Origin: Desulfobacterales bacterium
GTDB taxonomy: Bacteria; Desulfobacterota; Desulfobacteria; Desulfobacterales; C00003060
Assembly: GCA_030668505.1 (NCBI GenBank)
Contig: DAOUTV010000001.1
Span: forward strand, 1-29,061
Length of the DNA: 29,061 nt
Direction of reading: 5' to 3'
Made by a program: the position numbers and the translations under genes. Every line of letters begins with the position of its first letter. Positions within the stretch are counted from its first letter, which is position 1. Below, piece by piece: positions 1 through 29,061 of the stretch. The notes below the pieces were generated by a model. That model was not told the origin of the DNA, ran no database searches, and saw only the letters and a program-made list of their open reading frames with translations.

Positions 1-2
1 AG

Positions 3-1277
3 GGGGTGGATCAGGAAAAGGCAGAAAGCGTCTTTAACTTGATAGAAAAATTCGGGCGATATGGTTTTAATAAGGCCCACAGTGCAGCCTATGCCATGAT
101 TGCCTTTCAAACCGCCTATCTAAAGACCCACTTTCCGGTTGTGTTGATGGCTGCCATTTTAACAAGCGAGATGAACTCGACCGAAGAGGTGGTAAAGTAT
201 ATTGCTGAATGCCGCAATCAGGGCATTGAGGTTTTTCCCCCTGATATTAATCAAAGCGAAACGAATTTCACGGTCGTAGAGGACAAGATTCGTTTTGGTC
301 TTGCTGCCGTCAAAAATGTTGGACAAGGGGCAATAGAGTCGGTCCTTGAGGTTCGGAAACAGGATGGACCCTTTAAGTCATTATTTGATTTTTGCGAACG
401 GATTGACCATAGAAAAATTAACCGGCGCGTTGTTGAGAGCCTGATCAAGTGCGGGGCCTTTGATTCAATAGGGGCAAAACGCTCCCAGATGATGGCAATG
501 CTGGGGGAGGCTTTGGAGGTAGGACATAAGATCCAGAAGGATCGCACCAGTGGACAATTTAGCCTTTTTGATACTTTGGAAACATACAACAATGAGACTA
601 TGTATCCCACATTTCCTGAAATGGAGGAATGGAATGAGGGTGAGCTTTTAAACTATGAGAAAGAATCCCTCGGGTTTTTCATAACAGGACATCCACTCGC
701 CAAGTATGAGCCGTTACTCAAGAAGTTCGCTAATACCGACACCCTGAAGCTGCACGATCTTTCAGACGGTCAAGTCGTTCGCATAGGTGGCATCGTTAGG
801 GATTTTAAGCACCATAACGACAAGAAAGGCGAAGTCATGGCATTTGTAACCCTTGAAGACCTGAATGGGTTTGCAGAGATCACCCTGTTTGCTTCAGTGT
901 ATTCCTCGGTATCTGGATATATAGAGAAGGATTCTGCCATCATGATTGAAGGGCGGGTAACCAAAGACGAAAACTCAAGCAAGATCCTGGCCGATACGGT
1001 TGTTCCAATAAACAAGGCAGAGGAAACATGGACAGCGAGCGTCCATCTCAATCTCGATGTAACCGTTCACAACAAAGAAAGCCTTGAAAAGCTATACGAA
1101 ATTTTCAAACAACACAAAGGATCTTCCAGTGCCTATCTGCACCTCGTAATGCCCCAAAGGACCGACACGAGTATTGTACTGCACGACAGCATAAGGGTAA
1201 AAGCTGGTCCGGACTTGACCGAAGCGGTTAACAAGTTTTTGGGCTACAGTGCGGTTAAAACCGTGTGTCAGAAATAA
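3..1277 (+). CDS. dnaE: DNA polymerase III alpha subunit, C-terminal part (5' truncated by window edge)
   Basis: Frame is open to the window start. Motifs FGRYGFNKAHSAAYA, YLKTHFP, PPDINQS, IRFGLAAVKNVG, LIKCGAFD, EKESLGFFITGHPL, followed by an OB-fold (MAFVTLED). Confidence 0.97.
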   Translation, partial: GVDQEKAESVFNLIEKFGRYGFNKAHSAAYAMIAFQTAYLKTHFPVVLMAAILTSEMNSTEEVVKYIAECRNQGIEVFPPDINQSETNFTVVEDKIRFGLAAVKNVGQGAIESVLEVRKQDGPFKSLFDFCERIDHRKINRRVVESLIKCGAFDSIGAKRSQMMAMLGEALEVGHKIQKDRTSGQFSLFDTLETYNNETMYPTFPEMEEWNEGELLNYEKESLGFFITGHPLAKYEPLLKKFANTDTLKLHDLSDGQVVRIGGIVRDFKHHNDKKGEVMAFVTLEDLNGFAEITLFASVYSSVSGYIEKDSAIMIEGRVTKDENSSKILADTVVPINKAEETWTASVHLNLDVTVHNKESLEKLYEIFKQHKGSSSAYLHLVMPQRTDTSIVLHDSIRVKAGPDLTEAVNKFLGYSAVKTVCQK

Positions 1278-1293
1278 TCGATAATCCAAAATC

Positions 1294-1378
1294 GTAAGAG
1301 TTTAGCTTTTTGAAAAAGGCCGGATTTTGCTCACTCCTGTGAGCGAAACAGGTCTTTTTCATACACGTAAAGTGTTAC
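1294..1378 (+). repeat. Family A palindromic repeat, short form (85 bp), copy 1
   Basis: GTAAGAGTTTAGC...CGTAAAGTGTTAC with central hairpin GCTCAC-TCCT-GTGAGC. The first 51 nt are identical to 2436-2486, and there are 6 mismatches to the reverse complement of 24168-24252. Confidence 0.9.
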
Positions 1379-1391
1379 CCAAAATCAAATA

Positions 1392-2120
1392 ATGAAGTCG
1401 TATGAACATCGTACTTATAGAAGTCTCATTTCGGACAAGAAGCTGGCAAGCTTCCGTGTTGTGGTAAATGAGACCGATCTTCTTGTTAGGGCCGACAGAC
1501 CCCTTGAAACCCAAACAAGAGATCTTATTTTGAGGCACAGAATCCCCCTTGAACGTTATATTGAACAACATCCTGAGTTTGTCCATAGGATGATCCCTTT
1601 GCCCCAGGACCGGCTAGCGTCACCCATTGTCAGAACAATGATTACGGCTGGCCAAAAGGCAGGTGTTGGTCCGATGGCAGCTGTTGCAGGGGCTATTGCT
1701 GAATATGTAGGCAGAGACCTTTTGGCACACAGCAAAGATGTGATCGTTGAAAATGGAGGAGATATTTTTATAAGAACCGGATTTCCTTTAGTTGCAGCTA
1801 TATTTGCCGGCAAATCTTCCCTGAGTAGCAAACTTGGGGTACGCATCGATTCACCGGGTCGCCCTGTAGCAGTTTGCACTTCTTCGGGAACTTTGGGGCA
1901 TTCCCTTAGCCTTGGAAGGGCCGACGCAGCAGTGGTGATCTCAGAGTCTGCGGCCCTTGGAGATGCAACTGCCACATCCATTGCAAATAAGGTGTCAGGC
2001 AGGCAAGACATTGAACCGGCTATAGAATTCGGGAAGAAGATAGAAGGGGTTCTGGGCATTGTTGTTGTCTTGGATAAAGAGATCGGCTTTGGTGGTGAGG
2101 TGGAACTGGTAAGGATTTAG
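1392..2120 (+). CDS. UPF0280 family protein (ApbE-like, COG2122)
   Basis: 242 aa with ETDL, GVGPMAAVAGAIAE, VIVENGGDIF, VCTSSGTLGHSLSLGRADAAVV and GDATAT motifs typical of the family. Confidence 0.9.
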   Translation: MKSYEHRTYRSLISDKKLASFRVVVNETDLLVRADRPLETQTRDLILRHRIPLERYIEQHPEFVHRMIPLPQDRLASPIVRTMITAGQKAGVGPMAAVAGAIAEYVGRDLLAHSKDVIVENGGDIFIRTGFPLVAAIFAGKSSLSSKLGVRIDSPGRPVAVCTSSGTLGHSLSLGRADAAVVISESAALGDATATSIANKVSGRQDIEPAIEFGKKIEGVLGIVVVLDKEIGFGGEVELVRI

Positions 2121-2160
2121 TTCCTTAGTTCTGAAATTCGTGTTTTTTCTGGCAGAAAAT

Positions 2161-2335
2161 AAATTCGAAATCCGAATATCGAAATCCGAAACAAATCTTC
2201 AATTTTCAAAATGCAAATGACCAAAACTGAATCCACAACCATAATCATGTCAAATAACTTGGATTACATGTTTTGAACATTCGAACATTTGTATTTTGGA
2301 TTTGTTTCGAATTTCGGATTTCGTGCTTCGTATTT
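2161..2335. repeat. Long imperfect palindrome built from CGAAAT(C/T) heptamer repeats
   Basis: Left arm 2161-2197 (AAATTCGAAATCCGAATATCGAAATCCGAAACAAATC) is inverted relative to right arm 2299-2335, with weaker inner pairing. Confidence 0.8.
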
Positions 2336-2435
2336 CCGCTTTATGCGGGTTAGGGATTTTGGCGTTTGACGCGATTAAGCATATACAAAAGGACTTGTTT
2401 TTTTTGCTAAGTCTGTTTATAAGTAAAGATACTTT

Positions 2436-2785
2436 GTAAGAGTTTAGCTTTTTGAAAAAGGCCGGATTTTGCTCACTCCTGTGAGCCATTTTGGGATTCA
2501 TGAATCGCTCCACTAAATCGCAAAAACTCGGGCTAACGCCCTCAAACAGTTTGCGATTTTGACGTTCCGTTCTTCATGAATCTTTTTCCAAAATTGCTCA
2601 ATATCGTTCATAAAACGAGTCTTTTTCATACACGTAAAGTGTTGATGGTTTCGTAAAAAGTCGAAAAACACCTCTTTCTGTCATTCCGGCGAAAGCCGGA
2701 ATCCAGTTTATTCAGCTAGTTACAAAGGCTCTGGACTCCGGTTTTCACCGGAGTGACGACTTTTTACGAGATTATCAAGTGTTAC
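2436..2785 (+). repeat. Family A repeat, long form, copy 2, with an internal palindromic insert and a nested family C element
   Basis: 2436-2486 is identical to 1294-1344 and 2619-2643 is identical to 1352-1376. About 125 bp extra palindromic segment at 2487-2611. The terminal GTGTTAC reappears at 2779-2785 after the nested element. Confidence 0.85.
2642..2778. mobile_element. Family C MITE-like element, copy 1
   Basis: 21-bp terminal inverted repeats TTGATGGTTTCGTAAAAAGTC / GACTTTTTACGAGATTATCAA (18/21 match). Core has paired hairpins GTCATTCCGGCGAAAGCCGGAATCCAG and CTGGACTCCGGTTTTCACCGGAGTGAC. No ORF. Confidence 0.8.
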
Positions 2786-2811
2786 GATACTTTTTTTCTG
2801 AGATGAAAACT

Positions 2812-3288
2812 ATGAAGACCGTATGGGCTCCTTGGCGCATGGAGTATATTTTGAGTGAAAAAGAAGATGGGTGTATATTCTGTTTTGCCTTATCGGGGCA
2901 GAGCGATCCCATACTGTACGAAGGTTCACTCTCCATGGTCATTATGAACAAGTATCCATATATTAATGGACATCTTTTAGTTGCCCCCAAAAGACACATA
3001 TCGTCTTTAAATGATATGACAAAGGAAGAGATGGCCGAGCTTTTAAAGACGATCAAAGACTCGATCGAAATACTAAAAAAAGTTATGAAGCCGGATGGGT
3101 TCAATGTAGGCCTGAATCTTGGCGAGGTGGCTGGGGCGGGTGTAGAACAGCACCTTCATTTTCATATTGTACCGCGATGGCATGGAGATACCAATGCTAT
3201 GACGGTGTTTGCTGAGGTGCGGGTGATACCTGAGCACCTTGAGGCAACGTATTATAACCTTAAACCTTATTTTGATGGGCTCAGCTGA
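2812..3288 (+). CDS. HIT family nucleotide hydrolase (Ap4A hydrolase/Fhit-like)
   Basis: WAPWRMEY, CIFC, NKYPYINGHLLVAP, FNVGLNLGEVAGAG and the histidine triad HLHFHIVPR. Start placed at MKTVWAPW (ATG 2812; 2803 also possible). Confidence 0.92.
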   Translation: MKTVWAPWRMEYILSEKEDGCIFCFALSGQSDPILYEGSLSMVIMNKYPYINGHLLVAPKRHISSLNDMTKEEMAELLKTIKDSIEILKKVMKPDGFNVGLNLGEVAGAGVEQHLHFHIVPRWHGDTNAMTVFAEVRVIPEHLEATYYNLKPYFDGLS

Positions 3289-3316
3289 GACCCTTGAAAT
3301 ACAAGGAGATTTTAAG

Positions 3317-3664
3317 ATGAAATCCATAAGGCCGGTGTTATGGTCCCTGATAGTCGTCTTCTTAGTAACCATCGTGGTTCAGAATCTTGGTCTGCTTACC
3401 CACAAGGAATCTTTAAGGCTGAACCTTCCGTTGATAAATGAATATCAGACCGAGCCTATTCACCTATCTATTTACTTCTTGGGGTTCTTTTTGATAGGTC
3501 TTCTCATTTCCTATGTCCATGGGCTGGTGGAACGTTTCAAAGCAAACAGGACTATAAAAAATCATCTCGAAACCATTCGTAAGTTAGAAGACGAGATAAA
3601 GACCTTCAAAGACTTACCTGCTCAGAAAATGAACACGCCTTCCAAAGAAACCTTGAATGCCTGA
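3317..3664 (+). CDS. LapA-like (lipopolysaccharide assembly protein A domain) small membrane protein
   Basis: AGGAG RBS at 3304 before ATG 3317. Pattern of N-terminal TM ending in VQN, second TM (FLGFFLIGLLI) and a coiled-coil tail. 115 aa. Confidence 0.65.
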   Translation: MKSIRPVLWSLIVVFLVTIVVQNLGLLTHKESLRLNLPLINEYQTEPIHLSIYFLGFFLIGLLISYVHGLVERFKANRTIKNHLETIRKLEDEIKTFKDLPAQKMNTPSKETLNA

Positions 3665-3847
3665 CAATTCGGAGGTTCTACCCGGCATACGGTGGTGAAT
3701 TAAGGGGCTTTTGATTGCAGTTGATTTGTACCATCCACAATAATTTCATATATTTTTCTAAACCCATCACCCCGGTACTCCATCACCCCTGTGTATCATT
3801 TGGTTTAAATTCCCCATGTTCAATCAGACCTTACAGGTTCTACTGCC

Positions 3848-6469
3848 ATGGTTAAAGCCACCCCGATGGTTCAGCAATATCTATCGATTAAGCAGCAGTA
3901 CCCTGATGCTATTCTGTTTTACCGTATGGGCGATTTCTATGAGATGTTCTTTGAAGATGCAAAGGTAGCATCTCGAATCCTCGAAATTGCTCTAACTTCC
4001 CGAAACAAAAAGGACGTAGAACCGATTCCTATGTGCGGCGTGCCCCACCATGCCGCCCAGGGCTACATCGCGCGGCTGATTGAGCGAGGTTTCAAGGTGG
4101 CCATTTGTGAACAGGTGGAAGATCCGGCACTGGCAAAGGGACTTGTGAAGCGGGATGTTGTGAGAGTGATAACACCCGGAGTGGTCATTGACACAGAGAT
4201 TCTGGATGCAAGGTCCAACAACTTCCTCATGGCCTTATCTTACAGCCAAGGTCGCTACGGGATCGCCCATCTTGATATTTCCACAGGGACTTTCAGGATG
4301 ACCGAGTCAAGCGATTTCGACAAGATCGCAGACGAATGCAGACGTATTGAACCAAGCGAAGTCCTGCTTGCCGACTCGCATCGCGAGACTGTTGAAATCA
4401 AAATGCTGGTAGAAACGCTTGGAAAGGCATCTTTAAACTTCTTGAAGGATGAACATTTTGAACCGGAATTAGCTCGAACGCGGCTTCTGAGGCAGTTTAA
4501 GACCAAATCTCTGAAAGGATTTGGTTGTAATGAATGGCGAGCCGGCATTGCGGCGGCAGGCGCTCTTCTGCGCTACATAGATGGTAATGAAAAGGGAGAA
4601 CTCGTGCACATCACGGGTGTTGCATGCTACAGCATTTCCGACTTCATGGTCATAGATGAGGCCAGCAAGAGAAACTTAGAACTCTTTGAGACTATTTGGA
4701 CCGGTGCCAAACGTGGGTCCCTTATTGGTATAATTGATCAAACTGTAACAAACATGGGCGCTCGCATGCTTCGGGCCTGGCTTCAGTATCCGCTTTTAGA
4801 TCCTGAGCAAATCAAGCTCCGATTAGACGCCGTGGGAGAGGCCAAGGAGAAGCTTCCCGTGAGGCGTTCGGTAAGGAAGGCCTTACAAGAAGTACATGAT
4901 CTGCAGCGCTTAAATGCCAGGATTGCGCTTGATCGGTGCAATGCGCGAGATCTGTTAGCGTTGAAACACTCTATTCAAAAACTCCCCAAGATACGCACTT
5001 TGGTAGACGAGTTTGCAAACAAGTTTTTTGTTGAGATTACCTCAAAATGGGATGACCTTGACGATGTAAGGGGGTTGATCGAAAAAGCCATCACTGATGA
5101 GCCGCCTCTTACAACACACGAAGGTGGCATTATTAAGCCCGACTTTGATGAAGGGCTCGATGAACTGGTTGGGAGCAGTCGTGAAGGAAAGGATTGGATC
5201 TTACGTCTGGAGGCCAAGGAGCGGCGAGCTACAGGGATTAACTCATTGAAGGTGGGCTTCAACAAGGTTTTTGGTTACTATATTGAGGTTTCCAAGACCA
5301 ATATCAAATCAGTTCCTGCGCACTATGTACGCAAACAGACCCTGGTTAACGCAGAGCGCTACATTACCGAGGACCTTAAGGTCTATGAGTCTAAAGTGCT
5401 GGGGGCTGAAGAAAAACGAGCCCGATTGGAGTTTGAGCTGTTTTGTGTGGTAAGGAAAAGTGTGGCTCAAAATAATCGTCGCATTGCCGGGATGGCTGAC
5501 GCTGTGTCCAAGGTAGATGTGTTGCTGGCATTGGCTGAACTGGCTGATCAAAATGGTTATACAAAGCCGGTCGTTCATGCAGGTGACAGCCTCTTTTTGA
5601 AGGAGAGTTGTCATCCAGTTGTTGAAAAATTGGTATCATCTGAACGGTTTGTGCCAAACACCATTGAGATGGATCATACCTCCCGACAGGTGCTTATCAT
5701 TACTGGACCCAACATGGCCGGAAAATCAACAATCCTGCGTCAGGTAGCCCTGTTGGTATTGATGGCCCAGACGGGTTCTTTTGTTCCAGCAGAAGCAGCC
5801 TCCATTGGAATAGTCGATCGAATCTTCACCCGGGTTGGGGCGTTTGATAACCTTGCCGAAGGCCAAAGCACCTTCATGGTAGAAATGCAGGAGACCGCCA
5901 ACATCTTAAATAATGCCACTGAGAAGAGCTTGGTCATTCTGGATGAGATCGGCAGGGGGACTAGTACTTTTGACGGCCTGAGCATTGCCTGGGCTGTGGC
6001 AGAATATCTACACGACTGTAAAGGCCGTGGAATCAAAACCCTTTTTGCCACTCACTATCATGAGCTAACGGACCTGGCCCTTACCAAACCTAGAGTCAAG
6101 AATTACAATATTGCTGTCAAGGAATGGAATGAGGAGGTCATTTTCTTGAGGAAATTGGTTGAGGGAGGTACCAATCGAAGCTATGGTATCCAGGTGGCTC
6201 GTTTAGCGGGCGTTCCGGCACGGGTTTTGGAAAGGGCCAGAGAAATACTAAAGAACATAGAACGTGGTGAATTAGATGGTGAAGGAGAACCTGTGCTGGC
6301 ACGTTCTAAGAGACCACTTGAAAAAAACGCGAGTGTTCAGCTTCCCCTTTTTACGACTTCAGGTCAGATAGTGATTAATGCCTTGAAAAAGCTGGATATT
6401 TCAAATATGACACCCCTTGAAGCATTGAACCGTTTGAGCGACCTGAAAGAGTTAACGGATGATCAATAA
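3848..6469 (+). CDS. mutS: DNA mismatch repair protein MutS
   Basis: TPMVQQY, FYRMGDFYEMF, PMCGVP, Walker A GPNMAGKST, STFMVEM, DEIGRGTST, FATHYHEL and SYGIQVA. Confidence 0.99.
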   Translation: MVKATPMVQQYLSIKQQYPDAILFYRMGDFYEMFFEDAKVASRILEIALTSRNKKDVEPIPMCGVPHHAAQGYIARLIERGFKVAICEQVEDPALAKGLVKRDVVRVITPGVVIDTEILDARSNNFLMALSYSQGRYGIAHLDISTGTFRMTESSDFDKIADECRRIEPSEVLLADSHRETVEIKMLVETLGKASLNFLKDEHFEPELARTRLLRQFKTKSLKGFGCNEWRAGIAAAGALLRYIDGNEKGELVHITGVACYSISDFMVIDEASKRNLELFETIWTGAKRGSLIGIIDQTVTNMGARMLRAWLQYPLLDPEQIKLRLDAVGEAKEKLPVRRSVRKALQEVHDLQRLNARIALDRCNARDLLALKHSIQKLPKIRTLVDEFANKFFVEITSKWDDLDDVRGLIEKAITDEPPLTTHEGGIIKPDFDEGLDELVGSSREGKDWILRLEAKERRATGINSLKVGFNKVFGYYIEVSKTNIKSVPAHYVRKQTLVNAERYITEDLKVYESKVLGAEEKRARLEFELFCVVRKSVAQNNRRIAGMADAVSKVDVLLALAELADQNGYTKPVVHAGDSLFLKESCHPVVEKLVSSERFVPNTIEMDHTSRQVLIITGPNMAGKSTILRQVALLVLMAQTGSFVPAEAASIGIVDRIFTRVGAFDNLAEGQSTFMVEMQETANILNNATEKSLVILDEIGRGTSTFDGLSIAWAVAEYLHDCKGRGIKTLFATHYHELTDLALTKPRVKNYNIAVKEWNEEVIFLRKLVEGGTNRSYGIQVARLAGVPARVLERAREILKNIERGELDGEGEPVLARSKRPLEKNASVQLPLFTTSGQIVINALKKLDISNMTPLEALNRLSDLKELTDDQ

Positions 6470-6593
6470 CCGATCTTAAGAGTTTCGTCCCAATTTAGAG
6501 TATCTGAGAATTGGAGTAGTGAATTGGGTTATGCGCTATATGTTTCTAACAAATAACCACAGCATTCAATCAACCTATCAATCCAATCGGCCT

Positions 6594-8219
6594 ATGGCCC
6601 ATAGACATATATATTTTCTCGTCTTGCTTATTCTGTTTGTTTTAAACCCGCATGTTGCTACAGGATATCAAACCGAAAGTGACTATAAACACGCTATGTC
6701 GTGTTTTGAAAAGCTCATGAAAGACCCTAAAAAACAGAAGTTCCGACATCATTGGATTGCATGCATAAAGGAATTTGGTGCTGTTTACGCATCCCAACCG
6801 AACGGGCGAAAGGCAGATGACGCCCTTTTCATGAAGGCAAGGTTGTATGCCGAGTTGTATGGGTATTCCGGCAAAAAGAAAGACAAGCAACGAGCCCTCG
6901 AATATTACAAAGGCTTGCTGAAGCGTTTTCCCAAGAGCCGATATACGTCAAAAGCTAAAAGGGCAATTACCAGGCTGGGCGGTGGCTACCCAAATGCGTC
7001 AAAATCTATCACTGCAGTGCCTGTCAAAAAGCCCGCCTTTAATAAGAAGAGATCCAATGCTAAACCAAGATCGCTTGCTGAGGTAAAGGAAATACGTTTT
7101 TGGTCCAGCACTAGCTATACTCGTGTGGTCATTGATGTAGAATCTGAGGTTTCCTATACTCACCGTCTGTTGAAAAAAGACCCCACCATTGCAAAGCCTA
7201 TGCGTCTTTGTATTGATCTGAATCATGCGCGTATAGGGCAGGGGCTAAAGCCGGTAGTACCGATCGCAGATGATCTCCTCAGCAGTGTCCGGGCAGCTCA
7301 AAATAGTCCGAATACGGTCCGGCTCGTTTTAGATATTAAATCGATTGGTGATTTTAAGATATTCTCTCTACACAACCCTTTTCGTATTGTAGTCGATGTA
7401 AGTAGTGTGTCCTTGATGTCCGCATCAAAGACTACATCAAAAAAACGATTTAATCACGAACTGGAAAAGCCGGATGGTAAGCTACCCAAGGGTGCCTTGG
7501 CAAAACAACTAGCCCTTGGGGTAAAACGGATCGTCATTGATCCCGGACATGGGGGGAAAGATCCGGGTGCAATTGGATATTTAAAGGGTATAAGAGAAAA
7601 GAACGTGACCCTGGAGATTTCACGGAGGCTGGCTAAAAAGATTCGTCTGAGGCTTGGATGCGAGGTCATACTGACCCGAAACTCAGACACCTTTCTTTCA
7701 CTTGAAGAACGCACTGCCATCGCAAATACTAAGAATGCCGACCTTTTCATTTCCGTTCATACCAATGCGAACAGGGCTATGGCTTGTCGTGGTATTGAGA
7801 CTTATTTCTTGAATTTGGCCACAGATGAAGACGCAATTTTAGTAGCTGCACGTGAAAATGCCACGTCAGCCAAGAATATTAGCGACCTTCAGACAATCTT
7901 TAGTGATCTTATGAAAAACGCCATGATAGATGAATCAAGTCGCCTGGCGGGTTATGTTCAAGAATCCATGATTAGGGAATTAAAACCTAAATACCAATGG
8001 ATTAAAGATAAAGGCGTGAAAAAGGCACCCTTCTATGTACTGCTAGGTGCTGAGATGCCGTCAATATTGATAGAGACTGCTTTTATAACTAACCCCAGAG
8101 AGTGCCGCAGATTAAACAGCGCCAGTTACCAGGAAGACTTAGCCAATGCCATTGTCACGGGCCTCCAGCGCTATATCAAGGATATCCATCCGACTGCACA
8201 CATAAAGGCTCACCTTTGA
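6594..8219 (+). CDS. N-acetylmuramoyl-L-alanine amidase (signal/TM, TPR-like, AMIN, Amidase_3)
   Basis: IDPGHGGKDPGA, EKNVTL, LEERTAIAN, FISVHTNA and ILIETAFITN. AMIN-like segments (TRVVIDV, VRLVLD, NPFRIVVDV). Start chosen at ATG 6594, just before the hydrophobic signal; 6519 is also possible. Confidence 0.93.
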   Translation: MAHRHIYFLVLLILFVLNPHVATGYQTESDYKHAMSCFEKLMKDPKKQKFRHHWIACIKEFGAVYASQPNGRKADDALFMKARLYAELYGYSGKKKDKQRALEYYKGLLKRFPKSRYTSKAKRAITRLGGGYPNASKSITAVPVKKPAFNKKRSNAKPRSLAEVKEIRFWSSTSYTRVVIDVESEVSYTHRLLKKDPTIAKPMRLCIDLNHARIGQGLKPVVPIADDLLSSVRAAQNSPNTVRLVLDIKSIGDFKIFSLHNPFRIVVDVSSVSLMSASKTTSKKRFNHELEKPDGKLPKGALAKQLALGVKRIVIDPGHGGKDPGAIGYLKGIREKNVTLEISRRLAKKIRLRLGCEVILTRNSDTFLSLEERTAIANTKNADLFISVHTNANRAMACRGIETYFLNLATDEDAILVAARENATSAKNISDLQTIFSDLMKNAMIDESSRLAGYVQESMIRELKPKYQWIKDKGVKKAPFYVLLGAEMPSILIETAFITNPRECRRLNSASYQEDLANAIVTGLQRYIKDIHPTAHIKAHL

Positions 8220-8296
8220 CGACTCCATTCTGTTGATTTTTTCAAAAGTTCTCAACTAAACTGTACTTTTATCACCTATTGAAAAGGCGCTTTCTT

Positions 8297-8316
8297 CCAC
8301 GGGCTCACGCCCGTGG
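8297..8316. repeat. REP-like GC hairpin / possible bidirectional terminator between convergent genes
   Basis: CCACGGGC-TCAC-GCCCGTGG, a perfect 8-bp stem with outer GCGCT/AGCGC pairing, between the amidase and fxsA stop codons. Confidence 0.55.
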
Positions 8317-8343
8317 TCTTCAGCGCAAATTTTGATATAATTT

Positions 8344-8736
8344 TCAGAAGATCATTATGTTGGTTTTGTTTTCTGAGATCCATTTATCAAGCTTCTTGCG
8401 CAACCACTGCTTAAACAAAGACCTGGTGTTTGGTATCAGTATTGCGAGACCTGCCAAATCGGTAATGAATCCAGGGGTGAGCAGTACGATGCCGGCGACG
8501 AAGATCAACAGGGCATCCAACATTTCCTCTGCTGGAAGTTCCCCACGGTTCATGCTTTCTCTGACTCTCATCATAGTTTTAATTCCTTGAAGCTTGGCCA
8601 GATAAGCGCCCAAAAGGCCTGTCACAATCACGACAAGGATGGTGTTAAAAGCCCCCAGGTAATATCCAATCTTTATCAAGAGATAGAGTTCAGAAAAGGG
8701 TATGAGCGTAAAAGCCAGAAACAGTTTTAGTAACAT
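8344..8736 (-). CDS. fxsA: FxsA family membrane protein
   Basis: 130 aa: P..ELYLLIKIG, TGLLGAYLAKLQG, AGIVLLTPGFITD. Confidence 0.92.
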   Translation of the reverse strand: MLLKLFLAFTLIPFSELYLLIKIGYYLGAFNTILVVIVTGLLGAYLAKLQGIKTMMRVRESMNRGELPAEEMLDALLIFVAGIVLLTPGFITDLAGLAILIPNTRSLFKQWLRKKLDKWISENKTNIMIF

Positions 8737-8877
8737 ATTTGGTAAATCCCCAGCAGTTGTCTATTTACCTTGATGGTACAGGAATTTCCTTTTTCGCTTT
8801 GAGCTTTGAGCTTTCAGCTAATTTAAGCATATGCGGGTGCTCCATCATGTGTCAAGGTCAAGCGGCAAGTTTCTTCG

Positions 8878-8906
8878 TTGACGCTGTAATCGCTAATTGA
8901 TATGAG
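8878..8906 (+). promoter_or_regulatory. Candidate sigma70 promoter for malQ
   Basis: TTGACG, 17-nt spacer, TATGAG with a TGn extension, about 105 bp upstream of malQ. Confidence 0.4.
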
Positions 8907-9012
8907 AACTTATAGACATTAATTGGAATAGTATTCCTCTGAATCACGTCCGTAAGACCTTCCGGGGGTATTCAATACCACGTCTGCTGGTATGGTTGTG
9001 AAAATGTCTTAA

Positions 9013-11319
9013 TTGTCCGTTTCAGTGGAGATCCTTTTGTCCAAATTATCCTACAATCAAATTATTAATGAATTGGCATCCTTGTGCGGCATCGAATCGG
9101 AGTACCGGGACAACTGGGGTCGCGTCCACCAAACATCGGTAGAAACCAAACAAAACATTCTTAAGGCAATAGGGGAGAACGTTGATACTGGTGCGCAGGC
9201 AAATGAGGCGTGGCATTTGAGGCGAGAGCGAGAATGGTCACGCATGACAGAACCAACTATAGTGACCAGTCTCTCAAGCATGCCAAAGGAACTGGTATTT
9301 CAGATACCCCTTAGCAGGGCACAGGGCACTTCAGCCGGCTCAGCTATTAAGGATCTGGAGGTGTCCCTGGAAGTGACAGATGAGCAGGGTATGGTCCAAC
9401 AAATTGCTTTCAGCTATAATGAGTTGTCTTTTTGTGAAAGAAAACTGGTTGGAAGCTGTGTGTACGAGCGCTGGGGTGTGCCGTTCCCCCAACTTGAGAC
9501 TCTGGGTTATTACAAGTTTTGCCTATCCGCACACTCTGGAAATCATCACAGGACACAAAATATATTTGTTGCAATATGTCCCGAGAAGGCATTCATCCCG
9601 CCTCCCTTACAGGGCGGCTGCCGCACCTCTGGTATCTCCATAAGCCTTTACGGAGTCCGATCAAAGAATAATTGGGGAATAGGTGACTTTGGCGATTTGA
9701 AAAGGGTCGTAGATTGGGTAGCAAAGGACCTTCACGGGGACGTTATTGGTTTAAATCCGCTTCATGCCACTTTTAACCGCAGACCTTTTAATACTAGTCC
9801 CTACCTTCCCATGAGCCGCTTTTACCGAAATATTATTTATCTGGATATCTCCACCATGGAGGATTATCGAGATTCACGAGAGGCACAGGATATTGTCAAG
9901 ACTGCCGAAACACAGCGTCTTTTGTCTGAGTTCCGGGCCTCAGACACGGTCCAGTATGAACAAGTTGCTGCGCTCAAACAAAAGGTATTGAAGATGGTTT
10001 TTAATACCTTTTTTGAAAATCACTGGAACAGGCCGCACACCGAAACCGACCGGAAAAAGGAGCTTGAGAACTACATCGATAGGGAAGGTTTCCTGTTAGA
10101 CAACTTTGCGACCTTTTGTGCCTTGGATTCGCACATACGCTCCAGCGATCCGGAGGTATGGACCTGGTCACAATGGCCCCCGGAATACCAACGGCCTGAC
10201 ACTGAAGCAGTTCGGCAATTTCGACAGAAACACTGGCAGAAGATACTCTTTTATAAATACTTGCAATGGCAATTGGAAAAACAGCTTGCACTAATCCAGG
10301 ACTATGCAAAAAGCCGGGGAATGTTTATCGGCCTCTACCATGATTTGGCACTGGCCATCGATCGGTTCAGCGCCGACTTTTGGGCCTATCAGGATTTCTT
10401 CATTCCTAAACTTCGGGTGGGAGCCCCGCCGGACGCATTCTCACAAAACGGTCAGGATTGGGGGTTCCCTCCGCCCGATACGGAGAAGTTGCGAGAAAGC
10501 GGTTATAAACTTTTTATTAGAGAGATTCGAAAAAATTGTGCTTTCGGGGGGGCTTTGCGGATCGATCACGTCATGAGGTTTTTTCATCTCTACTGCATAC
10601 CCGAAGATGAGCCACCAAGGAAAGGGGCCTATGTGTCTCAACCTTTTGAAGATTTGCTTGGCATTGTTGCACTGGAGAGTGTTCGGAACCGAGTACTCAT
10701 CATCGGAGAAGACCTTGGCACTGTTTCTCCATATATACGGAAGAGACTGACTGAAACCAACATCCTTTCATACAGGCTTCTCTATTTTGAAAAGGATAAT
10801 AATCAAAGCTTTATTCTGCCGGAAGACTATCCTGAATTGGCCCTGGTGACGGTTACGACCCACGATCTACCCACATTGGCTGGATTTTGGAGCCACAGGG
10901 ACATTGAGGTACGCAAGGAAGCAGGCATGTTTGACAGCAAACAGGCCTTCATCAAGGCTGTTGCAGAAAGAACGATAGACAAGAAAGAGTTGTTAAAGTT
11001 GTTAAAGGAGTTGGGTCTGCTTCCCGGACACTGTTCCACAGACGTAAATGCCTATCCTCAGATCACAGGGGATCTCCACAATGCAGTGGTTGGATTCCTT
11101 GCAATGACTCCTTCGAAGCTGTTCATATTAGGACAGCAAGACCTGTTTAAGGAGACAGAGCAGCAAAACCTTCCGGGAACGACCATCGAATACCCAAATT
11201 GGTCCTTGAAAATGAAATATACTTTGGAACAATTTCGGAGTGACCCTGAGGCAAAGGGTTTTTCCGACATGTTTCGAAATTGGATCAAGAGATCAGGACG
11301 AAATAACCTCGCAGATTAG
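9013..11319 (+). CDS. malQ: 4-alpha-glucanotransferase (amylomaltase, GH77)
   Basis: WGIGDFGDL, GLNPLH, SPYLPMSR, GLYHDLA, VGAPPDAFSQNGQDWG, catalytic LRIDH, GEDLG, TTHDLPT, QNLPGT, PNW. Exact start uncertain (TTG 9013). Confidence 0.96.
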   Translation: MSVSVEILLSKLSYNQIINELASLCGIESEYRDNWGRVHQTSVETKQNILKAIGENVDTGAQANEAWHLRREREWSRMTEPTIVTSLSSMPKELVFQIPLSRAQGTSAGSAIKDLEVSLEVTDEQGMVQQIAFSYNELSFCERKLVGSCVYERWGVPFPQLETLGYYKFCLSAHSGNHHRTQNIFVAICPEKAFIPPPLQGGCRTSGISISLYGVRSKNNWGIGDFGDLKRVVDWVAKDLHGDVIGLNPLHATFNRRPFNTSPYLPMSRFYRNIIYLDISTMEDYRDSREAQDIVKTAETQRLLSEFRASDTVQYEQVAALKQKVLKMVFNTFFENHWNRPHTETDRKKELENYIDREGFLLDNFATFCALDSHIRSSDPEVWTWSQWPPEYQRPDTEAVRQFRQKHWQKILFYKYLQWQLEKQLALIQDYAKSRGMFIGLYHDLALAIDRFSADFWAYQDFFIPKLRVGAPPDAFSQNGQDWGFPPPDTEKLRESGYKLFIREIRKNCAFGGALRIDHVMRFFHLYCIPEDEPPRKGAYVSQPFEDLLGIVALESVRNRVLIIGEDLGTVSPYIRKRLTETNILSYRLLYFEKDNNQSFILPEDYPELALVTVTTHDLPTLAGFWSHRDIEVRKEAGMFDSKQAFIKAVAERTIDKKELLKLLKELGLLPGHCSTDVNAYPQITGDLHNAVVGFLAMTPSKLFILGQQDLFKETEQQNLPGTTIEYPNWSLKMKYTLEQFRSDPEAKGFSDMFRNWIKRSGRNNLAD

Positions 11320-11461
11320 AAGTGCGCCATGTCAAAATAGAAGGACAAAACCGAGTCCTCTTTGGTGCGGTAAATTTCCACGACGCAAAGTGAATTACGG
11401 AAGCACGACAAACATAGAAACGGATTGCGTCTTCCTTCAGATTATATGAGGTGAAAAGAGG

Positions 11462-12238
11462 GTGGAAAGAATAGCGGTTCAGATCTACGAGATACAGGAC
11501 CCCCGAGAGGCTGAAGCGGTTATTGAATTGGGCGTTGATAGGATCGGAAGCGTCATCCTCTCAGAGGAAAATTGGAAAGTGCCGGCCATAAAGGATGCAA
11601 TTCTCATTTCCAAGGGAGCACGGGTAAAGCATAGCCTGATTCCCCTCTTTCATAGGAGAGGAGTCTTGTTTCAAGCCATAGAGTATTATCAGCCGGATAT
11701 AATTCACTTTTGCGAGTGCTTAACTAATGATGACGGTCACATTATGCACTGTGAGGTTTTAGTTGATCTGCAGATCTGTGTTAGAGAGCGATTCCCTGAA
11801 ATTGAAGTCATGCGCTCGGTTCCCATTGCTACGCCAAGAAATAGTAAAAGGATGCCAACACTGGAAATTGCCAAGCGTTTCGAATCCGCAAGTGATTATT
11901 TTTTGACCGACACATGGCTTGGCAAGGAGCCAGTGGAAGGTTACATCGGTATAACAGGACGTACCTGTGACTGGACCGTAGCCAGAAGGCTTGTAGATTT
12001 AACCTCAATTCCTGTGATTCTGGCCGGTGGGCTGTCATCTGAAAATGTTTATGAAGGTGTTATGGGTGTTAAACCTTTTGGAGTTGACAGCTGCACAAGA
12101 ACCAATGGGGTTGACAGCAGAGGAAGGCCTGTGAGGTTCAAGAAAGACCTCGACAAGGTGAGGGCCTTTGTACAGGAGGTGCGTCGCGCAGAAAAGGACC
12201 TCTTCAGCATGAAAATACAATCAAAAGGAAGGAAGTGA
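11462..12238 (+). CDS. TrpF (phosphoribosylanthranilate isomerase)-like TIM barrel, atypical
   Basis: LTDT, GITGRTCDW, PVILAGGL..ENV and PFGVDS are TrpF-like, but the first strand reads VQIYEI instead of VKICGI. No other trp genes nearby. Confidence 0.75.
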   Translation: MERIAVQIYEIQDPREAEAVIELGVDRIGSVILSEENWKVPAIKDAILISKGARVKHSLIPLFHRRGVLFQAIEYYQPDIIHFCECLTNDDGHIMHCEVLVDLQICVRERFPEIEVMRSVPIATPRNSKRMPTLEIAKRFESASDYFLTDTWLGKEPVEGYIGITGRTCDWTVARRLVDLTSIPVILAGGLSSENVYEGVMGVKPFGVDSCTRTNGVDSRGRPVRFKKDLDKVRAFVQEVRRAEKDLFSMKIQSKGRK

Positions 12239-12240
12239 AC

Positions 12241-12597
12241 ATGACCGAAAGAGAGGCTATTCTGGCGTTTATGATGGGAGAGAGGATGAAAGCAGCCCTT
12301 ATAGTGGCAACTCAAATGGTAATGGTGATTGATGGGCTTGGCGAGCATGAAAGATCTGGGGCAAACAAGGTTTTCTCCGCCTTCTTGAGAACATTGTATC
12401 GAGATATCGGGCTTGCCAACAAGGTTTCCCCTCAAGAGGAATGGGCTGACATTCGAAGGGAACTAGACAGCGGGTTGGTCATGGTCGATTCAAATGTCTC
12501 AAATGGTTCAATGGAAAATATCTCGCGGGCAATCAGTCACGCTACTACGATAAGCAGTAGAGCCATGACTTTTCTCAAGGAAGAGGGGTTGCTGTAA
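12241..12597 (+). CDS. Hypothetical helical protein (118 aa)
   Basis: ATG 2 nt after the TrpF-like stop, GGAAGG RBS, amphipathic helical composition. No family motif recognised. Confidence 0.75.
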   Translation: MTEREAILAFMMGERMKAALIVATQMVMVIDGLGEHERSGANKVFSAFLRTLYRDIGLANKVSPQEEWADIRRELDSGLVMVDSNVSNGSMENISRAISHATTISSRAMTFLKEEGLL

Positions 12598-12599
12598 TA

Positions 12600-12881
12600 T
12601 TGATGGTCTCGGAAAAAGTCTGATTCAGTCAATGTGTCATTTCCGCCTGCCAACGCCTGATACAACATTCAGCTTATGTGCCAGCATTTCGGCAATGGCG
12701 GGCAGGTCGACCGCAGGGAGAAATCTTATGTTTTCAGTAAGTTATATCGTAGAGATTTCTCGCTTTCAGCCGTCGTAGCCGAGGCGACTTCGGCCTCCGC
12801 CTTAGGCTATGGCCGACGGCGGATGGCGAAGTCGGCTCGCTCGAAATGACAGGTAATTGGGACTTTTTACGATTTCATCAA
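12600..12881. mobile_element. Family C MITE-like element, copy 2, composite and nested
   Basis: TIRs TTGATGGTCTCGGAAAAAGTC / GACTTTTTACGATTTCATCAA (17/21 match), the same shell as 2642-2778 but with a different core (TGTCATTTC...GAGAAATCT / AGATTTCTC...GAAATGACA) interrupted by two GC-rich inserts. Confidence 0.8.
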
Positions 12882-13017
12882 TATTCAGGATTGAGGAATT
12901 CCAAGATCGTGACATGATTTGCTGTTGGAACCAGGCCGTTGCCTATGGCAATTGTGGACGAGCTAAGTGTGGTTTATCTAAAGGATTGTTGGAAGGTATG
13001 CCGCAGGATTTCAATTC

Positions 13018-13039
13018 TGTCAGAGTCAATATCTTGACA
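13018..13039. promoter_or_regulatory. Dyad, candidate enhancer (bEBP) site
   Basis: TGTCA-N12-TGACA containing an inner GTCAA-TATC-TTGAC palindrome, about 150 bp upstream of the -24 element. Confidence 0.4.
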
Positions 13040-13187
13040 CTATGGGGCCGATAGTCTCTGGCGTCTGTGACATGAAAATGAATTTTCCTTTTACTGTCAA
13101 CCAATATTTTTGAGTTTGTGCCTTAAGTTATGGGTTTGCGCAAGAACTTTGGATTATTTGTAGAAATTCTGAGATATTGTATTATTT

Positions 13188-13203
13188 TGGCATGCAGATT
13201 GCT
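13188..13203 (+). promoter_or_regulatory. Sigma54 (-24/-12) promoter of the chemosensory cluster
   Basis: TGGCATGCAGATTGCT matches TGGCACG-N4-TTGCW with exact GG-N10-GC spacing and points toward the STAS gene. Confidence 0.7.
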
Positions 13204-13484
13204 GAAAACCAATAAGGTGAGGTCCTGTTTCAGACAAATGGCAGGCATTGCTGTCGTGAAACCAGGGTCGGAGTTTTGGACAACTGGGCCTTAGAAGCTG
13301 TTTCACCCCCTTTTCCTTGGTCTGCTTGTCCATTATTGAAAATTTTCTATCAATTTAGTCTATAGAAAAAGCGAAAATCCTTCCAAAGAACTATGCTTGT
13401 TAAGTTAAGTACCTTTGACAAAAATGGATAAGATGAAGCTGCCAAAGGAATTATAAAACAGTTTCTACATGATTTTTGTGAAAA

Positions 13485-13781
13485 ATGTCTGCGAAAAATT
13501 TTAGTGTGAAACAAGATGAGCAGGGCATTTACCACTTTGAGGGTGAACTATCTATTCATGCGCTCGATCACCTCAAAGATTTTTTGGACAAGTCTCTCAA
13601 AGGTGGACAGGAGATTGCTATTTCGCTCGCCAAGGTTAGATTTATTGACACCGCGGCCCTTCAATTGCTCATTGCCTTTAAGAAACGGTTCGAACCAGAA
13701 GTTAAGTTGAAAATTTCTGAAGTCTCTTCTGAGGTAGAGAACATTTTATCTCTTTGCGGTCTCAAAACCATATTGGTGTAA
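13485..13781 (+). CDS. STAS domain protein (chemosensory-cluster associated)
   Basis: 98 aa: FEGELSI, ISLAKVRFIDTAALQLL. Lies directly upstream of cheY-cheA. Confidence 0.85.
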   Translation: MSAKNFSVKQDEQGIYHFEGELSIHALDHLKDFLDKSLKGGQEIAISLAKVRFIDTAALQLLIAFKKRFEPEVKLKISEVSSEVENILSLCGLKTILV

Positions 13782-13794
13782 GAGGTGCGCCTAG

Positions 13795-14178
13795 ATGGAA
13801 AAGAATATTTTAATTGTAGAAGATTCGCCTACCATGAGGTCGTCTGTTTCTTTTTGCTTACGTAACGCAGGTTATAGAGTGGCAGAAGCTATAGACGGTA
13901 AAGATGCCTTGAAAAAACTGCAATCCATGAATGACAAAAGTGAACCTCTGTCCCTGATTATCACCGACATTAATATGCCGCAGATGGATGGCATTACTTT
14001 TATTTCAGAAGTAAAAGAGACCGATTTTAAATTTGTTCCCATATTGGTCCTGACCACCGAGAGCGAAGAATCCGTGATAAAAAAAGGACGAGACGCAGGG
14101 GCTTCGGGCTGGCTGTTGAAGCCCTTTCAACCCGAACAGCTTCTGTGGGCTGTCAAAAAGGTCATTTGGACGAAATGA
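13795..14178 (+). CDS. cheY: Single-domain response regulator CheY
   Basis: ILIVEDS, IITDINMP, LVLTTES and WLLKPF; conserved D/T/K residues; ATGA overlap with cheA. Confidence 0.88.
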   Translation: MEKNILIVEDSPTMRSSVSFCLRNAGYRVAEAIDGKDALKKLQSMNDKSEPLSLIITDINMPQMDGITFISEVKETDFKFVPILVLTTESEESVIKKGRDAGASGWLLKPFQPEQLLWAVKKVIWTK

Positions 14179-16334
14179 TCGTAGATGACGAAACATTACA
14201 GATTTTTTTCTCCGAAACAGAAGAACTGCTTAAACTGGCAGAAGAAAGCCTTCTGTCTCTCGAGTCCTCACCCCAATCTGTATCAGATATAGAACAACTC
14301 TTCAGGTCGGTGCATACTCTAAAGAGTGGTGCGGGCATGGTGGGATATAATCGTATTTCAGATTATGCCCACCTTGTCGAAAGCTTGTTGGAACGTCTTA
14401 GAAGTGGCAAGTTGGCCGTTACCAATAACCTTATCACCTTCCTTCTGGACTCAATCGATTTTATGCGGTTTATGGTTGACAGGGTATCTAAGAGTGAAGA
14501 CGAAGTCGATCCGGAAGTTCTCGATAAGCGAAAAGATCAGGTAAGACGTTATTTGGGTGTAGATGGGATAAGCTCAAGTGAAAAGGAACCTGATCCGGTC
14601 AAAGCAGCTACCCAAGAACCCGCAAAAGAATTCAGTTTCTACAAGATCCATCTCAAGTTTCGAAGAGAGCTTTTCTATTCCGGCCAGGACCCGCTCCTGA
14701 TCCTTCTATCCCTATCTGAATTGGGGGAGTTTGTCCAGGTGGTACCCGATCTTTCTGAATTTCCGGATTTTGAAAACTTTTCCATGTATGATCTCTATAT
14801 CTCCTGGCAGATCATTATCAAGACCGAACAGTCTTATGAAGATATCGAAGATGTCTTCATGTTTGTTATAGATGACAACGACATTTGGATTGAAGATATT
14901 ACCAACCAATACAGGGAGGGTATTGATATAGACCTGGCTGAAAAGAAGCTCGGTCAAGTGCTTGTGGAAAAAGGCAAAATCACGGAGGAAGTATTAACCG
15001 ATGCTCTGAAGAAACAAAAGAGGCTTGGTGATATCTTAGTAGAGGACGGGAGGATTCATACTGAAGACCTTGAGAAGGCAGTGGCCGTACAGGAGGAGCG
15101 TCGCACGGTTTATCGCAAGACAACAATCCGTGTTGATGTGGAAAAGATTGATAGCCTTGTAAATCTGGGTGAAGAGATGGGGATTGGACTTGCTAAGGTG
15201 AAGACACTCTTTGAAAAATATACCGGCCCCGGACAAATGGAAATATCGGAAGAGGTCGAAAATCTCTTTAAGGTGAATCAAGATTTCCAGGAGCGAGTCC
15301 AAAGGGTTCGAATGTTTTCTTTGGAAGGAACATTCCATAGATTCCAACGCATGGCAAGGGATCTTGCTCTTCAGCAGAACAAGCAGATCAAAGTGATCTC
15401 GGCCGGACTTGATACCGAGTTAGACAAAGAGGTTATTGAATATAGTACTGACCCCCTAAAACATCTGGTCCGGAATTGTATTGATCACGGCATAGAGTCT
15501 CCGAAAGAAAGGGAGGCGAAGGGGAAACCGCCTACGGGGATCATCAAATTCGAGGCGTATCAGAGAGGTGGGAAAATCTTTATTGAAATTTGTGATGACG
15601 GAAAGGGCATCGATTTGAAAGGCATTCATCGGAAGGCTCTTGAAAGGGGTTGGATTGAACCTGAGCAAGCCCTGACTGAAGAAGCCTTGCTTGACTTTAT
15701 ATTTAAGCCGGGATTATCCACCAGCTCAAAAGTTTCGGAGATCTCCGGCAGAGGAGTTGGGATGGATGTGGTGAGGACACAGCTTAATCAAATCGGAGGC
15801 ACTATAGACATTCATACGGAAAAGGACAAAGGAACCACCTTTATCTTATGTCTGCCCCTGATATCTGCGTTTATGGAGGCCTTGCATGTGTTGGTGCAGG
15901 ACACTTCATTCTTAGTGCCATTGCAGACTGTTGTTGGAACGGAAAAATTCGACAAGAGACTTGTTAAAGGTATTGGAGCCCAGGAAAGGCTGTACCGATT
16001 TCGTGGTGATTATATACCGCTCGCAGATATGACGAAGATCTTACATATTGGTATGCCTCCTACAAACGGCAACACCACAGCAGTGGTCATCGTGGATACA
16101 GGAAAAAAAGTCTTTGGTATGCCTGTGGACGAGGTTTTGGATCCACAACAGATTATTGTCAAGACTCTTGAGACAAACTATCGCAGCGTCAAGGGGATAG
16201 CCGGCGCCACCATTTTGGGGGATGGCTCGGTCTCACTAGTATTGGATCTTTTGGGAGTGGAGGAAATTTTTTTCAGAAATTCCTTTAAAGGAGACGCGAC
16301 CCATGAAAGTGAAGAAAAGGTTGAACAGGGTTAA
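14175..16334 (+). CDS. cheA: Chemotaxis histidine kinase CheA with an internal MshEN-like tandem motif
   Basis: Hpt FRSVHTLKSGAG, IRVDVEKID, HLVRNCIDHGIE, DDGKGID, GRGVGMDVV and a C-terminal CheW-like domain (AGATILGDGSV). Start at ATG 14175 (719 aa). Confidence 0.96.
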   Translation: MIVDDETLQIFFSETEELLKLAEESLLSLESSPQSVSDIEQLFRSVHTLKSGAGMVGYNRISDYAHLVESLLERLRSGKLAVTNNLITFLLDSIDFMRFMVDRVSKSEDEVDPEVLDKRKDQVRRYLGVDGISSSEKEPDPVKAATQEPAKEFSFYKIHLKFRRELFYSGQDPLLILLSLSELGEFVQVVPDLSEFPDFENFSMYDLYISWQIIIKTEQSYEDIEDVFMFVIDDNDIWIEDITNQYREGIDIDLAEKKLGQVLVEKGKITEEVLTDALKKQKRLGDILVEDGRIHTEDLEKAVAVQEERRTVYRKTTIRVDVEKIDSLVNLGEEMGIGLAKVKTLFEKYTGPGQMEISEEVENLFKVNQDFQERVQRVRMFSLEGTFHRFQRMARDLALQQNKQIKVISAGLDTELDKEVIEYSTDPLKHLVRNCIDHGIESPKEREAKGKPPTGIIKFEAYQRGGKIFIEICDDGKGIDLKGIHRKALERGWIEPEQALTEEALLDFIFKPGLSTSSKVSEISGRGVGMDVVRTQLNQIGGTIDIHTEKDKGTTFILCLPLISAFMEALHVLVQDTSFLVPLQTVVGTEKFDKRLVKGIGAQERLYRFRGDYIPLADMTKILHIGMPPTNGNTTAVVIVDTGKKVFGMPVDEVLDPQQIIVKTLETNYRSVKGIAGATILGDGSVSLVLDLLGVEEIFFRNSFKGDATHESEEKVEQG

Positions 16335-16782
16335 TGGCTTGGTTTGCCTGATGTTTTTCTTTTTTTTATGCGCCACTGTTTGGGCGCAGAATCCCAAACC
16401 AACCTATGTGGGTTCTGATGCCTGTCAAGATTGCCATGAAACCGAATATAAAAACTTTAAGGCCTATGCCAAGAAGGCATACTCTTACAAGAGTATCAGG
16501 GAAATGAAAAAGGGCCTCACTGAGACAGAGTTTTGCAAGTGTTTCGAGTGTCACACCACTGGATATGGAAAACCGAGTGGGTTTCGCTCCGAACATGAGA
16601 CGCCCCACCTCATGAACGCAGGTTGCGAGGTCTGTCACGGCCCGGGGAGCCTTCATGTTGAAACCGGGGAACCAAAAGAGATAAAGGGGAGCCTGACGGC
16701 CAAGGACTGCGATGCCTGCCACAGCTCAGAACGTGTTAAGGCTTTTGATTACAAGCCACTGATCCACGGGGGAGCCCATTAG
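16303..16782 (+). CDS. Periplasmic tetraheme cytochrome c (c554-like family)
   Basis: AAGGAG RBS, signal peptide ending ATVWA-Q, four CxxCH motifs (CQDCH, CFECH, CEVCH, CDACH) and C-terminal GGAH. Confidence 0.9.
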   Translation: MKVKKRLNRVNGLVCLMFFFFLCATVWAQNPKPTYVGSDACQDCHETEYKNFKAYAKKAYSYKSIREMKKGLTETEFCKCFECHTTGYGKPSGFRSEHETPHLMNAGCEVCHGPGSLHVETGEPKEIKGSLTAKDCDACHSSERVKAFDYKPLIHGGAH

Positions 16783-16869
16783 TACTGTGTATATTTTGTT
16801 CATTATGTTTGTCGGGTTAACTCAACAAACCCAATAAACGAAATGAACTCAACTTGTGGAGGTAAGGTC

Positions 16870-19182
16870 ATGATAAAATGGACACATCAACTGCAAAGAA
16901 GAACCGGGCTTCGCGTCAAGATTCTTATGGCAACGATCTTGGTGGTCGGTGGATTCACCGGGGTATTTCTTTATCAAACAGTTTCTTTTCATACTCAGAG
17001 CGCCTTGAACCAGGTAGCGGAATCGAGCCAAAGCCTGCTTAAGAACACGTACAGTGCAATCAAATATCCCATGTCAGTTGGAGACAGCATTACAGTTGAG
17101 AAGCAATTAATGGACATAAAAAACCATATGGAAGGCACTGAGGTCTACATATCAGACTTCCACCAGATTGTTCAATACGCCTCAGAAGAAGACCGCATTC
17201 ATACCGGCATCCAGGACTATCTGTTGGGAAAAGAGACCAGAGAAGCGCTTACTGCTGCATTAAGGACTGGATTGTCGCCCCAAAAATCCATTACGGAAAT
17301 CAGAGACGGGGATCCTTTCTTGGTCACAATAATGCCACTTTTAAATGAAAGCTCTTGTCATCACTGCCATGGAGCAAGTCAAAAAGTGCTGGGCACCATG
17401 GTTGTCAAACACCCCGTAAAAGAGGTATACTCGTCTCTGGCCTCAGCCAGAAATCGCTTAATAGGGTTTTCTATTATCGAGATCATTGGGATCATATTAG
17501 TTATCAACTTTCTATTTAATCGACTGGTAACTAGACGCATTAAAAGCTTGGCGGCAAAGACGGGGTTAGTCTCAGCCGGAGATATCACAGTAGAGGTTCA
17601 TGATGATTCTCGGGACTCCATTGGAAGATTAACTCGGAATTTTAACCAGATGATTAAAAACATACGTGATCGGATGGAATATGCCAACAGCCTAAAACTG
17701 GGCATTTCAGAACCTTTTTTTATGGTCGATTCCGATATGAAGCTGACCTTTATGAATGATGCCGCTGCCAAATTTGCGGGTGTTCGCCCTGGAGATGTTC
17801 TGGGAAAAAATACCTGCATACAAGTATTCAAGAGTGATATGTGCGATACGGCGTGCCCCATAAAAAAGGCCATGGAAACCGGTGTAGCCACTGAGGGTTT
17901 CAGGGTCACTACAAAAAACGCTGAGGGGAAAGAAGTTCCCGCTATGGCGAGTGGCGCTGCTCTGAGGGATTCTGCGGGCAAGATTTTGGGCGGGTTTGAA
18001 ATGCTACGCGATATTTCTAAAGAAGTTGAAGCAGAATCCGGGTTGCGAGATTCTTACCACAGGGAAGAAGAAGCAAAGAAGAACTTACAGCATCGGGTAC
18101 AAAGCCTTTCAGACATCTTGAGTAGGGTTGCCGGGGGAGACTTAACAGTAAGGGCCGAAACGAGTGGTGAAAATGACTCGATGGACCGGTTGGTTCAGAG
18201 AACAAATGAAACGTTAGATCACATGAAAGAACTTATTGGACAGACAAAAAAATCCGCCCTAACAGTGGTCATGGGAGTCCGGCATATCTCTGAGGGAAAC
18301 CAGGAACTTTCACAGCGTACCCAGCAACAAGCAGCCACTGTGGAAGAGACGAGCGCAACTGTTGAAGAACTGGTATCCAATATTAACCAAAACGCTACTA
18401 ATACCCAGCGTGCCGACAATCTATCAAAAGAGGCTGTGGCTGTAGCTGTAGAGGGTGGACAGACAGTCGAAAGGACGGCTCAGGCCATGAACGACATGTC
18501 GGAAGGGAGTCGTAAGATAGTTGAGATGATGGATTTGATCAATGAAATAACCTTTCAGACCAACCTTCTTTCGATCAATGCTGCCGTGGAAGCGGCACGG
18601 GCCGGAGAACAGGGGCGGGGATTTAATGTTGTTGCCAACGAAATACGCAGTCTTGCAAAGAGAAGCTCAGAGGCGTCCAAGGATATTCAAAGCCTTGTCC
18701 GTGAGATCATGGATCAGGTTAGTACGGGTAAGGAATGGGTCGGCCAGCTGGAGAACGGATTTAAGAAGATCGTAGAAACCATTAAACAGGTCTCCGATGC
18801 TCTCAGTGAGGTTTCCTTAGCCACCCAGGAAAGTTCAAGAGGAATTGAGCAAATTGGCCAGGGAGTTAATGAGTTGAGTGATGTGATCTCACATAATGCA
18901 TCATTAGTGGATGGGCTGGCAGGTGCCACTGAACAACTCAACGAAAAAGCGGGTTTACTACAAGATATAACGGAAAAATTTACATTGGGCGATCAAGATA
19001 ATATTGAGGTTGAAGAGTTCAGTTTCAATAAGAGTATCCAAGATCAAAAGAAAGACAGGCGTGGAACCCAACCCCCTGCTACGAGGTCATTACGTGAGGA
19101 GTTGGCTACTCAGCACCCCATTGAAGAAAAACCGGAAGACTTGTTGGAAAAAGAGTTGGATGGGGGATTCGAGGAATTCTAA
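16870..19182 (+). CDS. Methyl-accepting chemotaxis protein: TM, periplasmic heme-c sensor, TM, HAMP, PAS, HAMP, MA
   Basis: GGAGGT RBS; two TM helices; CHHCH between them (17356-17370); HAMP; PAS; signalling hairpin FQTNLLSINAAVEAARAGEQGRGF; C-terminal GFEEF pentapeptide. Confidence 0.95.
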   Translation: MIKWTHQLQRRTGLRVKILMATILVVGGFTGVFLYQTVSFHTQSALNQVAESSQSLLKNTYSAIKYPMSVGDSITVEKQLMDIKNHMEGTEVYISDFHQIVQYASEEDRIHTGIQDYLLGKETREALTAALRTGLSPQKSITEIRDGDPFLVTIMPLLNESSCHHCHGASQKVLGTMVVKHPVKEVYSSLASARNRLIGFSIIEIIGIILVINFLFNRLVTRRIKSLAAKTGLVSAGDITVEVHDDSRDSIGRLTRNFNQMIKNIRDRMEYANSLKLGISEPFFMVDSDMKLTFMNDAAAKFAGVRPGDVLGKNTCIQVFKSDMCDTACPIKKAMETGVATEGFRVTTKNAEGKEVPAMASGAALRDSAGKILGGFEMLRDISKEVEAESGLRDSYHREEEAKKNLQHRVQSLSDILSRVAGGDLTVRAETSGENDSMDRLVQRTNETLDHMKELIGQTKKSALTVVMGVRHISEGNQELSQRTQQQAATVEETSATVEELVSNINQNATNTQRADNLSKEAVAVAVEGGQTVERTAQAMNDMSEGSRKIVEMMDLINEITFQTNLLSINAAVEAARAGEQGRGFNVVANEIRSLAKRSSEASKDIQSLVREIMDQVSTGKEWVGQLENGFKKIVETIKQVSDALSEVSLATQESSRGIEQIGQGVNELSDVISHNASLVDGLAGATEQLNEKAGLLQDITEKFTLGDQDNIEVEEFSFNKSIQDQKKDRRGTQPPATRSLREELATQHPIEEKPEDLLEKELDGGFEEF

Positions 19183-19634
19183 TGTCCGAAATTCAGCAAT
19201 ATGTAATCTTTTCACTAAATGAACAAATATATGGCATTGAAGTCCCCAAGATAAAAGAGGTCGTCAGCTATCGAAAGATCACGCCTCTTCCCAATATGGT
19301 TGGGTTTATCAAGGGGATTATTAATCTGAGGGGGGTTGTTCTGCCGGTATTTGATCTGAGAGAAAAGTTCAATCTTTCAGAAACCACTTACACCCCTTTT
19401 CACATAATCATTGTGATGGAGATATCGGGAAGAGCTATGGGGGTTATCGTGGACGAGATTTCGGACGTGGTGGAACTCTCACCCGATGAAGTTCAAGCCC
19501 CTTCCAATCTTCCTCCCGATGTACAAGCCGAATATATCAAAGGTATTGGGAAAAAAGAACATGAACTTATCGTCCTGTTGGATGTTGATCGACTCCTGAG
19601 TTCCAAAGAACTCGAGATCCTGGATGCTACCTGA
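19182..19634 (+). CDS. cheW: Coupling protein CheW
   Basis: QYVIFSL, YGIEV..IKEV, LPNMVGFIKGIINLRGVVLPVFDLR, GVIVDEISDV. TAATG overlap with the MCP. Confidence 0.95.
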   Translation: MSEIQQYVIFSLNEQIYGIEVPKIKEVVSYRKITPLPNMVGFIKGIINLRGVVLPVFDLREKFNLSETTYTPFHIIIVMEISGRAMGVIVDEISDVVELSPDEVQAPSNLPPDVQAEYIKGIGKKEHELIVLLDVDRLLSSKELEILDAT

Positions 19635-19639
19635 TATGT

Positions 19640-19759
19640 ATGAGCTGTCCTCTTATGGTCCCCTGTCTGAATGAAACAGATTTTGAGGGATACGGGGCTT
19701 TGTCCACACTGCAAATTACTACAGTACTCCAGCGCTTCATCCCGGAAGGGGAAGGATAG
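19640..19759 (+). pseudogene. Possible remnant of a deleted cheR
   Basis: 130-bp gap exactly where cheR usually lies. LNETDFE followed, after a one-base frame change, by IRGFVH weakly resembles the first helix of CheR. Speculative. Confidence 0.2.
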
Positions 19760-19764
19760 GGGCT

Positions 19765-20349
19765 TTGTATCAATTCTACAGCAACAGGTTGAAGAAGACA
19801 GTCATTATGCTCATGCCGGGTGAGTATTTTGCCACTCAAAAGGATCAGGTGCTTTACACCGTTGTGGGCTCATGTATCGCCACTTGTATCTATGATAGGG
19901 AACAAAAAATAGCCGGGATGAACCATTTTTTACTTCCGGGAATGGTACGTCCTGATGATATGCTGACATCTGATCTAGGCCGATACGGCATGTTTGCCAT
20001 GGAGCTGTTGATTGGCGAACTCATTAAGTTGGGAGCCCGGAGAGGGAAACTTGAGGCTAAGTTATTTGGGGGGGGCAATGTATTGAAATTTAGAAGCTGT
20101 GACGGCGATGTGACCAGGTCCAATATTCGTTTTGCAAAAAAATTCTTAGAGCTGGAAGGAATCCCTGCAGTGAGCCAAGATCTTGGAGGGAACGGCGGAA
20201 GAAAGATCTTGTTTTTTAGTGATAGTGATAAAGTCCTCTTGAAACGATTTGATATTAGGAAAGAGCGATCATTCATTAAATCCGAAGAGACTTATAAGAA
20301 AACCATTTTTCAAGAACCACATATAAAATCACCACTAAGGCTGTTTTAA
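19765..20349 (+). CDS. cheD: Chemoreceptor glutamine deamidase CheD
   Basis: LMPGEYF, TVVGSCIA (catalytic Cys), AGMNHFLLP, RYG..AMELLI, EAKLFGGG. TTG start, exact start uncertain. Confidence 0.93.
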   Translation: MYQFYSNRLKKTVIMLMPGEYFATQKDQVLYTVVGSCIATCIYDREQKIAGMNHFLLPGMVRPDDMLTSDLGRYGMFAMELLIGELIKLGARRGKLEAKLFGGGNVLKFRSCDGDVTRSNIRFAKKFLELEGIPAVSQDLGGNGGRKILFFSDSDKVLLKRFDIRKERSFIKSEETYKKTIFQEPHIKSPLRLF

Positions 20350-20352
20350 TAT

Positions 20353-21387
20353 ATGAAGCCTATCCGCGTGCTTATTGTTGACGATTCACCCATAGTGCAA
20401 TCAGTGCTGACGAGTCTCTTGTCTGATGAACCTGATTTTGAGGTATTGGGAACCGCTTCTGATCCCTTTGAGGCAAACGATTTGATTGTGAAAAAAAGGC
20501 CTGATGTGATCACACTGGACATTGAGATGCCTCGAATGGATGGAATCACCTTTCTTAAACGACTTATGAGCTTCCGTCCCGTCCCGGTGATCATGATCAG
20601 TTCCTATACCCGCGAAAACAGCATTTGCACCTTCGAGGCCCTGAATGCCGGGGCCGTTGATTTTGTTGCCAAACCCACAGGGGATGTCAGGAGCGGTCTT
20701 CGGAAAATGAAACATGAGATTACCACCAAATTAAGAGCTGCAAAACGGGCCAAAATAAAACCCTCCGGACTATTTGGCAAATCAAGAAGACTAGTATCGA
20801 TAGGGAAAAACAGGGCATCGAACAAGATCATCGTCATCGGGGCCTCAACAGGCGGAACTCAGGCCATACAAACACTGCTGGAGTGCATGCCTTCAAATGT
20901 AAATGGAATTGTCATTGTCCAGCACATGCCGGTTCGCTATACAAATCCCTTTGCCCAGAGGTTGAACGGATTGTTTCTAATGAACATTAAGGAGGCCGAG
21001 GACGGTGATCGCATTGACAAAGGAAATGTACTGGTGGCGCCTGGTGGGCGACACTTGCAGGTAGCAAAGGACCCTATGGGATATTATGTACAGCTGCAAG
21101 ACGGTCGGCCGGTCAAACACCAGCGGCCTTCAGTTGATATCATGTTCCATTCGGTTGCAAAGACTGCTGCCTCCGACGGCATTGGCATACTCCTGACAGG
21201 GATGGGAGATGACGGAGCCGATGGCTTGCTGGCTATGAAGCAGGCTGGGGCTTTTACCGTTGCACAGGATGAAGCCAGTTCGGTAATTTTTGGTATGCCA
21301 GGAGCGGCTATAGAACGTGGTGCAGCTATAGTGGTGGCTGAGCTGGATGATATAGCAAGTGTTGTTCTTTCGTCGCTTAAGACGTGA
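20353..21387 (+). CDS. cheB: Chemotaxis methylesterase CheB (REC + esterase)
   Basis: REC (LDIEMP, VAKP), GASTGG, VQHMP, RPSVD, LTGMGDDGA and IFGMP; Ser/His/Asp triad present. Confidence 0.97.
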   Translation: MKPIRVLIVDDSPIVQSVLTSLLSDEPDFEVLGTASDPFEANDLIVKKRPDVITLDIEMPRMDGITFLKRLMSFRPVPVIMISSYTRENSICTFEALNAGAVDFVAKPTGDVRSGLRKMKHEITTKLRAAKRAKIKPSGLFGKSRRLVSIGKNRASNKIIVIGASTGGTQAIQTLLECMPSNVNGIVIVQHMPVRYTNPFAQRLNGLFLMNIKEAEDGDRIDKGNVLVAPGGRHLQVAKDPMGYYVQLQDGRPVKHQRPSVDIMFHSVAKTAASDGIGILLTGMGDDGADGLLAMKQAGAFTVAQDEASSVIFGMPGAAIERGAAIVVAELDDIASVVLSSLKT

Positions 21388-21409
21388 CAGTTAGGATAGG
21401 AGTCGGGAT

Positions 21410-22321
21410 ATGGCCAAGATACTTCTTATAGACGATAGTCGTCTGATTGCCCATGCAGCCAAGAAAACTTTGACCAGGGTGGGACACGAGATTATTTTAG
21501 CTGAGGATGGCGTCGCCGGCCTGGAGAAAGCAAAGTCTGAACAGCCTGACTTGATCCTGTTGGATTTAATCATGCCCGGTATGGACGGATACCAGGTGTG
21601 TCAAAAATTAATAAAGGAGGAAAGCTCTAAGGAGACACCTGTCATTATGCTTACGTCAAAGTCTGAGCCTGCCGACAAGGTAAAGGCTCTGAAAATAGGG
21701 GCTTTGGACTATGTGACCAAGCCTTTTGACGAAGCCGAGTTGGTAGCTCGTGTGAATATACACTTACGACTCAAAGAGCTCTATGAAACGGTTCAGGAGA
21801 AAAATCGGCAGCTCCAGGACCTGGCCAACAAAGACGGACTGACGGATTTGTTCAATCATCGATATTTCCACGAGCAGTTGTCAAAGGACTTTTTACGCGC
21901 CAGACGGTATCATGAGTCTTTGACGTGCGTTTTGTTGGACATAGACCACTTTAAGAAGTTTAACGATACACACGGTCACCTGACAGGGGACGTCGTATTG
22001 AAAGCACTTGGATGCATCATCAAAGATTCGATCAGGGACAGCGATTTTGCGGCCAGATACGGGGGTGAAGAGTTTGCGCTCGTTTTGTATCATACCGATG
22101 GGCCGGGGGGATTTGATGTGGCTGAACGGCTCCGGCGGAGGGTGGATGATAATGAAGTACATGATAAAGGCAACGTGCTGCATGTCAGCATCAGTGCGGG
22201 AGTTGCTACGTTTCCACACAAGCTGATCCACAATTCCAAGGAGCTGATTGAATGTACTGATAAGGCACTTTATCAGGCCAAGAACAACGGCCGAAACCGA
22301 GTAGAGAAATTTGACGGATAA
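21410..22321 (+). CDS. REC-GGDEF diguanylate cyclase (WspR/PleD-like)
   Basis: REC (LLDLIMP, MLTS, VTKP), DGLTDLFN, DIDHFKKFNDTHGH, I-site RDSD five residues before an intact GGEEF, KNNGRN. Confidence 0.94.
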   Translation: MAKILLIDDSRLIAHAAKKTLTRVGHEIILAEDGVAGLEKAKSEQPDLILLDLIMPGMDGYQVCQKLIKEESSKETPVIMLTSKSEPADKVKALKIGALDYVTKPFDEAELVARVNIHLRLKELYETVQEKNRQLQDLANKDGLTDLFNHRYFHEQLSKDFLRARRYHESLTCVLLDIDHFKKFNDTHGHLTGDVVLKALGCIIKDSIRDSDFAARYGGEEFALVLYHTDGPGGFDVAERLRRRVDDNEVHDKGNVLHVSISAGVATFPHKLIHNSKELIECTDKALYQAKNNGRNRVEKFDG

Positions 22322-22360
22322 TTCACCACTTTCAATTGAGCATTTTCCCGGGATTGGGCA

Positions 22361-22987
22361 ATGAAAGATAGCAATGCGCCAACTGAAGAAGGGATCCAAA
22401 GGATCAACCGGCTCCAGCGCGAATTTTTCAGTGGACTCATCCACGTTTTTGACCCGCCTTTACCGGAAGGTGTGCCGGAGCGTCTGAAAAAGATTGTGGC
22501 ATCCGGCAAGATAGCTAAAGGAGATGTTGTACTGGATGTTGGTACGGGCACAGGGATATTGGTCCCCCTGATTCAAGCGTATGAGCCTGAGGCCATCTTT
22601 GCCTGTGATCTTTCGGAGGTTATGCTGGCTCATTTACACGAACAGTACCCGTATGCAAAGACCATCGCGAAAGATGTACGGGATCTCACCCTGCCTGAAG
22701 ACAGTATTGATGTGGTCTTCATGAATGCCTGTTATCCTAACATTGTGGATAAAGACAGAGCCTTTGCGAATACTAGTCGGATGATGAAACCAGATGGGCG
22801 CATAGTGATCAGCCATCCTTTGGGAAAATCATTTGTTGAATTATTAAAGGAAAAATCGCCCTTTCCTCTGGATGACTTTCCCGAGAAACCTGATGCTAAA
22901 GTTTTACTTAAGCATTATGGTTTTGACATGACCGACTTTGTAGACGAGGAAAAGCTCTATATTTTGGTAGCCACCAAGCAGCACTAG
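22361..22987 (+). CDS. Class I SAM-dependent methyltransferase
   Basis: VLDVGTGTG motif I, ACDLSEVML, MMKPDGRIVISH. Confidence 0.88.
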   Translation: MKDSNAPTEEGIQRINRLQREFFSGLIHVFDPPLPEGVPERLKKIVASGKIAKGDVVLDVGTGTGILVPLIQAYEPEAIFACDLSEVMLAHLHEQYPYAKTIAKDVRDLTLPEDSIDVVFMNACYPNIVDKDRAFANTSRMMKPDGRIVISHPLGKSFVELLKEKSPFPLDDFPEKPDAKVLLKHYGFDMTDFVDEEKLYILVATKQH

Positions 22988-23021
22988 GACTAATACCTGA
23001 TAATTAATTGGAGGAAGGAGT

Positions 23022-23471
23022 ATGGCTGGTGGATTGGACGTAATTATCGTTGACGACGAACCGGGCGTATGTGAAGTGGTCTATGGAATCATCAGGCGAT
23101 TCTATACGTGGGGCGACGTACTTGCCATTACAAATGCCGATGAGGCAATAGCGTATTGTCTGAGTCGTGATACCGGTATTGCGATTTTTGTAGTAGATGT
23201 ATTTCTTGGTGAAAAGAGTGGGTTTTATTTACTTAATATGATTGAGAAAAAGTTTCCCACAATTTATCAAGACACAATTATGATCACTGGAAATGCCAAT
23301 GATGATGTTGTGAACATGTGTGTGGCCTCAGACGTAAACTATTTGTTGGAAAAACCTATCAAACCATTCGCATTGCAGCTTGCCGTAAGGGCGATTGTGG
23401 CGAAATACCTGAAATTTGCGAAGAAGCTGTTGCGAGATCCAGCTTTTGCCAAGAGCGTTGCAAAATTTTGA
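23022..23471 (+). CDS. Single-domain response regulator receiver with C-terminal helix
   Basis: Strong GGAGG RBS; IIVDDE, FVVDVFL, IMITG and LLEKP. Confidence 0.85.
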   Translation: MAGGLDVIIVDDEPGVCEVVYGIIRRFYTWGDVLAITNADEAIAYCLSRDTGIAIFVVDVFLGEKSGFYLLNMIEKKFPTIYQDTIMITGNANDDVVNMCVASDVNYLLEKPIKPFALQLAVRAIVAKYLKFAKKLLRDPAFAKSVAKF

Positions 23472-23486
23472 TTTGCCCTCTTCGCC

Positions 23487-23515
23487 TTGACATCTTTGCC
23501 TGCCTGTAATAGACT
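23487..23515 (+). promoter_or_regulatory. Near-consensus sigma70 promoter with no adjacent ORF
   Basis: TTGACA, 17-nt spacer, TAGACT. Confidence 0.55.
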
Positions 23516-23688
23516 GCTTCAGCTGAATCCGTTGCGAATTAAGTGTCAAAGACTTTGATGCAAAGTTGTGCCTGAGTGCTCGGGAAAAGCACTTTCTGTC
23601 TATGTACGATTTTTACAGCTTTAAACACGCAACTATTTACTCGTAACAAAAAATTCCTATTAGAAGCCATTTCAAAATGGGGGCAAAC

Positions 23689-23874
23689 CTTAGGGCTCGC
23701 GCAAAAATAACTTCACATTTTGGCATCTCAGCTTCAGGCTATCTTTGACCGATACTTATTCGCAAAATACGCGAAATAGCTGGCTATTCCTGTGGTTTTG
23801 CTCAATCGGATCGGCCAAAACTAACCCAAATCTGAGCGCCAATTCTGCCAAGTTATTCTTGCGCAAGCCCTTAG
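23689..23874. mobile_element. Family B MITE-like element, copy 1
   Basis: Terminal inverted repeats CTTAGGGCTCGCGCAAAAATAACTT / AAGTTATTCTTGCGCAAGCCCTTAG (22/25 match). CTTAG occurs as a direct repeat at both ends. No transposase. Confidence 0.75.
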
Positions 23875-23891
23875 ATACAGTATAACTCCCC

Positions 23892-24171
23892 ATGATGCTG
23901 CGACCCTATGAATCAAAATCGGATGACTTCGAGTTGGTTTTTTGGGGGCAGAGGTGGATTCAGAATTCCATTTCAGAATACCGGAGGGGCAACTGCAAAT
24001 TTGCGTCATTCTTTCCAGCACCTGAAAAGGATAGCAAAGGAAATCGTTTGGAAAAGGTTAGAAGAGGATTATAATGAGCTGGATTCCTTGCTTAGTGACG
24101 ATTTTCCAAGGCATGGGGTTAAGGATGCACTTAAAACAATTGTTTCTTTCCTAAAACTTCAAAAACTGTAA
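23892..24171 (+). pseudogene. Degraded gene fragment, possibly the C-terminus of an AbiEii-like nucleotidyltransferase
   Basis: Two overlapping short ORFs in different frames between two repeat elements. IVWKRLEEDYNELDSLLSDDFP looks protein-like; the family guess is from recollection only. Confidence 0.25.
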
Positions 24172-24252
24172 CACTTTACGGGTATGAAAAAGACCTGTTT
24201 TACTCACAGGAGTGAGTAAAATCCGGCCTCTTTCAAAAAGCTAAACTCTAAC
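24168..24252 (-). repeat. Family A palindromic repeat, short form, copy 3
   Basis: Reverse complement differs from 1294-1378 at 6 positions; hairpin TTTTACTCAC-TCCT-GTGAGTAAAA. Confidence 0.9.
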
Positions 24253-24315
24253 CAAGAACCAAATTTTACTCCCAATCAACCGATTTGCTTGTGACTGGCA
24301 TGAAAGGAGGGCTCC

Positions 24316-25413
24316 ATGAAAACCACACTTAGCATCATCAAAGCCGACATTGGCAGTGTGGGAGGGCACATTGCCCCCAGCGGGCAATTGTTTTCTGTTG
24401 TGAAAGAGTACGTAGAAGACGCCTCCCGTGGGATTGTTAATGACGCATTTATCTCTAGCACTGGGGATGACATTGCGCTGCTGATCTCCCACCAAAAGGG
24501 CGTTTTGAACGAACAGGTCCATAAGCTGGCATGGGATGCATTTCTGGAAGGGACCAAGAGGGCTAAGCAACAAGGCCTGTACGGTGCCGGCCAGGATCTG
24601 CTGAAGGATGCCTTTGCGGGTAATGTAAAGGGGATGGGGCCCGCAGTTGCCGAGATTGAGTTTGAAGAGCGTCCTGCCGAGCCCTTCCTGATGTTTGCCG
24701 CTGACAAAACCGATCCGGGCGCCTATAACCTGCCTATCTACTTGGCTTTTGCGGACCCAATGTACAATTCGGGCTTGATCCTGGCACCAAAAATGGAAAA
24801 AGGTTTCAAGTTTACCATAATGGATGTTTCCTATACCGAAGGTGACAGGATTATCGAGTTGAATACACCGGAAAACATCTACGATATTGCTGCTCTTCTG
24901 AGGGATAATCAGCGCTTTGTAGTCGAATCGATTCATTCCCGTGAAGATGGGGAACAAGTCGTTTCTGTGAGCACGACACGCCTTCATAATATTGCGGGAA
25001 AATACACGGGTAAGGACGATCCGGTGATGCTGGTGCGTGTGCAGGGCTCCTTTCCAGCAACTGGCGAAGTGCTTGCGCCCTTCAACATATGTCACTATGT
25101 GGCTGGATTCATGCGCGGAAGCCATACAGGTCCCCTGATGCCTGTAAAGCGCAACAGCACTATATCTTTTTTTGATGGTCCACCTATTGTCTCCTGTATG
25201 GCGTTTTGCGTGCACAACGGAAAGTTAACGCATCCTGCCGACGCCTTTGACCACCCGTTCTGGGATTATGTGCGCGACAAGGCCTCCCGTAAGGCCTATG
25301 AGATAAGGGAACAGGGCTTTTCGGGAGCGGCCATGCTTCCTTACTCTGAGCTCGAATATGGCGGGATCGTAAAAAAGATGGAGAGGCTTGAACCCGAGTT
25401 TAAAGTTCGATAG
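24316..25413 (+). CDS. fbp: Bifunctional fructose-1,6-bisphosphate aldolase/phosphatase (class V FBPase)
   Basis: GGAGG RBS; SIIKADIGSVGGH, GDDIAL, YGAGQDLL, GNVKGMGP, ADKTDPGAYN, GKYTGKDDP, AGFMRGSH.GPLMP and EYGG. Confidence 0.97.
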   Translation: MKTTLSIIKADIGSVGGHIAPSGQLFSVVKEYVEDASRGIVNDAFISSTGDDIALLISHQKGVLNEQVHKLAWDAFLEGTKRAKQQGLYGAGQDLLKDAFAGNVKGMGPAVAEIEFEERPAEPFLMFAADKTDPGAYNLPIYLAFADPMYNSGLILAPKMEKGFKFTIMDVSYTEGDRIIELNTPENIYDIAALLRDNQRFVVESIHSREDGEQVVSVSTTRLHNIAGKYTGKDDPVMLVRVQGSFPATGEVLAPFNICHYVAGFMRGSHTGPLMPVKRNSTISFFDGPPIVSCMAFCVHNGKLTHPADAFDHPFWDYVRDKASRKAYEIREQGFSGAAMLPYSELEYGGIVKKMERLEPEFKVR

Positions 25414-25458
25414 TAATGAGTTTCCTTAAGCTAAACCTTTACCAATTGTAAACGAACT

Positions 25459-26004
25459 ATGATGAGCGAAGAAGTAGACTATTTCAAGGATAAGCTGAAT
25501 AAACTAAATCAAAAACACGCGATTTGGGGTGGCTGCATCTTACTCGCAGTTCTTGTCGGATTGGGATATTTCTGGATCTCTAGACCTGTCATTGTCATGG
25601 ATGCCGGCCAAGCAGGCATTCATGTTAAGAATAATGGTGGCATGGATGCGCTCATTCACAAAATAGACGGGTTTTGGTATTGGGCCGGCCGTGTAGCATT
25701 ATTGACCAATATGCCTGACATCCGGCAGAGGGTTGGGCCGGGGACAGCTCCGGTCCGATTGCAGATTCCAGATATGCCCATCCCAGGTAAACAAGCTACT
25801 CAAACAAGCGCTTGCTTTATGAAGCTTGAGGTACACTATAGGATTCCCGGTATTCCCATATTCAGATATACTACACCTCTGTACTTTGAGTATGATGCAG
25901 ACCGTAAAATATGGACGGCAACAGAGAACATCCCTGCCAAGCATAGGTCCCTCGGAAAGCTTGCGGTGGGCAATATCGGCAAAATTGAGCTAAACTTTCA
26001 TTAA
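25459..26004 (+). CDS. Hypothetical protein with a single N-terminal TM anchor (181 aa)
   Basis: Long ORF filling the gap on the same strand as its neighbours; hydrophobic stretch IWGGCILLAVLVGLGYFWI. No family recognised. Confidence 0.7.
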   Translation: MMSEEVDYFKDKLNKLNQKHAIWGGCILLAVLVGLGYFWISRPVIVMDAGQAGIHVKNNGGMDALIHKIDGFWYWAGRVALLTNMPDIRQRVGPGTAPVRLQIPDMPIPGKQATQTSACFMKLEVHYRIPGIPIFRYTTPLYFEYDADRKIWTATENIPAKHRSLGKLAVGNIGKIELNFH

Positions 26005-26128
26005 GGACTTGCGTAAAGATAACTTCGCAGACACGAAGTGCCTCTTCTCAAGCCGTAAGGCGCAACCATTGCGCTATTGGCGCTCAGATTTGTGTTAAAT
26101 GGTAAGTTGTTTTCGCGCGAGCCCTAAG
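26001..26128. mobile_element. Family B MITE-like element, copy 2 (shorter, opposite orientation)
   Basis: Ends TTAAGGACTTGCGTAAAGATAACTT / AAGTTGTTTTCGCGCGAGCCCTAAG. Shares TTGGCGCTCAGATTTG.GTTA with the reverse complement of copy 1. Confidence 0.7.
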
Positions 26129-26129
26129 T

Positions 26130-27254
26130 GTGTATATGGAGACAGGAGACAAGTTCGACATGGACGAAGACCCTGGTTGCAAGATGGCCGAACAGCCGTC
26201 CACCCAGATGATATTCAGGTATTTTCTTGTCATATTCCTAATTACCATCTTCTTTGTAGGTAAGCTTCTGTGGCCCTTTTTTTCCATCTTAGTGCTTGCG
26301 TTTGTCCTAACTGGCACCTTTTATCCGGTGTACCGTTTCCTGGCTAAGAAGATGCGGCCAGTGCTGGCTTCCTTGATCACGTGTGCGATCATATTCTTAG
26401 TGGTTTTTGTACCTCTGGTGTTTTTGATAGGTGCCCTTTCCAAGGAAGCATATGGCCTGTATCTCATGGGCACCAACGCTGCCACAAACCAAGATCTTAA
26501 GGAACTCTTTCAGAACAGCCACATTATGGAACGTATCGAAGGATTTCTTGCAAATTATGACATCAAGCTTGGCGCCGAACACCTCAACAAAGGCTTGTCT
26601 GAACTTGGGCGGACCGTTGGCCTGTTTCTCTACGAGCAAGCGAGCGCTATTGCCTCAAACGTTTTGAAGTTTCTCGTTAACTTCGCACTGATGCTGTTGA
26701 TTATCTTCTTCTTGTTGATCGATGGCAAGAAGCTTATTAGCTTCCTCATAGAACTTTCTCCGCTTCCTGAGGATCAAGACAGGAAACTCATGGGTAAATT
26801 TCACGAGATGGCCTCGGTCGTTCTCATCGTAAACGGAATATCCGGGCTGATTCAAGGATGTCTGGGTGGTGTTATTTTTGCTGTCTTTGGCTTAAGTTCG
26901 CCTCTTCTTTGGGGGTCTATCATGGCCATTCTGGCCTTCTTCCCTATTATTGGTATCGCTCTTGTCTTTATCCCTGCCTCTGCATTTCTTCTCTTAAAGG
27001 GTAGAATAGGGGCATGTATCTTCTTCGTAATTTTCTATGTAGTTATTTCATCTGTCATAGAATACGTGATCAAACCAAAGCTTGTGGGAGATAAGGTGAG
27101 AATTCACACGCTTTTGGTCTTTATTTCCGTTCTGGGAGGACTAAAGGTATTCGGGATTCTTGGAATCATCTATGGTCCCCTGGTAATCACCGCGTTCTTG
27201 ACCCTAACTGACATCTATCGCTCAACTTATGAGACGTACATAAGAAAGGTTTAG
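26130..27254 (+). CDS. AI-2E family (PerM/UPF0118) transporter
   Basis: Multi-pass membrane protein with FFLLIDG, QGCLGG, AILAFFPIIG, IKPKLVG and SVLGGLKVFGILGIIYGPLV. True start may be ATG 26160 or 26184. Confidence 0.92.
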   Translation: MYMETGDKFDMDEDPGCKMAEQPSTQMIFRYFLVIFLITIFFVGKLLWPFFSILVLAFVLTGTFYPVYRFLAKKMRPVLASLITCAIIFLVVFVPLVFLIGALSKEAYGLYLMGTNAATNQDLKELFQNSHIMERIEGFLANYDIKLGAEHLNKGLSELGRTVGLFLYEQASAIASNVLKFLVNFALMLLIIFFLLIDGKKLISFLIELSPLPEDQDRKLMGKFHEMASVVLIVNGISGLIQGCLGGVIFAVFGLSSPLLWGSIMAILAFFPIIGIALVFIPASAFLLLKGRIGACIFFVIFYVVISSVIEYVIKPKLVGDKVRIHTLLVFISVLGGLKVFGILGIIYGPLVITAFLTLTDIYRSTYETYIRKV

Positions 27255-27285
27255 CGCGTGCCGCCAAAGACGGAGAGTCAAAAGC

Positions 27286-27317
27286 AAATGACCCCGCCTC
27301 CTGGATCGGGGTCATTT
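27286..27317. terminator. Hairpin between convergent genes, probable bidirectional terminator
   Basis: AAATGACCCCG-N10-CGGGGTCATTT, a perfect 11-bp stem. Confidence 0.65.
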
Positions 27318-27354
27318 AGTTGGATAGTCACTCACAATAAGTTTCCTGAAAGAC

Positions 27355-29061
27355 CTACAGTTGCTCACCACCCGTGAGTGGCCTGCCATGGATCCTTAAG
27401 AAGCAACCCAGCATGAATAGCGCCGGCAGAAGTCCGTATAGAATCTTCGTAACCAAAGTCACTTTTATGAGGACATAGCTAATGCCTACCAGGGGCATAA
27501 GTGCCAGACGGACAATGGGCTTACACCAGGTATGGATGTTGATGAGATCTGCCCAGAATGGACCGTGCCGGTAATACATCCTGACAAACCATCTGCCTGG
27601 CGTGTTTGTGAGCAGGCACTGATCTCGAAAATCTCTCAAAAGTTTTACATGTGGTTCTGCATATGATCCAAAGGCTGCAGTGGCAATAAAACATCCACCG
27701 CCGCTACTACTTCCGTCGTCACCACCTGATCTAATGTTTTCGTCCGTTGCAACCACTTCGGTTTCTTCGACAAGAGCGCCTGGGTCTACGATTACGCCAT
27801 TGGCTACGGCATCGCTGTCGCCAAAGCCGCCATCCACAACTTCCAGGGTAACAGATCGGCCATCGTCGTTGAAGATCGTATGCTCCGTCCAGTCCTGCCA
27901 ACCGCTGATTGTGTCATATTTGTAAAACTCCCTAGCTTTTGAAATACTCTCTGAGAAATAGACTCTCACTGTGGCTTTGGCTCCGGGCTCATTTACACTT
28001 AAGCGATAAGAGAAAAGTCCAAGTAAGAATTTCTGGGGCCTCATTATTTTTTCTGAAATAGTTGACGGATCAATCGTCTCCAAGGCTTCTATGGCGTTGA
28101 TGGAATCAGAGATCTTGCAAAGTCCGATGGTTACATTGTCAACGCTTGAATGTATACATTTGATAACCTCAGGTTGATCGTTGTCAGCAATACCGTCTCC
28201 GTTGAGGTCAACGTCATCACCAACCTCCTGATCATCAGGGATGCCATCTGCATCAACATCGTTGAAGTCTGATGTAGTCGTAGTAAACTCAATGGTGTCT
28301 GACCATCCTGAGGACTCAGAGTAGGCGTCGTAAAATTGAACACGCACATAGTATGTAGTGCCTGTCTCCATCACCGTGTGGGGAACCGGCAGTTTTGTTA
28401 GGTGCTCAGTGCTATTTACATCAAGTATAAGAGAAGAGAAATCCTCTTTCTTGCTGATATGCCATAGGCTTTGACTTTGAGAGTCACCATCCGGATCAGA
28501 GAAAGGTTCTGTAGTGATGTTAGTCAGCAACTCGCACTCCGTCTGGCCATAGTAGGGAGACATGACCTGAGGCCTTCTCGGGGGGAGATTCGACTGTGGA
28601 ATATCAGTGATTGTCACTACCTTCTCAGCTGTTTTTGTCACATCTCCATATGTGTAGCTAGCCGTGATAGTAACGGTCTCGTCGCTCATCACCTCGGAGG
28701 TAAAAAGGGCCCCGATGCTATTCATGGTGGCAAAGGAAGAGTCTTCGGACCAGGTGACACTTTCTGTGATGGTCTCGGTGGTCCCGTCGCTGAATGTGGC
28801 AGTGGCTGTGTAGTTAGAGGTGGCATTTTCATTCATCGAACTTTCTCCAGTGATAGAAACACTGTTGAGAGTTGGGGGCTCATACACCCAGGAGACGTTC
28901 ACGATACATGGGTCAGTTGCTTGCAGGCCGCCGTTGTCTATGACGGTCAACAGGAAGGTGAGCGTTTCACCGTCTGCGTCAACGTCCGGTGCTGTGTAAC
29001 TCGGCATTGCTGAGGCGGCATCAGACAGGGTTACAGGTATACCTGCTGTTTGACTCCACAG
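27355..29061 (-). CDS. Large surface protein, C-terminal part: PKD-like, Ig-like, Fn3-like, Asp-rich Ca-binding repeats, choice-of-anchor U-like, CFI-box-CTERM (5' truncated)
   Basis: Frame is open to the window end (LWSQTAG.PVTLSDA...TFLLTV.DNGG). Contains YYVRVQF...[37 protein letters not shown], a Gly/Ser linker and [13 protein letters not shown]...LRDFRD...YY followed by TM segments. Confidence 0.9.

Follow-up and report, generated by a model that had tools for sequence, protein, structure and literature searches.

In the locus described here, the genes of a chemosensory pathway lie together with those of a heme receptor, a cytochrome, and a cyclic di-GMP (c-di-GMP) synthase. The DNA analyzed (the window) is a 29,061-nucleotide stretch from a marine-sediment Desulfobacterales-type bacterium, and no flagellar or pilus genes are present anywhere in it, in agreement with a preliminary description of the sequence that had noted none adjacent to the operon. 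The module is the single chemosensory pathway found in this organism, with only one CheA found in the source metagenome-assembled genome (MAG, 82% complete) and only one methyl-accepting chemotaxis protein (MCP). As read from its genes, the operon would most likely turn a heme-sensed periplasmic signal, either redox state or nitric oxide (NO), into c-di-GMP synthesis and not into swimming.

Gene order and conservation of the module

The module spans positions 13485 to 22321 of the window, with close-set genes on the (+) strand only that code for STAS, CheY, CheA, a tetraheme cytochrome, the MCP, CheW, CheD, CheB, and a REC-GGDEF protein (Table 1). Every part named in the preliminary description is confirmed at its position, although the order needs correction, with the cytochrome and MCP genes sitting between cheA and cheW, and a cheR deletion has to be added. 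The CheA reading frame (14145-16334) opens at GTG 14145, and the likely start is the ATG at 14175, which overlaps the cheY stop codon as ATGA; CheA homologues are 718 to 720 amino acids long. The cytochrome gene shares 32 nt with the 3' end of cheA, and a 22-nt gap separates cheB from the cyclase gene. Promoter and terminator scans of the locus gave only chance-level results, and a metatranscriptome contig bridges the cheB-cyclase junction, which is weak evidence, as an RNA contig could stem from DNA carry-over in the library.

Table 1. Features of the chemosensory locus and its downstream flank (positions in the window)
Feature	Positions	Strand	Basis and remarks
STAS-domain protein (anti-sigma-factor-antagonist type, CrsA-like)	13485..13781	+	Pfam STAS, 49.5 bits; first gene of the module
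CheY-like single-domain response regulator	13795..14178	+	Pfam Response_reg, 98 bits
CheA histidine kinase (P1 Hpt, P2, MshEN-like tandem, P3, P4, P5)	14175..16334	+	Pfam Hpt and H-kinase_dim, plus HATPase_c and CheW
Tandem MshEN-like 24-residue motifs, CheA aa 268-316	14946..15092	+	NCBIfam NF053729, 47.1 bits (cut-off 38)
Periplasmic tetraheme cytochrome c (c554-like)	16303..16782	+	Pfam Cytochrome_C554 PF13435, 64 bits (cut-off 20.8)
Chemoreceptor (MCP): periplasmic heme-c sensor (sCache_haem / Mcp40H-20 type), HAMP, cytoplasmic PAS, 36H signaling domain, C-terminal GFEEF	16843..19182	+	Pfam domains; MCPsignal
CheW coupling protein	19182..19634	+	Pfam CheW, 127 bits
cheR deletion scar	19635..19764		blastn and tblastn against L050
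CheD receptor deamidase	19765..20349	+	Pfam CheD, 90 bits; NCBIfam PRK13487, 188 bits
CheB methylesterase (REC and catalytic domain)	20353..21387	+	Pfam CheB_methylest, 202 bits, and Response_reg; NCBIfam PRK00742, 410 bits, above cut-off
REC-GGDEF diguanylate cyclase, inferred pathway output	21410..22321	+	Pfam GGDEF, 157 bits; REC, 108 bits
Class I SAM methyltransferase	22361..22987	+	Pfam Methyltransf_11/25 only, no CheR domains; outside the conserved module, not a CheR
Stand-alone receiver protein	23022..23471	+	Pfam Response_reg, 43 bits

The signaling proteins carry the residues and domains of their families. STAS has a conserved D-T-A-A-L motif at the usual phosphorylation position and is the opening gene of all group A, B, and C loci that reach that far, and the CheY translation shows the acidic pocket, acceptor Asp, Thr, and Lys. 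The P2 fold of CheA gives a weak Foldseek match to Thermotoga maritima CheA P2, and the protein ends with its P5 (CheW-like) domain and has no REC domain.

A survey of gene neighborhoods, as the preliminary description had proposed, places the cyclase in the module. The same set of genes, cheR included, is present in 20 out of 400 further genomes sampled from the phylum, the carriers spanning eight family codes and including cultured Desulfatibacillum, and the synteny of the whole module with REC-GGDEF last is seen in Desulfatibacillum (a complete genome) as well as in relatives known from metagenomes, whose flanks are unrelated. In all loci of sufficient length REC-GGDEF is the final gene, the flanking genes vary, its position is kept down to 42% CheA identity, and a minimal variant (STAS-CheY-CheA-MCP-CheW-REC-GGDEF) retains it directly after cheW. 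As predicted from these sequences, the conserved module of the phylum consists of STAS, CheY, CheA, an optional tetraheme cytochrome, the heme-c chemoreceptor, CheW, CheR, CheD, CheB, and REC-GGDEF; it is an uncharacterized variant on known kinds of chemosensory systems. The genes that follow it are not part of this set. The methyltransferase comes after the cyclase in one close relative only (L050, 76% CheA identity), with mutL, pfk, or other genes at that place in L006 to L008, and the stand-alone receiver lies beside the module in none of the relatives examined (L006 to L008 and L050).

Relatives carry cheR at the position of the scar between cheW and cheD, where approximately 795 bp of the L050 cheR are replaced by approximately 66 bp (19688-19753) and the first ∼11 cheR codons are left. 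The junction is spanned by a contig from the source sample, and contigs from a further two samples extend into the scar region or across it. The in-cluster cheR is lost in the source strain and adaptation is therefore degraded. Such losses are recurrent, with cheR also missing in L024 and L025, cheB in L022, and all three of cheR, cheD, and cheB in L007.

The diguanylate cyclase and the question of taxis

The preliminary description had reported an intact GGEEF and an RxxD I-site in the last gene, and both are borne out: GGEEF lies at nt 22061-22075 and the I-site, RDSD, at nt 22034-22045, five residues upstream. The enzyme has the guanine-binding N and D (FND...GHLTGD), with the canonical Asp where Hypr enzymes have Ser, and the DD, D, T, and K residues of a receiver, including the acceptor Asp. 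GGEEF is kept in the cyclases of all 20 relatives checked and RxxD in 19 of the 20. The source genome has four GGDEF matches (three of them strong) and ten PilZ matches.

In the CheA tree, the loci with the cyclase form one branch (100/99) that adjoins sister clades in which a REC-HATPase_c_2-PAS-SpoIIE protein, a CrsR-like REC-kinase-PP2C, fills the cyclase slot. Because a CrsR-like gene stands at the same position in the sister clades, the cyclase is an exchanged output, fitted to an ancestral-F7-like pathway whose receptor is 36H. The cyclase occupies the output slot of the module. That it merely adjoins the che genes and answers to some other kinase is highly improbable. The 22-nt gap after cheB and the commonness of receiver-GGDEF proteins would permit this, but wherever a locus of the clade is long enough, in eight family codes and beside differing flanks, the cyclase follows the last che gene, even where that gene is cheW, and in the sister clades the slot is taken by another REC output.

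Three known systems bear on this arrangement. In the Wsp pathway of Pseudomonas (WspA-F and WspR), as here, a REC-GGDEF protein with an I-site is the last gene of a chemosensory pathway whose output is c-di-GMP and surface or biofilm behavior, not taxis. Wsp uses a hybrid CheA-REC kinase (WspE) and two CheW-like proteins, and is not known to include a CheY, CheD, or STAS. The module, in contrast, has a CheA without a receiver, includes CheY, CheD, and STAS, and has a receptor predicted to sense via heme.

The second likeness is to the ancestral (stage 1) F7 systems, including Shewanella oneidensis Che1, Vibrio cholerae cluster III, and Pseudomonas aeruginosa Che2, for which the stage 1 gene order and the CrsR/CrsA output of Che1 have been described (Ortega et al. 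2020, PMC7184735; Fortier et al. 2022, PMC9855816). The shared order is STAS, cheY, cheA, the receptor and cheW, cheR, cheD, cheB, and a gene for a REC output, the receptor is likewise of the 36H class with a cytoplasmic PAS domain and a C-terminal pentapeptide, and a role outside motility is suspected. The suggestion in the preliminary description that CheA is F7-like fits the gene order of Ortega et al. 2020 (PMC7184735); in a quick tree, the F7 CheA of E. coli, which was the sole reference and sits on a long branch, falls outside the module clade, although the AU test does not reject its placement with the clade (p=0.33). The differences are that the module output is REC-GGDEF and not a partner-switching regulator, with STAS alone remaining of a CrsR/CrsA-type output, that its receptor is transmembrane with a periplasmic c-heme sensor whereas F7 has the soluble b-heme Aer2, and that it has an in-cluster tetraheme cytochrome but no McpA and no second STAS or CheW. 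Third, in Geobacter sulfurreducens the MCP EsnA, the CheW EsnB, the CheA EsnC, and the REC-cyclase EsnD are needed for electrode colonization (Chan et al. 2017, PMC5585712), so that a related lineage of metal and sulfur respirers needs an MCP, CheW, and CheA along with a REC-diguanylate cyclase for a redox-related behavior. The Esn genes lie scattered, however, and EsnA is a cytoplasmic GAF receptor of class 40H with no periplasmic domain and no cytochrome partner encoded with it.

It is improbable that the module serves primarily for taxis, in which case CheY would control flagella or type IV pili while the cyclase acted as a side branch or phosphate sink. CheY, CheW, CheD, and CheB are retained, as are the methylation helices and pentapeptide of the receptor, and the complete relative G039 has a flagellar FliG and only the module CheA, so that CheY may drive motility there. 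However, FliG was found neither in the source MAG, where at 82% completeness flagellar genes may have been missed, nor in the 100%-complete relative G078, each of which has only the module CheA, and relatives with several CheAs have another one near fliG. The repeated loss of adaptation genes described above and the non-motility roles reported for the homologous gammaproteobacterial F7 systems (PMC7184735, PMC9855816) also argue against taxis.

The heme receptor, the cytochrome and the input signal

The sensor of the MCP, which the preliminary description had called a heme-c chemoreceptor, indeed falls in the GSU0582/GSU0935 family of predicted heme-c domains, with 32 to 34 bits against Pfam Mcp40H-20_sensor (PF21563; cut-off 27), sequence matches to PDB entries 3b42 and 3b47, and a weak match to Tll0287. 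Its sole periplasmic CXXCH is CHHCH (aa 172-176, nt 17356-17370), and aa 46-204 lie between two hydrophobic segments (about aa 25-45 and 205-228) in a two-transmembrane layout. The cytoplasmic PAS domain carries a Cys-x9-Cys-x3-Cys motif; this triad and GFEEF are conserved among the relatives' receptors, and CXXCH is present in every receptor that has the sensor. The signaling domain is collinear with residues 230-489 of E. coli Tar (39% identity, a single 1-residue gap) and also with the Tsr/Tar/Aer2 NCBIfam models. Tar is of the 36H heptad class, and the alignment confirms the Tar-length signaling domain that had been noted, i.e., 36H.

Such receptors have precedents in Desulfovibrio vulgaris DcrA and in Geobacter GSU0582 and GSU0935 (PDB 3B47/3B42, PF21563), which share the one-CXXCH periplasmic sensor, and in DcrA, as here, the heme domain is followed by a cytoplasmic PAS domain. 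They differ in having no described dedicated cytochrome gene or cyclase output, and the Geobacter receptors are 40H whereas that of the module is 36H. The cytochrome of the module has an N-terminal hydrophobic segment as its signal peptide and four CXXCH motifs (aa 41, 80, 108, and 136), and it matches PDB entries 6qvm and 1bvb (E=6e-7). Where relatives have this gene it is always between cheA and the MCP gene, and its presence in early branches (L022, L028, and L012) indicates that it is probably ancestral to the module. Many lineages that retain the heme receptor lack the cytochrome, which is accessory and dispensable there. Of the proposal that cytochrome and receptor are an input pair, the presence of both stands, but the absence of the cytochrome from many lineages that keep the receptor weakens the pairing.

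As for what the receptor senses, the preliminary description had either periplasmic electron flow or a heme ligand setting CheA activity. It is possible, although we put it forward only tentatively, that the receptor responds to a gas ligand, with NO the likeliest, and not to periplasmic electron flow, and that the cytochrome does no more than hold the sensor heme in the ferrous state or process N-oxides nearby. Control of c-di-GMP by NO is a well-established theme, which favors this reading, as do the family membership of the sensor, its weak Tll0287 match, and the persistence of the heme receptor without the cytochrome in many lineages. A recent preprint recasts the GSU0582/GSU0935 family as sCache_haem and reports that members fused to signaling modules act as NO sensors and not as redox or O2 sensors (Deshpande et al. 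2026, PMC12889525), and the electron-flow part of the earlier proposal is weakened accordingly. Against NO, the published interpretation of the Geobacter sensors is that they cover redox ranges, each with its distinct midpoint potential, and that of DcrA is redox/O2 sensing, and the probable ancestry of the cytochrome suggests a functional pairing with the receptor.

For the pathway as a whole we infer the following sequence of events. The periplasmic c-heme of the receptor would alter its ligation or redox state in response to periplasmic redox poise or to a diatomic ligand such as NO, with the adjacent tetraheme cytochrome perhaps relaying or buffering redox poise, and the conserved Cys-rich cytoplasmic PAS may give a second input. 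The 36H receptor and CheW would then set CheA autophosphorylation, and the phosphorylated kinase would serve CheY (as a sink or a second output), CheB (for adaptation, with CheD), and the cyclase receiver. The cyclase, its active site and I-site intact, would make c-di-GMP, for which the genome encodes many PilZ receptors.

MshEN-like motifs in CheA and wider implications

The preliminary description had also noted MshEN-like motifs in CheA and had c-di-GMP feeding back on the kinase. The motifs are there: both copies of RLGxxLVxxG(I/F)(L/V)xxxxLxxxLxxQ are readable in a tandem that directly precedes the dimerization domain, with K for R in motif 1 and K or R at motif position 11 as deviations. 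The segment is conserved in 120 homologues, and its key residues, [KR]LG, LV, G, L, L, and Q, show strong conservation among homologues of at least 52 to 95% identity. The Pfam T2SSE_N model finds no match in CheA, and sequence matches in the PDB are to PilF (6f8l, E=1.2e-14), the PilF c-di-GMP domain (8pdk), and MshE (5htl, E=0.002). The MshEN-derived segment of CheA is real. It resembles the MshEN domains of Vibrio cholerae MshE and Thermus PilF (GSPII-B) in its two 24-residue [RK]LGxxLVxxG...L...L..Q motifs and in passing the NCBIfam MshE-related model, and differs from them in the spacer between the motifs (1 residue versus 5) and in a predicted fold that appears to have no MshE match (Wang et al. 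2016, PMC5013675).

The segment is, however, not special to this circuit, as it is present in most CheA paralogues sampled in the phylum, flagellar-cluster ones included, whether or not a cyclase is nearby, and therefore does not track the cyclase. The spacer, 5 residues in the 53-residue MshEN unit, is 1 throughout groups A, B, and D and 3 to 9 in flagellar-cluster and other CheA paralogues. AlphaFold2 fuses helices 2 and 3 of the segment into one helix (pLDDT 60-75), and a Foldseek search with the CheA model returned no MshE or PilF match, in contrast to a control paralogue with a normal spacer that matches c-di-GMP-bound MshE (5htl) and PilF (8pdk) at 0.9 to 1.2 Å over 58 residues.

We lean slightly toward the segment being an inherited helical linker that has lost, or never had, c-di-GMP binding, with the receptor alone controlling the kinase. 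The breadth of its distribution, the 1-residue spacer, the AlphaFold2 fold set beside the normal-spacer paralogue, and the basic residue in both motifs where MshE has I or F all favor such a linker. On the other side, the segment exceeds a curated NCBIfam cut-off, its key positions are strongly conserved, Lys at motif position 1 is shared with the PilF GSPII-B domain crystallized with c-di-GMP, and the position against the dimerization domain makes a cross-dimer binding site conceivable. With the contracted spacer, the fold unlike MshEN, and a distribution that does not track the cyclase, c-di-GMP feedback on CheA stays a hypothesis, and we regard it as rather doubtful. The core reading of the circuit, in which the heme receptor drives the cyclase, is independent of feedback.

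MshEN-CheA fusions are also not new. The preliminary description knew of no characterized system that combines these parts, and while the module is uncharacterized, a listing published in 2016 gives the CheA of Aeromonas veronii the domain order Hpt-P2-MshEN-P3-P4-P5 (Wang et al. 2016, PMC5013675). Our literature search found no published c-di-GMP binding assay on any CheA. An unlikely but more far-reaching reading joins both uncertain parts: the contracted hairpins before P3 would bind c-di-GMP across the CheA dimer so that the product of the pathway's own cyclase tunes the kinase, the cytochrome would be a dedicated redox wire to the receptor heme, and c-di-GMP would be a direct, unrecognized regulator of a large share of the phylum's CheAs, flagellar ones too. 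Cross-dimer binding, if true, would make the circuit a self-reinforcing or self-limiting switch.

The presence of an MshEN-type segment before the dimerization domain in most sampled CheAs of the phylum turns a bioinformatic remark of 2016 into the question of whether c-di-GMP acts directly on chemotaxis kinases. The module itself shows a chemosensory core exchanging a sigma-factor partner switch for a cyclase output. Sulfate reducers of sediments and cold seeps and their relatives must choose when to attach, aggregate, or disperse by redox conditions or reactive nitrogen species. The module is a conserved candidate for linking a periplasmic heme sensor to c-di-GMP in these bacteria, and it is genetically tractable since cultured Desulfatibacillum has it.

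Gene content and conservation of the module

ORF listing together with Pfam and NCBIfam scans of the window places eleven genes on one strand, separated by intergenic gaps of -32 to +60 nt with a single exception of 130 nt. These scans confirm the inventory of parts in the preliminary description, which had proposed a haem-sensing chemosensory operon that signals to c-di-GMP; in the actual gene order, cheA is separated from cheW by the cytochrome and receptor genes. The STAS gene is preceded by a repeat-rich, non-coding stretch of about 890 nt, and consensus promoter and terminator scans of the operon return matches at chance level only.

Genes of the chemosensory operon and the two genes that follow it (window positions)
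Gene product	Position	Remarks
STAS	13485-13781	
CheY	13795-14178	
CheA	ORF from 14145	likely start ATG 14175; ATGA overlap with cheY stop; homologues 718-720 aa
Tetrahaem cytochrome, 159 aa	16303-16782	signal peptide and four CXXCH
Chemoreceptor, 779 aa	16843-19182	
CheW	19182-19634	
CheD	19765-20349	
CheB	20353-21387	
REC-GGDEF	21410-22321	
Class I methyltransferase	22361-22987	
Lone receiver	23022-23471	

CheA has hundreds of close homologues, and comparison of gene neighbourhoods using precomputed Pfam labels finds this set of ten genes in Desulfatibacillum (complete genome; CheA 53% identical), a second metagenomic lineage (also 53%), and a close relative (76%). All three have cheR in the position between cheW and cheD and end in REC-GGDEF, beyond which come unrelated genes such as mutL and pfk, often on the opposite strand. 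The neighbourhoods also include a minimal variant, STAS-CheY-CheA-MCP-CheW-REC-GGDEF. A CheA search of 401 genomes of the phylum, from which 40 loci were fetched and their domains mapped by phmmer with the window's proteins as queries, finds the module in every locus whose CheA identity is 42% or higher (20 other genomes, eight family codes). The concern raised in the preliminary description that the cyclase might not be syntenic in relatives is thereby removed, as REC-GGDEF ends every locus long enough to show the position. In the cyclase the receiver is intact, GGEEF is preceded by RDSD at a distance of five residues, and the Asn and Asp that bind guanine are present; among 20 orthologues checked, GGEEF is kept in all and RxxD in 19. 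A 509-nt cold-seep metatranscriptome contig (∼95% identity) spans the cheB-cyclase junction and a second contig spans the cyclase-methyltransferase junction; these were assembled from a relative and DNA carry-over is possible, such that they are compatible, if weakly, with co-transcription.

The surroundings of the operon are less uniform. The methyltransferase gene directly follows the cyclase in the window and in the 76% relative and is absent from this place in more distant relatives, and the lone receiver was rejected as a pathway member, its position being unconserved in relatives. Further downstream is a class V fructose-1,6-bisphosphate aldolase/phosphatase (FBPase_3, 530 bits; 24316-25413), unrelated to the operon. 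Contig word depth is 500-3900x at 12600-12986 and 23436-24200 versus ∼23x over the genes, and high-copy repeat elements thus bracket the operon region; these are the MITE-like repeats already noted in the preliminary description, with many variant joints at 12641-12839.

Proposed haem input, adaptation genes, and host context

The receptor carries a CHHCH motif at residues 172-176 that lies between two hydrophobic segments and is thus periplasmic. The sensor region scores above the Pfam Mcp40H-20_sensor threshold and, in a PDB search, matches the sensor structures of Geobacter GSU0935 and GSU0582 (3b42 and 3b47); it is followed by HAMP, a cytoplasmic PAS, and the signalling domain. This layout, a periplasmic c-haem and then a cytoplasmic PAS, is as described for DcrA. 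A 2026 preprint reclassifies the sensor family as haem-containing sCache and reports that, when joined to signalling modules, its members show the properties of NO sensors and not those of O2 sensors (Deshpande et al. 2026, PMC12889525). The signalling domain has QQ/EE methylation-type pairs and aligns to Escherichia coli Tar with only one single-residue gap, and we therefore assign the receptor to class 36H; its C terminus is GFEEF. The CXXCH, the PAS Cys-x9-Cys-x3-Cys motif (window 17815-17856, receptor residues 325-338), and the GFEEF tail are all conserved across the relatives' receptors, and judging from sequence the Cys-rich PAS may provide a further input, of metal, Fe-S, or thiol-redox type. 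The cysteine motif is kept even in three receptors (L019-L021) without any periplasmic sensor.

Pfam assigns the cytochrome to the cytochrome c554 family, and a PDB search returns multihaem structures for it; in relatives its gene, where present, always separates cheA from the receptor gene. Early-branching lineages of the clade have it, as does the subclade to which the window belongs; a 14-row subclade and L007 lack it, although their receptors still have the CXXCH sensor, except in the L019-L021 group, which lacks a haem sensor altogether. From this distribution, the cytochrome is probably ancestral to the module but dispensable. It may act as a redox relay to the receptor; it may equally keep the sensor haem reduced, or take part in local N-oxide handling.

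Alignment with the 76% relative shows that cheW and the first ∼11 cheR codons are kept in the window, and that in the stretch between cheW and cheD (19635-19764) ∼795 bp of cheR are replaced by ∼66 bp (19688-19753), homology resuming at the last few nucleotides of cheR. An assembly artefact is an unlikely reason for the absent gene, as a contig from the source sample crosses the junction without differences; contigs of two other samples reach into or across the scar region. The receptor retains its GFEEF tail and methylation-type pairs despite the deletion. The host encodes one CheR outside the cluster, its only remaining CheR, on contig C78 (L001:1-3579 and just beyond), in a cluster with PilZ, a histidine-kinase-like ATPase, and a sigma54-type (NtrC-type) response regulator. 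We reject this CheR as the relocated in-cluster copy, given its identity of only 37% and its place in that cluster; its pairing with PilZ recalls MapZ-CheR1. The methyltransferase after the cyclase is likewise rejected as a CheR substitute, with generic class I SAM domains only and no CheR domains, and it is found in one close relative only.

The host MAG (1.98 Mb, 298 contigs, 82% complete, the window being one contig) has its nearest public contigs among Desulfobacterales/Desulfobacteria MAGs, and the sequencing runs in which the window sequence occurs were made on samples of marine sediment and cold seeps. In this 82% complete assembly a single CheA and a single MCP were found and FliG was not; there are four GGDEF matches (three strong) and about ten PilZ matches. 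The PilZ-domain ORFs are a rich c-di-GMP receptor set for a genome of roughly 2 Mb, and there are more MshE-type c-di-GMP motif matches at C245:6832-7152 (243-aa ORF, several tandem copies) and C171:3238-3384 (774-aa ORF). A 100% complete relative (G078) similarly has no FliG that we could find and the module's CheA as its sole CheA; a complete genome (G039) has FliG and only the module's CheA. FliG is present in each of three relatives that encode three CheAs; at least two of these genomes have another CheA on the same contig as fliG and close to it. Adaptation genes have decayed repeatedly: cheR is gone in the window, L024, and L025, cheB in L022, and all three in L007. The FliG and CheA distribution and this repeated decay fit a pathway whose main job is other than gradient tracking, and there may be a second output through CheY in some hosts. 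Particular to the window are its deleted cheR and the apparent lack of any other chemosensory or flagellar system in the host.

The output slot and relationship to F7 systems

Where CheA identity is 36-40%, the loci open with STAS-CheY-CheA and close with CheR-CheD-CheB, like the module, but the gene after CheB codes for REC-HATPase_c_2-PAS-SpoIIE, or for REC-SpoIIE followed by REC-HATPase_c_2. L029-L032 and L034-L036 are sister-clade loci with such a CrsR/CrsA-like partner-switch output in Desulfobacterota. A CrsR/CrsA-type partner switch sits in the F7 Che1 locus of Shewanella (Fortier et al. 2022, PMC9855816), and the partner-switch gene is part of the stage-1 F7 gene order (Ortega et al. 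2020, PMC7184735). In a maximum-likelihood tree of CheA, all STAS-bearing systems share one branch (99/99), within which the cyclase-bearing loci sit together on one (100/99) beside the phosphatase-bearing loci; the groups, among them A (the module's clade), B (its phosphatase-output sister), and C, are partly defined by these very features, and a number of group A contigs stop short of the cyclase position. The STAS phosphorylation-site motif is D-T in group A and varies in the sister groups, and group C has an additional Hpt-CheW protein and no MshEN-like segment. Most simply read, these loci share a single chemosensory core with an output slot that is filled by a partner-switch regulator in some and by a cyclase in others.

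E. coli CheA, the sole labelled F7 reference used, falls outside the STAS-bearing clade on a long branch, although an AU test does not reject joining it with the clade (p=0.33). The system is thus F7-like by gene order and receptor class, and we do not claim membership as proven. The ancestral F7 type is the closest overall match, with a swapped output here. Wsp is also a chemosensory pathway ending in REC-GGDEF, but the core described here has a non-hybrid CheA and includes CheY, CheD, and STAS; the Geobacter Esn network is a functional analogue, but its genes are scattered (Chan et al. 2017, PMC5585712). Each part of the module belongs to a known family, and a literature search for the module as a whole returned no description.

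The MshEN-like segment of CheA

CheA residues 268-316 contain two 24-residue motifs fitting the MshE pattern, with K for R at the first position of motif 1 and a basic residue at position 11 of both. The segment was detected by the NCBIfam model 'c-di-GMP motif, MshE-related' (47.1 versus 38 bits; NfrB models match too) and by a PDB search returning Thermus PilF (E=1.2e-14), the PilF c-di-GMP-binding GSPII-B domain, and MshE; the GSPII-B domain begins K-L-G, as does CheA motif 1. Pfam T2SSE_N gives no match even at E=10, and DUF4388 is the sole weak match. All 120 homologues listed conserve the segment, and an Hpt-P2-MshEN-P3-P4-P5 architecture for CheA was listed by Wang et al. 2016 (PMC5013675); a literature search for any test of it found none.

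The preliminary description had seen in these motifs feedback of c-di-GMP on the kinase of a cyclase circuit. The motifs are present, but they are not specific to that circuit, and the expected co-occurrence with the cyclase fails: the segment is also in phosphatase-output group B, in group D, which lacks STAS, and in most of group E. Of 30 further CheA paralogues fetched, 26 carry it, a share biased upward because 20 of the 30 were chosen for alignments beginning at the segment. Three of the 26 are near flagellar genes. Only group C, the other four paralogues, and E. coli CheA are without it.

The motif spacer is one residue in groups A, B, and D versus five in MshEN. AlphaFold2 models helices 2 and 3 of the window's segment as one continuous helix (39 sequences, pLDDT 60-75 there), and Foldseek with this model returns only a weak CheA P2 match. 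A control paralogue with a normal spacer (L056; 19 sequences, pLDDT 85-95) is modelled with four helices and superposes on c-di-GMP-bound MshE and PilF at 0.9-1.2 Å over 58 residues. Given the motif, model, and PDB matches together with the altered spacer and fold, the window's segment is MshEN-derived; it may still be able to bind c-di-GMP, conceivably at a site that spans the dimer beside P3. The 2016 listing, the lack of a tie to the cyclase, and the one-residue spacer with fused helices weaken the case for c-di-GMP feedback on CheA, which we consider rather doubtful.

Most of the other CheA paralogues sampled in the phylum, including ones near fliG, have an MshEN-like tandem with a 3-9-residue spacer immediately ahead of P3 (L051, L053, L054, L056-L058, and L062-L081). 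These paralogues and the L056 model suggest a putative c-di-GMP input to chemotaxis kinases that is widespread, and whether c-di-GMP acts on CheA kinases is the more general question and the most valuable lead.

Follow-up and report, generated by a model that had tools for sequence, protein, structure and literature searches.

Does the chemotaxis-type histidine kinase encoded at this locus itself read cyclic di-GMP (c-di-GMP), and if so, from which source? Known routes of c-di-GMP into chemotaxis run through PilZ adaptors acting on CheR, PilZ domains on receptors, CheY-like Cle proteins and motor brakes; the central kinase CheA itself is not known to be under its direct control. The window analyzed here comprises 29,061 nucleotides of contig DAOUTV010000001.1 from a Desulfobacterales bacterium and contains a chemosensory operon that includes cheA. 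Judging from sequence, we favor the reading that the compact MshEN_N module which CheA carries at residues 268-316 probably binds c-di-GMP, and that its occupancy would tune the kinase.

Domain architecture of CheA

The cheA reading frame is open from a GTG at 14145, and translation of positions 14145-16334 of the plus strand gives a protein of 729 residues. The ATG at 14175 is likely the real start, with a product of 719 residues, because the closest homologs (95% identity) have this length; it forms an ATGA overlap with the stop codon of cheY. Residue numbers refer to the 729-residue form; subtracting 10 converts them to the 719-residue form. The features of the gene are as follows.

14175..16334 (14145..16334 if the GTG is the start), + strand: cheA, with the layout P1-P2(like)-MshEN_N-P3-P4-P5 (Pfam)
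14193..14456, + strand: P1 (Hpt), residues 17-104 (Pfam PF01627, E 2.4e-16)
14640..14864, + strand: divergent P2-like (CheY-binding) region, approximately residues 166-240 (sub-threshold Pfam matches to P2, E 0.018, and CheY-binding, E 0.01)
14946..15017, + strand: MshEN motif 1, K268-Q291, 24 residues
15018..15020, + strand: spacer, the single Lys K292, joining motifs 1 and 2
15021..15092, + strand: MshEN motif 2, R293-Q316, 24 residues
15120..15305, + strand: P3 dimerization domain, residues 326-387 (Pfam PF02895, H-kinase_dim)
15450..15860, + strand: P4 ATP-binding kinase domain, residues 436-572 (Pfam PF02518, HATPase_c, E 1.7e-16)
15879..16256, + strand: P5 CheW-like domain, residues 579-704 (Pfam PF01584, E 5.6e-20)

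The protein has the domains of a CheA kinase, with Hpt, H-kinase_dim, HATPase_c and CheW all exceeding their Pfam cut-offs; the phospho-accepting His of P1 lies in the context SVHTLKSG. The NCBIfam CheA model matches with E 8e-118, yet under its equivalog cut-off. The motif pair, 49 residues instead of the usual 53, sits between the P2-like region and P3, which begins about 10 residues past Q316. A preliminary description had placed two tandem MshEN-like motifs at 14946-15092, between Hpt/P2 and the dimerization domain. Translation reproduces both strings and their coordinates, and Pfam assigns Hpt and P3 to the flanks, with the P2 match remaining sub-threshold.

A compact MshEN_N module

Both motifs were compared with the pattern (R/K/L)LGxx(L/V/I)(L/V/I)xxG(hydrophobic)(L/V/I)xxxxLxxxLxxQ, which describes two tandem motifs of 24 residues. 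They fit at positions 1, 2, 3, 6, 7, 10, 12, 17 and 24; at position 21, motif 1 also agrees but motif 2 has Val instead of Leu, and position 11 is K/R, as in GSPII-C of PilF. The four deviations listed in the preliminary description, namely an initial K in motif 1, K/R next to the turn Gly, V21 in motif 2 and the one-residue spacer, are thus real. A loose pattern that accepts both motifs has three matches in the six-frame open reading frames of the genome (1.43 million residues), two of which are this pair, and none in 20 shuffles. The pair is more than chance.

The HMM search that the preliminary description had proposed gave a match of NCBIfam NF053729 (MshE-related c-di-GMP motif) to residues 268-316 with 47.1 bits (cut-off 38 bits; E 1.6e-12), spanning model positions 1-53 of 53. 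The same model matches the MshEN region of the c-di-GMP-activated NfrB. With the CheA segment as query, phmmer retrieves PilF and MshE, and the family profile aligns in register with residues 7-61 of MshE (PDB 5HTL; E 2.6e-9), with PilF GSPII-B/C and with PilB. The sole difference in this alignment is a loop that is 4-7 residues shorter in CheA: K292 pairs with the Lys of the 'QK' that closes motif 1 of MshE, after which MshE has four more loop residues. Because a curated HMM matches and the profile aligns with solved c-di-GMP-binding domains, the sequence identifies residues 268-316 as a genuine MshEN_N-type module.

Pfam PF05157 (T2SSE_N), which also covers MshEN_C, did not match the whole CheA or three excised segments at E up to 10. 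The module is hence not a complete MshEN/T2SSE_N domain but its N-terminal subdomain only, like the MshEN_N fusions of Wang et al. The one hit obtained in its place, to DUF4388/PatA_N, stays below threshold (21 bits, cut-off 25). An isolated MshEN_N lacking MshEN_C still binds c-di-GMP with a KD of 0.35 µM.

Conservation and predicted structure

Conservation was assessed in 39 CheA homologs that are mutually less than 80% identical. In motif 1, G270 and L273 are each kept in 100% and Q291 in 92%; in motif 2, G295 and L298 are each kept in 97%, G302 in 92% and Q316 in 90%. The best-kept positions (the glycine of each RLG, Leu6 and the Gln of each motif) correspond to those through which MshE contacts its ligand. 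In MshE, G11L and G40I abolish c-di-GMP binding; in PilF, Q190E plus Q218E do the same (Neissner et al. 2024, PMC11731258). Other positions vary: 36% of the homologs have Ser for the turn Gly of motif 1, and Met is frequent at the first position of motif 2. K at position 1 can be dismissed as a weakness in binding, since PilF GSPII-B has K and L there and yet binds with a KD of 6 nM (PMC11731258). Conservation of the module (0.63-0.67) is on the level of P3 (0.65) and P5 (0.64), compared with 0.54 for the P1-P2 linker.

The spacer is the unusual part of the module. K292 is kept in 87-90% of the CheA homologs, and a spacer of one residue is rare among motif pairs (9 of 428), five residues being usual. 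Experimentally tested binders have spacers of 3 to about 10 residues, so that the CheA examined here falls outside their range. This raises the alternative that the segment has a purely structural role without a ligand: derived from MshEN_N, it would act as a rigid spacer of four helices or extend the P3 dimerization bundle, binding having been lost through the one-residue loop. Loss of binding has precedents in XpsE and PilF GSPII-A, whose MshEN-like domains do not bind, and the motifs degenerate within the lineage: in related clusters that end in a SpoIIE phosphatase, the first Gln is replaced by H and Leu2 of motif 2 by T or I. We regard a purely structural role as improbable, because conservation is strongest on the ligand-contact pairs G3 and Q24 rather than on core hydrophobics alone, and because the segment passes the NF053729 cut-off.

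Structure prediction bears on both readings. AlphaFold2 (AF2) models a 63-residue CheA segment with a pLDDT of 87 as four helices at the expected places, joined between the motifs by a three-residue α-α turn (Q-K-R); this high-confidence turn speaks against the structural element. Helix 4 continues towards P3 in the model. The model of 81 residues including flanks reached a pLDDT of only 60.7 and was unusable. Neither Foldseek against the PDB nor VIA-align against 48,161 chains returned an MshEN structure for either AF2 model (best Z 3.3-3.4), which is in line with the structural reading. As the domain has only about 50 residues, we do not take this outcome as negative for the fold, and the module is a putative four-helix bundle like residues 1-62 of 5HTL. 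A shape search among ESM Atlas models retrieved clusters of CheA, MshEN-ATPase, PatA_N and CheX-fusion proteins.

Under the favored reading of a c-di-GMP-binding module, two helix-turn-helix motifs without the MshEN_C half form an insertion that separates the P2-like region from the P3 helix. By analogy with MshE and PilF, the module would most likely bind one c-di-GMP. Polar contacts would come from the two motif-final Gln and from the backbone amides that follow the xLG glycines, while Leu/Val residues, together with the aliphatic portions of K268 and R293, would stack on the guanines. Since the last helix of the module leads straight into P3, occupancy is expected to alter how freely P1/P2 move, or how they are oriented, with respect to the P3-P4 core, which may tune autophosphorylation or phosphotransfer. 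Binding by the compact form, the effect on the kinase and its sign are inferred.

Operon and associated cyclase

The genes around cheA form a conserved cluster in the order STAS-CheY-CheA-cytochrome c-MCP-CheW-CheD-CheB-REC-GGDEF. Besides cheA, it contains the following genes.

13485..13781, + strand: STAS-domain protein (Pfam PF01740), first gene of the cluster
13795..14178, + strand: CheY-like single-domain response regulator (Pfam PF00072, E 4e-28)
16303..16782, + strand: small multiheme cytochrome c (Pfam Cytochrome_C554, E 2e-17), its start overlapping the 3' end of cheA
16843..19182, + strand: MCP with HAMP, PAS and signaling domain (Pfam)
19182..19634, + strand: CheW (Pfam)
19765..20349, + strand: CheD (Pfam)
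20353..21387, + strand: CheB, REC plus methylesterase (Pfam)
21410..22321, + strand: REC-GGDEF diguanylate cyclase (Pfam GGDEF, E 5.9e-46)

At least eight further loci, with CheA identities as low as about 45%, have kept the operon with its terminal REC-GGDEF gene. The STAS gene also comes first in ten other loci, in five of which a cytochrome gene likewise follows cheA. The operon has no cheR; the single cheR of the genome lies on another contig, and one relative among the clusters examined also lacks cheR in its cluster.

The cyclase has intact motifs: GGEEF is preceded, at a distance of five residues, by an RxxD I-site (RDSD), and Asp occupies the base-selecting position. GGEEF together with Asp marks a c-di-GMP synthase and not a cGAMP synthase, since natural Hypr enzymes with Ser/Thr have only GGDE[F/Y] (PMC6456294). 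The idea that the operon cyclase is a Hypr (cGAMP) enzyme can therefore be set aside. These motifs also bear on whether the module might accept another cyclic dinucleotide, for example 3',3'-cGAMP, which some relatives in the phylum use. MshEN can also bind cGAMP according to Wang et al. (2016, PMC5013675), and Hypr GGDEF enzymes with the REC-GGDEF layout are known in Geobacter. We consider such a ligand highly improbable, as the residue combination of the operon cyclase is tied to c-di-GMP synthesis only and the CheA motif residues match those of c-di-GMP binders.

The probable targets of CheA are CheY, CheB and the REC-GGDEF cyclase. The cyclase is likely the output of the pathway and possibly a source of the ligand. 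Because it is a probable CheA target, its product could act back on the very kinase by which it is activated; we infer from this a candidate second-messenger loop, acting alongside receptor methylation or replacing it, which we hold to be possible but unlikely.

Distribution of the module and source of the ligand

The module is common in the host phylum: in 61 sampled genomes, about 41 of 113 CheA-type kinases carry it, roughly one third. In 13 of the 30 clusters examined, the 8-20 kb of sequence covered showed neither a GGDEF nor an EAL gene; these are ordinary CheY-CheA-MCP-CheW-CheR-CheD-CheB clusters with the same compact module. The module is thus not a marker of Che clusters that end in a cyclase. 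The same count makes the operon cyclase a non-specific argument for binding: the preliminary description had taken a cyclase in the operon to render binding plausible, and while the REC-GGDEF gene is indeed present, it lends weaker support than it seems when many module-bearing clusters have no GGDEF gene nearby. A search of 1.84 billion representatives with the profile of the CheA module gave 13,593 clusters at E ≤ 0.001, headed by tandem MshEN proteins with many repeats, and for that reason cannot serve to count CheA proteins.

The module may instead bind c-di-GMP from the general cellular pool and gate the pathway by lifestyle state, with no self-feedback. Since the same module occurs in Che clusters without a detected cyclase, sensing of the general pool is at least as likely as the loop, and we would call it a tentative possibility. 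Its abundance among the CheA-type kinases of the phylum fits this reading, as do the other c-di-GMP sources in the genome, which holds three further GGDEF genes (and ten PilZ matches). Retention of REC-GGDEF at the cluster end across distant genomes points the other way and lends plausibility to a local source. Both readings can hold at once.

If the feedback loop exists, it would set the adaptation or bistability of a redox-sensing pathway (cytochrome/PAS-MCP) that decides c-di-GMP levels. The operon type would offer a self-contained test system, combining a kinase with a sensor module, a cyclase as output and a cultivable relative, Desulfatibacillum aliphaticivorans, which has an ortholog of this CheA (CP001322). 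The form with the one-residue spacer also bears on how much of the 53-residue motif is required for binding.

Comparison with known systems

The fusion of MshEN_N to CheA is not new: it was published in 2016 and occurs widely in the phylum. Exactly this architecture is catalogued in Supplementary Table 4 of Wang et al. (2016, Nat Commun 7:12481, PMC5013675), which bears out the remark in the preliminary description that MshEN-like segments had been predicted in chemotaxis proteins. In the literature that could be searched, we found neither a functional study of an MshEN_N-CheA fusion nor an effect of c-di-GMP on the kinase activity of any CheA, that of Aeromonas veronii included; the preliminary description had likewise known of no direct c-di-GMP control of a CheA. 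Particular to the CheA studied here are the rare one-residue spacer and a conserved operon that would permit self-feedback.

A measurement that the preliminary description did not contain concerns A. veronii CheA (EKB11881): for a fragment comprising residues 261-390, the KD for c-di-GMP is 2.6 µM (Supplementary Table 6, PMC5013675). In both kinases, the module lies directly ahead of P3. In the A. veronii protein, the spacer is long (about 10 residues) and the first motif, beginning with MLG, is degenerate, whereas here the spacer is one residue and both motifs are near consensus.

The MshEN domain of Vibrio cholerae MshE (PDB 5HTL) shares with CheA the two 24-residue motifs in register, including the 'QK' that ends motif 1, and the twofold helix-turn-helix secondary structure. 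MshE has a five-residue spacer and an MshEN_C subdomain and regulates a T2SSE ATPase; the module in CheA has four fewer loop residues, no MshEN_C and a histidine kinase as its partner. The closest sequence matches among solved structures are the GSPII-B/C domains of Thermus thermophilus PilF (PDB 8PDK, 6EJF, 6F8L). GSPII-B has the same K at position 1 of motif 1, and GSPII-C the same Lys following the turn Gly (GK). They differ in their spacers of 5-7 residues, their C-terminal subdomain and their fusion to a traffic ATPase.

On the level of the operon, the nearest counterpart is Wsp of Pseudomonas, a chemosensory pathway with the REC-GGDEF protein WspR as sole output and CheR in the cluster; its kinase WspE, a CheA-REC hybrid, has no MshEN module. 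Both systems combine an MCP-CheW-CheA-CheB set with a REC-GGDEF cyclase that carries an I-site. The cluster described here adds STAS, CheY, CheD and the multiheme cytochrome. With a CheA devoid of a REC domain, separate CheY and CheB proteins and cheR outside the operon, it is not of the Wsp type: it resembles Wsp functionally only and is not its ortholog.

An MshEN_N-type module in CheA

The module at residues 268-316 of the window's CheA (P0001) is, judged from its sequence, a real feature, a compact-spacer form of the catalogued and widespread MshEN-CheA fusion, with a predicted function. Residues are numbered on the open frame of 729 codons; the closest CheA homologues are 719 aa long and begin at the Met of ATG 14175, whose overlap with the cheY stop reads ATGA, and residue numbers on that shorter form are lower by 10.

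14145-16334, + strand: cheA open frame, 729 codons (translation)
CheA residues 17-104: Hpt (Pfam)
CheA residues ~166-240: divergent P2-like stretch (sub-threshold Pfam matches only)
14946-15017, + strand: MshEN motif 1, K268-Q291
15018-15020, + strand: single-residue spacer K292 between motifs 1 and 2
15021-15092, + strand: MshEN motif 2, R293-Q316
CheA residues 326-387: H-kinase_dim (Pfam)
CheA residues 436-572: HATPase_c (Pfam)
CheA residues 579-704: CheW domain (Pfam)

Both motif strings quoted in the preliminary description lie exactly at these positions, and the four deviations it listed from the MshEN pattern (Lys for Arg in motif 1, a basic residue after the turn Gly in both motifs, Val for the last Leu in motif 2 and the one-residue linker) are all present in the translation. 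Its assignment to MshEN is borne out by the NCBIfam model NF053729 ('cyclic di-GMP-binding domain, MshE-related'; 53 positions, cut-off 38 bits), which matches residues 268-316 over its full length with 47.1 bits (E 1.6e-12). The model of NfrB, a c-di-GMP-activated glycosyltransferase, also matches through its MshEN region. A loose pattern accepting both motifs has three matches in the six-frame ORFs of the 1.98-Mb genome (1.43 million residues), two of which are this pair, and none across 20 shuffles; by such counts the pair exceeds chance.

A phmmer search of PDB sequences with the CheA segment retrieved Thermus thermophilus PilF and Vibrio cholerae MshE. The profile of 45 CheA modules is in register with MshE residues 7-61 (PDB 5HTL; E 2.6e-9), PilF GSPII-B/C and PilB proteins, and the sole structural difference in these alignments is a loop, with four additional residues after the motif-1-final 'QK' in MshE and six in Geobacter PilB. 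Pfam scans gave no match of CheA to PF05157, a model that spans MshEN_C too; since MshEN_C is absent, the insertion would comprise MshEN_N only. MshEN_N alone, without MshEN_C, binds c-di-GMP with a KD of 0.35 µM.

Conservation and spacer length

The 150-400 region of CheA retrieved 116 homologues, and the tandem motif is kept in all alignable ones. Among 39 CheA homologues less than 80% identical to one another, the best-kept positions are G270 and L273 (100%) and G295 and L298 (97%), followed by Q291, A287 and G302 (92%), Q316 (90%) and K292 (87%); the motif-1 turn Gly (Ser in 36%) and motif-2 position 1 (M, K or R) are weaker. In MshE, c-di-GMP is contacted by the backbone amides that follow the RLG glycine, by the Gln at the end of the motif and by Leu clusters, and the best-kept CheA positions are the predicted equivalents of these. 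Binding is abolished by G11L and G40I in MshE and by Q190E + Q218E in PilF (PMC11731258).

A repeat serving as a passive structural spacer is disfavored by the conservation profile. The mean major-residue frequency of the module (0.63-0.67) resembles that of P3 (0.65) and P5 (0.64) and lies above that of the P1-P2 linker (0.54), a pattern that a passive spacer would not be expected to show.

Several deviations recur in proven binders: PilF GSPII-B has K167 and L196 at motif position 1 and binds at 6 nM, and its authors widened the consensus to (R/K/L)LG (PMC11731258). PilF GSPII-C also has a basic residue after the turn Gly in the phmmer alignment. The real oddity is the one-residue spacer. 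Spacers in the alignments of Wang et al. 2016 (PMC5013675) run from 3 to ~10 residues; across 150 diverse MshEN proteins, a spacer of 5 is the mode (180 of 428 adjacent motif pairs) and a spacer of 1 is rare (nine pairs, in six proteins). Of these six, two (713 and 725 aa) align along the full length of the CheA-module profile, and another has the size of a CheA. K292 is kept as Lys in 87-90% of homologues and aligns with the Lys of the motif-1-final 'QK' in MshE, PilF and PilB, for which the accessible text of the MshE and PilF papers describes no role. A CheA-sized protein from the representatives search (P0169, 694 aa) has four MshEN motifs with start-to-start distances of 26, 25 and 26 residues, which would be two compact modules in tandem.

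Predicted structure

AlphaFold2 modeled an 81-residue segment poorly (pLDDT 60.7); a 63-residue segment with a broader alignment reached a pLDDT of 87, with helices at 269-275, 281-290, 294-300 and 306-324, and with Q291-K292-R293 forming a three-residue turn. The predicted topology is the twofold helix-turn-helix of MshEN_N, with helix 4 extending towards P3. Foldseek and VIA-align searches with these models retrieved no MshEN structures (best Z 3.3-3.4). An ESM Atlas shape search returned CheA clusters of Nitrospirota, Thermodesulfobacteriota and Spirochaetota (the first three clusters at TM 0.65-0.87, the Spirochaetota one at 0.49), together with an MshEN-T2SSE ATPase, PatA_N proteins (TM 0.55) and CheX-fusion proteins. 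The PatA_N clusters, along with a sub-threshold DUF4388/PatA_N Pfam match at CheA residues 268-318 (21 bits against a cut-off of 25), suggest that an MshEN_N-like helical unit forms part of the PATAN N-terminal region.

The operon and related clusters

The remaining operon genes were assigned by Pfam:

13485-13781, + strand: STAS
13795-14178, + strand: CheY
16303-16782, + strand: small multihaem cytochrome c, overlapping the cheA 3' end and preceding PAS-MCP
16843-19182, + strand: PAS-MCP
+ strand, in order after PAS-MCP: CheW, CheD, CheB
21410-22321, + strand: REC-GGDEF, last gene of the operon

The cyclase carries GGEEF, an RxxD I-site and, at the base-selecting position, an Asp; under the rule given in PMC6456294, GGEEF with this Asp means that the predicted product is c-di-GMP, not cGAMP. 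The same order of genes is found in Desulfatibacillum aliphaticivorans (CP001322, L006) and in seven or more further loci, at CheA identities as low as ~45%. The cytochrome follows cheA in L006, L007, L013, L014 and L018 and is absent in L009, L015 and L016. No cheR is present in the operon (window 19635-19764) or in L007; most relatives have cheW-cheR-cheD. Downstream of the cyclase (window 22361-23471) are genes for a class I SAM methyltransferase of the Methyltransf_11 family, distinct from CheR, and for a further single-domain REC protein (23022-23471), neither of which follows the cyclase in the relatives examined.

The preliminary description took the operon cyclase as support for c-di-GMP binding. 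It lends less support than that suggests: of 30 clusters examined, 13 are ordinary Che clusters without a detected GGDEF or EAL gene in the 8-20 kb stretches covered, and their modules are very well kept, which argues against a specific link between module and cyclase. In three sister clusters (STAS-CheY-CheA-...-CheB) the last gene encodes a REC-SpoIIE/PP2C phosphatase in place of REC-GGDEF:

L008:9992-18045: REC-SpoIIE cluster
L017:5727-14865: REC-SpoIIE cluster
L019:5844-14888: REC-SpoIIE cluster

In their CheA modules the first motif-final Gln is replaced by His and Leu2 of motif 2 by Thr or Ile; in one of them the second Gln is replaced as well, by Lys, and the second turn Gly is missing. 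These three loci, probably not independent, hint that constraint is looser when the output is no cyclase, and may be a naturally occurring example of ligand-site degeneration.

Hpt-MshEN-CheA proteins occur in all 20 further loci taken from profile matches in the phylum. Among 113 CheA-type matches in 61 sampled genomes of the phylum, 41 (26 genomes) align through the module; the module profile by itself has matches in 234 of 301 genomes, a count that includes PilB-type proteins.

Possible function and genomic context

Wang et al. 2016 (PMC5013675) named CheA among MshEN partners and reported a c-di-GMP KD of 2.6 µM for Aeromonas veronii CheA fragment 261-390. Binding by the present module is graded here as probable. 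One c-di-GMP would span both motifs, the arrangement known from MshE and PilF. Helix 4 is predicted to lead on into the P3 dimerization helix, so occupancy could alter P1/P2 access to P4 and thereby affect autophosphorylation or phosphotransfer; we consider an effect on kinase signaling an even prospect. The ligand could come from the pathway's own REC-GGDEF, constituting feedback, or equally from the cell-wide pool, and such self-feedback appears unlikely. The earlier statement that no direct c-di-GMP control of a CheA is known stands: a search of literature lying mostly outside subscription journals found no paper on a c-di-GMP effect on CheA activity.

The assembly (82% complete) contains one CheA, four GGDEF genes, ten PilZ matches and two other MshEN proteins. 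Its best NF053729 match (47.2 bits) is a 232-aa protein on contig C245 (L001:1057-1755, +), with a Cys-rich N-terminal half containing several CxxC pairs, followed by four MshEN-type motifs in tandem, of which the first two are only 1-2 residues apart. No FliG_C match was found on any contig of this incomplete assembly, and with only one CheA the Che pathway may control no flagellum. Together with the single, off-contig CheR and the GGDEF, PilZ and MshEN complement, this makes a non-flagellar pathway with c-di-GMP output plausible. The only cheR found (C78:4118-4696) has a PilZ-domain gene (C78:6091-6357) ~1.4 kb away, an arrangement reminiscent of how MapZ pairs with CheR1 in Pseudomonas aeruginosa.

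Follow-up and report, generated by a model that had tools for sequence, protein, structure and literature searches.

Periplasmic heme-c sensors came to light with GSU0582, GSU0935 and DcrA and have recently been redefined as a large sCache_heme family, with both redox state and gas being candidates for their input. GSU0582 and GSU0935 are MCPs of Geobacter sulfurreducens whose sensor domains (3B47 and 3B42; PF21563) carry a single CXXCH, located on a short helix that is flanked by two strands. As Geobacter-type heme-c sCache sensors work without a cytochrome of the kind described here, this sensor fold needs no partner. DcrA of Desulfovibrio vulgaris, an MCP whose periplasmic part carries a c-type heme, is regarded as a redox or oxygen sensor, and we know of no partner cytochrome for this protein.

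Two further groups of systems are relevant to the locus described here. In the first, a receptor works with an operon-encoded extracytoplasmic accessory protein, as is the case for WalK with YycH/YycI, TorS with TorT, LuxQ with LuxP and Tar with maltose-binding protein. In the second, stand-alone heme sensors (H-NOX and NosP) are encoded beside kinases, cyclases or MCPs; these proteins are cytoplasmic, bind one heme b and sense gas.

The window (the whole stretch of DNA that was analysed, 29,061 nucleotides of a Desulfobacterales bacterium) carries a gene for a tetraheme cytochrome c directly upstream of one for an MCP with a heme-c sensor domain. The logic is the same as that of the WalK, TorS, LuxQ and Tar systems, in which a sensor-adjacent gene encodes a periplasmic protein that shapes the input, but the accessory protein is here a multiheme cytochrome and electrons would serve as the "ligand". 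As with H-NOX and NosP, a separate heme protein is encoded next to the signalling protein that it would control; in contrast to these, the cytochrome is periplasmic, is predicted to carry four covalent c hemes and is paired with a receptor that itself contains heme. Pfam analysis of the cytochrome returned c-type cytochrome families only, none of which relates it to the accessory proteins named above or to H-NOX and NosP. No description of a partner cytochrome of heme-c sCache sensors was found in the literature searched, and a cytochrome acting as a redox co-sensor is apparently undescribed.

The chemosensory operon and its two heme proteins

All features described below are on the plus strand. 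Based on ORFs and Pfam matches, the chemosensory operon (bp 13485-22321) encodes, in order, STAS, CheY, CheA, the cytochrome, the MCP, CheW, CheD, CheB and a REC-GGDEF protein. The cheA gene (bp 14145-16334), which encodes Hpt, dimerisation, HATPase and CheW-like domains, has its TAA stop codon at bp 16332-16334 and the cytochrome ATG is at bp 16303; the two genes therefore overlap by 32 nt. An AAGGAG ribosome-binding site, read from the sequence, lies inside cheA 9 nt 5' of this ATG (bp 16288-16293). The original prediction had described both this overlap with its own ribosome-binding site and the succession of a tetraheme cytochrome and an MCP with one periplasmic CHHCH; the coordinates bear out the former, and ORFs, motifs and Pfam the latter. 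It had also drawn attention to an extra Cys before heme 2, which is present (Cys78, bp 16534-16536) but not conserved: this alignment column holds Cys in 3/89 and 2/64 homologues, Arg or Lys being usual. Judged from these alignments, Cys78 is a lineage-specific substitution without sign of function. Cytochrome c assembly genes are present in the same genome.

The cytochrome gene (bp 16303-16782) encodes a secreted periplasmic protein of 159 aa with a c554-like tetraheme module, assigned to a clade termed group A. It matches PF13435 (Cytochrome_C554) over residues 40-113 with a score of 64.3 bits, compared to a cut-off of 20.8. A Sec signal peptide (bp 16303-16386) was predicted by eye, with cleavage after VWA between MKVKKRLNRVNGLVCLMFFFFLCATVWA and Q, and the mature protein is approximately 131 aa in length. 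The four heme motifs are CQDCH (heme 1, C41-H45, bp 16423-16437), CFECH (heme 2, bp 16540-16554), which is followed by an invariant TTGYG, CEVCH (heme 3, bp 16624-16638) and CDACH (heme 4, bp 16708-16722).

Cytochrome c554 (CycA) of Nitrosomonas europaea (1BVB, 1FT5) belongs to the same Pfam family and likewise has four hemes; the c554-like four-heme scaffold of OcwA (PDB 6QVM) is another of the closest known systems. A phmmer comparison with 1BVB (E 6.3e-7) aligned residues 35-132 of the cytochrome with c554 residues 5-116, including hemes 1-3; the fourth CXXCH is outside this alignment, which stops at query residue 132. In contrast to c554, which is 211 aa in length, the shorter mature cytochrome has a different C-terminal part with an invariant GGAH end. 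No hao or nitrogen-cycle genes were identified as its neighbours in the window or at 80 related loci, where che or kinase genes are found instead. Assignment to cytochrome c554 proper was rejected based on length, the GGAH C-terminus and the lack of hao association.

The longest ORF for the MCP spans bp 16843-19182, and its true start is probably the ATG at bp 16870, which follows a GGAGG site. The resulting 770 aa protein (bp 16870-19182) is made up of TM1 (bp 16915-16974, a predicted segment based on a hydrophobic stretch judged by eye), a periplasmic heme-c sCache sensor (bp 16975-17457, identified from Pfam, AF2 and fold matches), TM2 (bp 17458-17526, predicted from sequence) and HAMP, PAS and MCP signalling regions. 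Nearly all of its orthologues (n=95) are also 770 aa in length. Pfam scores were 152.8 bits for MCPsignal and 53.7 bits for HAMP, with PAS also present, and the periplasmic region scored 32.2 bits with PF21563 (GSU0935-type sensor), for which the cut-off is 27.

The single heme-binding motif of the sensor, CHHCH (bp 17356-17370, located by motif scan), is a putative heme c attachment site, and CXXCH is kept in 64/64 homologues. In an AF2 model of the domain (pLDDT 92.9), a helix with this motif (residues 126-132) lies between strands 113-123 and 138-147, an arrangement like that of the GSU0582/GSU0935-type domains. The only PDB sequence matches were 3B42 and 3B47, both aligned across the CXXCH, and the top Foldseek matches were 3B42 (2.8e-7), the WalK sCache domain (TM 0.64-0.72) and 3B47; a WalK-YycH model was also among the matches. 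Although the receptor has the same sensor domain as GSU0582 and GSU0935, it shares only approximately 20% of its sequence with the Geobacter domains, from which it differs in having an invariant His in the motif (CxHCH) and an upstream tetraheme cytochrome gene. DcrA is likewise described as a sulfate-reducer chemoreceptor that has a CXXCH in its periplasmic domain.

Conservation of the cytochrome-sensor pair

The cytochrome could be an ordinary respiratory carrier that shares an operon with the receptor without being functionally coupled to it. Tetraheme modules of the c554-like type are numerous (1117 clusters at E <= 1e-10), and the organism comes from cold-seep sulfate-reducer lineages that are rich in cytochromes. 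Within this large family, the clade of this cytochrome is separate and tightly conserved (25 clusters at E <= 1e-30). An uncoupled carrier is highly improbable for several reasons. First, when the best 80 cytochrome loci from a collection with one genome per species were surveyed, the cytochrome was found directly upstream of a sensor-homologous N-terminus with one CxHCH in 77 of the 78 testable loci (two of the three remaining loci end at a contig edge). These pairs recur across several phyla, including sulfate-reducer-type bacteria and Nitrospirota, often with a gap of -1 to 60 nt between the genes, and the downstream proteins have two classes of output: an MCP type (HAMP-MCPsignal, with or without PAS or CZB) and a kinase type (HAMP-(PAS)-HisKA-HATPase-(REC-REC)). 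Second, in a sample of 121 genomes from the same phylum, all 14 group A cytochromes are followed by a heme sensor. Third, paralogous cytochromes match paralogous sensors, the pairs having co-diversified: in 9 of 11 cases, cytochromes of a second clade (group B, approximately 35% identical to group A) pair with a separate sensor clade of their own, and the genome analysed here carries a second and a third cytochrome-sensor pair, both of group B. Fourth, no respiratory genes adjoin the pair in the neighbourhoods of related loci, and the exceptions to pairing still adjoin signalling genes (CheA, a Cache kinase and a REC-PAS kinase). Fifth, the controls in the complex prediction described below scored 0.00. 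The placement of the cytochrome between cheA and an MCP is confined to a single clade of approximately 10 loci; the unit conserved across loci is the cytochrome and sensor, not the cheA-flanked position.

Paired sensors have a signature at the third residue of their CXXCH. This residue (bp 17362-17364 in the MCP described here) is His in 64/64 aligned pairs and, in the 121-genome sample, in 14/14 group A pairs, while it is Lys in 9/9 group B pairs. Among unpaired sensors it is His in only 1/55, and Asn takes this position in L172 and L173, two close relatives that are unpaired. CxHCH is a clear sequence signature for the model proposed below. Only about a quarter of the sensors in the sample are paired, with approximately 55 of 75 having no such cytochrome; no partner cytochrome accompanies either the best PF21563 match of the sample (147 bits, CTSCH) or the second best (CQSCH), and one group A-type sensor (L138, CRHCH) has no cytochrome within 1.4 kb.

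Structure prediction of the cytochrome together with the MCP periplasmic domain, a comparison put forward with the original prediction, gave a weak pass: the score was 0.59, compared to 0.00 for the best control, in a run that differed from the calibration in using custom alignments and including four hemes. Of 80 solved complexes, 58 attain the mark, as do 2 of 110 mismatched pairs, and scores of 0.60 or below were obtained for only 7 of the 80 solved complexes plus both mismatches that reached the mark; the tool verdict was one of weak support. At least 90% of contacts agree between runs and partner pLDDT is at least 86. Physical binding of the cytochrome to the sensor is weakly supported by modelling.

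The cytochrome is well supported as a dedicated partner of the sensor because of the 77/78 and 14/14 pairing, the occurrence of both MCP and kinase partners and the weak pass in complex prediction. A survey of co-occurrence with MCPs and histidine kinases had been suggested with the original prediction, and the lack of conservation beside heme-c sensors that had been named beforehand as speaking against it was not seen. The partnership holds for the CxHCH/CxKCH sensor subfamily but not for heme-c sensors in general; the GSU0582/GSU0935 type, to which the original prediction had referred, has no such cytochrome.

The cytochrome tree contains separate MCP-linked and kinase-linked clades (support 99/97), on which the output label changes 2 times, compared to 19 times when shuffled. 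Pairwise distances for cytochrome and sensor are correlated (r = 0.74, permutation maximum 0.10), although such a value, like adjacency and correlated trees, is expected of any linked genes and the related genomes are not independent. At L018, L035, L043 and L063, four loci that share the che operon, cytochrome identity amounts to only 50-59%, and the cytochromes of L018, L043 and L063 are placed in the kinase-linked clade. This suggests, on sequence grounds, replacement or fast evolution of the cytochrome at these four loci and therefore limited partner specificity.

Proposed role of the cytochrome in signal input

Based on its adjacency to a heme receptor and the recurrence of the pair, the cytochrome is most likely a dedicated redox co-sensor. 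Specifically, we favour, with moderate confidence, a signalling-dedicated periplasmic co-sensor of the heme-c sCache receptor encoded directly downstream. Following Sec export and loading with four c-type hemes, the cytochrome would dock onto the receptor periplasmic domain and swap electrons with the single receptor heme. Through this exchange, the redox, spin or ligation state of the sensor heme is proposed to track the redox poise of the reductants or oxidants of the four-heme chain, and the change would be passed via TM2, HAMP and PAS to CheA. One two-gene input module would in this way serve the MCPs of Desulfobacterota as well as the hybrid histidine kinases of Nitrospirota. While the gene pair itself is observed, we infer both the relay of electrons from the cytochrome pool and the identity of the signal. 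This c554-like tetraheme module also occurs in other proteins as a fusion with a peroxiredoxin-type AhpC/TSA domain, which fits a role in electron delivery.

The cytochrome might instead be a ligand sensor in its own right, with an open five-coordinate heme that binds NO, O2, CO or sulfide; the signal would then reach the receptor via protein contact or a ligand-triggered redox change, not as a report on the carrier pool. For four hemes, only two conserved His residues are candidate distal ligands: His118 (bp 16654-16656), conserved in 89/89 and 63/64 homologues, and His159 (bp 16777-16779), the invariant C-terminal residue of the GGAH end. Met68 is Met in only 27/64 diverse members. In addition, the alignment places heme 2 (CxxCHTTGYG) opposite the second CXXCH of cytochrome c554, a protein in which heme 2 is an open active-site heme (10.1101/641308). 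Given two distal His for four hemes and this alignment, the cytochrome could bind a small ligand itself, and the conserved pairing fits such a role as well as it fits a relay. We nevertheless consider it unlikely, as the receptor's own invariant heme site would be redundant, four hemes exceed the need of a ligand sensor and the fusions to redox enzymes point to electron delivery; the AF2 model of the cytochrome (pLDDT 63) is too poor for heme coordination to be read from it.

If ligand sensing is instead assigned to the receptor heme, the cytochrome could act as a maintenance or reset reductase that keeps the sensor heme ferrous or re-reduces it. The same pairing evidence applies, and sCache_heme domains bind NO according to two preprints (10.64898/2026.02.01.703092 and 10.64898/2026.05.25.727664). 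This role is improbable, however, because the approximately 55 of 75 heme-c sCache sensors in the sample that have no cytochrome would have the same need; the sequences do not separate it from the relay model. A distinctly improbable arrangement is a five-heme device in which both proteins are joined through an intermolecular heme ligand: the sensor CxHCH His (Lys in group B) would be the missing sixth ligand to an open cytochrome heme, with the making or breaking of this bond by reduction or a small ligand acting as an association switch and thereby as the signal. If true, this would be a new input mechanism common to chemoreceptors and histidine kinases in both Desulfobacterota and Nitrospirota.

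Whichever mechanism applies, a defined sensor subfamily comes with its own four-heme cytochrome, for chemotaxis-like or two-component output alike. The redox co-sensor model offers a way in which anaerobes might gauge the redox poise of their periplasmic electron carriers (energy or redox taxis), and under it multiheme cytochromes would join the accessory "binding proteins" of bacterial receptors. Among the carriers of the pair are cold-seep sulfate reducers, which depend for their way of life on electron transfer outside the cell and between species. At least one carrier, Desulfonema limicola, is in culture.

Cytochrome and receptor genes of the che operon

The operon encodes, in order, STAS, CheY, CheA, cytochrome, MCP, CheW, CheD, CheB and REC-GGDEF proteins. 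The cytochrome gene (16303-16782, + strand, 159 aa) contains four CXXCH motifs (CQDCH, CFECH, CEVCH and CDACH). Its ATG lies within cheA, giving a 32-nt overlap with that gene (cheA stop codon: 16332-16334, + strand), and an AAGGAG sequence can be read in the window 9 nt 5' of this ATG. The N-terminus, with a basic stretch, approximately 18 hydrophobic residues and VWA/Q, is read as a Sec signal peptide. The protein matches PF13435 (Cytochrome_C554; 64.3 bits), and the solved proteins closest to it in sequence are OcwA (6QVM, 8.7e-8), where the match is to the c554-like part of this nonaheme protein, and cytochrome c554 (1BVB, 6.3e-7), where the alignment spans heme motifs 1-3. Although the window cytochrome and c554 belong to the same broad Pfam family, the former is not a c554 orthologue, being shorter and differing in its C-terminus and gene context. 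An AlphaFold2 model of the cytochrome without hemes was poor (pLDDT 63.3, pTM 0.38), and Foldseek found no PDB fold match for this model at E ≤ 0.001. At least 1495 proteins of approximately 160 aa each match the cytochrome (90% clusters), with 25 clusters matching at E ≤ 1e-30 (50% clustering); the family is large and tightly conserved.

The receptor encoded directly downstream has HAMP, PAS and MCPsignal domains, with PF21563 (the GSU0935-type sensor) located between its two hydrophobic segments. This sensor domain (16975-17457) matches only 3B42 and 3B47 among PDB sequences, with the alignment extending across the CXXCH. Its AlphaFold2 model is confident (pLDDT 92.9) and places the single CHHCH in a short helix flanked by two strands, and the best Foldseek matches of the domain are 3B42, the WalK sCache domain and 3B47. 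Based on the Pfam, sequence, model and fold matches, the receptor belongs to the recently defined sCache_heme/GSU0935-type family (preprint 10.64898/2026.02.01.703092). The longest receptor ORF begins at 16843, but the true start is probably the ATG at 16870, which has a GGAGG site 5' of it, because nearly all of the 95 receptor orthologues are 770 aa in length. A receptor-cytochrome fusion was sought in these 95 MCPs; all have an identical architecture and none carries a cytochrome domain. With the 32-nt overlap, the AAGGAG site, the four CXXCH motifs and PF21563, the original prediction of a tetraheme cytochrome between cheA and a heme-c MCP was borne out.

Pairing of cytochrome and sensor genes across species

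The 80 best-matching loci (one genome per species) were retrieved and then searched using the window's proteins. Directly 3' of the cytochrome gene, 77 of these loci have a gene with an N-terminal homologue of the sensor domain, each with exactly one CXXCH at approximately residue 155-165. Two of the other three loci stop at a contig edge, and the third (L023) has CheA downstream. The paired genes are often spaced by -1 to 60 nt. In Desulfobacterota, the downstream genes encode MCPs, with or without a PAS or CZB domain, while in Nitrospirota and some Desulfobacterota they encode HAMP-(PAS)-HisKA-HATPase kinases, which in many cases have two receiver domains. Only approximately 10 loci have the cytochrome between cheA and an MCP as in the window; therefore, the conserved unit is the cytochrome and sensor rather than the che context. 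The cultured Desulfonema limicola carries a bare cytochrome-sensor pair (record CP061799, locus L129, 6001-7989), with che genes absent nearby.

A second sample, consisting of 121 genomes of at least 90% completeness from the window's phylum, was searched for both the sensor family and the cytochrome. The high-scoring cytochromes in this sample (group A, the orthologues of the window cytochrome) have a sensor gene downstream of them in 14/14 cases, with 11 of these sensors detected by PF21563 and 3 by a profile built from paired sensors. Conservation beside heme-c sensors, which the original prediction had left to a co-occurrence survey, is thus seen in both samples, and with such pairing it is very unlikely that the cytochrome is a purely coincidental neighbour of the sensor. 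Such a cytochrome accompanies only 20/75 of the sensor matches in the 121 genomes, and the genomes with the best PF21563 matches (CTSCH and CQSCH, Geobacter-like) are without any cytochrome of this family. The partnership therefore marks a sensor subfamily, not heme-c sensors at large.

A paralogous clade, group B, consists of tetraheme cytochromes of approximately 150 aa (~35% identity) that retain the heme 1-3 core and have a different C-terminus; 9/11 in the 121-genome sample are found with their own sensor clade. The source MAG carries two group B sets. On contig C168 (L121, 1898-4400), a heme-sensor histidine kinase (CYKCH) is encoded after the cytochrome and a sigma-54 activator is encoded before it, while contig C17 (L120, 2517-8033) encodes a cytochrome, a REC-PAS kinase, a heme-sensor kinase (CHKCH) and, downstream, a second cytochrome.

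The third residue of the sensor CXXCH, which is His174 in the window receptor, is His in 64/64 aligned paired sensors and in the 14/14 group A pairs of the sample, and Lys in 9/9 group B pairs. Of the 55 unpaired sensors, one has His and seven have Lys at this position, while the rest have mostly Ser, Gly, Ala or Thr. L172 and L173, two loci of one genus, have sensors near group A without a cytochrome, and here the residue is Asn. The sensor of L138 has His at this position, yet there is no cytochrome within 1.4 kb. These counts suggest that the third residue tracks cytochrome presence, in genomes that are related and not independent. The L138 gene (1383-3599, genome G072) encodes a full-length group A-type sensor of 738 aa with a CRHCH motif and no adjoining cytochrome; elsewhere in the same genome (L144, 1379-2236), a 285-aa ORF resembling a sensor domain without an output comes directly after a cytochrome gene, and this cytochrome may be shared in trans.

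Two further loci differ in other ways. One paired group A cytochrome (L159, genome G082, contig C21, approximately 22536-22925) has an in-frame TGA, which could mean that the gene is a pseudogene, that the assembly is wrong here or that the codon is recoded. In L128 (1926-6256, genome G003, contig C1), a gene for a heme-sensor MCP-like protein (CHLCH) precedes a 458-aa gene, after which come two triheme cytochromes in tandem, each of approximately 195 aa and a distant relative of the cytochrome family. This locus may represent a further way of combining sensor and cytochrome.

Candidate roles of the cytochrome

In the model with the best support, the cytochrome is a signalling-dedicated periplasmic co-sensor, based on the conserved pairing, on the use of the same module as an appendage in AhpC/TSA-type proteins and on the unpaired members of the cytochrome family, which still adjoin signalling genes. 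In longer ORFs, the tetraheme module is fused with other redox domains and not with a sensor. Two of these (L132, 491-2356; L133, 1644-3506) encode proteins of approximately 620 aa in which an AhpC/TSA (peroxiredoxin-like) domain is joined to two c554-like heme modules, giving seven CXXCH altogether. Redox enzymes also use this module as an electron-feeding appendage. Four cytochrome homologues with N-terminal extensions (P0217, P0219, P0221 and P0224) were rejected as fusions: they lack an extra Pfam domain and look like miscalled starts followed by the signal peptide.

As a co-sensor, the cytochrome would equilibrate with periplasmic electron donors or acceptors via its four-heme chain and would set the state of the receptor heme, and the receptor would then signal to CheA through HAMP and PAS. 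The dedicated partnership in the original prediction is strongly supported by the conserved pairing; the electron relay, like binding and the nature of the stimulus, is something that we infer. WalK-YycH/I, TorS-TorT and LuxQ-LuxP are receptors acting through an operon-encoded periplasmic accessory protein, and H-NOX is a stand-alone heme sensor controlling a neighbouring kinase. The cytochrome-sensor pair is functionally like each of these systems, none of which, to our knowledge, uses a multiheme cytochrome. Full-text searches of literature outside subscription journals, together with a Geobacter chemotaxis review, a comparative genomics paper on Geobacter chemotaxis and two 2026 sCache_heme preprints, yielded no account of a multiheme partner of heme-c sensors.

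In the main rival explanation, an open heme of the cytochrome would be the binding site for a small ligand; in a variant, the cytochrome would do no more than keep the sensor heme reduced. The conserved residues of the family bear on the open-heme reading. Apart from the four CXXCH histidines, few candidate axial ligands are conserved: His118 and His159 (the C-terminal residue) show essentially no variation, Lys58 shows none and Tyr150 almost none; there are thus only two conserved distal histidines for four hemes. The heme 2 motif, part of an invariant CxxCHTTGYG, lines up with motif 2 of c554, and heme 2 of c554 is an open active-site heme (10.1101/641308, the OcwA paper). Because of this shortage of distal histidines and the alignment of heme 2, one or more of the cytochrome hemes are likely to be open or to have unusual ligation. 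Met68 was ruled out as a distal ligand, as Met is found in only 27/64 diverse members. An extra cysteine before heme 2 (Cys78), highlighted in the original prediction, does not hold up as a functional feature, with Cys at this position in only 3/89 and 2/64 homologues.

Contact between the two proteins, which the co-sensor model entails, was modelled using the sensor domain and the mature cytochrome, with a 64-row alignment for each and four hemes included. The median score of three runs was 0.59, versus 0.00 for the best of three controls, which the tool rates as weak support; at least 90% of contacts were shared between runs and the partner pLDDT was at least 86. In calibration, the mark was reached by 58/80 solved complexes and 2/110 mismatched pairs, and scores of 0.60 or lower included only 7 of the 80 solved complexes along with both passing mismatches; the present run is unlike the calibration in that it used self-made alignments and carried a small molecule. 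Because the prior from gene order is already high, the predicted complex is a modest addition and not proof of binding.

Evolution and environmental occurrence

The cytochrome tree separates a kinase-linked clade from an MCP-linked clade (99/97 support), and the output label changes 2 times on this tree versus approximately 19 times when shuffled. Cytochrome and sensor distances are correlated in a mirror-tree comparison (r = 0.74), a value that was discounted as independent evidence of co-evolution since linked genes share their history. Four loci (L018, L035, L043 and L063) have a che operon as in the window with cytochromes (at 8001-8480 or 5443-5919) that are only 50-59% identical to that of the window and sensor domains that are 63-73% identical. 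In L018, L043 and L063, the cytochromes form a long branch inside the kinase-linked clade. The cytochrome may have been replaced within a conserved operon in these four loci, or may have evolved rapidly, and its divergence argues against very strict partner specificity.

The source genome is a 1.98-Mb MAG with 82% completeness, in which cytochrome c assembly genes are present. Metagenomes of cold seeps and marine sediments, sampled in several studies, contain near-identical DNA. Contigs from near relatives (90-99% alike) that cover parts of the locus carry a metatranscriptome label: X19 corresponds to 16253-16487 (the cheA/cytochrome junction) and 17223-17372, and X20 covers 16496-16659; as libraries labelled in this way can contain DNA, these contigs are no demonstration of transcripts. 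Further downstream in the operon, cheW and cheD are separated by approximately 130 nt (19634-19765), as they are in the closest relative (L007). In less closely related loci that share this operon, the gap is approximately 860-880 nt (L008, 7270-8129; L018, 11262-12140), leaving room for cheR. Judging from this difference in spacing, the lineage of the window seems to have lost cheR recently.
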